A DNA stretch of 64,000 bases, from assembly GCF_013315695.1 (NCBI RefSeq), contig NZ_CP054353.1. The stretch is one strand, 5' to 3'. This DNA comes from Escherichia coli (GTDB lineage: Bacteria > Pseudomonadota > Gammaproteobacteria > Enterobacterales > Enterobacteriaceae). Both the position numbers and the translations under genes were made by a program. This document shows positions 1 to 64,000 of this stretch, piece by piece. Position 1 is the first letter of the stretch, and each line of letters begins with the position of its first letter. The notes below the pieces were generated by a model, which made no database searches, had not been told where the DNA came from, and worked only from the letters and a program-made list of their open reading frames with translations.

Positions 1-1236
1 GCCGGTATTCGTCCCAGTGAGCGCCTGGGTGTTGGAACTTAAATCCTTCATCCGCTGCTGATTCCACTCCGTACCCAGCGTCAGCGTCTGGTTAACGAGG
101 AAATCAATCGGCAGGTTAACTTCGCTGTGCAGCATCACGTCATCGAGATCGATATCGACGAAATCCTGTGTCGCTTTTTCGTTAAATTTCCCTTCGGTAC
201 CGCCCGCCAGACCTTCCGGAATACGCGAGTTACGGGTGTGTTCGTACTGCACCCAGTTGCTGGTGGTCACGCCGTTATCCCAGCCGCCGTTCCATGTCAG
301 CGAGTAGTTCTGGCGATACAGACGGTTGGTTTCATCGCCATATTTCGAGCGGGTATAGGAGTCAGAGTTGGTGTTCTGGGTGTCGCCCGCATACAGGTTA
401 CCCTGGCGGCTGTAGCCCGCTTCCAGTTCGAGTGATTGCAGAGGCGCGAAGTCCCAGCGCACTACGCCATTAATATCTTTGTTAATTACCCCTTCGCGCC
501 CGGCTGGTAACGTCGTGGCATACGTTCCGGCACGCGCGGACTGATGGCCCTGGTTGATATCCCACGCGTCAGCCTGGGTTTTGTCGAGGTTGCCATACAA
601 GCGGAAGCTGAATTCGTCGCCCAGCGGACCGGTCAGGCTGAAGTTGGTGCGTTTGGTGGCACCTTCCTCTTTATGTTCTGGCGCATTGAAATAAGCATCC
701 CAGGAGCCGTGCCACTCACCGCTGCCTTTTTTGGTAATGATGTTAACCACGCCGCCCGCCGCGCCGTTGCCATAACGCGCAGCTGCCGGACCACGCAGAA
801 CTTCAATACGTTCAATCATTTCAGGTGGCACCCAGGAGGTATCACCACGGGTATCGCGCTCGCCACGCCAGCCCTGACGCACTGAGTTACGGCTGCTTAC
901 CGGCTTGCCGTCAATCAAAATCAGTGTGTTTTCCGGACCCATGCCGCGGATATCAATCTGGCGGTTATTCCCACGCTGACCACTGGTGGAGTTACCGGTC
1001 AGGTTAACGCCTGGCATGGTACGGATGATCTCCGACACATCGCGGGCAACGGGGTTTTTGCGGATTTCATCTGCGGTGATGGTCGAAACGCCAGGCGCCT
1101 GTAAGTTCTGCTCAGCGGCGGTAACGACAATGGTATCGTCATGTGAAACAGGAGTATCGGTTGGCTCTTGTGCCTGTGCTACCCCATAAATCCCCAGATT
1201 GACCAACAAGGCCAGGGAATGAATCTTCTTGTTCAT
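1..1236 (-). CDS. fepA: Ferric enterobactin outer-membrane receptor FepA, N-terminal ~412 codons; 3' end lies beyond the window start
   Basis: Reverse-strand translation from the ATG at 1234-1236 gives MNKKIHSLALLVNLGIYGVAQA... and continues in frame to position 1 (…IDLDDVMLHSEVNLPIDFLVNQTLTLGTEWNQQRMKDLSSNTQALTGT). Not in the ORF track because it runs off the edge. Confidence 0.9.
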   Translation of the reverse strand, partial: MNKKIHSLALLVNLGIYGVAQAQEPTDTPVSHDDTIVVTAAEQNLQAPGVSTITADEIRKNPVARDVSEIIRTMPGVNLTGNSTSGQRGNNRQIDIRGMGPENTLILIDGKPVSSRNSVRQGWRGERDTRGDTSWVPPEMIERIEVLRGPAAARYGNGAAGGVVNIITKKGSGEWHGSWDAYFNAPEHKEEGATKRTNFSLTGPLGDEFSFRLYGNLDKTQADAWDINQGHQSARAGTYATTLPAGREGVINKDINGVVRWDFAPLQSLELEAGYSRQGNLYAGDTQNTNSDSYTRSKYGDETNRLYRQNYSLTWNGGWDNGVTTSNWVQYEHTRNSRIPEGLAGGTEGKFNEKATQDFVDIDLDDVMLHSEVNLPIDFLVNQTLTLGTEWNQQRMKDLSSNTQALTGTNTG

Positions 1237-1395
1237 TGTTTTATTCCTGCATTTTTGCCACGAATTGCAACTGTCGGGCATGGTCGTCATCAATACGACG
1301 CACCCCGCTACCGCGAAAACCTTTGATCCTGAAAGACACGCAGTGCAGTTGGTTAATTAATGTCCGCGCTTCCCACGGCGCGCCATTACGCTATT

Positions 1396-1452
1396 GCAAA
1401 TGCAAATAGTTATCAATAATATTATCAATATATTTCTGCAATCAATAAAAAA
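1396..1452. promoter_or_regulatory. Divergent fepA/fes promoter region with overlapping Fur-box-like repeats
   Basis: AT-rich tgcaaatgcaaatagttatcaataatattatcaatatatttctgcaatcaataaaa resembles the Fur consensus GATAATGATAATCATTATC and sits between divergent iron-regulated genes. Confidence 0.6.
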
Positions 1453-1478
1453 TTGCACAGTAAACATGGGGTTATGGT

Positions 1479-2681
1479 GTGACGGCGTTAAAAGTAGGAA
1501 GTGAGAGCTGGTGGCAGTCGAAACATGGCCCGGAATGGCAGCGTCTGAATGACGAAATGTTTGAGGTCACTTTCTGGTGGCGTGATCCCCAAGGTTCTGA
1601 AGAATACTCGACGATAAAGCGCGTATGGGTCTACATCACTGGTGTGACCGATCACCATCAGAACACCCAGCCCCGGTCGATGCAGCGAATTGCAGGAACC
1701 GATGTTTGGCAGTGGACGACACAACTCAATGCCAACTGGCGCGGCAGCTACTGCTTTATTCCTACCGAACGCGATGACATTTTTTCTGCACCATCCCCCG
1801 ATCGCCTCGAATTACGCGAAGGCTGGCGAAAACTATTACCCCAGGCGATAGCCGATCCGCTGAATCCACAAAGCTGGAAAGGCGGGCGAGGGCACGCTGT
1901 TTCTGCACTCGAAATGCCGCAAGCGCCTCTGCAACCGGGATGGGATTGTCCGCAAGCGCCAGAAACGCCTGCCAAAGAAATTATCTGGAAAAGTGAGCGG
2001 TTGAAAAATTCACGCCGTGTATGGATTTTTACCACCGGCGATGCAACAGCAGAAGAACGCCCGCTGGCAGTTTTGCTTGATGGCGAATTTTGGGCGCAGA
2101 GTATGCCCGTCTGGCCTGCGCTAACTTCGCTGACCCATCGTCGGCAACTTCCTCCCGCCGTGTATGTGTTGATCGATGCTATCGACACCACGCACCGCGC
2201 CCACGAACTGCCGTGTAATGCGGATTTCTGGCTGGCAGTACAGCAAGAGTTATTACCCCTGGTGAAAGCTATTGCCTCTTTTAGCGATCGCGCCGATCGC
2301 ACCGTGGTCGCCGGGCAGAGTTTTGGTGGGCTTTCTGCGCTGTATGCCGGACTAAACTGGCCTGAACGCTTTGGCTGTGTATTAAGCCAGTCAGGATCGT
2401 ACTGGTGGCCGCATCGGGGCGGGCAGCAAGAAGGTGTTTTACTTGAGCAACTTAAAGCTGGTGAAGTTAGCGCCGAAGGTCTGCGCATTGTGCTGGAAGC
2501 GGGTATTCGCGAGCCGATGATCATGCGGGCCAATCAGGCGCTGTATGCGCAATTACACCTCATAAAAGAATCCATTTTCTGGCGTCAGGTTGACGGCGGA
2601 CATGATGCGCTTTGTTGGCGCGGTGGCTTGATGCAGGGGCTAATCGACCTCTGGCAACCACTTTTCCATGACAGGAGTTGA
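1479..2681 (+). CDS. fes: Enterobactin esterase Fes
   Basis: 400-aa ORF with GTG start (MTALKVGSESWWQ...), matching Fes by recall. A shorter internal start is possible. Confidence 0.9.
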   Translation: MTALKVGSESWWQSKHGPEWQRLNDEMFEVTFWWRDPQGSEEYSTIKRVWVYITGVTDHHQNTQPRSMQRIAGTDVWQWTTQLNANWRGSYCFIPTERDDIFSAPSPDRLELREGWRKLLPQAIADPLNPQSWKGGRGHAVSALEMPQAPLQPGWDCPQAPETPAKEIIWKSERLKNSRRVWIFTTGDATAEERPLAVLLDGEFWAQSMPVWPALTSLTHRRQLPPAVYVLIDAIDTTHRAHELPCNADFWLAVQQELLPLVKAIASFSDRADRTVVAGQSFGGLSALYAGLNWPERFGCVLSQSGSYWWPHRGGQQEGVLLEQLKAGEVSAEGLRIVLEAGIREPMIMRANQALYAQLHLIKESIFWRQVDGGHDALCWRGGLMQGLIDLWQPLFHDRS

Positions 2682-2683
2682 AT

Positions 2684-2902
2684 ATGGCATTCAGTAATCC
2701 CTTCGATGATCCGCAGGGAGCGTTTTACATTTTGCGCAATGCGCAGGGGCAATTCAGTCTGTGGCCGCAACAATGCGCCTTACCGGCAGGCTGGGACGTT
2801 GTGTGTCAGCCGCAGTCACAGGCGTCCTGCCAGCAGTGGCTGGAAGCCCACTGGCGTACTCTGACACCGACGAATTTCACCCAGTTGCAGGAGGTGCAAT
2901 GA
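2684..2902 (+). CDS. ybdZ: MbtH-like protein YbdZ (enterobactin synthase accessory protein)
   Basis: 72-aa ORF MAFSNPFDDPQGAFYILRNAQGQFSLWPQQCALPAGW...; the ATG at 2684 lies 3 nt after the fes stop, and the stop overlaps the entF start (ATGA). Confidence 0.9.
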   Translation: MAFSNPFDDPQGAFYILRNAQGQFSLWPQQCALPAGWDVVCQPQSQASCQQWLEAHWRTLTPTNFTQLQEVQ

Positions 2903-5900
2903 GCCAGCATTTACCTTTGGTCGCCGCACAGCCCGGCATCTGGATGGCAGAAAAACTGTCAGATTTACCCTCCGCCTGGAGCGTGGCGCATTACGTTGAG
3001 TTAACCGGAGAGGTTGATGCGCCATTACTGGCCCGCGCGGTGGTTGCCGGATTAGCGCAAGCAGATACGCTGCGGATGCGTTTTACGGAAGATAACGGCG
3101 AAGTCTGGCAGTGGGTCGATGATGCGCTGACGTTCGAACTGCCAGAAATTATCGACCTGCGAACCAACATTGATCCGCACGGTACTGCGCGGGCATTAAT
3201 GCAGGCGGATTTGCAACAAGATCTGCGCGTCGATAGCGGTAAACCACTGGTCTTTCATCAGTTGATACAGGTGGCGGATAACCGCTGGTACTGGTATCAG
3301 CGTTATCACCATTTGCTGGTCGATGGCTTCAGTTTCCCGGCCATTACCCGCCAGATCGCCAATATTTACTGCGCATGGCTGCGTGGCGAACCAACGCCTG
3401 CTTCGCCGTTTACGCCTTTCGCTGATGTAGTGGAAGAGTACCAGCAATACCGCGAAAGCGAAGCCTGGCAGCGTGATGCGGCATTCTGGGCGGAACAGCG
3501 TCGTCAATTGCCGCCGCCCGCGTCACTTTCTCCGGCACCTTTACCGGGGCGCAGCGCCTCGGCAGATATTCTGCGCCTGAAACTGGAATTTACCGACGGG
3601 GAATTCCGCCAGTTGGCTACGCAACTTTCAGGTGTGCAGCGTACCGATTTAGCCCTTGCGTTGGCAGCCTTGTGGCTGGGGCGATTGTGCAACCGCATGG
3701 ACTACGCTGCCGGATTTATCTTTATGCGTCGACTGGGCTCGGCGGCGCTGACGGCTACCGGACCCGTGCTCAACGTTTTGCCGTTGGGTATTCACATTGC
3801 GGCGCAAGAAACGCTGCCGCAACTGGCAACCCGACTGGCAGCACAACTGAAAAAAATGCGCCGCCATCAACGCTACGACGCCGAACAAATTGTCCGTGAC
3901 AGTGGGCGAGCGGCAGGAGAGGAACCGCTGTTCGGTCCGGTACTCAATATCAAGGTATTTGATTACCAACTGGATATTCCTGGTGTTCAGGCGCAAACCC
4001 ATACCCTGGCAACCGGTCCGGTTAATGACCTTGAACTGGCCCTGTTCCCGGATGAACACGGTGATTTGAGTATTGAGATCCTCGCCAATAAACAGCGTTA
4101 CGATGAGCCAACGTTAATTCAACACGCTGAACGCCTGAAAATGCTGATTGCGCAGTTCGCCGCGGATCCGTCGCTGTTGTGCGGCGATGTCGATATTATG
4201 CTGCCAGGCGAGTATGCGCAGCTGGCGCAGATCAACGCCACTCAGGTTGAGATTCCAGAAACCACGCTGAGCGCGCTGGTGGCAGAAAAAGCGGCAAAAA
4301 CACCGGATGCTCCGGCGCTGGCAGATGCGCGCTACCAGTTCAGCTATCGGGAAATGCGCGAGCAGGTAGTGGCGCTGGCAAATCTCCTGCGTGAGCGTGG
4401 CGTTAAACCGGGCGACAGCGTAGCGGTGGCGCTACCGCGCTCGGTCTTTTTGACTCTGGCGCTACATGCAATTGTTGAGGCTGGTGCGGCCTGGTTACCG
4501 CTGGATACCGGCTATCCGGACGATCGCCTGAAAATGATGCTGGAAGATGCGCGTCCGTCGCTGTTAATCACCACTGACGATCAACTGCCGCGCTTTGCCG
4601 ATGTTCCAGATTTAACCCGCCTTTGCTATAACGCCCCGCTTACACCGCAGGGCAGTGCGCCGCTGCAGCTTTCACAACCGCACCACACGGCTTATATCAT
4701 CTTCACCTCCGGTTCCACCGGCAGACCAAAAGGGGTAATGGTCGGGCAGACGGCTATCGTTAATCGCCTGCTTTGGATGCAAAACCATTACCCGCTTACA
4801 GGCGAAGATGTCGTTGCCCAAAAAACGCCGTGCAGTTTTGATGTCTCGGTGTGGGAGTTTTTCTGGCCGTTTATTGCCGGGGCTAAACTGGTGATGGCTG
4901 AACCGGAAGCGCACCGCGACCCGCTCGCTATGCAGCAATTCTTTGCCGAATATGGTGTAACGACCACGCACTTTGTGCCGTCGATGCTGGCGGCATTTGT
5001 TGCATCGCTGACGCCGCAAACCGCTCGCCAGAGTTGCGCGACGTTGAAACAGGTTTTCTGTAGTGGTGAAGCCTTACCGGCTGATTTATGCCGCGAATGG
5101 CAACAGTTAACCGGCGCGCCGTTGCATAATCTATATGGCCCGACGGAAGCGGCGGTAGATGTCAGTTGGTATCCGGCTTTTGGCGAGGAACTGGCAGAGG
5201 TGCGCGGCAGCAGTGTGCCGATTGGTTATCCGGTGTGGAATACGGGCCTGCGCATTCTCGATGCGATGATGCATCCGGTGCCGCCGGGTGTGGCGGGAGA
5301 TCTCTATCTCACCGGTATTCAACTGGCGCAGGGGTATCTTGGACGACCCGATCTGACCGCCAGCTGCTTTATTGCCGATCCTTTTGCCCCAGGTGAACGG
5401 ATGTACCGTACCGGCGATGTGGCCCGCTGGCTGGATAACGGCGCAGTGGAGTACCTCGGGCGCAGTGACGATCAGCTAAAAATTCGCGGGCAGCGTATCG
5501 AACTGGGCGAAATTGATCGCGTGATGCAGGCGCTGCCGGATGTCGAACAAGCCGTTACCCACGCCTGTGTGATTAACCAGGCGGCAGCCACTGGTGGTGA
5601 TGCGCGTCAGTTGGTGGGCTATCTGGTGTCGCAATCAGGTCTGCCGTTGGATACCAGCGCATTACAGGCGCAGCTTCGTGAAACATTGCCACCACATATG
5701 GTACCGGTGGTTCTGCTGCAACTTCCACAGTTACCACTTAGCGCCAACGGCAAGCTGGATCGCAAAGCCTTACCGTTGCCTGAACTGAAGGCACAAGCGC
5801 CTGGGCGTGCGCCGAAAGCGGGCAGTGAAACGATTATCGCCGCGGCATTCTCGTCGTTGCTGGGTTGTGACGTGCAGGATGCCGATGCTGATTTCTTTGC

Positions 5901-6780
5901 GCTTGGCGGTCATTCGCTACTGGCAATGAAACTGGCTGCGCAGTTAAGTCGGCAGTTTGCCCGCCAGGTGACGCCGGGGCAAGTGATGGTCGCGTCAACT
6001 GTCGCCAAACTGGCAACGATTATTGATGGTGAAGAAGACAGCTCCCGGCGCATGGGATTCGAAACCATTCTGCCGTTGCGTGAAGGTAATGGCCCGACGC
6101 TGTTTTGTTTCCATCCGGCCTCCGGTTTTGCCTGGCAGTTCAGCGTGCTCTCGCGTTATCTCGATCCACAATGGTCGATTATCGGCATTCAGTCGCCGCG
6201 CCCCAATGGCCCCATGCAGACCGCGGCAAATCTGGATGAAGTCTGCGAAGCGCATCTGGCAACGTTACTTGAGCATCAACCGCACGGCCCTTATTACCTG
6301 CTGGGTTATTCGCTGGGCGGTACGCTGGCGCAGGGTATTGCGGCGCGGCTGCGTGCCCGTGGCGAACAGGTGGCATTTCTTGGCTTGCTGGATACCTGGC
6401 CGCCAGAAACGCAAAACTGGCAGGAAAAAGAGGCTAATGGCCTGGACCCGGAAGTGCTGGCGGAGATTAACCGCGAGCGCGAGGCCTTCCTGGCGGCACA
6501 GCAGGGAAGTACTTCAACGGAGTTGTTTACCACCATTGAAGGCAACTACGCTGATGCTGTGCGCCTGCTGACGACTGCTCATAGCGTACCGTTTGAAGGT
6601 AAAGCGACGCTGTTTGTTGCTGAACGCACGCTTCAGGAAGGTATGAATCCCGAACGCGCCTGGTCGCCGTGGATTACGGAGCTGGATATCTATCGTCAGG
6701 ATTGTGCGCATGTGGATATTATCTCTCCAGGGGCGTTTGAAAAAATTGGGCCGATTATTCGCGCTACGCTAAACAGGTAA
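2899..6780 (+). CDS. entF: Enterobactin synthase component F (NRPS: C-A-PCP-TE, serine-activating)
   Basis: ORF starting MSQHLPLVAAQPGIWMAEKL; the track ORF from 2761 is an upstream in-frame extension. Contains the adenylation motif TSGSTGRPKG and a GYSLGG thioesterase motif. Confidence 0.93.
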   Translation: MSQHLPLVAAQPGIWMAEKLSDLPSAWSVAHYVELTGEVDAPLLARAVVAGLAQADTLRMRFTEDNGEVWQWVDDALTFELPEIIDLRTNIDPHGTARALMQADLQQDLRVDSGKPLVFHQLIQVADNRWYWYQRYHHLLVDGFSFPAITRQIANIYCAWLRGEPTPASPFTPFADVVEEYQQYRESEAWQRDAAFWAEQRRQLPPPASLSPAPLPGRSASADILRLKLEFTDGEFRQLATQLSGVQRTDLALALAALWLGRLCNRMDYAAGFIFMRRLGSAALTATGPVLNVLPLGIHIAAQETLPQLATRLAAQLKKMRRHQRYDAEQIVRDSGRAAGEEPLFGPVLNIKVFDYQLDIPGVQAQTHTLATGPVNDLELALFPDEHGDLSIEILANKQRYDEPTLIQHAERLKMLIAQFAADPSLLCGDVDIMLPGEYAQLAQINATQVEIPETTLSALVAEKAAKTPDAPALADARYQFSYREMREQVVALANLLRERGVKPGDSVAVALPRSVFLTLALHAIVEAGAAWLPLDTGYPDDRLKMMLEDARPSLLITTDDQLPRFADVPDLTRLCYNAPLTPQGSAPLQLSQPHHTAYIIFTSGSTGRPKGVMVGQTAIVNRLLWMQNHYPLTGEDVVAQKTPCSFDVSVWEFFWPFIAGAKLVMAEPEAHRDPLAMQQFFAEYGVTTTHFVPSMLAAFVASLTPQTARQSCATLKQVFCSGEALPADLCREWQQLTGAPLHNLYGPTEAAVDVSWYPAFGEELAEVRGSSVPIGYPVWNTGLRILDAMMHPVPPGVAGDLYLTGIQLAQGYLGRPDLTASCFIADPFAPGERMYRTGDVARWLDNGAVEYLGRSDDQLKIRGQRIELGEIDRVMQALPDVEQAVTHACVINQAAATGGDARQLVGYLVSQSGLPLDTSALQAQLRETLPPHMVPVVLLQLPQLPLSANGKLDRKALPLPELKAQAPGRAPKAGSETIIAAAFSSLLGCDVQDADADFFALGGHSLLAMKLAAQLSRQFARQVTPGQVMVASTVAKLATIIDGEEDSSRRMGFETILPLREGNGPTLFCFHPASGFAWQFSVLSRYLDPQWSIIGIQSPRPNGPMQTAANLDEVCEAHLATLLEHQPHGPYYLLGYSLGGTLAQGIAARLRARGEQVAFLGLLDTWPPETQNWQEKEANGLDPEVLAEINREREAFLAAQQGSTSTELFTTIEGNYADAVRLLTTAHSVPFEGKATLFVAERTLQEGMNPERAWSPWITELDIYRQDCAHVDIISPGAFEKIGPIIRATLNR

Positions 6781-6795
6781 ATTAATATTATCTAT

Positions 6796-6834
6796 AAACC
6801 CATAATTACAGGAAATAATTATGGGTTTATCATT
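6796..6834 (+). terminator. Rho-independent terminator after entF
   Basis: Perfect 12-bp inverted repeat aaacccataatt / aattatgggttt with a 9-nt loop, followed by a T-rich tract. Confidence 0.7.
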
Positions 6835-6995
6835 TATTTAATTTATAAGTTTGGTGGATATTTCTCTTAAATAGAGTGAATGTTGCATTCAGTGGAAGGA
6901 ATTTACAAACTTCAGCTTCGGATAATTCTCACCAACTGGTAAAGTGAGCGCCGTGGAGATTTCCCCCTATTGGACTCATTTTCAGGTTATACCCC

Positions 6996-8129
6996 ATGTC
7001 ATCACTGAATATTAAACAGGGAAGTGACGCTCATTTTCCCGAGTATCCTCTGGCGTCGCCCAGTAATAATGAAATTGATTTACTTAATCTAATTGAAGTT
7101 TTATGGCGGGCCAAAAAAACGGTCATGGCGGTCGTTTTTGCGTTTGCCTGCGCAGGTTTACTGATCTCTTTCATCCTACCGCAAAAATGGACCTGCGCGG
7201 CGGTTGTCACGCCTCCAGAACCTGTTCAGTGGCAGGCGCTTGAGAAAACATTCACTAAGCTTCGTGTGCTGGATCTGGATATCAAAATTGATCGTACAGA
7301 AGCATTTAACCTGTTTATCAAGAAGTTTCAGTCGGTTAGCTTGCTGGAAGAGTACCTGCGTTCATCACCTTATGTGATGGACCAATTAAAAGAGGCGAAA
7401 ATCGATGAACTGGATTTGCATCGCGCAATTGTCGCATTGAGCGAAAAAATGAAAGCGGTTGATGACAATGCCAGTAAGAAAAAAGATGAACCGTCACTGT
7501 ATACCTCCTGGACGCTAAGTTTTACCGCGCCAACCAGTGAAGAGGCGCAGACCGTTTTGAGCGGGTATATCGATTATATCTCTGCGTTGGTGGTGAAAGA
7601 GTCGATAGAAAACGTCCGTAATAAACTGGAGATCAAAACCCAGTTTGAAAAAGAAAAACTGGCTCAGGATCGCATTAAAACGAAAAATCAACTTGATGCA
7701 AACATTCAGCGCCTCAATTATTCACTCGACATTGCCAACGCGGCAGGAATTAAAAAGCCCGTTTACAGTAATGGTCAGGCCGTTAAAGATGACCCCGATT
7801 TCTCTATTTCTCTCGGCGCAGACGGTATTGAACGCAAACTGGAAATTGAAAAAGCGGTTACTGACGTTGCGGAACTGAACGGTGAATTACGTAATCGTCA
7901 GTATCTTGTTGAGCAGCTAACAAAAGCAAATATCAACGATGTGAATTTTACGCCGTTTAAATATCAGTTAAGCCCGTCATTGCCAGTGAAAAAAGACGGT
8001 CCGGGTAAGGCGATTATTGTGATCCTTTCTGCGATGATCGGCGGGATGGTGGCTTGTGGTGGCGTGCTGTTGCGCTATGCGATGGCATCCAGAAAACAGG
8101 ATGCCGTGATGGAAGAGCACTTAGTTTAA
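6996..8129 (+). CDS. fepE: Polysaccharide co-polymerase family protein FepE (O-antigen chain-length regulator-like)
   Basis: 377-aa ORF MSSLNIKQGSDAHF..., recalled FepE sequence. Confidence 0.9.
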   Translation: MSSLNIKQGSDAHFPEYPLASPSNNEIDLLNLIEVLWRAKKTVMAVVFAFACAGLLISFILPQKWTCAAVVTPPEPVQWQALEKTFTKLRVLDLDIKIDRTEAFNLFIKKFQSVSLLEEYLRSSPYVMDQLKEAKIDELDLHRAIVALSEKMKAVDDNASKKKDEPSLYTSWTLSFTAPTSEEAQTVLSGYIDYISALVVKESIENVRNKLEIKTQFEKEKLAQDRIKTKNQLDANIQRLNYSLDIANAAGIKKPVYSNGQAVKDDPDFSISLGADGIERKLEIEKAVTDVAELNGELRNRQYLVEQLTKANINDVNFTPFKYQLSPSLPVKKDGPGKAIIVILSAMIGGMVACGGVLLRYAMASRKQDAVMEEHLV

Positions 8130-8941
8130 ATCTTGGCAGTTGAAGGTGCCGTTCGTCCGAGCGGCACCACGAGCGGCGTTCCGGCAACCGGATCGTCAAT
8201 AATCATGCAGCGCAGACCATAAATGCGCTCAATCAGTTCAGCAGTGACAATCTCCTTCGGCGCTCCCTGAGCAACAATTTTCCCTTCCCGCAATGCAATC
8301 AAATGGCTGGCGTAACGACAGGCCTGATTAAGATCGTGCAGCACCGCCGCCAGGGTATAGCCTTTCTCGCGGTTCAGTTCGCTTAACAGTTCCAGTAGAT
8401 CAATCTGATGACTGATATCCAGCCAGGTCGTGGGTTCGTCGAGCAGCATAATTGCCGTTTCCTGGGCCAGCACCATTGCTATCCACGCTCGCTGGCGTTG
8501 TCCGCCAGAAAGGGTATCCACGCTTTGATCTGCCAGATGAGTGATTCCCGTGGCCTGCATCGCTTTTGTGACTGCCTCTTCATCTTCTTTCCGCCAGCGG
8601 GTAAACAGCGGTTGATGCGGGTAACGTCCACGCGCCACCAGCTCCTGCACGGTGATATCGCCCGGCGTGGTAGCATTTTGCGCCAACAGACCAATCCGGC
8701 GTGCAACCTCTTTACTGGCGTAATGTTGAATGTGCTCACCATCCAGCCAGACATGCCCGTGAGCAGGCGTCATCAGGCGGCTTAAAGTACGCAGTAAAGT
8801 GGATTTACCGCAGCCATTTGGCCCGATAATTGCCGTGAAGTGACCATCAGGTATTTCTACAGTCAGATTCTCCGCAACGGTATATTTGCCATATCCGAGG
8901 GTTAACTGTTCGCCGCGCAAACGGGCTACTGATTCGGTCAT
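8126..8941 (-). CDS. fepC: Ferric enterobactin ABC transporter ATPase FepC
   Basis: Start MTESVARLRGEQLTLGYGKYTV at the ATG at 8941; Walker A GPNGCGKST; 271 aa. The track ORF is extended upstream to 9082. Confidence 0.92.
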   Translation of the reverse strand: MTESVARLRGEQLTLGYGKYTVAENLTVEIPDGHFTAIIGPNGCGKSTLLRTLSRLMTPAHGHVWLDGEHIQHYASKEVARRIGLLAQNATTPGDITVQELVARGRYPHQPLFTRWRKEDEEAVTKAMQATGITHLADQSVDTLSGGQRQRAWIAMVLAQETAIMLLDEPTTWLDISHQIDLLELLSELNREKGYTLAAVLHDLNQACRYASHLIALREGKIVAQGAPKEIVTAELIERIYGLRCMIIDDPVAGTPLVVPLGRTAPSTAKI

Positions 8942-9930
8942 TTTTTGCGAGACTCCTGAATTAACAAGACGATAAGGTAAATACCGCCGAGGCTGACGGT
9001 AACGACGCCAACCGGAAGTTGATACGGCATAAACAGTTGTTGGGCGCAGAGATCGGCCGCCAGCAGTAACAACGCCCCGCACAGCGCCGCCTGGGTCAGC
9101 CCCCAGCGAGCGGTGCCGCTAATGCGTCGGGCAATGTGCGGCGCGACTAAAGCAATAAAGGAAATCGGCCCGGCAAGCGCTGTTGCCGCAGCGGTAAGCA
9201 CCACTGCAACCAGCATCATTAACAGACGCGAACGTTCGACGCTGACGCCCAGCGCACACGCGGTATCATCGCCCATTTCCAGCAAGCGCATCCGGCGTAC
9301 CAGTAAGGCGGCGGCAATTAGCATCAATATAATGATGGGTGCGGAAGGCGAGGTTTTTGCCCACGTCAGGCCGTTGAGCGATCCGGCATTCCATAAACCC
9401 GCTGTTAGCGCCGTTTCTAAAGACGCTTTCAGCAACAGCCAGGTATTAAAGGCCACCAGCATGGCGCGAACGCCGATACCAATAATAATCAACCGAAAGG
9501 TGTCGATGCCGTTACGCCAGGCGAGCAGCCAGACCAGCAGCGAAGTGACAATGCCGCCCACCATTGCTGCCAGCGCGATAGCCGTCAGATCCTGACCAAA
9601 CAGCACCATCGCCACCAGCACGCCGCTCCACGCCCCGGTGTTAAAGCCCATTACGTCAGGGCTACCGAGCGGGTTACGCATCAGCGACTGAAAAATCGCG
9701 CCGCTGACGCCCAGAGCCGCGCCAATTAACAGCGCCATCAGCACGCGTGGTAAACGCCATTCAGTGACCACCATCGTCATACTGCGCGGCGCATCGCCCA
9801 TCAGCGCGGCGAATACCTGCGAGGTTTCCAGCGTGACGGTACCGCTGCGTAATCCCCAGATACCTGCAACCACACAGGCGGTAATTAGCAGCAAACAGGT
9901 GATGATTAATCGGCGAGAGACGTAAATCAT
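8938..9930 (-). CDS. fepG: Ferric enterobactin ABC transporter permease FepG
   Basis: 330-aa polytopic membrane ORF; its stop overlaps the fepC start (ATGA). Confidence 0.92.
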   Translation of the reverse strand: MIYVSRRLIITCLLLITACVVAGIWGLRSGTVTLETSQVFAALMGDAPRSMTMVVTEWRLPRVLMALLIGAALGVSGAIFQSLMRNPLGSPDVMGFNTGAWSGVLVAMVLFGQDLTAIALAAMVGGIVTSLLVWLLAWRNGIDTFRLIIIGIGVRAMLVAFNTWLLLKASLETALTAGLWNAGSLNGLTWAKTSPSAPIIILMLIAAALLVRRMRLLEMGDDTACALGVSVERSRLLMMLVAVVLTAAATALAGPISFIALVAPHIARRISGTARWGLTQAALCGALLLLAADLCAQQLFMPYQLPVGVVTVSLGGIYLIVLLIQESRKK

Positions 9931-10931
9931 GCGCCACCTCGCGTTTTACGTCGCACGAGGAAGATCAGCACCGGTGCGCCAATAAAGGCACTGACTACAG
10001 AAACGCGTAACTCGCCGGGCACAATCACCCGCCCGATGATATCGGCAAACAGCAGCAGGGCAGGGGTGGCAAGTAGCGTGACGGGCAGCGACCAGCGATG
10101 ATCGGCACCTACCAGCCAGCGCGCCATATGCGGCATCATCAGGCCAATAAAGGCAATCGGGCCAACTACCGCCGTCGCACTACCACAAAGCACGGTAATC
10201 GCCAGCAGACCAATCAACTGTGTGCGCGCCACGCGGCTGCCCAGCGCCGTCGCGGTGTCACTGCCGAGGCTTAAACTGTTCAGCGCGCGGCTCAGTAATA
10301 GCGCGGTTGCTCCGGCGATCAGCACCGGGATCAGCACAACTTTTAAGGTATATAGATTGCGAATATCCAGCGAACCGGCTTGCCAGAAACGCAGTTGATC
10401 GTAGACGTCAGGATTAAGCAGGGCGATGCCGCTGGTCAGCCCTTCCAGCACCGCCGCCAGCGCCACGCCCGCCAGGGTTAAACGCACCGGACTTAACTGC
10501 CCGCCGCCCTGGCTGCCGGTAAAGGCAACAATCAACGAGGCCACCAGCGCCCCGGCGAAGGCCATCGCCAGTTGTTCCTGCGCGGATGAGTATCCAAACA
10601 GCGCCGCACCCAGCACAATGGCAAAGCTGGCTCCGGCGTTTACGCCAAGCAAGCCGGGGTCGGCAAGTGGGTTTCGGGTGAGGGTTTGCATCAACGCCCC
10701 GGCAAGGCCAAGCGCACCGCCGGCCAGTAAACCGGCAAGGGTGCGCGGCAGTCGTGCGTCGAGCACGATGGTGCAGTCGGCGCTCTGGCAGGTGCCGGAG
10801 AGGGCCTCCAGCACTACGGAAGCGGGGAGTGATTTTGCTCCAATGAGCAGGCTTAATGCCGTCGCGATAATCAGTAATAACAGCAATCCGGGCACGGCAA
10901 TGGCGCGTGTCACGGCAACAGAACCAGACAT
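9927..10931 (-). CDS. fepD: Ferric enterobactin ABC transporter permease FepD
   Basis: Membrane ORF; start chosen at MSGSVAVTRAIAVPG (334 aa). An alternative ATG lies 12 nt upstream at 10943. Confidence 0.9.
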   Translation of the reverse strand: MSGSVAVTRAIAVPGLLLLLIIATALSLLIGAKSLPASVVLEALSGTCQSADCTIVLDARLPRTLAGLLAGGALGLAGALMQTLTRNPLADPGLLGVNAGASFAIVLGAALFGYSSAQEQLAMAFAGALVASLIVAFTGSQGGGQLSPVRLTLAGVALAAVLEGLTSGIALLNPDVYDQLRFWQAGSLDIRNLYTLKVVLIPVLIAGATALLLSRALNSLSLGSDTATALGSRVARTQLIGLLAITVLCGSATAVVGPIAFIGLMMPHMARWLVGADHRWSLPVTLLATPALLLFADIIGRVIVPGELRVSVVSAFIGAPVLIFLVRRKTRGGA

Positions 10932-10943
10932 ACGAACTTCCAT

Positions 10944-10968
10944 GATAATGAAATTAATTATCGTTATC
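10944..10968. promoter_or_regulatory. Fur box in the fepD/entS divergent promoter
   Basis: gataatgaaattaattatcgttatc lies directly upstream of the fepD start and matches the Fur consensus well. Confidence 0.65.
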
Positions 10969-11041
10969 GATCTTATTTGGATATGTTAGCATGTGCAGCC
11001 TAAGAATAGGTATTTAAAATATTTGATGGCAAGGCATTGTA

Positions 11042-12292
11042 ATGAATAAACAATCCTGGCTGCTTAACCTCAGCCTGTTGAAAACGCACCCGGCGTTTCG
11101 CGCAGTATTCCTCGCTCGTTTTATCTCAATTGTTTCTCTGGGTTTGCTCGGCGTCGCGGTGCCGGTGCAGATCCAGATGATGACGCATTCTACCTGGCAG
11201 GTGGGGCTTTCGGTGACGCTGACCGGCGGCGCGATGTTTGTTGGCCTGATGGTCGGCGGTATGCTGGCGGATCGCTATGAGCGTAAAAAAGTGATTTTGC
11301 TGGCGCGCGGCACCTGTGGCATTGGCTTCATTGGACTGTGCCTGAACGCGCTGCTGCCGGAGCCGTCATTGCTGGCAATCTATTTACTTGGTTTATGGGA
11401 TGGTTTTTTCGCATCACTTGGCGTTACGGCGCTACTGGCGGCGACACCTGCACTGGTAGGGCGTGAAAACCTAATGCAGGCCGGGGCGATCACCATGTTG
11501 ACTGTGCGTCTGGGATCGGTGATTTCGCCCATGATTGGCGGTTTACTGCTGGCGACCGGAGGCGTAGCTTGGAACTACGGGCTGGCGGCGGCGGGCACGT
11601 TTATTACCTTGCTACCGTTGTTAAGCCTTCCGGCGTTGCCACCACCGCCGCAGCCGCGTGAGCATCCGTTGAAATCATTACTGGCAGGATTTCGTTTTCT
11701 ACTCGCCAGCCCGCTGGTGGGAGGGATTGCGTTGCTGGGTGGTTTATTGACGATGGCGAGCGCGGTGCGGGTCCTGTATCCGGCGCTGGCTGACAACTGG
11801 CAGATGTCGGCGGCACAGATTGGTTTTCTCTATGCGGCGATTCCGCTCGGCGCGGCTATTGGCGCGTTAACCAGCGGGAAGCTGGCACATAGTGCGCGAC
11901 CAGGGTTATTGATGCTGCTCTCCACGCTGGGATCGTTCCTTGCCATTGGTCTGTTTGGCCTGATGCCGATGTGGATTTTAGGCGTGGTTTGCCTGGCGCT
12001 GTTCGGTTGGTTGAGCGCGGTTAGTTCGTTGCTGCAATATACAATGCTGCAAACGCAAACCCCGGAAGCGATGTTAGGGCGGATTAACGGTTTGTGGACG
12101 GCGCAAAACGTGACGGGCGATGCCATAGGCGCAGCGCTGCTGGGCGGTTTGGGCGCGATGATGACACCGGTTGCTTCCGCAAGCGCGAGCGGTTTTGGTT
12201 TGTTGATTATCGGCGTGTTGTTATTGCTGGTGCTGGTGGAGTTGCGACGTTTTCGCCAGACGCCGCCGCAGATGACAGCGTCCGACAGTTAA
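11042..12292 (+). CDS. entS: Enterobactin exporter EntS (MFS transporter)
   Basis: 416-aa [33 protein letters not shown]..., multi-pass membrane protein. Confidence 0.92.
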
Positions 12293-12295
12293 TGC

Positions 12296-13252
12296 TTAAA
12301 ACAGCGCCTTAAGTCGTTCCAGCACTTGCATGGCGCTGTAGTAATCCAGGCGGAACGTCTCGGTTCCCAGCGCATAAACCTGCTTGTTTTGTACTGCAGG
12401 CAGGTGCGCGAGCAGTGGATTGGCATAAATCGCATCGGCATCTTTCTGATCACCAGCGAACAGGAATAGTGAATCGCCATTTAACCCTGCAGCCAGATTT
12501 TCTCCACCAAGCTGAATGATGTCATGGCGTTTGCCTTGGCTTTGGCTGGCGTTTAACCCTGCGGGCAATTTCGCCAACGTAAAGCCGAGTTGTTCCAGCA
12601 TCTGCCCTTGTGCTGATTCCGGCGTCCAGAGATTGGCACTGTGTGCAGCGGCGGTATAGACAATGGCAGTGACCGGCTGCGGCGGTAATTTGATTTGCTC
12701 TTTCGCCGCCGCCAGTTGCTTATCAAACTGTGCAATCCGCTCTGCCGCTTGTTTCTCATGCCCGGTAATTTCGCCAAGCTGCGTTAACAGCGACTGCCAG
12801 CTTTTGTCGTCGTAATTGATGATTAATGTTGGGGCGATGGTAGAAAGCTGATCGTACAGCGCCAGCGCCGAATCCCCGCCGGTTGCGCTAATTAAAATCA
12901 GATCCGGCATTTGCGCGGCAACGGCTTCGGCGCTCGGTTCGCCGATATAGATCCGTTGCAGTTTGCGTTCTTTCGCCACCTTGCTCCACTGGCGTAAAAA
13001 GCCCTGGTCATCCGCGACGCGGTTATTTGGCGTGGTCGCGCCGCTGGCGATCACCGGAGCATCAATCGCCAGCAGTGAGCCGGTCAGGGTGACGCTGGTG
13101 GAAACTATACGCTGCGGCTGGCTTTCCAGGGTATGAGTGCCCCGGCTGTCAGTAATCTGACGCGGCCAGTCGGCGGCCTGAACTGCGACTATTCCTGAAA
13201 GCAAAAGTCCTGTTAATAGAAGGGCGTTGCGGTAGAGCGGGGCGAGTCTCAC
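12296..13252 (-). CDS. fepB: Ferric enterobactin periplasmic binding protein FepB
   Basis: 318-aa ORF with GTG start ([20 protein letters not shown]...), signal peptide. Confidence 0.9.
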
Positions 13253-13392
13253 AAATTAGCTTCCTGTTATTAATAGAGTTAATGCTTCTCATTTTCATTG
13301 TAACCACAAACAGATGCAACCCCGAGTTGCAGATTGCGTTACCTCAAGAGTTGACATAGTGCGCGTTTGCTTTTAGGTTAGCGACCGAAAAT

Positions 13393-13411
13393 ATAAATGA
13401 TAATCATTATT
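13393..13411. promoter_or_regulatory. Fur box in the fepB/entC divergent promoter
   Basis: ataaatgataatcattatt is a near-perfect match to GATAATGATAATCATTATC, about 30 nt upstream of the entC ATG. Confidence 0.75.
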
Positions 13412-13440
13412 AAAGCCTTTATCATTTTGTGGAGGATGAT

Positions 13441-14616
13441 ATGGATACGTCACTGGCTGAGGAAGTACAGCAGACCATGGCAACACTTGCGCCCAATCGC
13501 TTTTTCTTTATGTCGCCGTACCGCAGTTTTACGACGTCAGGATGTTTCGCCCGCTTCGATGAACCGGCTGTGAACGGGGATTCGCCCGACAGTCCCTTCC
13601 AGCAAAAACTCGCCGCGTTGTTTGCCGATGCCAAAGCGCAGGGCATCAAAAATCCGGTGATGGTCGGGGCGATTCCCTTCGATCCACGTCAGCCTTCGTC
13701 GCTGTATATTCCCGAATCCTGGCAGTCGTTCTCCCGTCAGGAAAAACAAGCTTCCGCACGCCGTTTCACCCGCAGCCAGTCGCTGAACGTGGTGGAACGT
13801 CAGGCAATTCCGGAACAAGCCACGTTTGAACAGATGGTTGCCCGCGCCGCCGCACTTACCGCCACGCCGCAGGTCGACAAAGTGGTGTTGTCACGGTTGA
13901 TTGATATCACCACTGACGCCGCCATTGATAGTGGCGTATTGCTGGAACGGTTGATTGCACAAAACCCGGTTAGTTACAACTTCCATGTCCCGCTGGCTGA
14001 TGGTGGCGTTCTGCTGGGGGCCAGCCCGGAGCTGCTGCTACGTAAAGACGGCGAGCGTTTTAGCTCCATTCCGTTAGCCGGTTCCGCGCGTCGTCAGCCG
14101 GATGAAGTGCTCGATCGCGAAGCGGGTAATCGTCTGTTGGCCTCAGAAAAAGATCGTCATGAACATGAGTTGGTGACTCAGGCGATGAAAGAGGTACTGC
14201 GAGAACGCAGCAGTGAGTTAAACGTTCCTTCCTCTCCACAATTGATTACCACGCCGACGCTGTGGCATCTCGCAACTCCCTTTGAAGGTAAAGCGAATTC
14301 GCAAGAAAACGCACTGACTCTGGCCTGTCTGCTGCATCCGACCCCCGCGCTGAGCGGTTTCCCGCATCAGGCCGCGACCCAGGTTATTGCTGAACTGGAG
14401 CAGTTCGACCGCGAACTGTTTGGCGGCATTGTGGGTTGGTGTGACAGCGAAGGTAACGGCGAATGGGTTGTGACCATCCGCTGCGCGAAGCTGCGGGAAA
14501 ATCAGGTGCGTCTGTTTGCCGGAGCGGGGATTGTGCCTGCGTCGTCACCGTTGGGTGAGTGGCGCGAAACGGGCGTCAAACTTTCTACCATGTTGAACGT
14601 TTTTGGATTGCATTAA
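13441..14616 (+). CDS. entC: Isochorismate synthase EntC
   Basis: MDTSLAEEVQQTMATLAPNRFFFMSPYRSF..., 391 aa. Confidence 0.93.
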   Translation: MDTSLAEEVQQTMATLAPNRFFFMSPYRSFTTSGCFARFDEPAVNGDSPDSPFQQKLAALFADAKAQGIKNPVMVGAIPFDPRQPSSLYIPESWQSFSRQEKQASARRFTRSQSLNVVERQAIPEQATFEQMVARAAALTATPQVDKVVLSRLIDITTDAAIDSGVLLERLIAQNPVSYNFHVPLADGGVLLGASPELLLRKDGERFSSIPLAGSARRQPDEVLDREAGNRLLASEKDRHEHELVTQAMKEVLRERSSELNVPSSPQLITTPTLWHLATPFEGKANSQENALTLACLLHPTPALSGFPHQAATQVIAELEQFDRELFGGIVGWCDSEGNGEWVVTIRCAKLRENQVRLFAGAGIVPASSPLGEWRETGVKLSTMLNVFGLH

Positions 14617-14625
14617 GGAGTGAGG

Positions 14626-16236
14626 ATGAGCATTCCATTCACCCGCTGGCCGGAAGAGTTTGCCTGTCGCTATCGGGAAAAAGGCTACTGGCAGGATTTG
14701 CCGCTGACCGACATTCTGACGCGACATGCTGCGAGTGACAGCATCGCGGTTATCGACGGCGAGCGGCAGTTGAGTTACCGGGAGCTGAATCAGGCGGCGG
14801 ATAACCTCGCGTGTAGTTTGCGCCGTCAGGGCATTAAACCTGGTGAAACCGCGCTGGTACAGCTGGGTAACGTCGCTGAATTGTATATTACCTTTTTCGC
14901 GCTGCTGAAACTGGGCGTTGCGCCGGTGCTGGCGCTGTTCAGCCATCAGCGTAGTGAACTGAACGCCTACGCCAGCCAGATTGAACCGGCGTTACTGATT
15001 GCCGATCGCCAACATGCGCTGTTTAGCGGGGATGATTTCCTCAACACATTTGTTGCAGAGCATTCTTCCATTCGCGTGGTGCAGCTGCTCAACGACAGCG
15101 GTGAGCATAACTTGCAGGATGCGATTAACCATCCGGCAGAGGGTTTTACTGCCACGCCATCACCTGCTGATGAAGTGGCCTATTTCCAGCTTTCCGGCGG
15201 CACCACCGGCACACCGAAACTGATCCCGCGCACTCATAACGACTACTACTACAGCGTGCGTCGTAGCGTCGAGATTTGTCAGTTCACACAACAGACACGC
15301 TACCTGTGCGCGATCCCGGCGGCTCATAACTACGCCATGAGTTCACCGGGATCGTTGGGGGTATTTCTCGCTGGCGGCACTGTCGTTCTGGCGGCCGACC
15401 CCAGCGCCACGCTTTGCTTCCCATTGATTGAAAAACATCAGGTGAACGTCACCGCGCTGGTGCCGCCAGCAGTCAGCCTGTGGTTGCAGGCACTGGCTGA
15501 AGGCGAAAGCCGGGCGCAGCTTGCCTCGCTGAAACTGTTACAGGTTGGCGGCGCCCGTCTTTCTGCCACCCTTGCGGCGCGTATTCCCGCTGAGATTGGC
15601 TGTCAGTTGCAGCAGGTGTTTGGCATGGCGGAAGGGCTGGTGAACTACACCCGTCTTGATGATAGTGCGGAGAAAATTATCCATACCCAGGGTTACCCAA
15701 TGTGCCCGGACGATGAAGTATGGGTTGCCGATGCCGAAGGAAATCCACTGCCGCAAGGGGAAGTTGGACGCCTGATGACGCGCGGGCCGTACACCTTCCG
15801 TGGCTATTACAAAAGCCCGCAGCACAATGCCAGCGCCTTTGATGCCAACGGTTTTTACTGTTCCGGCGATCTGATCTCTATTGATCCAGAGGGTTACATC
15901 ACCGTGCAGGGGCGCGAGAAAGATCAGATCAACCGTGGCGGCGAGAAGATCGCTGCCGAAGAGATCGAAAACCTGCTGCTGCGCCATCCGGCGGTGATCT
16001 ACGCCGCACTGGTGAGCATGGAAGATGAGCTGATGGGCGAAAAAAGCTGTGCTTATCTGGTGGTAAAAGAGCCGCTGCGCGCGGTGCAGGTGCGTCGTTT
16101 CCTGCGTGAACAGGGTATTGCCGAATTTAAATTACCGGATCGCGTGGAGTGTGTGGATTCACTTCCGCTGACGGCGGTCGGGAAAGTCGATAAAAAACAA
16201 TTACGTCAGTGGCTGGCGTCACGCACATCAGCCTGA
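14626..16236 (+). CDS. entE: 2,3-dihydroxybenzoate-AMP ligase EntE
   Basis: [12 protein letters not shown]... with RBS aaggag 6-11 nt upstream; adenylation motifs SGGTTGTPK and YRTGD-like. Confidence 0.93.
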
Positions 16237-16249
16237 AGGAGAGAACACG

Positions 16250-17106
16250 ATGGCTATTCCAAAATTACAGGCTTACGCACTGCCGGAGTCTCACGATATT
16301 CCGCACAATAAAGTCGACTGGGCCTTTGAACCGCAACGTGCCGCGTTGTTAATCCATGATATGCAGGACTATTTTGTCAGCTTCTGGGGTGAGAACTGCC
16401 CGATGATGGAGCAGGTGATCGCGAATATTGCGGCACTACGCGACTACTGCAAACAGCACAATATCCCGGTTTATTACACCGCCCAGCCGAAAGAGCAGAG
16501 CGATGAAGATCGGGCGCTGTTGAATGATATGTGGGGGCCTGGCCTGACCCGTTCGCCGGAACAGCAAAAGGTGGTGGATCGCCTGACGCCAGATGCCGAC
16601 GACACGGTGCTGGTGAAGTGGCGCTACAGCGCGTTTCATCGTTCCCCGCTGGAGCAAATGCTCAAAGAGAGTGGACGTAACCAGCTGATTATTACCGGGG
16701 TATATGCCCACATTGGCTGTATGACCACCGCAACGGACGCATTTATGCGCGATATTAAACCGTTTATGGTGGCGGATGCGCTGGCCGATTTCAGCCGTGA
16801 CGAGCATTTGATGTCGCTGAAATATGTGGCCGGACGTTCTGGTCGGGTGGTGATGACCGAAGAATTGCTGCCAGCACCTATCCCCGCCAGCAAAGCGGCG
16901 CTGCGTGAGGTGATCCTGCCGTTGCTGGACGAGTCCGATGAACCGTTCGATGACGACAACCTGATCGACTACGGTCTGGATTCGGTGCGCATGATGGCGC
17001 TGGCGGCGCGCTGGCGCAAAGTGCATGGCGATATCGACTTTGTCATGCTGGCGAAAAACCCGACCATCGACGCCTGGTGGAAGCTACTCTCCCGCGAGGT
17101 GAAATA

Positions 17107-17107
<1 letters not shown>
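16250..17107 (+). CDS. entB: Isochorismatase / aryl carrier protein EntB
   Basis: 285-aa ORF MAIPKLQAYALPESHDIPHNKVDWAF... Confidence 0.93.
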
Positions 17108-18269
<1,162 letters not shown>

Positions 18270-18449
18270 ACCCGACAGAATAAAATGAGATTGCAGGAAA
18301 ATTCGGTTAACGGAGTGATCGAGTTAACGTTGTTAAGTTAAATATTGGTTTTAACTCTGATTTACATGGTTGCTGTGTTGTTAAATTGTACAAAGATGTT
18401 ATAGAAACAAAATGTAACATCTCTATGGACACGCACACGGATAACAACT
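18270..18449 (+). promoter_or_regulatory. cstA promoter and leader; exact CRP and CsrA sites not resolved
   Basis: Intergenic AT-rich region upstream of cstA. Regulation by cAMP-CRP and translational repression by CsrA are established for cstA; GGA motifs occur near the start codon. Confidence 0.4.
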
Positions 18450-20555
18450 ATGAACAAATCAGGGAAATACCTCGTCTGGACAGTGCTCTCTGTAATGGGA
18501 GCATTTGCTCTGGGATATATTGCTTTAAATCGTGGGGAACAGATCAACGCGCTGTGGATTGTGGTGGCGTCGGTCTGTATCTATCTGATCGCTTACCGTT
18601 TTTATGGGCTGTATATCGCCAAAAATGTGCTGGCGGTTGACCCGACGCGTATGACGCCCGCGGTGCGCCATAACGACGGGCTGGACTATGTGCCGACGGA
18701 CAAAAAAGTGCTGTTCGGTCACCATTTTGCGGCCATTGCCGGAGCAGGTCCGTTGGTTGGGCCGGTACTGGCGGCGCAAATGGGCTACCTGCCGGGGATG
18801 ATCTGGCTGCTTGCCGGGGTGGTTCTCGCCGGTGCGGTGCAGGATTTCATGGTGCTGTTTGTTTCTACGCGCCGTGACGGTCGCTCGCTGGGTGAGCTGG
18901 TCAAAGAAGAGATGGGGCCAACCGCCGGGGTGATAGCGCTGGTGGCCTGCTTTATGATCATGGTCATTATCCTTGCCGTGCTGGCGATGATCGTGGTGAA
19001 AGCCCTGACTCATAGCCCGTGGGGAACGTATACCGTTGCGTTCACCATTCCGCTGGCTCTGTTTATGGGGATCTACCTGCGCTATTTGCGTCCGGGCCGC
19101 ATTGGGGAAGTGTCGGTGATTGGCCTGGTATTCCTGATTTTCGCCATTATCTCTGGCGGCTGGGTGGCAGAAAGCCCGACCTGGGCACCGTACTTTGACT
19201 TTACCGGCGTGCAGCTGACCTGGATGCTGGTGGGTTACGGTTTTGTGGCGGCGGTGCTGCCGGTGTGGTTGCTGCTGGCCCCGCGCGACTACCTCTCAAC
19301 TTTCCTGAAAATCGGGACTATCGTCGGTCTGGCGGTAGGCATTCTGATTATGCGCCCGACGCTGACCATGCCCGCGCTAACTAAATTTGTCGATGGCACT
19401 GGCCCGGTATGGACCGGTAACCTGTTCCCGTTCCTGTTTATCACCATCGCCTGTGGCGCGGTGTCTGGCTTCCATGCGCTGATCTCTTCCGGCACCACGC
19501 CGAAGATGCTGGCGAACGAAGGGCAGGCGTGTTTTATCGGCTACGGCGGGATGTTAATGGAATCCTTCGTGGCGATTATGGCGCTGGTTTCCGCCTGTAT
19601 CATCGATCCAGGTGTGTACTTCGCTATGAACAGCCCGATGGCAGTGCTGGCTCCGGCAGGGACGGCGGATGTAGTCGCTTCTGCGGCGCAGGTGGTGAGT
19701 AGCTGGGGCTTTGCGATTACCCCGGATACGCTAAATCAGATTGCCAGCGAAGTGGGGGAACAGTCGATCATTTCCCGTGCGGGCGGTGCGCCGACCCTGG
19801 CGGTGGGGATGGCCTACATTCTGCACGGTGCTCTGGGCGGCATGATGGATGTGGCGTTCTGGTATCACTTCGCCATTCTGTTTGAAGCACTGTTTATTCT
19901 GACGGCGGTGGATGCAGGTACGCGTGCTGCGCGCTTTATGTTGCAGGATCTGCTGGGCGTGGTGTCTCCGGGCCTGAAACGGACCGATTCACTGCCTGCT
20001 AACCTGCTGGCAACGGCGCTGTGCGTGCTGGCTTGGGGTTACTTTCTGCATCAGGGCGTGGTCGATCCGCTGGGCGGTATTAACACTCTGTGGCCACTGT
20101 TTGGTATTGCCAACCAGATGCTGGCAGGGATGGCGCTGATGCTTTGTGCTGTGGTGCTGTTCAAAATGAAACGTCAACGTTACGCCTGGGTGGCGCTGGT
20201 ACCAACGGCCTGGCTGCTGATTTGTACCCTGACCGCAGGCTGGCAGAAAGCGTTTAGCCCGGATGCGAAAGTCGGCTTCTTGGCCATTGCTAATAAGTTC
20301 CAGGCAATGATCGACAGCGGCAATATTCCGTCGCAGTATACTGAGTCACAACTGGCGCAACTGGTGTTCAACAACCGTCTTGATGCCGGGTTAACCATCT
20401 TCTTTATGGTGGTCGTGGTGGTTCTGGCGCTGTTCTCGATTAAGACGGCACTGGCGGCATTGAAAGAGCCGAAGCCAACGGCGAAAGAAACGCCGTATGA
20501 GCCAATGCCGGAAAATGTCGAGGAGATCGTGGCGCAGGCAAAAGGCGCGCACTAA
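18450..20555 (+). CDS. cstA: Carbon starvation protein CstA (peptide/pyruvate transporter family)
   Basis: 701-aa polytopic membrane ORF MNKSGKYLVWTVLSVMGAFALGYIALN... Confidence 0.93.
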   Translation: MNKSGKYLVWTVLSVMGAFALGYIALNRGEQINALWIVVASVCIYLIAYRFYGLYIAKNVLAVDPTRMTPAVRHNDGLDYVPTDKKVLFGHHFAAIAGAGPLVGPVLAAQMGYLPGMIWLLAGVVLAGAVQDFMVLFVSTRRDGRSLGELVKEEMGPTAGVIALVACFMIMVIILAVLAMIVVKALTHSPWGTYTVAFTIPLALFMGIYLRYLRPGRIGEVSVIGLVFLIFAIISGGWVAESPTWAPYFDFTGVQLTWMLVGYGFVAAVLPVWLLLAPRDYLSTFLKIGTIVGLAVGILIMRPTLTMPALTKFVDGTGPVWTGNLFPFLFITIACGAVSGFHALISSGTTPKMLANEGQACFIGYGGMLMESFVAIMALVSACIIDPGVYFAMNSPMAVLAPAGTADVVASAAQVVSSWGFAITPDTLNQIASEVGEQSIISRAGGAPTLAVGMAYILHGALGGMMDVAFWYHFAILFEALFILTAVDAGTRAARFMLQDLLGVVSPGLKRTDSLPANLLATALCVLAWGYFLHQGVVDPLGGINTLWPLFGIANQMLAGMALMLCAVVLFKMKRQRYAWVALVPTAWLLICTLTAGWQKAFSPDAKVGFLAIANKFQAMIDSGNIPSQYTESQLAQLVFNNRLDAGLTIFFMVVVVVLALFSIKTALAALKEPKPTAKETPYEPMPENVEEIVAQAKGAH

Positions 20556-20667
20556 AGTCAGAGTGAGGGGGAATGTGCTGAGCGTTCCCCTTACTCTCAG
20601 CCCGAGCATGTTGATAGCAATTAAGCCCTCTTAATTCAGGAGGGCATTTGTATTACCGGAGGTTTAG

Positions 20668-20865
20668 ATGTTTGATTCACTGGCAAAAGCCGGAAAATAT
20701 TTAGGTCAGGCGGCGAAACTGATGATTGGTATGCCTGATTACGACAACTATGTCGAACATATGCGGGTTAACCATCCCGATCAAACGCCGATGACCTACG
20801 AGGAGTTTTTCCGTGAGCGGCAGGACGCGCGCTACGGTGGAAAAGGCGGCGCGCGCTGCTGCTAA
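20668..20865 (+). CDS. ybdD: Small DUF466-family protein YbdD, the conserved partner of cstA
   Basis: 65-aa [61 protein letters not shown]... Confidence 0.85.
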
Positions 20866-20874
20866 ATTTGTACG

Positions 20875-21963
20875 TCAGGCTTTAAACGATTCCACTTTTT
20901 CGAACGCTGCACGCAACGTATCCGGTGTCAGCGTGACCGGCAGGTAATGAATGGATTCCACCGGACGTAAGGTGTGGGCAATCACTTTGTCGATCTCCGC
21001 CTGATTATTGATATCCACTTCCAGCTCCGCCAGCGTAGTCGGCAGATGAAAACGCTGATACGCCCCGGTTAATTGCGCCAGCACATCATCCTGACCCAGC
21101 AAGGCGCTTTGCACCAGAATTCCGTAGGCGACTTTGGTGCCGTGGAGAAACTTCTCGGTTTGCGGCAGCACGGTCAGACCGTTATGCACGGCATGGGCCG
21201 CCGCCACACGCGTAAAACGATCGCCCAGACCACCGACCATTCCACCTCCGGCGATAATCGCATCCACCACATCGCAAAATGATTGCGTTAACTGGTGATT
21301 TTGCTGATCGCTCAGCGCCTGTTCGCTACTGTTTAACAAGACGTCGCGAATAGCCTGCGCATTATTGATCCCTAGCCGCACGGTTAGCGGCAACGTTTCT
21401 GGTTGCGGGGCCAGCACCACCGCTTCATACCATTTCGCCAGCGTGTCACCGATCCCCGCCAGCAGATATTGTTGCGGCGCGTTGAGGATAATCTCCGGTT
21501 CCACCAGCACCATAAAATTGGCGTCGTCGAAAATCTCATAATGCAGCGCTTGTCCGGCATCGTTGTACCAGACAGAGAGCGGTGTCCAGGCTGCGCAGGT
21601 AGCGGCGATCGTCGGAACGGCAACAAACGGCAGACCGAGACGGCGGGCGAGGGCTTTCGCGGTGTCGAGCAGTGCGCCGCCGCCGACGCCAATCACCACG
21701 CTGCGATCGTCACCGGACTCAGCCGCCAGTTGTTGTACATCGCTTTCGCTGCAATGACCACGAAACAAAATATGCTTTACCCCTGGCAGTTCAAACGCAG
21801 GCGGCAGTTTGGTTTGTGCCGCAGCAATGGCGCGTTCGCCGTAGATCCACACTGCGCGAGAAAGTTGTTCATCAGTGAAAAAATCGTGCAGGTGATTGAA
21901 ACTTCCGGGATGTGAAAAGTAGTTAGCCGGGCCGACGACCACGCGGATAGGATTGTGAGGCAT
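20875..21963 (-). CDS. ybdH: Iron-containing group III alcohol dehydrogenase family protein YbdH (hydroxycarboxylate dehydrogenase)
   Basis: 362-aa ORF MPHNPIRVVVGPANYFSHPGSFNHLHDFF... Confidence 0.88.
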   Translation of the reverse strand: MPHNPIRVVVGPANYFSHPGSFNHLHDFFTDEQLSRAVWIYGERAIAAAQTKLPPAFELPGVKHILFRGHCSESDVQQLAAESGDDRSVVIGVGGGALLDTAKALARRLGLPFVAVPTIAATCAAWTPLSVWYNDAGQALHYEIFDDANFMVLVEPEIILNAPQQYLLAGIGDTLAKWYEAVVLAPQPETLPLTVRLGINNAQAIRDVLLNSSEQALSDQQNHQLTQSFCDVVDAIIAGGGMVGGLGDRFTRVAAAHAVHNGLTVLPQTEKFLHGTKVAYGILVQSALLGQDDVLAQLTGAYQRFHLPTTLAELEVDINNQAEIDKVIAHTLRPVESIHYLPVTLTPDTLRAAFEKVESFKA

Positions 21964-22071
21964 GTTGTGTTGTCCTTATTGTTTTATTTAGACATCTAAA
22001 CGTCTTGATTGCCAAATACTAGCATCGTGTTATAGTGCCTTCAACACGCAACTTCGTCAGGTACAATAAAA

Positions 22072-23232
22072 ATGACAAATAACCCTCTGATTCCACAAAG
22101 CAAACTTCCACAACTTGGCACCACTATTTTCACCCAGATGAGCGCGCTGGCGCAGCAACACCAGGCGATTAACCTTTCGCAAGGCTTTCCTGATTTTGAT
22201 GGTCCGCGCTATTTACAAGAGCGGCTGGCGTACCACGTTGCCCAGGGGGCAAACCAATACGCGCCTATGACTGGCGTGCAGGCCTTGCGCGAGGCGATTG
22301 CTCAGAAAACGGAACGTCTGTATGGCTATCAACCGGATGCCGATAGTGATATCACCGTAACGGCAGGGGCGACGGAAGCGTTATATGCAGCGATTACCGC
22401 ATTGGTGCGCAATGGTGATGAAGTGATCTGCTTTGATCCCAGCTATGACAGTTACGCCCCCGCCATCGCGCTTTCTGGGGGAATAGTGAAGCGTATGGCA
22501 CTGCAACCACCGCATTTTCGCGTGGACTGGCAGGAATTTGCCGCATTGTTAAGCGAGCGCACCCGACTGGTGATCCTCAACACCCCGCATAACCCCAGTG
22601 CAACTGTCTGGCAGCAGGCTGATTTCTCCGCTCTGTGGCAGGCGATTGCCGGGCACGAGATTTTTGTCATTAGCGATGAAGTCTACGAGCACATCAATTT
22701 TTCACAACAGGGCCATGCCAGCGTGCTGGCGCATCCGCAATTGTGTGAGCGAGCGGTGGCGGTGTCATCGTTTGGCAAGACCTATCATATGACCGGCTGG
22801 AAAGTGGGGTATTGCGTTGCACCTGCGCCCATCAGCGCCGAGATCCGCAAAGTGCATCAGTATCTGACCTTTTCGGTGAATACCCCGGCACAGTTGGCGC
22901 TTGCCGATATGCTACGTGCAGAACCTGAGCATTATCTTGCGTTACCGGACTTTTATCGCCAGAAGCGCGATATTCTGGTGAATGCCTTAAATGAAAGTCG
23001 GCTGGAGATTTTACCGTGCGAAGGTACATACTTTTTGCTGGTGGATTACAGCGCCGTATCTACGATGGATGATGTTGAGTTTTGCCAGTGGCTGACGCGG
23101 GAGCACGGCGTAGCGGCGATTCCGCTGTCGGTGTTTTGCGCCGATCCCTTCCCACATAAACTGATTCGTCTCTGTTTTGCCAAAAAGGAATCGACGTTGC
23201 TGGCAGCAGCAGAACGCCTGCGCCAGCTGTAG
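22072..23232 (+). CDS. ybdL: PLP-dependent aminotransferase YbdL (methionine aminotransferase)
   Basis: 386-aa ORF MTNNPLIPQSKLPQLGTTIFTQMSALAQQHQAINLSQGFPDFDGP... (class I aminotransferase). Confidence 0.9.
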   Translation: MTNNPLIPQSKLPQLGTTIFTQMSALAQQHQAINLSQGFPDFDGPRYLQERLAYHVAQGANQYAPMTGVQALREAIAQKTERLYGYQPDADSDITVTAGATEALYAAITALVRNGDEVICFDPSYDSYAPAIALSGGIVKRMALQPPHFRVDWQEFAALLSERTRLVILNTPHNPSATVWQQADFSALWQAIAGHEIFVISDEVYEHINFSQQGHASVLAHPQLCERAVAVSSFGKTYHMTGWKVGYCVAPAPISAEIRKVHQYLTFSVNTPAQLALADMLRAEPEHYLALPDFYRQKRDILVNALNESRLEILPCEGTYFLLVDYSAVSTMDDVEFCQWLTREHGVAAIPLSVFCADPFPHKLIRLCFAKKESTLLAAAERLRQL

Positions 23233-23862
23233 TTATTTAACCGTCCAGGCGCGGGAAAATTGACGGTCGGCAAACAACTCTTGCAGGCCGTTAATTTGCT
23301 TCAGGCGCAACACTTCGTCGCTGTCCATTCCCAGCTCTTTGCCAATTTTATTATCGTCCCATCCCAACTGGCTGAGTTCACGGACGATTTCTGACATGGC
23401 AGTGATTTGGTGACGTCCACGAGCGCGATTATGACGAATAGTCGCGGCGATGCGTTGATTACGCGTACCTTCCAGACAGGTCACCGGCAAATAACCTTTT
23501 AAGCGTAATTTTAACGATGATGAGCCTTTACCAATTTCATGGCGGTGAAAACCATCCACGATTTCCAGGGCATTTTTATCCGTATGCGTGACCACAATGG
23601 GTTGGGTAAAACCATCTATTTCAATGGATTTTTTCAGCAGTTTTTTTTCGGGTGGTGCCACGTTGTTTGGGTTGTAATCATTAGGCATAAGTTGGCTGTT
23701 TTTAACCCACAGAACGCAATCCACTGGCTCTTCACGAAAGGGGCTAACCTGATGGATCGCCATGCGGATTTCATTAATCGCTTTGATGCGATCATCTTCC
23801 GGCAAGCTGGCGAGAAATTGGGTTAAATCCTGCGTTAATCGTTGTTGCATAGTATCCCCCAT
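23233..23862 (-). CDS. ybdM: ParB/sulfiredoxin-like domain protein YbdM (IbrB-like)
   Basis: 209-aa ORF; ParB-like core …IVDGFHRHE…; its start overlaps the 3' end of ybdN by 28 nt. Confidence 0.85.
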   Translation of the reverse strand: MGDTMQQRLTQDLTQFLASLPEDDRIKAINEIRMAIHQVSPFREEPVDCVLWVKNSQLMPNDYNPNNVAPPEKKLLKKSIEIDGFTQPIVVTHTDKNALEIVDGFHRHEIGKGSSSLKLRLKGYLPVTCLEGTRNQRIAATIRHNRARGRHQITAMSEIVRELSQLGWDDNKIGKELGMDSDEVLRLKQINGLQELFADRQFSRAWTVK

Positions 23863-25055
23863 TCCTGACGTTTTCCTTTTATCCGTTCGTTATAACGCTG
23901 ATAGTTCTTCGCTTTCGTAGGACTAAATGATAATGCCCGGCACCAGTAATCGTTATTGAGTAAAACTTTGCATATTCGCCGCCAGGAGGGGATATCTTTC
24001 GCGCCAATGTCCCCTTGCTGGGTTTGTGGAACTTCGATGCCTTTTTTCTGATACCAGTGCAAATAAATGGCGATTTTATTGCGGTAATGCTCAGCTGTTT
24101 TTTCCGGCATGCTATTGAGCAGCAATAATGCATATTCTTGCCAGTCTAAATGTTCTGGCTTGAGGATTTTCCGATGACCATAAAAATGATTATCATGTCC
24201 GGCGTAAATGCCGCCACTTTTTACCCCGCTGACTCGTGCGCACATAGCAGCCCAGCGATCCGGTTCGATAACGTGATAGAGCCATAATCCTTGCCGTTGC
24301 TCCGGGCCAAAAGGTTCGCAAATTCGCATATGACGCAGAGGAACGCCTGCCTGATACATTATATTATACAGTGGGTTACAGAGCTGTTGATGGTTAGCAT
24401 ACCAGGTCCAGATATCAGCCACTTTCCAGTCGTAGATGGGGTAAATGTACCAACTATGACCGCCTGGTGCGGCGGTGGTCCAGGGCTTATCATCGGCAAA
24501 ACGTTGTTTATTTAAACTGGCGATGGCGACAAAACGGTTGTAGGACTCATCTGCACGGATGCCGATCATCATCGCCGCCGGACGTTTTTGTGAAAACCAT
24601 TCAGCAAACTCACGCACAAATTGTTCGAAGGTCATGCCAGGCTGGTAAAAGGAGAAAAAGTCAGGATCGGTTATCGCATCTTGCGGAGGCTGACGCACCC
24701 ATTCGACATCAGGTTCCCAGCACTGCCATTCGGGTTGGTATTGAGAAAGGGAATTTTGCGTCGTAAGCGGGAGCGCAACCCAGTAAAACTCTTCGATGAC
24801 ATCGGCGTAAAACTCACGTAATGACTGAACATAGTTAATAGTGCATGAGAACTGCGCTTCCCAGTCGATAAACAAAACGCAGATTTTTTTGCCCATTTGT
24901 CGGACAATTTCGGCGGTCAGATGCAGCATTAATCCGGAATCTTTACCACCCGAAAAAGAAACGCAGACACGGGGTAGGGTATTAAGTGTCCAGGTAATAC
25001 GTTCTTTTGCAGCTTCCAGAATATTCAGTGGAAGCGGGATTTTATAAATAGACAT
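23835..25055 (-). CDS. ybdN: PAPS-reductase-like (PP-loop ATP pyrophosphatase family) protein YbdN (IbrA-like)
   Basis: 406-aa ORF with the PP-loop motif SFSGGKDS near the N-terminus. Confidence 0.85.
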   Translation of the reverse strand: MSIYKIPLPLNILEAAKERITWTLNTLPRVCVSFSGGKDSGLMLHLTAEIVRQMGKKICVLFIDWEAQFSCTINYVQSLREFYADVIEEFYWVALPLTTQNSLSQYQPEWQCWEPDVEWVRQPPQDAITDPDFFSFYQPGMTFEQFVREFAEWFSQKRPAAMMIGIRADESYNRFVAIASLNKQRFADDKPWTTAAPGGHSWYIYPIYDWKVADIWTWYANHQQLCNPLYNIMYQAGVPLRHMRICEPFGPEQRQGLWLYHVIEPDRWAAMCARVSGVKSGGIYAGHDNHFYGHRKILKPEHLDWQEYALLLLNSMPEKTAEHYRNKIAIYLHWYQKKGIEVPQTQQGDIGAKDIPSWRRICKVLLNNDYWCRALSFSPTKAKNYQRYNERIKGKRQEWGILCNND

Positions 25056-25201
25056 CTAAAAACGCTCTCTGAACGTTACGGGGTGACTCGTGAGATGAAT
25101 CCGCTAATTATAGGATAAACGAAGCAAGATAGAGCACATTATTTTATATTCACATAATGAATTAATTGATGCGTAATATATTATTTGTCAGTGGTAATGA
25201 A

Positions 25202-26104
25202 TCAGAAGCTATCATTTAAACGATCTATGAATCGGGAGAAGACAAGGTTGTTCAACGAAGCCTTGTTATAGGAAATATAAAGTTTAACCGCAGGAAGAGG
25301 TTGTTCCAGTTTTATTTCTTTTAACTTCAAAAAGTCACGATGTAAATTGTACAGTTCGGTGGGCACAATGCCTAATAAGTCAGTAACAGAAATACTATTA
25401 ATTATAGTCATCAAAGAAGAACTGCGAAATGAAACTTTACGGTTCATAAAGCGTTCATCTATGTCCATTTGAATTTCGTCAATCCCTGCTGATTTAGATA
25501 TCAACAGGGTGAATTCTTCGGCGATAATTTGTTCATAGTTACTGGTATCAGTAATACGAGGATGTTTGTTGCTACATATAAGGGAATTGCGAATAGTGTG
25601 TAACGGCATGCAGATGACAGAGCGACTAATTACTGGTTGTAGTGTAATTGCCAGGTCAGTTTTGCGTTGAACCAACAGTTCTTCGGCATTTTCAGCTGAA
25701 AGCAGTATGTCATGGCATTCTATATCGATTGAAGTATCTTGTCTAAGACAGCGGATTAGCATGTTGTTATTAGTACAAGAAATAAGCTGAGGACCGTAGA
25801 TAATAAAATTTTTCTTTAGTTCAGACTTATTAACGATATTGATCGTTTGTTCAAGGCCTCTGAGATTTTTCTCAAGATGGTGATGCAGGTTTAACCCTGT
25901 TGTAGTCGGCGCGATACCTTTCCCTGAGCGAATGAATAACGGGTCATTAAATTGCGCACGTAAACGTTGTAACGACTGACTAACAGCAGAGGGCGTTATA
26001 TATAATGATTCTGCCGCTTTACTAATGCTGAGATGTTGATAAATACATTCAAATATAACCAGTAAATTGAGGTCAAATTTTTTTAGATCATAAAGATTAG
26101 CCAT
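25202..26104 (-). CDS. ybdO: LysR-family transcriptional regulator YbdO
   Basis: Start MANLYDLKKFDLNLLVIFECIYQHLSISKAAESLYITPSAVSQSLQRLR (HTH), about 300 aa; AT-rich coding sequence. Confidence 0.85.
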   Translation of the reverse strand: MANLYDLKKFDLNLLVIFECIYQHLSISKAAESLYITPSAVSQSLQRLRAQFNDPLFIRSGKGIAPTTTGLNLHHHLEKNLRGLEQTINIVNKSELKKNFIIYGPQLISCTNNNMLIRCLRQDTSIDIECHDILLSAENAEELLVQRKTDLAITLQPVISRSVICMPLHTIRNSLICSNKHPRITDTSNYEQIIAEEFTLLISKSAGIDEIQMDIDERFMNRKVSFRSSSLMTIINSISVTDLLGIVPTELYNLHRDFLKLKEIKLEQPLPAVKLYISYNKASLNNLVFSRFIDRLNDSF

Positions 26105-26308
26105 AACATACTCCGTTGTATTGTCTCTTCCATAAATCATTCACTTGATCAATAATGTTGTTGTATTTATATGTGTTATGTTTTTCTGCTTAACTTTGGA
26201 TTAAGATTTTCTAAAATAGCATAGCTGTCAGGTGGGTTACGAGCAATTCATGCTTTTTTAGGATGGTTGAAAAGCAGGGATATATTTCAACCATCCATGA
26301 ATTATCTT

Positions 26309-27055
26309 TTATTTATTCCCCATAATGATATTAAGCGTTTTCTGATCGGGCAACCCCACGGCCTGTTGCAGTGTATTTTCCTTACTCATGTAATAGATAG
26401 CTGGCGTGACATTTGCCCCCAGATCGTCCATCAGTTTCTCGTTATCGCTTAACACTTTCATTTGCTCTGTACTTACGTTTGCAGGCACGTTTAGCTTAAG
26501 CTTGCCACCAGAGGCTTCATATTCTTGCCAGGTTTTTGCGGGATCTTTGGAGGCAAGAATTGCCGCTGCTGTCGCCGGGCTTTCTGGCTTGATAACGCCA
26601 ACCAACAATGTTCTTAATTGCACTTTGCCAGAATCTACCCACGGGCGAGCCTGCTGCCAGAACTGTTTACAATATGGGCAGAACGGATCGGCGAAGACGT
26701 AGACAATGACCGGCGCGTCTTTTTTACCGTCGAGGAGCCAGTGGGATTGTTCCATCCGTTGCCACATTTCACGTCCGGCGGGTGCGTAAATTTCTTTTTC
26801 GATAAGCGTGTTACTCAGGTTTTCACCTTTTTCGTTGTACATGTAACCAGAGATAGCGTGCTTACCATCTGGAGTCAGGTAGATGGTGACGCCCATATCC
26901 TGATACTTACCGAGATAACCTTTCATTCCTCCAGGGGCATCGAACGTTTTGATGATTGTAATACCCTGTTTTTCAATCGCTTTTACTGGGGCAGGAAGTT
27001 CCTCTGCGAAGGCGGTTGCAGGAAGCAGGGCCAGTAAAAGTATCTTTTTTAACAT
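26309..27055 (-). CDS. dsbG: Periplasmic thiol:disulfide interchange protein DsbG
   Basis: Start [21 protein letters not shown] (signal peptide); CPYC active-site motif present; 248 aa. Confidence 0.9.
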
Positions 27056-27426
27056 TAATTTGTCCTTTTCAGTCAGTGCAAAAGTCGAGTAAAAGGCATA
27101 ACCTATCACTGTCATAGGTAAGAGCTTAGATCAGGTGATTGCCCTTTGTTTATGAGGGTGTTGTAATCCATGTCGTTGTTGCATTTGTAAAGGCAACACC
27201 TCAGCCTGCAGGCAGGCGCTGAAGATACCAAAGGGTAGTTCAGATTACACGGTCACCTGGAAAGGGGGCCATTTTACTTTTTATCGCCGCTGGCGGTGCA
27301 AAGTTCACAAAGTTGTCTTACGAAGGTTGTAAGGTAAAACTTATCGATTTGATAATGGAAACGCATTAGCCGAATCGGCAAAAATTGGTTACCTTACATC
27401 TCATCGAAAACACGGAGGAAGTATAG
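27056..27426. promoter_or_regulatory. dsbG/ahpC divergent promoter region (OxyR-regulated by established knowledge; sites not precisely mapped here)
   Basis: Intergenic; ATAG/CTAT-like elements around 27320-27365. The boundaries given are the whole intergenic span, not a mapped site. Confidence 0.45.
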
Positions 27427-27990
27427 ATGTCCTTGATTAACACCAAAATTAAACCTTTTAAAAACCAGGCATTCAAAAACGGCGAATTCATCGAAATCAC
27501 CGAAAAAGATACCGAAGGCCGCTGGAGCGTCTTCTTCTTCTACCCGGCTGACTTTACTTTCGTATGCCCGACCGAACTGGGTGACGTTGCTGACCACTAC
27601 GAAGAACTGCAGAAACTGGGCGTAGACGTATATGCAGTATCTACCGATACTCATTTCACCCACAAAGCATGGCACAGCAGCTCTGAAACCATCGCTAAAA
27701 TCAAATATGCGATGATCGGCGACCCGACTGGCGCCCTGACCCGTAACTTCGACAACATGCGTGAAGATGAAGGTCTGGCTGACCGTGCGACCTTCGTTGT
27801 TGACCCGCAGGGTATCATCCAGGCAATCGAAGTTACCGCTGAAGGCATTGGCCGTGACGCGTCTGACCTGCTGCGTAAAATCAAAGCAGCACAGTACGTA
27901 GCTTCTCACCCAGGTGAAGTTTGCCCGGCTAAATGGAAAGAAGGTGAAGCAACTCTGGCTCCGTCTCTGGACCTGGTTGGTAAAATCTAA
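27427..27990 (+). CDS. ahpC: Alkyl hydroperoxide reductase peroxiredoxin subunit AhpC
   Basis: 187-aa [54 protein letters not shown]... Confidence 0.95.
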
Positions 27991-28010
27991 GTTCCGCAAT
28001 CGCGTAATTA

Positions 28011-28038
28011 ATCGGGTGCTGCGGCACCCGATTTTCTT
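28011..28038 (+). terminator. Intercistronic hairpin plus T-tract between ahpC and ahpF (likely partial terminator/attenuator)
   Basis: atcgggtgc-tgcg-gcacccgat (9-bp stem) followed by tttctt. Confidence 0.55.
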
Positions 28039-28118
28039 CCCCGCACCATGATGCAAGCTGCATCCAGGTAGCCGCAGAGGCCGCTTGCATGATGATGTTT
28101 AAAGCCCAGGAGATAAAC

Positions 28119-29684
28119 ATGCTCGACACAAATATGAAAACTCAACTCAAGGCTTACCTTGAGAAATTGACCAAGCCTGTTGAGTTAATTGCCACGCTGG
28201 ATGACAGCGCTAAATCGGCAGAAATCAAGGAACTGTTGGCTGAAATCGCAGAACTGTCAGACAAAGTCACCTTTAAAGAAGATAACAGCTTGCCGGTGCG
28301 TAAGCCGTCTTTCCTGATCACTAACCCAGGTTCCAACCAGGGGCCACGTTTTGCAGGATCCCCGCTGGGCCACGAGTTCACCTCGCTGGTACTGGCGTTG
28401 CTGTGGACCGGTGGTCATCCGTCGAAAGAAGCGCAGTCACTGCTGGAGCAGATTCGCCATATTGACGGTGATTTTGAATTCGAAACCTATTACTCGCTCT
28501 CTTGCCACAACTGCCCGGACGTGGTGCAGGCGCTGAACCTGATGAGCGTACTGAACCCGCGCATCAAGCACACTGCAATTGACGGCGGCACCTTCCAGAA
28601 CGAAATCACCGATCGCAACGTGATGGGCGTTCCGGCAGTGTTCGTAAACGGGAAAGAGTTTGGTCAGGGCCGCATGACGTTGACTGAAATCGTTGCCAAA
28701 ATTGATACTGGTGCGGAAAAACGTGCGGCAGAAGAGCTGAACAAGCGTGATGCTTATGACGTATTAATCGTTGGTTCCGGCCCGGCGGGTGCAGCGGCAG
28801 CAATTTACTCCGCACGTAAAGGCATCCGTACCGGTCTGATGGGCGAACGTTTTGGTGGTCAGATCCTCGATACCGTTGATATCGAAAACTACATTTCTGT
28901 ACCGAAGACCGAAGGCCAGAAACTGGCAGGTGCGCTGAAAGTTCATGTTGATGAATACGACGTTGATGTGATCGACAGTCAGAGCGCGAGCAAACTGATC
29001 CCGGCAGCGGTTGAAGGCGGCCTGCATCAGATTGAAACAGCTTCTGGCGCGGTACTGAAAGCACGCAGCATTATCGTGGCGACCGGTGCAAAATGGCGCA
29101 ACATGAACGTTCCTGGCGAAGATCAGTATCGCACCAAAGGCGTGACCTACTGCCCGCACTGCGACGGCCCGCTGTTTAAAGGCAAACGCGTAGCGGTTAT
29201 CGGCGGCGGTAACTCCGGCGTGGAAGCGGCAATTGACCTGGCGGGTATCGTTGAGCACGTAACGCTGCTGGAATTTGCGCCAGAAATGAAAGCCGACCAG
29301 GTTCTGCAGGACAAACTGCGCAGCCTGAAAAACGTCGACATTATTCTGAATGCGCAAACCACGGAAGTGAAAGGCGACGGTAGCAAAGTCGTAGGTCTGG
29401 AATATCGCGATCGTGTCAGCGGCGATATTCACAACATCGAACTGGCCGGTATTTTCGTCCAGATTGGTCTGCTGCCGAACACCAACTGGCTGGAAGGCGC
29501 AGTCGAACGTAACCGCATGGGTGAGATTATCATTGATGCGAAATGTGAAACCAACGTCAAAGGCGTGTTCGCAGCGGGTGACTGTACGACGGTTCCTTAC
29601 AAGCAGATCATCATCGCCACTGGCGAAGGTGCCAAAGCCTCTCTGAGTGCTTTTGACTACCTGATTCGCACCAAAACTGCATAA
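28119..29684 (+). CDS. ahpF: Alkyl hydroperoxide reductase flavoprotein subunit AhpF
   Basis: [33 protein letters not shown]..., 521 aa, RBS aggag upstream. The track ORF is extended 10 codons upstream. Confidence 0.93.
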
Positions 29685-29713
29685 GAAGAAGTAAGATTCA
29701 CCTGCAATTGCTT

Positions 29714-29746
29714 AGCCGCCGGGGTCAAACCTGGCGGCTTTTTTAT
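29714..29746 (+). terminator. Rho-independent terminator of ahpCF
   Basis: agccgccgg…ccTggcggct stem followed by tttttt. Confidence 0.7.
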
Positions 29747-29752
29747 TGCATT

Positions 29753-29790
29753 AAAAAGCCCTGCAGGGATGGCTCCGGGCAGGGCGGGAT
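29753..29790 (-). terminator. Rho-independent terminator of uspG (reverse strand)
   Basis: gccctgc…gcagggc stem; on the reverse strand it is followed by ttttt (A-run 29753-29757 on the + strand). Confidence 0.6.
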
Positions 29791-29804
29791 ACTTATTCTG
29801 GCAA

Positions 29805-30233
29805 TTAACGCACAACCAGCACCGGCAAATTGGCGTGGCGGATCACGCTCGAGGCGTTAGAACCCAACAGATGAGTTGAAATCGATGGGTTACGCGAACC
29901 AATCACTACTACATCTGCATCAAGTTCTTTCGCTAACTCGTTAACTTCATCCCGCACACTACCAAAACGGACATGTTGCTTAATGCGGGAAGGATCGATG
30001 GTGAAGTGGCTGACCATCGTTTGCAGACGTTCTTCTGCTTCATGTTGCAGATGCTCTTCAAAACGACGTACATCAGCGGCAAAACGGTGCAGGCTCAGGC
30101 TGGCTGACCCCGGTAGTACGTGAAGTAGATGAATAACTCCGTCATCCTGGGCGAGGAATTCAGCGTGGCGAACCGCTTTGTCGCTCAATTCCATTTCGAA
30201 AACATCCACTGGCATGATGATTGTTTTGTACAT
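29805..30233 (-). CDS. uspG: Universal stress protein UspG
   Basis: Start [29 protein letters not shown]…, 142 aa, RBS ggagag upstream. The track ORF is extended 11 codons upstream. Confidence 0.9.
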
Positions 30234-30356
30234 AAGCATTCTCTCCTTGTTTTTGCATGTATACATAACAGCACATTATTGGTTATGAATCTATGATTTG
30301 CGAGGCTGATTTGATCTGAATTTGCTATTGAGCTGGAAAATAAATAAAACCAGGCG

Positions 30357-30446
30357 CTACCAGCGTTGTTCAAGGTATAGCACTGCAGCAACAATAATTG
30401 CGGCTATGAATATATAAAATGCAGTGATACCGAGAGCTTCGCTCAT
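30357..30446 (-). CDS. Candidate 29-aa hydrophobic small ORF (MSEALGITAFYIFIAAIIVAAVLYLEQRW); hypothetical
   Basis: ATG…TAG ORF found by manual reading in the uspG–rnk spacer. It has one predicted transmembrane helix and a weak RBS, and is below the ORF-track size cutoff. Confidence 0.2.
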   Translation of the reverse strand: MSEALGITAFYIFIAAIIVAAVLYLEQRW

Positions 30447-30588
30447 ATGAGGTTCCGCAGATGAATAACCAGTTCAGATTAGAATGCTGCGCTTAAGAGC
30501 AAAATGATAAATCTGGTTGATATTTGAGCGGAAAGAGGATGCGAGTGCATCCTCTGGGCAAAGCGAGTTATCGCTTGTGCAGATGGGA

Positions 30589-30999
30589 TTAAAGCAGGTA
30601 ATCGCCAGCAGCTTCTGGCTGGTATTCGAGTTCCAGCACTTCAAGGTGGGTTGCAACGCCGCCTGGAAGTTCCCAGTGAATGGAATCGCCAACGCGCAGC
30701 CCCAGCAGTGCGGCACCTACCGGAGCCATAACGGAAAGCTGAGTATTGCTGTCGGTCATTTTTGCCGGATACACCAGCGTGCGCACACGCACTTCGCCAT
30801 CGCTAAGATTGCGGAATTTAACCCGGCTGTTCATTGTCACCACGTCGTGTGGCATCTCTTCTGGCGAACACATTTGGGCGCGATCCAACTCTGCGTTTAA
30901 CGCGTCGGCGATTGGCAAACCAGCATAGGCGGGTTGCTCCAGCAGAATATCGATGCGTTCGGCATCCAGGTCGTTAATGATGATAGTTGGTCTGGACAT
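30589..30999 (-). CDS. rnk: Regulator of nucleoside diphosphate kinase Rnk (GreA/GreB C-terminal-domain-like)
   Basis: 136-aa [46 protein letters not shown]... Confidence 0.9.
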
Positions 31000-31040
31000 T
31001 TTTACTCCATGTCGTCGGTACTGCGAGTGTCGCAGATAAA

Positions 31041-31082
31041 CATACCCAAAAGAAAACCCTCACCGTCAGGCGGCGAGGGTTT
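31041..31082 (-). terminator. Rho-independent terminator downstream of rna (reverse strand)
   Basis: aaaccctc…gagggttt stem; the reverse strand is followed by ttcttttggg. Confidence 0.55.
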
Positions 31083-31228
31083 AACGCACATGATGATACT
31101 GACTGTTGCTCACTCTTTGAAGTGATTTGCGTCACATTCAGGGAATTCCTCAATGTAGCGCATTATGTATAAATCTTAATCGTCATGGTTTATGGAAGAC
31201 GAATTAGCGTGTTTTGTAAATCAGAGGA

Positions 31229-32035
31229 TTAATAACCTGCTTTATCAATCACAAAGGTTTTGCCACAGTTGCCTGGGTGTGGTTGTGGCAAGAATGAGTT
31301 GGCAGAAAGCGGAGCGTTGATGGCGTCAGCTTTGATCGAGATCTGAATTTCAGTCAAATACGCAGGGTTACCCTGGCACGTTAGCTTAACTGCTTTCACG
31401 TTCTCTTTTCCCCAGCTTTTGGCAAAGGCGGCATCAAAGTCACGGCGGCTCACTGTTTTACCGTAGTTATCCGCAAGGAATTTTCCGGCTTCGCTCTCTT
31501 TAATTTCTTGATTCAGGCGTACCATCGTGCCGAAGTATGCGTCTGGATCAAAACCAAAGCAGGCACCGTGTTTGGCATATTCGTAGCGTTCCAGGCAGGA
31601 ACGTCCGCCAGCTCCTGGCATGACTTCACTTAGTTTAGCTGCCGTTTCCAGCGATAACCCGGTTTCCGGAGATGAACACATTCGGCTGGCGCGCGCTTCT
31701 GATAGATTCGGGATTGGGCGAGTAGCGCAACCGAAGCGCATCCAGCGGCGTTCATCAACACCACGGGCAGCAACCGATTTAGGCAATCCTGGCCACAGAC
31801 CATGTACGGTCAGAAAATCAGCTTTGTTGGTCGTTTCGGTTTGCAGGCGACATTCATCTCGTTCGTTACGATTTCGATCGTGTTGACTCTGGCAAAATCC
31901 GGTTTGCCAGGAGAGGGCCAGGACATAGCGATCAAAATCGCCATACTGTTTTGCCTGCAACGCCACGGCGTTGGCAGAAGAGAAGGGAAGCAGAGAAACC
32001 GCGAGCAACGCGGCGTTACGCCAGAATGCTTTCAT
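31229..32035 (-). CDS. rna: Periplasmic ribonuclease I (RNase T2 family)
   Basis: Start MKAFWRNAALLAVSLLPFSSANA (signal peptide), 268 aa. An in-frame ATG lies 6 codons upstream. Confidence 0.9.
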   Translation of the reverse strand: MKAFWRNAALLAVSLLPFSSANAVALQAKQYGDFDRYVLALSWQTGFCQSQHDRNRNERDECRLQTETTNKADFLTVHGLWPGLPKSVAARGVDERRWMRFGCATRPIPNLSEARASRMCSSPETGLSLETAAKLSEVMPGAGGRSCLERYEYAKHGACFGFDPDAYFGTMVRLNQEIKESEAGKFLADNYGKTVSRRDFDAAFAKSWGKENVKAVKLTCQGNPAYLTEIQISIKADAINAPLSANSFLPQPHPGNCGKTFVIDKAGY

Positions 32036-32083
32036 AATGGGTGTGGAACTCATACATACACTGAATATTATCTATTAAATCAT

Positions 32084-32117
32084 AAAAAAGCCCGCCTGGT
32101 GGGCTTACCTGGCGGGC
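32084..32117 (-). terminator. Rho-independent terminator downstream of citT (reverse strand)
   Basis: gcccgcc…ggcgggc stem; A-run 32084-32089 on the + strand gives a T-run on the reverse strand. Confidence 0.55.
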
Positions 32118-32148
32118 GTGATGATTTATTCAGCGTTTGGCGAACGTA

Positions 32149-44150: not shown

Positions 44151-44324
44151 GACAAATGAAGTTTTAGTAAATTCTTTAAAATCAACCACTAAAATAATTA
44201 ACATCAAAAATAACGCGACTTTTATCACTTTTTAGTAAAGTTGCACTGGACAAAGCGTACCACAATTGGTGTACTGGTAACCGACACAGCATTTGTGTCT
44301 ATTTTTCATGTAAAGGTAATTTTG

Positions 44325-44534
44325 ATGTCTAAGATTAAAGGTAACGTTAAGTGGTTTAATGAGTCCAAAGGATTCGGTTTCATTACTCCGGAAGACGGCA
44401 GCAAAGACGTGTTCGTACACTTCTCTGCAATCCAGACTAATGGTTTTAAAACTCTTGCTGAAGGTCAGCGCGTAGAGTTCGAAATCACTAACGGTGCCAA
44501 AGGCCCTTCTGCTGCAAACGTAATCGCTCTGTAA
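44325..44534 (+). CDS. cspE: Cold-shock-family protein CspE
   Basis: [69 protein letters not shown], 69 aa. Confidence 0.95.
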
Positions 44535-44553
44535 GATACGTCAGCAAGAATTC

Positions 44554-44582
44554 AAAACCCGCTTAATCAGCGGGTTTTTTTT
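44554..44582. terminator. Rho-independent terminator between convergent cspE and crcB, likely bidirectional
   Basis: aaaacccgc-ttaatca-gcgggtttt followed by a T-run of 8 or more; A-run on the 5' side. Confidence 0.8.
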
Positions 44583-44587
44583 GGTCT

Positions 44588-44971
44588 TTAGTGTGCGGTT
44601 GAGGCGGAAAACAGCCAGAAAGCCAGTGCGGTCATGGCAAAAGACCCCAAAAGGTTGACGAAAACGTTCAGTAACGCCCAGCCAAAGCGGCCCTCTTGTA
44701 ACAAAAACACCACTTCTGCCGAAAATGTTGAGAAGGTTGTTAGACCGCCACAAAATCCGGTGGTGATTAATACTTTCCACACTGGATCAATGTTCGTCAT
44801 CCTGCTAAACCAGGCGAATCCCATTCCTATGATGAATGCCCCAATCAGGTTTGCAGCCAGCGTCCCCAACGGAATCGCTTGATGTAGCGGGTTAAATCGC
44901 ATACTTAACAGCCATCTCGCCACGCTTCCCGTACCACCGCCAATAAAAACTGCTAAAAGAAGTTGTAACAC
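44588..44971 (-). CDS. crcB: Fluoride ion channel CrcB/FluC
   Basis: 127-aa membrane [52 protein letters not shown]…. Confidence 0.92.
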
Positions 44972-45063
44972 TGCAAAATCCTGCTATTTGATTTGTATGA
45001 GTGATAAGTGTAACGCCGAATAATCGCCGTTGGCGAATTTTACGACTCTGACAGGAGGTGGCA

Positions 45064-45852
45064 ATGCTGGTTGCTGCAGGACAGTTTGCTGTGACATCTG
45101 TGTGGGAAAAGAACGCTGAGATTTGTGCCTCGTTGATGGCGCAGGCGGCGGAAAACGACGTTTCGCTGTTTGTCCTGCCGGAAGCATTGTTGGCGCGAGA
45201 TGATCATGATGCAGATCTATCGGTTAAATCAGCACAGCTGCTGGAAGGCGAATTCCTCGGACGTTTACGGCGAGAAAGTAAACGTAACATGATGACGACA
45301 ATTCTGACGATTCATGTTCCTTCAACGCCGGGGCGCGCATGGAATATGCTGGTGGCGCTACAGGCAGGAAACATCGTCGCCCGTTATGCCAAACTGCATC
45401 TCTATGATGCATTTGCCATTCAGGAATCACGCCATGTTGATGCTGGTAATGAAATAGCTCCATTACTGGAGGTGGAAGGGATGAAGGTCGGTCTGATGAC
45501 CTGTTATGACTTACGCTTTCCAGAGCTGGCGCTGGCACAGGCATTACAGGGAGCTGAAATCCTGGTACTTCCTGCCGCCTGGGTTCGCGGGCCGCTCAAA
45601 GAGCATCACTGGTCAACGTTGCTTGCCGCTCGTGCGCTGGATACCACCTGTTATATGGTGGCGGCGGGGGAGTGCGGGAACAAAAATATCGGGCAAAGCC
45701 GGATTATAGATCCCTTTGGCGTCACCATTGCGGCAGCGTCAGAAATGCCTTCACTCATTATGGCGGAAGTGACGCCCGAACGTGTGCGTCAGGTGCGCGC
45801 GCAACTGCCCGTCTTAAACAACCGTCGCTTTGCGCCGCCGCAATTATTATGA
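45064..45852 (+). CDS. ybeM: CN-hydrolase (nitrilase superfamily) amidase YbeM, intact reading frame
   Basis: Uninterrupted ORF ([10 protein letters not shown]…; an in-frame GTG lies 2 codons upstream at 45058) with RBS aggagg at 45053-45058. Confidence 0.85.
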
Positions 45853-45980
45853 TGTTTTTTTACTCGGCGCTTGATTCACCTTGTTACAGATTGCTATTGT
45901 GTGCGCGCGTCGAATGACCGTTAATATTCTCTGGTTTTTAAGGCGCGTTCTGTTGCCGGTTATATGTCAAGAAGGTATCT

Positions 45981-46184
45981 ATGGGTGAGATTAGTATTAC
46001 CAAACTGCTGGTAGTTGCGGCGCTGGTCGTTCTGCTGTTTGGGACTAAGAAGTTACGTACGCTGGGCGGAGACCTTGGAGCGGCCATTAAAGGGTTCAAG
46101 AAGGCGATGAATGATGACGATGCTGCGGCGAAAAAAGGCGCAGACGTTGATCTTCAGGCTGAAAAGCTCTCTCATAAAGAGTGA
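45981..46184 (+). CDS. tatE: Twin-arginine translocase subunit TatE
   Basis: [67 protein letters not shown], 67 aa. Confidence 0.95.
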
Positions 46185-46224
46185 CGTGGCGAGCAGGACG
46201 CTCCCTCAATATCTTGTTCGATAC

Positions 46225-46256
46225 AAAAAACCCGCTTCAAAAAGCGGGTTTTTTAT
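46225..46256. terminator. Rho-independent terminator between convergent tatE and lipA
   Basis: aaaacccgctt…aagcgggtttt followed by a T-run, with an A-run on the 5' side (bidirectional). Confidence 0.8.
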
Positions 46257-46284
46257 CAGACAGATGTAAGTAATTATTACAGGA

Positions 46285-47250
46285 TTACTTAACTTCCATC
46301 CCTTTCGCCTGCAAATCGGCGTGGTAAGACGAGCGGACAAACGGACCGCATGCAGCATGGGTAAAGCCCATCGCCAGCGCTTCGGCTTTCATTTCGTCGA
46401 ACTCATCCGGGCTAACGTAACGTTGAACCGGCAGGTGATGGCGGCTTGGCTGCAAATATTGCCCCAGCGTTAACATCGTCACACCATGACGGCGCAGGTC
46501 GCGCATTACCTCAATAATTTCTTCATTGGTTTCACCCAGACCCACCATCAGACCAGACTTGGTCGGGATTTCCGGATGCGCTTCTTTAAAGCGTTCCAGC
46601 AGCTTCAGCGACCAGTTGTAATCTGCACCAGGCCGTACCTGACGGTAAATACGCGGTACGTTTTCCAGGTTATGGTTGAACACATCTGGTGGTGTGGCGG
46701 TCAGAATATCCAGAGCACGATCCATACGACCGCGGAAATCCGGCACCAGAGTTTCAATTTTGATTTGCGGGCTTTTTTCCCGAATGGCAGTAATGCAATC
46801 CGCAAAGTGTTGGGCACCGCCATCGCGCAGGTCATCACGGTCAACGGAGGTGATAACCACATAACGCAGCGCCATATCGGCAATGGTCTGCGCCAGTTTC
46901 ACTGGTTCATTGGCATCCGGAGCTACCGGGCGACCGTGGGCAACGTCACAGAACGGACAACGGCGGGTACAAATAGCGCCGAGGATCATAAACGTTGCTG
47001 TGCCGTGGTTGAAGCATTCCGCCAGGTTAGGGCAGGAGGCTTCCTCGCAGACAGAATGCAGGCCATTTTTGCGCATTGCGGCTTTGATGCCCTGGATACG
47101 TGTAGAGTCCGCTGGAAGCTTGATTTTCATCCATTCCGGCTTGCGCAGCAGGGCTTCGCGCTCTGTTGCCACGTTTTTAACCGGGATAAGGGCCATCTTA
47201 TCGGCATCGCGGTATTTAACACCGCGTTCCATCACAATGGGTTTACTCAT
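46285..47250 (-). CDS. lipA: Lipoyl synthase LipA (radical SAM)
   Basis: 321-aa [29 protein letters not shown]…; CxxxCxxC radical-SAM cysteines present. Confidence 0.95.
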
Positions 47251-47458
47251 AGCGTGCGTGTTCCAGTTGCGAATTACGAAGGAAAGCGTTTCAATTCAAT
47301 AGATTGTTGTAATTATCAACTATTTTTGAATTAACGACTGGCAGTATATCATTGAAACGGACCTGAAAGCAGCCAAAGCGGTCGCGAAAATGTAAAATTG
47401 TTGTTGGATTGTGCCATTTTTTCGTTCTTCGCTGTGATCTGGCTGTAACAATACTTTT

Positions 47459-48412
47459 TCAAAATGCATTCCGGATAACATCTATTACCCCGTGCAGGAT
47501 GGGATCACGCAGGCTGAATTTGTTGTAGTGGATAGAGAAATCTATTTGCTCCTCATTTAAGGACGGAAAAGGCAGTTTTTCCAGCGGCCAGCAACGGCTA
47601 AACAGGTTATAAAAACGGCTGGGAATAATCGCTAACATGTCACTGTTGGCAACCAGTGCAGCGATTGTCAAAATGTTGTAGCTGGTGAAACTGATTTGCC
47701 GGTCCGGAAACATCTCTTGAACTCTCTGCCGCAGACCGCTGAAATTTTGCCCTTCCGGTAACAGGAGTATATGCGCAGCGTTGTCGATAGTCTCTCTGTC
47801 ATCTTCTAAAGAGAGTAGCGGATTTCCCTCGCGGCAAATTAACACCATATTGTCGGTGAACAGAACATGATGTTGCACCGTACGATTGGTGCAAAACATG
47901 TTATCGATGATGAGATCGGTTTGAAACTGACTGAGTTGGTTTTCCGCGTCGCTGATGGGTGGGTTGCGCAGTAAAAGCTGCGGATAGTGAGATTTAATCG
48001 CCCGATAGATGACAGGAAGGACTAGGGCTCCGACCGAGGGGGTGGTCGCAATAGTTATCGTTCGTTGCTTATCATAGCTTCCTTCGATATCCAGCGCGCC
48101 AAGAATGGACTCAAGGCCCTGACTGATATACTCATGTAGATGCATCGCAAATGCGGTAGGAGTGACACCCTGGCCTTTGCGAATAAACAATGGGTCAGGG
48201 AATATAACGCGCAGTTTCTGAATAGACTGACTGATTGCCGAGGGTGTCAGATTAAGCACTTTCGCTGCATTAACGATCCCTTTATGTACATATACAGCTT
48301 CAAAAATAGTCAGAAGGTTAAGATCAATATTTCGTAAGGTTGTAAATATTTGTGGTTTACCTTCTGACGACTTTCTGCTTAAACAGGTTTCAATTTGATT
48401 ATTACTATCCAC
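47459..48412 (-). CDS. ybeF: LysR-family transcriptional regulator YbeF
   Basis: 317-aa ORF with N-terminal HTH (…LNLLTIFEAVYVHKGIVNAAKVLNLTPSAISQSIQKLR…). Confidence 0.88.
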   Translation of the reverse strand: MDSNNQIETCLSRKSSEGKPQIFTTLRNIDLNLLTIFEAVYVHKGIVNAAKVLNLTPSAISQSIQKLRVIFPDPLFIRKGQGVTPTAFAMHLHEYISQGLESILGALDIEGSYDKQRTITIATTPSVGALVLPVIYRAIKSHYPQLLLRNPPISDAENQLSQFQTDLIIDNMFCTNRTVQHHVLFTDNMVLICREGNPLLSLEDDRETIDNAAHILLLPEGQNFSGLRQRVQEMFPDRQISFTSYNILTIAALVANSDMLAIIPSRFYNLFSRCWPLEKLPFPSLNEEQIDFSIHYNKFSLRDPILHGVIDVIRNAF

Positions 48413-48569
48413 GCACTTACTCCAATTTTATTCATGGAAAAATAATATTAAAAAAAATTACAATAATCTTATGTCTAATTGGAACGGAACGCTTTTGCTC
48501 ACCATAATCAACTATTTCAATAAGTTAATCAATGGGGTGAGTTACGGAGCAAGGCGTAGCATCGCATTT

Positions 48570-48578
48570 CTGCAAGTG
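48570..48578. repeat. Left copy of the 9-bp target-site duplication (ctgcaagtg) flanking IS1
   Basis: Identical 9-mer immediately outside each IS1 end. Confidence 0.85.
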
Positions 48579-48633
48579 GGTGATGCTGCCAACTTACTGA
48601 TTTAGTGTATGATGGTGTTTTTGAGGTGCTCCA

Positions 48634-48909
48634 GTGGCTTCTGTTTCTATCAGCTGTCCCTCCTGTTCAGCTACTGACGGGGTGGTGCGTAACGGCAAAA
48701 GCACCGCCGGACATCAGCGCTATCTCTGCTCTCACTGCCGTAAAACATGGCAACTGCAGTTCACTTACACCGCTTCTCAACCCGGTACGCACCAGAAAAT
48801 CATTGATATGGCCATGAATGGCGTTGGATGCCGGGCAACAGCCCGCATTATGGGCGTTGGCCTCAACACGATTTTACGTCACTTAAAAAACTCAGGCCGC
48901 AGTCGGTAA
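48634..48909 (+). CDS. insA: IS1 InsA (transposition repressor / N-terminal part of the InsAB' transposase)
   Basis: [94 protein letters not shown] start. Confidence 0.95.
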
Positions 48910-49331
48910 CCTCGCGCATACAGCCGGGCAGTGACGTCATCGTCTGCGCGGAAATGGACGAACAGTGGGGCTATGTCGGGGCTAAATCGCGCCAGCGCTG
49001 GCTGTTTTACGCGTATGACAGGCTCCGGAAGACGGTTGTTGCGCACGTATTCGGTGAACGCACTATGGCGACGCTGGGGCGTCTTATGAGCCTGCTGTCA
49101 CCCTTTGACGTGGTGATATGGATGACGGATGGCTGGCCGCTGTATGAATCCCGCCTGAAGGGAAAGCTGCACGTAATCAGCAAGCGATATACGCAGCGAA
49201 TTGAGCGGCATAACCTGAATCTGAGGCAGCACCTGGCACGGCTGGGACGGAAGTCGCTGTCGTTCTCAAAATCGGTGGAGCTGCATGACAAAGTCATCGG
49301 GCATTATCTGAACATAAAACACTATCAATAA
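48828..49331 (+). CDS. insB: IS1 InsB frame; the functional transposase InsAB' is made by a -1 ribosomal frameshift from insA
   Basis: 167-aa [67 protein letters not shown]…. Confidence 0.9.
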
Positions 49332-49346
49332 GTTGGAGTCATTACC

Positions 49347-49355
49347 CTGCAAGTG
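49347..49355. repeat. Right copy of the 9-bp target-site duplication (ctgcaagtg) flanking IS1
   Basis: Identical to 48570-48578. Confidence 0.85.
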
Positions 49356-49448
49356 ATAAAGAAAATAAACAAACGCGAAGGAGATGTAAAGCATTAGCAG
49401 GTATTATGAGTAATGACCCAGTGTAAATTGGGCCATTGATGTATGCAA

Positions 49449-50090
49449 TTAAGCGGTAATATATTCGAAGTCAGGATTGTTTAGTAGCGCTAAAATATTT
49501 TCCAGTAAACGCGGTGCAATATTATTAGTCGTCGCTTCGGGTTTCCATTGTGATATTTTAGCCATTTCCATTCCGGCATACCCACAAGGATTAATACGTA
49601 AAAATGGTGAAAGATCCATATTGACGTTTAATGCCAGACCGTGGAATGAACAACCGCGTCGAATACGTAAACCCAGTGAGCAAATTTTCTTTTCCCCGAC
49701 ATAGACACCAGGCGCGTCAGCCCGAGGATGCGCTTCTATACCCAGTTCAGCCAGGGTATTCACCACTGTTTGCTCAAGCAAGGTCACCAGTTCACGCACA
49801 CCGAGTTTACGGCGTTTCAGGTTAAGCAACACATACATCACCTGTTGCCCCGGCCCGTGATAAGTCACCTGCCCACCGCGATCGCTCTGAATTACCGGAA
49901 TATCACCCGGCATTAAAATGTGCTCCGCTTTTCCTGCCTGCCCTTGGGTAAATACCGGATAGTGCTCGACCAGCCAGATTTCATCAAGGGTACTTTCATC
50001 GCGGGTATCGGTGAATTCATGCATAGCCTGGGAGATTGGCTCGTAAGGCTGAAGACCGAGCTGGCGGACAAGAATTTTATCCTGATACAA
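49449..50090 (-). CDS. lipB: Octanoyltransferase LipB
   Basis: 213-aa [57 protein letters not shown]…. Confidence 0.93.
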
Positions 50091-50190
50091 AACGGCATCT
50101 CCGTGGAGAATGAGTAAAAGTGGGGGAAAAGTATATCACAGCGAGGAGAGGGGAGTTACCCGACCAGGAGCCGGGTAACGGAGAAGCGAG

Positions 50191-50454
50191 TTACAGAACC
50201 ATGCGGACAATATCGATTTTGCCCAGTTCTTCATACAGTGTTTCAACCTGCTCGATATGAGTAGCGTTGATAGTGATAGATACCGAGTGGTAGTTGCCTT
50301 TGCTGCTTGGTTTTACCGTTGGGGTGTAGTCACCTGGCGCATGGCGCTGTACCACTTCAACCACCTGATCAACCAGCTCAGGTAACGCCTGCCCCATAAC
50401 TTTGTAAGTAAAAGGAGTAGGGAATTCAAGCAGTTCGTTAAGTTTGGTTTTCAT
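50191..50454 (-). CDS. ybeD: UPF0250 protein YbeD
   Basis: 87-aa [90 protein letters not shown]. Confidence 0.92.
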
Positions 50455-50484
50455 GTCAGCTCCGGCGTAACGTAATTAAATAGC

Positions 50485-50512
50485 AACTCCCGCCAGAAGG
50501 CGGGAGTTTTTT
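50485..50512. terminator. Strong hairpin between dacA and ybeD; terminator-like on both strands, with the T-run perfect on the + strand
   Basis: aactcccgcc-agaa-ggcgggagtt followed by tttttt on the + strand; on the reverse strand it is followed by gctatttaatt. Confidence 0.6.
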
Positions 50513-50563
50513 ACTGATGCTTAGTATATGGGGACGGAAATTACACTTTCAAGTGTTCGATTT

Positions 50564-51775
50564 TTAACCAAACCAGTGATGGAACATTAATTTAATGTAA
50601 TCAATGATTTTGCCGAAGAAGTTGCCTTCCGGGATTTCTTGCAGCACAACCAGCGGGCGTTGTTCGATCGTTTTGCCATCAAGCTGGAAGTTGATAGTAC
50701 CGACGACCTGATTCTTTTGCAGCGGCGCATGCAATTCACTACTGTTCAGCACATAGCTGGCTTTCAGATCTTTCATGCGGCCACGCGGAATGGTCAGATA
50801 CACGTCTTTATCAACACCTAACGAAGCGCGATCAGAATCACCAAACCAAACCGGTTCAGAGGCGAACTCTTTACCTACTTTCAGTGGGTTAACGGTTTCG
50901 AAGAAACGGAAGCCCCAGGTTAGCAGTTTTTTACTTTCGGCTTCACGGCCTTTAAAAGTACGTCCGCCCATCACCGCAGAGATCAAGCGCATCTGGCCTT
51001 CAGTCGCAGAAGCAACAAGGTTGTAACCTGCTTTGTCAGTGTGTCCGGTTTTGATGCCGTCGACATTCAGGCTGTTATCCCATAACAGGCCGTTACGGTT
51101 CAGCTGGCGAATACCGTTAAACGTAAATTCTTTTTCTTTATAGATCGAGTATTCATTCGGTACGTCACGGATCAACGCCTGGCCGATCAGCGCCATATCT
51201 CGCGCGGAGCTGTACTGACCATCAGCATCCAGACCATGTACCGTCTGGAAGTGGGTATTTTTCAGGCCCAGTGCGTTAACGTAGCTGTTCATCAAGCCAA
51301 CAAAAGCGTCCTGGCTACCAGCGGCAAAATCGGCCATGGCGACACAAGCATCGTTACCCGATTGCAGGTTAATACCGCGGATTAGCTGAGAAACCGGAAC
51401 CTGCATGCCCGGTTTGAGGAACATTAGTGAAGAACCTTTAAACACCGGGTTACCGGTGGCCCATGCGTCGTTGCCGATAGTGACTAAATCAGTTTCTTTA
51501 AATTTACCGGCTTTCATTGCCTGGCCGATAACGTAACTGGTCATCATTTTGGTCAGGCTGGCAGGATCGCGGCGGACATCTGCGTTCTGTTCGGCGAGCA
51601 CTTTGCCGGAGTTATAGTCAATCAGGATGTAGGACTCCGCATCGATCTGCGGTACACCCGGGATCATAGTTTTGATATTCAGGTCATCGGCATGTGCAGC
51701 AGAGATAAAGGCTGTGCAAAGAGCCGTGGTGAGCGCCAGGCGCTTCATGATACGAGCGGAAAAAATGGTATTCAT
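50564..51775 (-). CDS. dacA: D-alanyl-D-alanine carboxypeptidase DacA (PBP5)
   Basis: 403-aa ORF with signal peptide; SxxK (SLTK), SGN and KTG motifs present. Confidence 0.95.
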
Positions 51776-51914
51776 GGTCTGAACTACGACATCCGTGATG
51801 GAATTAAAAAAAGTGCCCTACTATAGCAAATGCACTACCGGCAGGCATCTGACTTTCCGCGTGACTTTGTTAACGTCATTTACAGAAATTGACACATCAG
51901 ATGCCTGCTTTACG

Positions 51915-53003
51915 CTACTGCGCGGTGGTAATAAATGACTGTAATTGGGCTTCGGTTTGCAAACGTTGCTGCAAGGTACTGGCTTCGGCTTTGCTGGCGA
52001 ATGGGCCAAGCTGGATCCGCCAGACTGCGCCATTTTGAGTTACGCGACCGGGGACGCCGAACTTCTGTCCCAGTTGCTGTTGGTACTGTTGCGCACGAGC
52101 CTGATCGCTAACGGCCCCGACTTGCACCATAAAGTTGCCGCTGGCGCTTTGCGAGGCGGCTTGCGGTGTCACCATTGCAGGCGAGGTTGCAAGCGTTGTC
52201 GACGGAGCTGTAACAACGGGCTGTGGTGCAGGCGTTGGTTCGCTGCCTTCCAGAACACCAGGCGCTAAGGTCGTTGGTGCGCCGAGGAAACCGCTGCTGG
52301 TTACCGGCGCGCCAGTCGGATCTTCGCTTTTTAGCGTCGAATTACTGACCGGAAGAATGTCACCCTGCGGGCCAGACACTGAACTTGTTCCCGCGCCACC
52401 GCTTAAATCGGGAGGTGCAGGCAGGGCGTAAGTCTGTTTGGCAACTGTGGTACAAGCCATACCAGGACCAGAAAGCGAACCATCCTGGGCGACAATAATC
52501 GGATCGATACGAACTTTGGTGTTGTTTGACGTGTTAAGACGGTCAGCTGCCGCGCGAGAAAGCGAAATAACGCGGTCGTTGCCGTAAGGACCGCGATCAT
52601 TAATGCGCACCACGATCATTCGCCCGTTAGCCAGGTTAGTGATTCTGGCGTAGCTGGGGATCGGAAGCGTTGGATGGGCCGCCGTCAACTGTGTCGGATC
52701 GAAAGCTTCGCCAGAGGCCGTCAGGTTACTGCCGGGTTCGGCATCATAGATTGCCGCCAGTCCCGCCTGGCTAAATCGAGACGGATCCTGCACGATTTTG
52801 TAGCTTTTACCGTCGCGCTGGTAATCCTGATTTGCCGTCGCGTTCAGTGGTTCGAAACGCGGGTCCGCCCCGCTAATTTCAACTATGGGGCCGTTACATA
52901 CCGCAGGCTGCGGTACACTTACCGTCTGTTGCTGACCATCATCGCTTGTACATGCCGCGAGCATTCCTGCCGCGATGCAGATCCCGAGCCACTGCTTACG
53001 CAT
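51915..53003 (-). CDS. rlpA: Rare lipoprotein A RlpA (lytic transglycosylase with SPOR domain)
   Basis: 362-aa ORF MRKQWLGICIAAGMLAACTSDD… (lipobox), Pro/Thr/Ser-rich linker. Confidence 0.93.
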   Translation of the reverse strand: MRKQWLGICIAAGMLAACTSDDGQQQTVSVPQPAVCNGPIVEISGADPRFEPLNATANQDYQRDGKSYKIVQDPSRFSQAGLAAIYDAEPGSNLTASGEAFDPTQLTAAHPTLPIPSYARITNLANGRMIVVRINDRGPYGNDRVISLSRAAADRLNTSNNTKVRIDPIIVAQDGSLSGPGMACTTVAKQTYALPAPPDLSGGAGTSSVSGPQGDILPVSNSTLKSEDPTGAPVTSSGFLGAPTTLAPGVLEGSEPTPAPQPVVTAPSTTLATSPAMVTPQAASQSASGNFMVQVGAVSDQARAQQYQQQLGQKFGVPGRVTQNGAVWRIQLGPFASKAEASTLQQRLQTEAQLQSFITTAQ

Positions 53004-53013
53004 TGCGCACCTC

Positions 53014-54126
53014 TTACACGCTTTTCGACAACATTTTCCTGTGGGTGTGGATTGACATTACAATCCCGAACCCAGCCATCAGCACAATTAGCGCCGATCC
53101 TCCATAACTGACCAGTGGGAGCGGAACCCCTACAACCGGCAGAATACCGCTTACCATACCAATATTTACGAAGACATAAACGAATAATATCAGCATTAAG
53201 CCGCCAGCCATGACGCGACCAAAGGTGGTTTGCGCTCTGGCGGCTATCCACAGCCCGCGCATGATCAGCAGAATGTAAAGAGCGAGCAGAATCAAAATGC
53301 CCACTAATCCCAGCTCTTCCGCCAGTACCGCGAAGATAAAGTCGGTATGGCGTTCGGGGAGAAATTCAAGCTGTGACTGAGTACCGTGCAGCCAGCCTTT
53401 GCCGCGTAATCCGCCGGAGCCAATAGCAATTTTAGATTGAATAATATGATAGCCCGCGCCGAGTGGGTCTGATTCCGGGTCCAGGAGCATCATTACGCGC
53501 TGGCGCTGGTAATCATGCATCAGGAAGAACCACAGAATCGGAATGAACGCCGCTACCAGCACTACTGCGACGCCAATCAGACGCCAGCTAAGGCCAGAGA
53601 GGAACAGTACAAACAGGCCGGAAAGCGCAACGAGGATTGATGTTCCCAGGTCAGGCTGTGCAGCCACCAGCAGCGTGGGCATAAATATCAGCACCAGCGC
53701 GATAGCTGTATTCTTCAATGAAGGTGGGCAAACGTCGCGGTTGATAAAGCGTGCAACCATCAACGGTACGGCTATCTTGGCAATTTCCGACGGTTGAAAA
53801 CGAACAATACCGAGGTCCAGCCAGCGTTGAGCGCCTTTAGAGATGGCACCGAAAGCATCTACCGCCACCAGCAAAATAATACAGATGATATAGAGATAGG
53901 GGGCCCAGCCTTCATAAACGCGTGGAGGAATTTGCGCCATCACCACCATGATGACCAGACCCATCGCAATCTGGCCGATTTTACGCTCCATCATGCCAAT
54001 ATCCTGACCGCTGGCGCTCCAGATAACCAGGGCGCTGTAAACCAGCAATGCCAGTAAGATCAGCAGCATTGTGGGATCGAGATGGACTTTATCCCAGAAT
54101 GTTTTTTTATTCGGATTATCCGTCAT
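53014..54126 (-). CDS. mrdB: Peptidoglycan glycosyltransferase RodA (SEDS family)
   Basis: 370-aa polytopic membrane [44 protein letters not shown]…. Confidence 0.95.
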
Positions 54127-54128
54127 GA

Positions 54129-64000: not shown

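Follow-up and report, generated by a model that had tools for sequence, protein, structure and literature searches.

Two forms of the uspG-rnk locus in Escherichia coli and the small membrane protein gene yldA

In Escherichia coli K-12 the genes uspG and rnk flank ybdR, which encodes a member of the Zn-dependent alcohol dehydrogenase family. In the E. coli window analysed here, the whole 64-kb stretch of DNA under study, the two genes are separated by a short spacer (Table 1), and the locus raises the questions of what has become of ybdR and whether a 29-codon open reading frame in the spacer is a gene. The interval 29600-31200 contains, in order, the end of ahpF (plus strand), uspG (minus strand), the spacer, and rnk (minus strand). 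An earlier note on this sequence had given the K-12 order as uspG-ybdR-rnk and had reported a gap of 355 bp from which ybdR is missing. That order is correct, ybdR does lie at this site in K-12, and the gap is as described. The gene is also absent relative to K-12, but not in the sense of having been deleted, as the data show replacement of a whole segment. Neither an open reading frame nor a remnant of ybdR is present between uspG and rnk, and a tblastn search with the K-12 YbdR protein gives no match in the spacer or anywhere else in the 64 kb (best E 0.37).

Table 1. Features of the uspG-rnk interval of the window, and a repeat found upstream of yldA in other loci.
Feature	Position	Strand	Details
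uspG, universal stress protein G, 142 aa	29805-30233	-	NCBIfam NF012000, 312.9 bits (cut-off 189); RefSeq
uspG-rnk spacer, 355 bp	30234-30588		Bounded by the uspG start codon (ends 30233) and the rnk stop codon (begins 30589)
yldA-uspG spacer, uspG 5' region and promoter, 'window-class' form	30234-30356	-	
276-bp segment in place of 1611 bp in K-12	30252-30527	.	blastn boundaries
yldA, 29 codons, predicted single-pass small membrane protein	30357-30446	-	Peptide MSEALGITAFYIFIAAIIVAAVLYLEQRW; NCBIfam NF041476, RefSeq WP_001287361.1
Haplotype-specific region upstream of yldA (5' UTR, possibly promoter)	30447-30527	-	
rnk 3' RNA hairpin	30534-30555	-	AGAGGAUGC-ACUC-GCAUCCUCU, then UUCCG; 9-bp stem; right edge of the replaced segment
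Smaller first hairpin of the rnk 3' UTR	30558-30580	-	GCACAAGCGAUAACUCGCUUUGC; predicted fold
rnk, nucleoside diphosphate kinase regulator, 136 aa	30589-30999	-	NCBIfam NF004396, 201.6 bits (cut-off 109)
PmrA-box-like repeat	L027 5508-5524; same position in L031, L036, L042, L043, L045, L046, L051, L057 and L058		

Two forms of the locus and their history

Alignment of the window to K-12 by blastn shows homology extending to position 30251, 18 bp upstream of the uspG ATG, and resuming at 30528. The segment 29700-30251 (uspG and its flanks) is 93.5% identical to K-12 and the segment 30528-31100, which includes rnk, 98.95%; the sequences between them have no detectable similarity. The replaced stretch takes in everything upstream of the uspG ribosome binding site, ybdR, yldA and the 81 bp upstream of yldA, and it ends at the hairpin that follows rnk, presumably because this is the first stretch conserved enough for recombination. 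A megablast search of 5426 complete E. coli genomes with 29700-31100 as the query finds the same contiguous arrangement in 1820 of them. The 276-bp segment is present in 1817 genomes (~33%) and the K-12 segment in 3605 (~66%), and together the two segments account for 5422 of the 5426.

The two forms differ in the small gene and in the sequences on both sides of it. The K-12 YldA peptide (MAEAFYILIGFLIMAAIIVMAVLYLENHS) is identical to that of the window at 15 of 29 residues, and the two yldA alleles differ with pS of 0.78 and pN of 0.35; the window allele is closer to that of some Citrobacter strains (pS 0.63, pN 0.13). The region upstream of yldA has no similarity to its K-12 counterpart, and two blocks upstream of the gene, AAATATCAACCAnATTTATCATT and CTAAyCTGA, are conserved between the window and Citrobacter sp. 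R56, NCU1 and C. amalonaticus S646. Over the 80 nt preceding uspG the window shares 93% identity with E. albertii and 63% with K-12, with the Citrobacter freundii complex and the R56 group in between (70-74%). The K-12 version of this region is 72-74% identical to Salmonella and C. sedlakii. The K-12 promoter class is widespread in the Enterobacteriaceae (e.g. Salmonella, Enterobacter, C. sedlakii) and the window class is common only to Escherichia and part of Citrobacter.

These alignments show the uspG-rnk locus to be a two-state polymorphism in E. coli, with forms that differ by replacement of a complete segment. The spacer in the window is very probably an intact and common ybdR-less form, with three functional elements: the rnk 3' hairpins, yldA, and the uspG promoter region. 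Alternative cassettes in the accessory genome of E. coli offer a parallel, as here too two non-homologous segments, each common in the species, alternate between conserved flanks. The uspG-rnk cassette differs from these in that it is tiny, both of its versions keep a very divergent copy of yldA, and in the sequences read its junctions show neither repeats nor a tRNA nor genes of mobile elements.

The non-coli Escherichia genomes in our sample are E. albertii and two divergent genomes (L004 and L005), and they have the window arrangement with an identical or near-identical YldA. Their yldA segment and upstream region are 89-96% identical to the window and their rnk genes 93-97%, and since the divergence of the segment tracks that of the flanking genes, the window form appears to have been vertically inherited within Escherichia. 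In E. coli the window form is carried by CFT073, IAI39, SMS-3-5 and 042, the last three of which encode the same protein (WP_001287361.1); the 355-bp spacers of IAI39 and 042 are identical to that of the window and that of SMS-3-5 differs by one base. ybdR is present in K-12 and O157:H7, and in an O103:H2 strain the match to the query is split as it is in K-12. We take CFT073 to be of phylogroup B2, IAI39 and SMS-3-5 of F and 042 of D, and K-12, O157:H7 and O103:H2 to be of A, E and B1, respectively. The division of A/B1/E from B2/D/F is a deep split of E. coli, and the two forms seem to be distributed along deep lineages.

From these comparisons we lean towards an older ybdR-less form and a derived K-12 form within Escherichia. 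Recombination through homologous flanks, in uspG on one side and at the rnk hairpin on the other, would then have brought the K-12 form, with its ybdR, divergent yldA and other uspG promoter, into the ancestor of phylogroups A, B1 and E; on the simplest account this happened once. Our preference for this direction is a modest one because the K-12 ybdR has no closer donor among the sampled species, the K-12-class promoter is widespread, and E. fergusonii, like most other non-coli Escherichia, lies outside the sample.

The main alternative is that both forms are ancient, either having coexisted since before the split of E. coli and E. albertii or having been exchanged between Escherichia species, and that neither is a recent import. 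The window class of yldA allele, upstream spacer and uspG promoter is found in the C. freundii complex and the R56 group, and the K-12 class in Salmonella, C. sedlakii, C. koseri and Enterobacter. The K-12 ybdR is 80.5-81% identical in nucleotide sequence to that of Salmonella, with the flanking uspG, rnk and ahpF genes at 79-84%, and among the sampled species we found no donor closer than ordinary orthologues. Given this ordinary divergence and the broad distribution of the K-12-class promoter, the K-12 form could also be old. The uspG gene beside the junction is mosaic, and when its differences are polarised against other Escherichia genomes no clear direction emerges. However, all three of the sampled non-coli Escherichia genomes have the window form only, and the division of the reference strains along the A/B1/E versus B2/D/F line is a better fit to one replacement than to prolonged coexistence, so that we consider two ancient forms rather unlikely and continue to favor a derived K-12 state.

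A third account, in which a K-12-like ancestor simply lost ybdR by deletion and the spacer is the scar, is very improbable. It draws some support from the presence of ybdR in two thirds of the E. coli genomes as well as in Salmonella, C. sedlakii and many Enterobacter, from repeated loss of the gene in other genera (e.g. Enterobacter asburiae TN152 is without ybdR and E. asburiae INSAq146 has it), and from the occurrence of true deletions in E. coli itself. But the window has no remnant of ybdR, homology to K-12 is lacking on either side of the ybdR site as well, in yldA and in the uspG promoter, and the same arrangement with an identical YldA is present in E. albertii and the two divergent Escherichia genomes. 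Moreover, the one true deletion derivative observed, E. coli HH97 (NZ_CP116409.1), looks different, with a K-12-type locus and K-12-type yldA in which ybdR persists as a 192-bp frameshifted pseudogene fragment (L085, 2560-2751). HH97 is an independent and genuine ybdR deletion, and its yldA is annotated as a longer open reading frame of 141 bp. Replacement of the whole segment, not loss of one gene from it, is thus our reading of the difference between the window and K-12.

There are further departures at this site. E. coli HS-02 (NZ_CP172818.1; L086, 1961-2238) has a window-type locus with a uspG-rnk spacer of only 278 bp in which no yldA is annotated; the match covers just a portion of the 276-bp segment (93.8% identity), and the strain seems to have lost yldA or to carry a damaged copy. 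Across the family, the fetched loci show four arrangements, with neither gene, yldA only, ybdR only, or both, and both ybdR states occur under a single species name (E. asburiae). Gene turnover thus has a small hotspot here. We also note that NZ_JAATUR010000029.1 (L005), labelled Escherichia coli SCPM-O-B-8794, is 95.6% identical to K-12 in rnk, 95.3% in ahpF and 88.2% in rna, a divergence more in keeping with a cryptic clade or a separate Escherichia species than with E. coli proper. Elsewhere in the window, the region 20653-27990 (ybdD to ahpC) is 93.6% identical to K-12 compared to 96.7-98.1% for the neighbouring blocks, and looks like another deeply divergent segment. Two nearby spacers also differ in length: the ahpC-ahpF spacer (27990-28005) has ~15 unaligned bp in the window and ~130 bp in K-12, and the cstA-ybdD spacer (20571-20653) has ~80 bp and ~150 bp, respectively.

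yldA is a conserved small-protein gene

The 29-codon open reading frame was described in the earlier note as a minus-strand ATG...TAG frame encoding a single hydrophobic helix, preceded by a weak ribosome binding site. These features are as reported; the best 19-residue Kyte-Doolittle window of the peptide averages 2.67, typical of a transmembrane helix, and the Shine-Dalgarno sequence is weak (GGAA, some 8-11 nt before the ATG). The frame had been put forward as a new candidate that may be spurious, and on both counts the databases and relatives indicate otherwise. It is the known small-protein gene yldA, annotated by RefSeq at exactly the same position, where WP_001287361.1 is listed as 'small membrane protein YldA'. 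The peptide matches NCBIfam NF041476 (membrane_YldA, an equivalog model) with 59 bits against a cut-off of 45 (E 3.2e-16) and with residues 1-29 aligned to profile positions 1-29. RefSeq annotates yldA under the match in 14 of 14 full-length records among the megablast matches listed. The Pfam model PF23689 (YldA-like) scores the window peptide at 22.9 bits (E 9e-5), below its gathering score of 27, and the K-12 peptide at 73.6, and it appears to be centred on the K-12 class. The finding is thus real but ordinary.

The closest characterised counterpart is YldA (b4734) of K-12 MG1655, which was named in 2018 after a chromosomal SPA tag detected its peptide (PMC6001520); it is for the K-12 allele alone that the product has been shown to be made. 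Like the window protein it belongs to the NF041476 equivalog, is 29 aa long with a single hydrophobic helix, is encoded on the same strand ~140 nt downstream of rnk, and has in common with it M1, E3, A21, V22, L25 and E26, with the motif AVLYLE. The two genes differ in having no detectable nucleotide similarity, in their upstream regions and in their downstream neighbors; K-12 yldA lies tail-to-tail with ybdR at a distance of 3 nt, whereas in the window the next gene after yldA is uspG, on the same strand.

An open reading frame of 29 codons is in itself not beyond chance, because several others of 20-31 codons share the spacer, and with its length alone being unsurprising the case for yldA rests on the comparison with other genomes. 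Among 80 loci from other Enterobacteriaceae, fetched using Rnk as the query, 34 have a yldA-like frame ~130-150 nt downstream of rnk, each with exactly 29 codons and an ATG start. The distance between rnk and yldA, which share a strand, is 142 nt in the window and 128-150 nt in 31 of the 33 listed loci. A set of 35 sequences from about ten enterobacterial genera (33 of the fetched loci, the window and K-12) retains the 29 codons and the ATG throughout; the differences are distributed over the three codon positions as 4646/3506/8353, with a mean pN/pS of 0.37, and most of the alternative frames carry stops. Six residues are invariant, namely M1, E3, A21, V22, L25 and E26, the last four within the C-terminal motif AVLYLE. 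Within Escherichia (n=8; the window, AF3, IAI39, SMS-3-5, 042, E. albertii and the two divergent genomes), all ten of the variable columns in yldA are at third codon positions, and such columns make up 11% of the open reading frame as against 18-27% of the flanking spacer. The window and E. albertii genes differ at seven nucleotides, all of them synonymous. The reading frame is therefore kept among relatives, and the substitution patterns show that purifying selection acts on yldA, a genuine gene whose product belongs to the YldA family.

It is scarcely credible that the frame is untranslated and is conserved because a non-coding element overlaps it (an extended rnk 3' UTR, for instance, or regulatory DNA upstream of uspG): the weak Shine-Dalgarno sequence, the failure of the scans to call either a promoter or a terminator around yldA, and the demonstration of expression for the K-12 allele only, with the peptide sequence of the window allele absent from the searched literature, would all fit such an element, but the third-position substitutions, the length and start codon fixed across genera amid other frames that mostly contain stops, the clustering of invariant residues in a peptide motif, and the synthesis of the K-12 homologue in vivo (PMC6001520) argue for a translated gene.

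The 3' end of rnk and transcription of the spacer

The earlier note also described a GC-rich hairpin just downstream of rnk, placed at about 30536-30555. It is present with a shift of one base, the inverted repeat GAGGATGC-GAGT-GCATCCTC being at 30535-30554, with one further pair completing the 9-bp stem. It is not a feature of this uspG-rnk spacer in particular, and is instead a conserved element of the rnk 3' end found in 78 of 80 enterobacterial loci; the stem is exact in 53 of the other loci and has small variants in 25 more, and it is kept whether or not yldA or ybdR follow. The minus-strand RNA after rnk folds into two hairpins (-24.2 kcal/mol, z = -5.2), of which this is the second. In an alignment of 32 sequences 99.7% of its cells are paired; six of the nine pairs never vary, two change only from A-U to G-U, and one changes from C-G to U-A or U-G. 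The one-sided changes in the stem all give G-U on the rnk sense strand, and that they are tolerated on that strand only points to an element of the rnk 3' end that works as RNA. The AAGCG/CGCUU stem of the smaller hairpin recurs in other genera with variable loops.

The element resembles intrinsic terminators and stabilising hairpins of 3' UTRs in having a G+C-rich 9-bp stem and a 4-nt loop after the stop codon, and in being conserved as RNA on the sense strand, although the sequence of its stem is almost invariant across genera, unlike those of such hairpins. It also departs from intrinsic terminators in its tail (UUUCCGCU), and is absent from the calls of the terminator scan, which requires at least five U in eight, because only three U follow the stem. 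It may serve as a terminator, a partial terminator or a stabiliser. In Citrobacter amalonaticus AUH_CA_2023_1 (L019) the hairpin occurs twice (5445-5464 and 5608-5627), ~160 bp apart, with extra sequence between rnk and yldA, and this may represent a small duplication or insertion. Directly upstream of rnk is a match to Rfam RF01771 (Enterobacteria rnk leader) at 31045-31153 on the minus strand, with 120.7 bits against a gathering score of 50; a terminator-like hairpin at 31054-31082, also reported by the terminator scan, sits inside this leader. The Rfam scan of 29600-31300 is empty for the spacer apart from a snoRNA match of 27 bits against a threshold of 45, which we treat as chance.

The promoter scan finds no consensus sigma-70 site for either yldA or uspG. 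Reading by eye identifies a candidate extended -10 (TGTTATGTA) with a -35 of TTCATA before uspG, which is absent from the scan output. A dedicated terminator for yldA was considered and rejected, the region following the gene having no stable predicted structure (z = 0.25). The lack of a consensus promoter, together with the lack of a terminator separating yldA from uspG, makes it possible that transcription runs on from rnk and continues into uspG. The gene might be transcribed from a weak promoter within 30447-30527 or by read-through of the rnk hairpin with its poor U-tract.

A different upstream element is seen in ten Enterobacter/Lelliottia loci. Each contains, once, a perfect direct repeat resembling a PmrA/BasR box (YTTAAK-N5-YTTAAK, mostly CTTAAT-CCAGG-CTTAAT), which in all ten is ~26 nt upstream of the yldA ATG and is found nowhere else in 84 loci (Table 1). 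Neither the window nor K-12 has the motif, and a PmrA box was rejected for the window yldA. In the Enterobacter/Lelliottia-type loci, too, its position is a poor fit to a normal PmrA-activated promoter, there being no -10 at the expected distance (PMC10570014). On a speculative view of YldA as a signalling modulator, the repeat upstream of the Enterobacter yldA would hint at envelope-stress control in some genera.

YldA, YoaI and implications for K-12 as a reference

YldA is distantly related to another single-pass small membrane protein, YoaI (b1788), which activates EnvZ-OmpR. The YoaI model (NCBIfam NF041475) gives the window YldA 30 bits (E 4e-7), which is below its cut-off of 45, and we thus regard YldA as a distant relative of YoaI and not as a member of that family. 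A YldA profile of 33 sequences aligned to K-12 YoaI by hhalign gives a probability of 91.7%, with YldA residues 2-28 placed on YoaI residues 7-33. Plain BLASTP of YldA against YoaI yields no alignment, and the relationship is detected by profile methods alone. The proteins also differ in that YoaI is 34 aa long and encoded at another locus (yeaK-yoaI).

Ser26, Val27 and Glu31 of YoaI are invariant, and the E31A/Q substitutions abolish both binding and activation of EnvZ (PMC11429745). The alignment pairs E3, A21, V22 and E26 of YldA with E8, S26, V27 and E31 of YoaI, respectively, so the invariant Val and Glu of YoaI are kept and are invariant in YldA, and the invariant Ser26 is replaced by an equally invariant Ala21. 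Drawing on remote homology between two very short hydrophobic peptides, we tentatively suggest that YldA may be a single inner-membrane helix with its N-terminus out and C-terminus in, which could bind a larger membrane protein in the manner of YoaI, possibly a sensor kinase. The juxtamembrane Glu26, as the counterpart of YoaI Glu31, would take part together with the helix in modulating the partner. It is a good deal more speculative that YldA is a YoaI-type modulator acting via Glu26 and that its allele pair, together with the uspG promoters and the state of ybdR, would leave stress signalling differently wired in B2/D/F strains as compared to A/B1/E strains; we regard this broader proposal as doubtful.

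We note some further observations on the two small genes. In K-12 both yoaI (L084, 8079-8183) and yldA (L003, 18331-18420) lie tail-to-tail with a convergent gene, 0-3 nt from its stop codon, and the pairs yeaK-yoaI and ybdR-yldA are both listed as convergent 'excludons' (PMC12288877). In a fluoride transcriptome report, yldA stands just before the 'Downregulated genes' heading, apparently in an up-regulated cluster (PMC10100675). Besides the naming paper (PMC6001520), these two reports are the only ones in the literature searched to mention YldA.

Much of what the spacer contains is already known: yldA is named, NCBIfam and Pfam models exist for its product, RefSeq annotates it, and the absence of ybdR is a frequent natural variant. 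As a discovery the finding is of little weight. The literature searched contains nothing on ybdR and phylogroups and nothing on the peptide sequence of the window allele, and we did not find in it the replacement of the whole segment, the concomitant swap of the uspG promoter and a divergent yldA, the probably derived state of K-12, or the relation of YldA to YoaI. This relation, with the critical Glu conserved, provides a specific hypothesis, inexpensive to pursue, for a small protein that is still uncharacterised. The arrangement that looks like a loss when set against K-12 is probably the older one in Escherichia, a reminder against treating K-12 as the ancestral reference. Since the two forms exchange both the uspG promoter and the yldA allele, results obtained in K-12 on YldA or on the regulation of uspG may not transfer to strains of phylogroups B2, D and F, such as uropathogenic E. 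coli.

Follow-up and report, generated by a model that had tools for sequence, protein, structure and literature searches.

Positions 45064-45852 of the DNA analysed here, a window of 64,000 nucleotides from Escherichia coli, most probably (with a probability of about 0.85) hold an intact, orthologous copy of ybeM, predicted to encode a 262-aa cytoplasmic amidase of the Nit1 branch of the nitrilase superfamily, for which the name deaminated glutathione amidase is used at NCBI. Public records already contain this gene under its name, as an intact gene in most E. coli and as a pseudogene in K-12.

In a program-made list of open reading frames, the locus appears as a single uninterrupted ORF on the plus strand (45058..45852), which counts 264 aa when read from a GTG codon. 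A Shine-Dalgarno motif, AGGAGG, can be read off the sequence at 45053-45058, and is followed by a 5-nt spacer and an ATG codon at 45064. Since this motif extends into the GTG codon at 45058, the ATG is taken to be the true start of ybeM. Translation from this codon gives a CDS of 789 bp, with 262 aa and a TGA stop codon at 45850-45852. An earlier note on this DNA had described an intact ORF of about 262 aa with a good ribosome binding site, and this description stands, while the start that it placed at 45058 moves by 6 nt to 45064. The same CDS is annotated in RefSeq as WP_001330455.1 (789 bp) in both records that were checked, MS 21-1 and MSB1_4I. The window is 100% identical to MS 21-1 over 941 bp, and the predicted protein shows no difference from the E. 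coli deaminated glutathione amidase YbeM of that accession. The gene and the residues discussed below are located as follows, with 1ems denoting the closest solved structure.

45053..45058, plus strand: Shine-Dalgarno motif AGGAGG, separated from the ATG by 5 nt, as seen in the sequence itself
45064..45852, plus strand: ybeM CDS, predicted deaminated glutathione amidase (Nit1-like CN-hydrolase), 262 codons and TGA, assigned from the ORF, PF00795, NF033621 and WP_001330455.1 on identical DNA
45181..45183, plus strand: Glu40, codon GAA, predicted catalytic general base, aligned with Glu54 of 1ems and invariant in 13 sequences
45262..45264, plus strand: Arg67, codon CGT, whose middle base G45263 is deleted in MG1655 and in other frameshifted alleles, from the alignment with NC_000913.3; Arg (CGG) in the outgroups
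45391..45393, plus strand: Lys110, codon AAA, predicted catalytic lysine, aligned with Lys127 of 1ems and invariant in 13 sequences
45424..45426, plus strand: Glu121, codon GAA, second conserved glutamate (Q-E-S motif), aligned with Glu143 of 1ems and invariant
45502..45504, plus strand: Cys147, codon TGT, predicted catalytic nucleophile, aligned with Cys169 of 1ems and invariant in 13 sequences

Antisense and out-of-frame ORFs within ybeM, such as the one at 45224-45544 on the minus strand, were taken as mechanical by-products. A scan of 44850-46250 for consensus promoters and terminators returned no more sites than were found in shuffled sequences, and no plus-strand promoter for ybeM. The Rfam scan of 43500-46500 revealed no RNA family in or adjoining ybeM, nor a fluoride riboswitch in the 92 bp that separate crcB from ybeM. 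The sole match above the gathering score in that interval was a cspA-type thermoregulator, which spans the cspE transcript region (44134-44582) and scores 136 bits, compared to a gathering score of 78.

The assignment of YbeM to the nitrilase superfamily is based on several profile searches. The Pfam CN_hydrolase profile PF00795 matches residues 3-245 of the protein over profile positions 2-255 of 256, with 142 bits (cut-off 23.2) and an E-value of 2.8e-41, and the ORF is therefore far beyond chance. In NCBIfam, the model for deaminated glutathione amidase, NF033621 (de_GSH_amidase), matches residues 3-261 over profile positions 2-260 of 260, and the score of 450.8 bits passes the curated cut-off of 355. 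YbeM does not reach the cut-off of the Yersinia-type deaminated glutathione amidase NF043013 (83.6 bits vs 500), which is a related yet distinct family. It also fails the YafV/Nit2-type amidohydrolase model NF007757 (60.6 bits vs 249) and is therefore not a YafV-type member, while several other amidase models match only weakly.

Among the solved structures, the closest is the Nit domain of Caenorhabditis elegans NitFhit (PDB 1ems, 107 bits, E-value 9.4e-30), followed by Nit2 of Saccharomyces cerevisiae (4h5u, 97 bits, E-value 9e-27) and the Kluyveromyces lactis structure 7elf (91 bits). The Nit2-type omega-amidases rank below these, with 82 bits for mouse Nit2 (2w1v) and 75 bits for yeast Nit3 (1f89). 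The match of YbeM to solved structures is full length. These scores suggest that YbeM is nearer to the Nit1 branch than to the Nit2 omega-amidases, by a modest margin (107/97 vs 82/75 bits). YbeM has the CN-hydrolase fold family in common with the eukaryotic Nit1 branch (1ems; 4h5u/4hgd), and the Glu-Lys-Cys triad and the second glutamate align. However, the sequence relationship to this branch is distant, and YbeM lacks the Fhit fusion that is present in NitFhit. YbeM is also the shorter protein, with 262 aa, and has none of the insertions found in yeast Nit2, with which its alignment falls into two pieces. With the Nit2/YafV omega-amidases (2w1v, 1f89 and NF007757) it shares the superfamily branch and the catalytic chemistry, but at lower scores.

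The Glu-Lys-Cys triad, the defining feature of the nitrilase superfamily, in which an acyl-enzyme is formed through the cysteine (PMC9913352), is present in the window allele. In the alignment with NitFhit, Glu40 corresponds to Glu54, Lys110 to Lys127, Cys147 to Cys169 and Glu121 to Glu143. These four residues are invariant across 13 aligned orthologues that are 72-99% identical. The alignment includes the window and covers sequences from E. coli, Escherichia fergusonii, Citrobacter, Leclercia, Salmonella, Kosakonia, Enterobacter, Scandinavium and Cronobacter. In total, 99 columns are invariant across the 13 sequences, and all of these are intact in the window allele. Compared to the BL21 allele (WP_000959109.1) and to frame-corrected K-12-type alleles, the window allele carries two substitutions, R124H and A230S. 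Position 124 varies freely among the aligned orthologues, and at position 230, Ala is found in 10 of the 12 remaining aligned sequences and Gln or Asp in the others. Nothing in these comparisons suggests that the two substitutions inactivate the enzyme.

The proposed function is the repair of a damaged metabolite. Now and then, transaminases would remove the amino group from the gamma-glutamyl moiety of glutathione, resulting in deaminated glutathione (dGSH), and YbeM would hydrolyze the amide bond of dGSH to 2-oxoglutarate and cysteinylglycine (EC 3.5.1.128). In this reaction, Cys147 would attack the amide carbonyl to form a thioacyl-enzyme, with Glu40 as the general base, Lys110 stabilizing the tetrahedral intermediate or oxyanion and Glu121 assisting, after which water would free the acid from the acyl-enzyme. 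Nit1 has been described to hydrolyze deaminated glutathione that arises from side activities of transaminases, by which 2-oxoglutarate, cysteine and glycine are recovered (PMC7041631). A literature search on dGSH together with Yersinia or E. coli returned nothing on bacterial enzymes. In strain CFT073, an NsrR ChIP peak is located close to ybeM, and NO stress lowers the expression of the gene (PMC5320621), which shows that an intact ybeM is transcribed in one natural strain at least. YbeM is presumably expressed and active, with dGSH as its likely physiological substrate.

In K-12 MG1655 (NC_000913.3), ybeM is b4581, a gene of 788 bp between crcB and tatE that is flagged as a pseudogene, as the earlier note had stated. 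Pairwise alignment with the K-12 region identified a single indel: the G at window position 45263 is missing in K-12 (GGACGTTTACGG vs GGAC-TTTACGG). The window retains this base and is free of the K-12 frameshift. G45263 is the second position of the codon for Arg67. After this 1-bp deletion, the K-12 frame reads nine codons wrongly before it meets a stop, so that the product would end at 75 residues, ahead of Lys110 and Cys147. The deletion site is not part of a homopolymer, as the base lies in a C-G-T context. Besides the indel, the window and K-12 differ by 14 substitutions within the ybeM CDS, while the locus and its flanks, with crcB upstream and tatE downstream, are common to both. The K-12 allele also carries V33A and V37A, and all 13 aligned sequences have Val at position 37. 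Between K-12 and the naturally frameshifted strain 26561, ybeM differs at only two bases, each of which changes an amino acid once the frame is corrected (V33A and V37A). These changes fit further decay after the frameshift, although the numbers are tiny.

The intact allele has been proposed to be the ancestral one, and the outgroups bear this out. E. fergusonii and Salmonella enterica both contain an intact 262-aa ybeM in the gene order crcB-ybeM-tatE-lipA, with Arg (CGG) at codon 67. The order crcB/ybeM/tatE is also common to K-12, MS 21-1 and MSB1_4I, and full-length orthologues of 262 aa are found in Citrobacter, Leclercia, Kosakonia, Enterobacter and Cronobacter. The dN/dS ratio (Nei-Gojobori) is 0.067 in comparison with E. 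fergusonii and 0.123 with Salmonella; these values are rough, as dS reaches saturation with both outgroups, at about 1.55, and could not be corrected for one pair, but they remain clearly well below 1. Together, the intact syntenic genes in the outgroups and the low dN/dS indicate that the intact allele represents the ancestral state and that purifying selection has maintained it.

The divergence of ybeM between E. coli and E. fergusonii is unusually high, with 76% identity at the nucleotide level and 82% at the amino acid level, compared to 88% nucleotide identity for the neighboring lipA. E. coli YbeM is also nearer to its Citrobacter amalonaticus orthologue (84% amino acid identity) than to that of E. 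fergusonii (82%). Fast evolution or past recombination could explain this divergence.

The distribution of both alleles was determined among complete E. coli genomes using short probes. Exact matches to a 60-mer spanning the K-12 deletion occur in 860 of 5,423 genomes (approximately 16%, or about one in six), and exact matches to the window 61-mer containing the G occur in 3,593 of 5,424; the approximately 970 genomes that match neither probe exactly carry a substitution nearby. The carriers of the deletion extend beyond K-12 derivatives and include strains from humans, chicken, dog, cucumber, river water and bovine mastitis. One of these, mastitis strain 26561, has ybeM annotated as 'frameshifted' in RefSeq. 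In BL21, ybeM is intact (WP_000959109.1). An intact ybeM is therefore the norm in E. coli, and there is nothing special about the window allele. The frameshift seen in K-12 is a polymorphism of natural lineages and not a laboratory artefact. Large protein clusters of 205-215 aa (343-945 members), which are 98-99% identical to the C-terminal approximately 80% of YbeM, have also been observed; in frameshifted alleles, the downstream fragment has probably been called as a gene of its own.

These counts bear on two other explanations of the locus. Single-base indels are common as assembly artefacts, and the difference between the window and K-12 could in principle mean that one of the two records was sequenced or assembled incorrectly. 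However, the deleted G lies outside any homopolymer, the exact deletion recurs in 860 independent complete genomes with the intact form in 3,593, and ybeM of MG1655 serves as a known pseudogene integration site in the literature (PMC4788846), so that this explanation is effectively refuted. The frame could also be open without yielding an active protein in this strain, either because R124H or A230S inactivates the enzyme or because ybeM is not expressed, which would make the window allele a cryptic pseudogene in the making. A frameshift in approximately 16% of the complete genomes means that the enzyme is dispensable, the window allele does carry both substitutions, and the scan for consensus promoters found none for ybeM. 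On the other hand, the catalytic residues and all invariant columns are intact, the two substituted positions tolerate other residues (Gln or Asp at 230 in other genera), the ribosome binding site is strong, and the gene is transcribed and NO-responsive in CFT073, which makes such a silent or inactive state very improbable.

A somewhat larger, though still small, chance is given to an active CN-hydrolase with a different substrate, such as an omega-amidase with 2-oxoglutaramate or 2-oxosuccinamate as its substrate, or an enzyme for another small amide. The function of YbeM has been assigned through homology only, and the Nit2-type omega-amidases are significant matches as well, next to the weak ones to several other amidase models. 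Still, the curated cut-off is exceeded only for the dGSH amidase model, and structures of the Nit1 branch outrank those of the Nit2 branch, which argues against a different substrate.

Over positions 33000-57000 (24 kb), the window shows 100% identity to E. coli MSB1_4I. This strain comes from a human rectal swab taken in Australia, and its ybeM is annotated as intact in RefSeq. The earlier note had argued from ybeM, a pagP frameshift, an IS1 element and the absence of ybdR that the sequence is not that of MG1655. This identity and the 14 substitutions and one indel in the ybeM CDS confirm the conclusion, and each of the accompanying loci is borne out by the MSB1_4I record, where pagP is marked 'frameshifted', IS1A is annotated between ybeF and lipB, and ybdR is missing between uspG and yldA, the place where K-12 has it.

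Some details of these neighboring loci were also observed. In pagP (43590-44151), a 1-bp insertion relative to K-12 is located near 43730 (GAACATATATGA vs GAACAT-TATGA), and the longest ORF left is one of 149 aa that starts at a TTG codon; pagP is intact in MS 21-1. According to the MSB1_4I record, the transposase gene of the IS1A family, with its programmed frameshift, lies at about 48634-49331 of the window, and the element is absent from the ybeF-lipB site in both K-12 and MS 21-1. ybdR is b0608 in K-12, and in MSB1_4I the spacer between uspG and yldA, which corresponds to the upstream part of the window, measures only 123 bp.

Beyond correct annotation, the ybeM finding is of little weight. 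The intact ybeM, together with the pagP frameshift, IS1A and the missing ybdR, serves as a strain marker that identifies the DNA as that of a natural MSB1_4I-type isolate and not of MG1655. A tentative and rather doubtful idea takes the frameshift as a loss of function that is old as well as natural, in which case intact and broken alleles could mark lineages that handle damaged glutathione differently, perhaps with a fitness or stress phenotype. For the putative metabolite-repair enzyme encoded by ybeM, K-12 is a poor model.

Follow-up and report, generated by a model that had tools for sequence, protein, structure and literature searches.

The presence of an insertion sequence between lipB and ybeF in a 64,000-nucleotide stretch of Escherichia coli DNA (hereafter the window, to which all coordinates refer) raises the questions of how the element arrived at this position, how widely the insertion is shared among strains, whether the site is in any way a favoured target, and what consequences it may have for the expression of ybeF.

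The element and its surroundings

Members of IS1 are described as 768 bp long with inverted repeats of approximately 30 bp, insA and insB genes, a frameshift at an A6C motif and a 232-residue InsAB' product, and as generating target duplications of either 8 or 9 bp (PMC12428005). The element in the window has the same 768-bp length, inverted repeats, insA/insB layout and A6C motif as IS1A of MG1655, to which IS1E is identical, and since all of the defining features that were tested are present, it is an IS1A-type member of the IS1 family (Table 1). Its ends, as read from the sequence, are GGTGATGCTGCCAACTTACTGAT... and ...ATCAATAAGTTGGAGTCATTACC, and these form imperfect terminal inverted repeats for which a repeat finder applied to the window reports 24-nt arms with 79% complementarity. 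The A6C motif of IS1 is contained in TTAAAAAAC at 48883-48891, and the 232-residue InsAB' sequence, assembled by hand as a fusion across this motif, matches the equivalog model NF033558 ('IS1 family transposase') along the whole of the profile (positions 1-199 of 199) at a score of 245 bits (cut-off 100). The insA product scores 41 bits (cut-off 28) against the NCBIfam model of the IS1/IS1595 zinc-binding domain. Two public genomes that carry the same copy, MSB1_4I and AF3, are annotated in RefSeq with an 'IS1-like element IS1A family transposase, programmed frameshift', and in MSB1_4I this coding sequence (WP_103215986.1) has the same coordinates as insAB'.

Only one base distinguishes the element from MG1655 IS1A over the 768 bp compared. 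It lies at IS1 position 444 (window 49022), where MG1655 has a T and the window a G, with the change of a single residue in the InsB part (DRLRK in the window). InsAB' of the window consequently departs from that of K-12 by one residue and is identical to WP_103215986.1, a widespread RefSeq protein; the same variant is encoded by copies occupying independent sites elsewhere, in SBF22, Z226-5, TW10573 and Res13. A sigma-70-like scan reports a promoter-like CTGCCA-16-TATGAT at 48586-48613 on the + strand, coincident with PIS1 as placed by others (PMC12428005). The IS1A/IS1E sequence type is responsible for >99.9% of IS1 transposition in K-12 (PMC12428005), and the copy in the window would, by its sequence, be of the active type.

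Table 1. Coordinates of the IS1 element, its target duplication and neighbouring genes in the window, and window-equivalent coordinates of IS1 insertions in other strains.
Feature	Coordinates	Strand	Basis or remarks
ybeF, LysR-type regulator, 317 aa	47459..48412	-	ORF, annotation, NF008554; GTG start at 48412; downstream of insertion on - strand
Target-site duplication (9 bp), left copy, CTGCAAGTG	48570..48578		Abuts IS1 left end
Complete IS1, IS1A type, 768 bp	48579..49346	+	767/768 identical to MG1655 IS1A
IRL, left terminal inverted repeat	48579..48601	+	Repeat finder; overlaps weak transposase promoter
insA, 91 aa, zinc-finger and HTH repressor, N-terminal part of transposase	48634..48909	+	ORF
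insAB', transframe transposase, 232 aa after -1 shift	48634..49331	+	NF033558; RefSeq CDS
insB frame, 167 aa	48828..49331	+	ORF; -1 phase relative to insA, overlapping
A6C slippery motif AAAAAAC, programmed -1 frameshift	48885..48891	+	Sequence; RefSeq annotation of identical copy
IRR, right terminal inverted repeat	49324..49346	+	Repeat finder
Target-site duplication (9 bp), right copy, CTGCAAGTG	49347..49355		Abuts IS1 right end
lipB	49449..50090	-	ORF, annotation; stop codon 49449-51; upstream of insertion on - strand
IS1 site in other strains	48112-19		NT1F10 clone
IS1 site in other strains	48225-33		Z226-5
IS1 site in other strains	48231-38		TW10573
IS1 site in other strains	48233-40		1008S13
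IS1 site in other strains	48272-80		F138 and AW1.7
IS1 site in other strains	48280-87		ET670, second copy
IS1 site in other strains	48405-12		SBF22, on ybeF start codon
IS1 site in other strains	48409-17		WP4-S17-ESBL-08 clone, 14 genomes
IS1 site in other strains	48453-60		STEC346
IS1 site in other strains	48461-69		ECCTRSRTH03
IS1 site in other strains	48565-72		ET745 and ET670
IS1 site in other strains	49426-34		Res13-Lact
Deletion-associated junctions	48459, 49359, 48444		Remaining 3 of the 15 positions

The GTG start of ybeF is supported by an end-to-end match of its product to the 'YbeF family' model NF008554 (profile 1-317 of 317, 612 bits), and the left end of IS1 is 166 nt from this codon; the right end is 102 nt from the lipB stop codon, or 93 nt if the distance is taken from the duplication. 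The transposase gene is antiparallel to both lipB and ybeF, with IRL facing ybeF. Devoid of IS1, the lipB-ybeF spacer would be 259 bp long with a G+C content of 34%, as against 52% for the window. BLAST of IS1 against the 64 kb found no second or partial copy, and the RefSeq annotation of the near-identical stretch of MSB1_4I contains one transposase coding sequence in 64 kb. The original prediction of a complete 768-bp IS1 with both inverted repeats, insA, insB and the A6C motif is thus upheld by the sequence, the open reading frames and the NF033558 match; its placing of the element 166 bp from the start of ybeF and about 100 bp from the lipB stop agrees with the measured distances, as does its description of the element as the only insertion sequence in 64 kb with the annotation. 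Its further claim, that ybeF has been cut off from its native upstream region, also holds, in that IS1 stands between ybeF on one side and lipB and the 93 nt upstream on the other. We considered whether IS1 disrupts an RNA element in the spacer and rejected this, as no structured RNA was found between 47200 and 50300 by comparison with Rfam (E <= 1).

Target duplication, empty site and descent

Exactly two copies of CTGCAAGTG are present in the 64-kb window, and both adjoin the ends of IS1. Two occurrences of a 9-mer in 64 kb are not unusual, being seen in 13 of 100 shuffles, and it is the position of the two copies and the presence of just one at the empty site, rather than the count alone, that identify them as a true target-site duplication. 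The empty site, with one CTGCAAGTG in the same context, is present once in AF14 and once in MG1655. AF14 (NZ_OZ546925.1) aligns with window positions 13223-48578 and 49347-64000 in two blocks whose overlap in AF14 is exactly 9 bases; over 50 kb the two sequences differ by 25 substitutions and one indel (99.95% identity).

A different origin would be recombination of one IS1 with another, or a rearrangement mediated by IS1, such as an inversion, a deletion or the resolution of a cointegrate. Products of this type are present at the same locus in LST200A and EC6622, where approximately 120 bp are missing and there is no duplication, and the clone to which the window belongs is rich in IS1. However, both flanks of the window element are collinear with the empty site, exactly nine bases are duplicated with nothing missing, and genes are arranged across the 64 kb as they are in AF14 and MG1655; neither non-matching flanks nor an absent duplication, the signs of rearrangement for which we tested, are seen. 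Such an origin is accordingly very improbable.

A probe of 400 bases spanning the left junction was matched in one piece and over its full length in 2/5426 complete E. coli genomes, MSB1_4I and AF3, among the matches listed, whereas a 200-bp probe for the empty site is uninterrupted (at least 80% covered) in 5371/5426. MSB1_4I (NZ_LR898874.1) is from a rectal swab in Australia and AF3 (NZ_OZ547117.1) from a blood culture in the UK. MSB1_4I differs from the window at 2 of 64,000 bases (positions 5365 and 30664) and AF3 at one of 8,400 (position 51560), and in both genomes the IS1 copy is 100% identical to that in the window, as are the junctions and the duplication, so that there is no difference at the locus. 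The window therefore derives from a third isolate or assembly of this clone, nearly identical to the other two. Misplacement of a repeat by the assembler might be entertained for an element that is multi-copy in the genome, but two complete genomes, sequenced independently and originating in different countries, show the same junctions base for base, and a perfect duplication of 9 bp is what insertion leaves as its biochemical signature; of the explanations considered, an assembly artefact is the least credible, at the very edge of plausibility.

Judging from these identities, the IS1 between lipB and ybeF in the window, MSB1_4I and AF3 is one event inherited by descent. Because only two of the 5426 genomes share the junction and 5371 have the empty site, we infer that the insertion is confined to a small clone and took place after that clone had split from its AF14-like relatives. 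Simple transposition with a 9-bp duplication had been predicted from the window, together with strain specificity and the absence of an IS1 at this position in K-12 MG1655, and comparison with related genomes had been proposed as the check. All of these expectations are confirmed, by the single CTGCAAGTG in AF14 and MG1655, by the uninterrupted site in the latter, and by the counts of junctions and empty sites given above.

Each of the MSB1_4I and AF3 chromosomes has at least 39 further IS1 matches, where the median is approximately 10 places per genome for IS1-containing probes. The clone thus seems to have an expanded IS1 population, and one copy per 64 kb is therefore unremarkable for it. 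The 200-bp empty-site probe is matched over less than 80% of its length in 53 genomes, of which the mapped IS1 cases account for only about six, the remainder being attributable to other insertions, deletions or divergence, and 15 records carry a match to it in two places. Elsewhere in the window, pagP (43589-44150, + strand) is split by an extra A at 43730 relative to AF14 into open reading frames at 43589-43735 and 43701-44150, and is annotated as 'frameshifted' in MSB1_4I by RefSeq; with pagP split by this one-base insertion, the clone is probably without lipid A palmitoylation by PagP.

We regard it as nearly certain that the insertion arose by simple transposition of IS1 into the lipB-ybeF spacer, at an AT-rich site, in a recent ancestor of the clone. 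In the course of events that we propose, a copy one base removed from K-12 IS1A would have entered the 259-bp, 34% G+C spacer in a recent ancestor of a small human-associated clone represented by the window, MSB1_4I and AF3. InsAB', the product of an infrequent -1 shift of frame at the A6C motif, would have cut the two strands at CTGCAAGTG with a stagger of 9 bp, repair of the gaps then giving the direct repeat, and the choice of site would have followed the regional preference of IS1. The insertion was presumably retained owing to the dispensability of both ybeF and the spacer, and it would now lie between ybeF and both the read-through from ybeD-lipB and the sole promoter-like site on the - strand.

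Other IS1 insertions near ybeF and in AT-rich spacers

IS1 has inserted at this locus on other occasions. At least 15 further distinct positions were identified in other strains within the 5' third of ybeF, its start codon and the upstream spacer (48112 to 49434); these are given in Table 1 as the window-equivalent coordinates of the duplicated bases, and comprise 12 sites with a duplication and three deletion-associated junctions. The insertions belong to the same element family as that in the window, lie in the same AT-rich neighbourhood and have duplications of 8 or 9 bp, but they differ in position, occur in both orientations and are of several sequence types (92.7-100% identity). Many interrupt ybeF or its start codon, whereas the IS1 in the window leaves 166 nt of upstream DNA. 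An apparent bias toward one orientation at ybeF was found to be an artefact of a one-strand probe, and a two-orientation probe recovered both. Copies of IS1 at the locus are also borne by two clones, each represented by 13 to 14 sequenced genomes.

Some of these cases are not simple insertions. In LST200A and EC6622 the left junctions fall at 48459 and 48444, and the right ones at 49359 and 48565, with a single IS1, roughly 120 bp of the spacer missing and no duplication. The junctions in these two strains coincide with insertion sites of other strains (48459/60 and 48565), which suggests either recombination of two IS1 copies with each other or an adjacent deletion mediated by IS1. Two pairs of strains, F138 and AW1.7 (48272-80) and ET745 and ET670 (48565-72), share site, duplication and orientation within the pair, with IS1 copies that are 3-5% different. 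In each pair the site may have been hit twice independently, or else a resident copy may have been converted by another IS1 type.

Regional preference for AT-rich DNA is a known property of IS1. A composite probe, consisting of 600 bp of target with 100 bp of each IS1 end, was applied to three AT-rich spacers. At ybeF-lipB it identified IS1 in at least 44 genomes, MSB1_4I and AF3 not being among the 44; in or adjoining the pagP-dcuC spacer (43051-43650, 31% G+C) it identified IS1 in at least 19 genomes, representing approximately 14 classes by span and orientation; and at the dpiB-citC spacer (38801-39400) it identified IS1 in at least 3 to 4 genomes. Because the comparably AT-rich pagP-dcuC control shows about as many independent events as ybeF-lipB, we rejected the latter as a locus-specific hotspot for IS1. 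The simplest reading of the recurrence is that it reflects the preference for AT-rich DNA together with tolerance of insertion near dispensable genes. Homology of the target to the IS1 ends was likewise rejected as too weak, since the resemblance of a 17-mer at 48510-26 to the right end of IS1, at 14 of 17 positions, is equalled in 6 of 200 shuffles (3%).

The alternative is that the insertion was selected for lowering or abolishing ybeF expression, with lrhA down and FlhDC up, and that the IS1 hits in other strains are parallel adaptive events. It draws on the at least 15 distinct sites that fall in the 5' third, start codon and spacer of ybeF in unrelated strains, on the presence of some of them in clones of 13 to 14 sequenced genomes, and on the finding that deletion of ybeF reduces lrhA 3.5-fold and raises the FlhDC iModulon and regulon (PMC9068703). 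Against this, a pagP-dcuC control of similar A+T content has a similar number of distinct IS1 events (some 14 classes in at least 19 genomes), so that target preference suffices to account for the recurrence, the counts of genomes reflect the sampling of clones and not selection, and the window IS1, at 166 nt from the ybeF start codon, may leave the promoter intact. Selection of this kind therefore appears unlikely, and we give slightly less credence still to the proposition that the recurrence at ybeF represents parallel adaptive knock-downs of YbeF that de-repress flagellar genes through lower lrhA. No paper that names ybeF and IS1 together was found in the literature searched, and the recurrence of IS1 at ybeF, which we attribute to target preference and tolerance, may for this reason be undescribed.

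Possible effect on ybeF and significance of the insertion

An effect of the insertion on ybeF expression is plausible from its position, and depends on where transcription of ybeF begins. The only sigma-70-like site that a scan predicts on the - strand of the spacer is a candidate TTTACA-17-TATTTT at 49362..49390, with a 9/12 match to the consensus, of which shuffles of the region yield approximately two. Were ybeF transcribed from this candidate, IS1 would be located at roughly +1 to +9 of the transcript. Scanning found no terminator-like site between lipB and ybeF, and an operon, ybeD-lipB-ybeF-lipA, is mentioned in the supplement to one paper (PMC4398509). Should either the candidate site or read-through from ybeD-lipB drive ybeF, transcripts would have to cross 768 nt of antisense IS1. 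IS1 is polar in both orientations. If, on the other hand, the promoter of ybeF is located in the 166 nt that remain, no change in expression would be expected.

Activation of a downstream gene is another known outcome. Insertion of IS1 or IS5 upstream can activate flhDC. In one account, the silent bgl operon is activated by IS1 or IS5 through insertion in its AT-rich upstream regulatory region (PMC11043490). The insertion in the window resembles those activating bgl and flhDC in that IS1 lies in an AT-rich region upstream of a gene, but no outward hybrid promoter is predicted for it. We looked for one at the junction of IRL and ybeF, where IRL has a TTGGCA 8 nt from its tip, and rejected it; the hexamers 16-18 nt further on (GAAATG, AAATGC and AATGCG) match TATAAT at no more than two of six positions, and the scan found no - strand promoter-like site spanning the IRL junction, the sole such site being upstream of IS1. 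As IS1 now lies between ybeF and all upstream DNA and no outward promoter is predicted, ybeF transcription is most likely to be reduced or unchanged, in preference to being activated.

The insertion is an ordinary one, of a known element at a site that is already annotated in two public genomes. It provides a clean clonal marker of the MSB1_4I/AF3 lineage and a further sign of the expanded IS1 population of that clone, and may alter the expression of ybeF, a poorly characterised regulator that has been linked to citrate-lyase gene clusters and to flagellar regulation. If the insertions near ybeF were adaptive after all, then ybeF would be a recurrent natural target of regulatory evolution mediated by insertion sequences. 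The survey presented here offers a small, controlled illustration that AT-rich spacers beside dispensable genes gather IS1 repeatedly in natural E. coli.

Follow-up and report, generated by a model that had tools for sequence, protein, structure and literature searches.

The window analysed here, a 64,000-nucleotide stretch of Escherichia coli DNA, carries the genes lipB, ybeD, dacA and rlpA in that order, all on the − strand, and the spacer between dacA and ybeD contains a short G+C-rich inverted repeat, read on the + strand at 50485–50512 as AACTCCCGCC-AGAA-GGCGGGAGTT and then TTTT(AC). Coordinates in strain MG1655 are obtained by adding 612188 to those of the window (anchors: ybeD, 662379–662642; dacA, 662752–663963). 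The spacer differs from that of MG1655 at two positions over 141 nt, both of them outside the hairpin, and a 751-nt query around the hairpin matched 5424 of 5426 complete E. coli genomes. The features of the locus, with the basis of each in brackets, are the following.

49449–50090, − strand: lipB coding sequence (open reading frames, RefSeq annotation)
50191–50454, − strand: ybeD coding sequence, DUF493 (open reading frames, RefSeq annotation)
50463–50460, − strand: ybeD Shine-Dalgarno sequence GGAG (sequence)
50471–50484, − strand: degenerate U-tract GCUAUUUAAUUACG (sequence, alignment with other genera)
50481, − strand: dacA transcript 3′ end, MG1655 662669 (SMRT-Cappable-seq, PMC6131387 Supplementary Data 1)
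50485–50508, − strand: terminator hairpin, AACUCCCGCC-UUCU-GGCGGGAGUU as gene-strand RNA (sequence, folding, covariation)
50507–50512, + strand: T6 run, the complement of the gene-strand A6 tract at +7 to +12 of the ybeD mRNA (sequence)
50518, − strand: ybeD-lipB transcription start, base A, MG1655 662706 (SMRT-Cappable-seq operon table)
50526–50553, − strand: sigma-32 promoter of ybeD-lipB (sequence, RpoH SELEX, sigma-32 ChIP)
50564–51775, − strand: dacA coding sequence, D-alanyl-D-alanine carboxypeptidase, PBP5 (open reading frames, RefSeq annotation)
51915–53003, − strand: rlpA coding sequence (open reading frames, RefSeq annotation)

The hairpin, which lies 56 nt past the dacA stop codon (50564), has a perfect stem of 10 bp with seven G-C pairs and a loop of 4 nt. 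The last two bases of the stem count among the six T residues of the + strand run. On the − strand, the tail that follows the stem, GCTATTTAATTACG, has five T in ten positions and a longest run of three, with only GCTATTTAATT there. The preliminary description of this DNA had drawn attention to a hairpin with a T-run on the + strand and a poorer T tail on the strand of dacA and ybeD, and this was confirmed. Folding gave −20.0 kcal/mol for the + strand (z = −4.0; 1 of 200 shuffles equally stable) and −21.1 kcal/mol in context for the − strand (z = −4.8; 0 of 200). A simple terminator scan called the hairpin in both orientations. The classical hairpin-plus-T-tail discriminant, an approximation that we recomputed with ViennaRNA energies, was likewise positive on both strands: it was +55 on the + strand, where the run is U6, and still +27 on the − strand, where the E. 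coli tail is UUGCUAUUUAAUU, with five U in ten and no U run longer than three.

Ten perfect hairpins of similar quality (at least 7 bp, of which at least five G-C) were found in the window. A positive discriminant on both strands was obtained for three of the ten, namely the cspE terminator (44554–44578), the tatE/lipA hairpin (46225–46254) and the dacA-ybeD hairpin, and the last is the only one of the three that sits between co-directional genes. Runs of six or more A or T number 63 in the window, and because there is only about one such run per kb, its position against the foot of the stem is not a matter of chance; terminators usually have such an A-tract/T-tract flank.

The assignment of the hairpin to the end of dacA, which the preliminary description had also made, is borne out by published transcript ends. 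SMRT-Cappable-seq lists, for both growth conditions (M9 and rich medium), a dacA transcript that runs from 664001 to 662669 on the − strand (PMC6131387), that is, from 51813 to 50481 in the window, and this end falls 4 nt past the foot of the stem and 6 nt past its G+C part. In one condition, the dacA start site accounts for 126 reads; 36 reads end at 662669, 17 extend beyond it by 50 nt or more, and 2 stop in the 50 nt that follow. The corresponding numbers in the other condition are 130, 29, 2 and 48 (PMC6131387). A dacA-ybeD-lipB read-through operon appears in the same table (PMC6131387). Taking the mapped end and the read-through reads together, we conclude that a genuine 3′ end, though a leaky one, lies at the hairpin on the gene strand, poor as the U-tract is. 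The list of curated Term-seq ends from Adams et al., which covers three conditions, has no − strand 3′ end at the hairpin; its sole entry between 661.9 and 662.9 kb of MG1655 is 662338(−), past ybeD, a strong 3′ end classed as primary for ybeD and the dominant end of the unit. A stem-loop, GUUACCCG...CGGGUAAC, lies between ybeD and lipB at this place (window 50155–50179, − strand; 3′ end at 50150), and it is followed by UCCCC and has no U-tract. The end at 662338 looks like the Rho-dependent or trimmed type that was described by Dar and Sorek.

The − strand between the dacA stop codon and the hairpin, aCTTGAAAgtgtaatttccgtCCCCATATactaagcAtcagtAAAAAA, contains a sigma-32 promoter that was absent from the preliminary description. 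Sigma-32 promoters conform to a consensus with the −35 element CTTGAAA, a spacer of 13–15 nt, the −10 element CCCCATNT and a start 6–8 nt downstream. Here, the −35 element CTTGAAA (50553–50547) is separated by 13 nt from the −10 element CCCCATAT (50533–50526), and the start at 50518 is the 8th base past the latter. The operon table of the SMRT-Cappable-seq study gives this start, 662706, for b0631|b0630 and marks it as the same as that in RegulonDB (PMC6131387). In RpoH genomic SELEX, the highest peak of the whole genome (20-fold) was located in the ybeD/dacA spacer (PMC5493296), and ybeD is a confirmed target of sigma-32 in ChIP (PMC2996942). Since the promoter and its start both lie upstream of the hairpin, the hairpin doubles as part of the ybeD leader: besides terminating dacA, it occupies +11 to +34 of the ybeD-lipB transcript.

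Two further sites overlap this promoter. A sigma-70-like match (TTGAAA-18-TATACT, 10 of 12 positions; 50523–50552, − strand) has its −35 element in common with the sigma-32 promoter and might drive a basal level of ybeD transcription that begins at almost the same base. The other is a predicted CRP site, AAGTGTAATTTCCGTCCCCATA (50528–50549, − strand), which overlaps the spacer of the sigma-32 promoter. CRP did not bind the E. coli version and bound the Enterobacter and Klebsiella versions, which carry GTGTGA (PMC4398509); the GTGTGA form is also found in other Escherichia lineages (loci L003–L005).

To place the hairpin among its homologues, we used a scan for YbeD, which yielded 80 loci from distinct species; 70 species outside Escherichia have a homologous CTCCC...GGGAG hairpin. 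Within 14 nt past the stem, a T-run of at least five is present on the gene strand in 56 of these 70 species. The opposite strand has such a run in none of them and T4 in 11, and the T-tail score is greater on the gene strand in 65 of the 70. A sigma-32-like motif precedes the hairpin in 59 of the 70, and the order promoter, hairpin, T-tract, ybeD is kept in about 60 Enterobacterales species. In an alignment of 62 sequences, 96.8% of the cells of a nine-pair stem are paired (43–51% in slid controls), compensatory changes occur at six of the nine pairs, and the observed covariation was reached by no shuffle. This covariation supports a hairpin that is probably under selection. It is the pairing that is kept by the compensatory changes and not the sequence itself, and a protein-binding palindrome was rejected for this reason; a REP element was also rejected, judging from the letters. 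Read as gene-strand RNA, the wobbles of the core stem comprise five G-U cells versus one A-C cell, and the extended stem (of Klebsiella and Citrobacter loci, for example) has 24 G-T cells that would be A-C mismatches on the opposite strand. These wobble pairs favour the gene-strand RNA as the likely paired form.

The same alignment shows what has happened to the tail. In other genera, columns 39–41 are 95–100% T and columns 36–37 and 42–44 are 73–93% T; at columns 36 and 42–43, Escherichia carries C and AA, respectively. The sequence homologous to the degenerate U-tract of Escherichia is AUUAUUUUUUUACG in Salmonella enterica subsp. arizonae, and closely similar T-rich tails are present in Enterobacter and Citrobacter. 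The tail of the arizonae locus, ATTATTTTTTTACG, is equal in length to GCTATTTAATTACG of Escherichia, from which it differs by four substitutions, three of which cost a T in the latter. The leader 5′ of the stem is poorly conserved.

The A-run that precedes the stem on the gene strand also differs between lineages. It is A0–A2 in Klebsiella and most Citrobacter loci, A4 in several loci that are most similar to Escherichia (GCATCAGTAAAACTCCC), and A4 at most in the 70 non-Escherichia species; E. albertii and one cryptic lineage have A5, and the window and MG1655 have A6. According to exact matches to an 80-nt probe in its A6 and A7 versions, 3380 of 5424 complete E. coli genomes (62%) have A6 and 1656 (31%) have A7, the other 388 differing otherwise. 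Among nine aligned Escherichia sequences, the A-run, the loop and a few positions in the promoter region are variable, and the tail and the leader past the stem are invariant. Such variation of the A-run is what one would expect of a slippage-prone homopolymer. The combination of a decayed gene-strand tail with an upstream A-run is specific to Escherichia. As to the loop, the E. coli strain 2020CK-00188 has the positions homologous to 50495–50498 reverse-complemented, so that its gene strand reads AGAA in place of TTCT, in an unchanged stem, which is either a template-switching inversion of the hairpin loop or an assembly artefact.

In our judgement, the element is probably the dacA terminator hairpin, which acts on the gene strand and lies inside the ybeD leader, and the + strand T-run is an incidental complement of the A-tract. 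The element would be a gene-strand device, a conserved stem-loop at which the dacA mRNA acquires its 3′ end. Polymerases that start at 51813 for dacA or at the heat-shock start 50518 would transcribe the G+C-rich inverted repeat; a fraction of them would stop, or have their transcripts trimmed, at about 50481, and the remainder would run on into ybeD-lipB. Most Enterobacterales have a canonical U-tract behind the hairpin on this strand; four substitutions in the Escherichia lineage would have degraded it from AUUAUUUUUUU to GCUAUUUAAUU, and the terminator would have become leakier. The A-tract before the stem, A4 in the closest genera, would have grown to A5–A7 by homopolymer slippage, and the T-run of the + strand would be its complement. 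Intrinsic terminators commonly have A-rich tracts upstream, and losing U content is an easy way for them to switch in evolution (PMC6061677). We infer that the decay of the tail raised read-through, which fits the read-through that is observed into ybeD-lipB, and that the A-run is neutral. The hairpin probably has a latent capacity to stop + strand polymerases, judged by the score of its sequence; nothing indicates that such stopping is used or selected. Three observations do speak against an incidental T-run: the + strand score is about twice that of the − strand (+55 versus +27), no other hairpin between co-directional genes in the window has a positive score on both strands, and at least 93% of the complete E. 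coli genomes retain T6 or T7, which could reflect selection rather than drift.

One alternative, possible although we doubt it, shares the incidental T-run but holds that the hairpin no longer terminates by itself in E. coli. Transcription would end further downstream, at a Rho-dependent site or at the stem-loop past ybeD, and 3′-to-5′ exonucleases would trim the RNA back to the hairpin, which would serve as a protective 3′ stem-loop. The gene-strand tail, with just UU before GC, would suit such a hairpin, as would the 48 reads that, in one condition, end in the 50 nt past the mapped end, compared with 29 at that end. The dominant Term-seq end also lies past ybeD, at the stem-loop that has no U-tract, and trimmed ends together with U-tract loss have been described (PMC6061677). 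On the other hand, the discriminant of the − strand is still positive, the distance of 6 nt between the G+C part of the stem and the 3′ end is in the usual range for intrinsic release, and the relatives retain a real U-tract. With the U-tract decayed in Escherichia, the mapped end may come from intrinsic release or from trimming; we lean somewhat towards intrinsic termination as its source.

Another hypothesis, which we regard as unlikely, is that the hairpin is chiefly a leader attenuator: polymerases that start at the sigma-32 promoter would come to a halt at about +38, a very short leader RNA would be released, read-through would be the regulated step, and the A-tract would be part of the leader. 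The conserved order of promoter, hairpin, T-tract and ybeD across the sampled Enterobacterales families speaks for such a device, and a product of 38 nt would escape long-read sequencing. Full-length ybeD-lipB RNAs that start at 662706 are seen, however, and the Term-seq list has no 3′ end at the hairpin. In addition, no anti-terminator fold was predicted for the leader, whose sequence 5′ of the stem is the poorly conserved part, and the hairpin persisted in silico from 30 to 50 °C. An RNA thermometer was rejected as well, the hairpin remaining folded over this range and making no contact with the Shine-Dalgarno sequence.

The preliminary description had proposed that the hairpin is a bidirectional terminator that also stops antisense transcription, and the comparison with other genera goes against this proposal. 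In its functional form, the hypothesis is that the element was selected in Escherichia against antisense polymerases that arrive via lipB and ybeD, shielding the sigma-32 promoter and dacA while it still ends dacA. The + strand does have a canonical stem with U6–U7, the higher score, a call in the simple scan that is matched on the other strand, and a run of T6 or T7 throughout most of the species. The run of T5–T7 is nevertheless restricted to Escherichia, and the 70 other species with the same gene order and hairpin lack it (none with an opposite-strand run of five or more), so that the two flanks are not conserved together. The run also varies in length, as a neutral homopolymer would. Transcription of dacA and ybeD, which are co-directional, does not converge on the element; bidirectional terminators reportedly occur mainly between convergent genes (Ju et al., 2019).

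Evidence for + strand transcription was sought in several ways. The curated Term-seq list for the three conditions has no + strand 3′ end between 661.9 and 662.9 kb of MG1655, an absence of the kind that the preliminary description had named as grounds for refutation, and this absence is weak evidence because the list also misses the − strand end at the hairpin; it may reflect a lack of + strand transcription in the three sampled conditions. The Term-seq tables have no Rho-termination region on either strand in the same interval. No consensus + strand promoter was found antisense to ybeD and lipB (49500–50485), the only promoter-like site nearby being a chance-level match of 9 of 12 positions at 49436–49465. 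This strain carries a complete IS1 of 768 bp at 48579–49346 on the + strand, with insA/insB on that strand and a 9-bp target duplication (ctgcaagtg). It lies 102 bp past the lipB stop codon, reads towards lipB, and is absent at the same place from MG1655 and from strain MS 21-1, the closest complete genome (100% over the 751-nt query). In principle, IS1 might send antisense transcripts to the hairpin, and this strain could thereby supply the read-out that a bidirectional terminator would stop. As an explanation of the T-run, IS1 was rejected, the insertion being specific to the strain and the T-run species-wide. On balance, we consider a functional bidirectional terminator unlikely.

A more radical version, to which we give little credence, is that Escherichia has switched the polarity of the terminator: the sense U-tract was degraded, and the expanded A-tract now makes an efficient antisense stop. 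If this were true, polymerases initiated at dacA and at the sigma-32 promoter would be let into ybeD-lipB, and the strongest sigma-32 promoter of the genome would be insulated from head-on traffic such as that from the IS1 downstream of lipB.

The other suggestion of the preliminary description, that an unannotated + strand transcript (a small RNA or an antisense RNA of ybeD) ends at the hairpin and T-run, is very improbable: solely the shape of the + strand sequence speaks for it, and against it stand the lack of a promoter and of a Term-seq end just described, the absence of any Rfam family in a scan of 48000–53000 at E ≤ 1, a literature search that returned no report linking ybeD with antisense RNA and nothing relevant for ybeD and terminators, and the absence of the T-run outside Escherichia. 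A small RNA gene on the + strand would be expected to have its own promoter, a discrete transcript, and conservation or a known family. The sole predicted small RNA here, Ssr5 of Shigella (dacA/ybeD), is on the gene strand; this purely computational candidate, which is not marked positive in the RT-PCR column, was rejected.

We return to the dacA terminator on the gene strand. An intrinsic terminator of that strand should present a stable G+C stem-loop, a U-rich tract of about 7–8 nt right behind the stem, an RNA 3′ end within the tract, and release that needs neither Rho nor other factors; the stem-loop and the mapped end are present here. The dacA terminator is an ordinary one that had been mapped before, and its asymmetry is cosmetic and specific to one lineage; the finding is of small importance, concerning a mapped dacA end beside a well-known heat-shock promoter. 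Its more general point is that a terminator may show a 'perfect' T-run on its unused strand simply as the complement of the common upstream A-tract, and that such a run should not be taken to indicate an unannotated transcript. As a natural example of the decay of a U-tract in one genus, with the hairpin still under selection, the locus is also a clean one.

Compared with known systems, the dacA hairpin most resembles an intrinsic terminator with an upstream A-tract: it has a G+C stem-loop, a T/U-rich flank on one side and an A-rich flank on the other, and a 3′ end a few nt past the stem, and the dacA-ybeD elements of most Enterobacterales are textbook terminators on the gene strand. The Escherichia element departs from this type in that its gene-strand U-tract is degraded (GCUAUUUAAUU), its better-looking orientation is unused, and it lies downstream of the promoter of the next gene. 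Bidirectional terminators, as reportedly described by Ju, Li and Liu in Nature Microbiology in 2019, have an A-tract on one side of a symmetric hairpin and a T-tract on the other, and each strand then reads as a stem plus a U-run. In the same window, the tatE/lipA hairpin between convergent genes (46225–46254), AAAAAACCCGCTT-caaa-AAGCGGGTTTTTT with T6 on both strands, is a textbook case. The dacA-ybeD element differs in its co-directional genes, one weak tail, a + strand T-run that is not conserved, and no documented + strand 3′ end. The protective 3′ stem-loops of Rho-dependent transcripts likewise combine a stable stem-loop, a poor U-tract and a precise steady-state 3′ end, and evolutionary switching through loss of U content has been proposed for them (Dar and Sorek, 2018; PMC6061677); they typically have no upstream A-tract, whereas the dacA hairpin has one. 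Finally, CTTGAAA-N13-CCCCATAT of ybeD fits the same consensus as sigma-32 (RpoH) promoters such as those of dnaK and htpG. The ybeD promoter is unusual among them in having a terminator hairpin 10 nt past its start, and the ybeD-lipB heat-shock transcript must therefore traverse the terminator of the preceding gene almost as soon as it is begun, an arrangement that has been kept across Enterobacterales.
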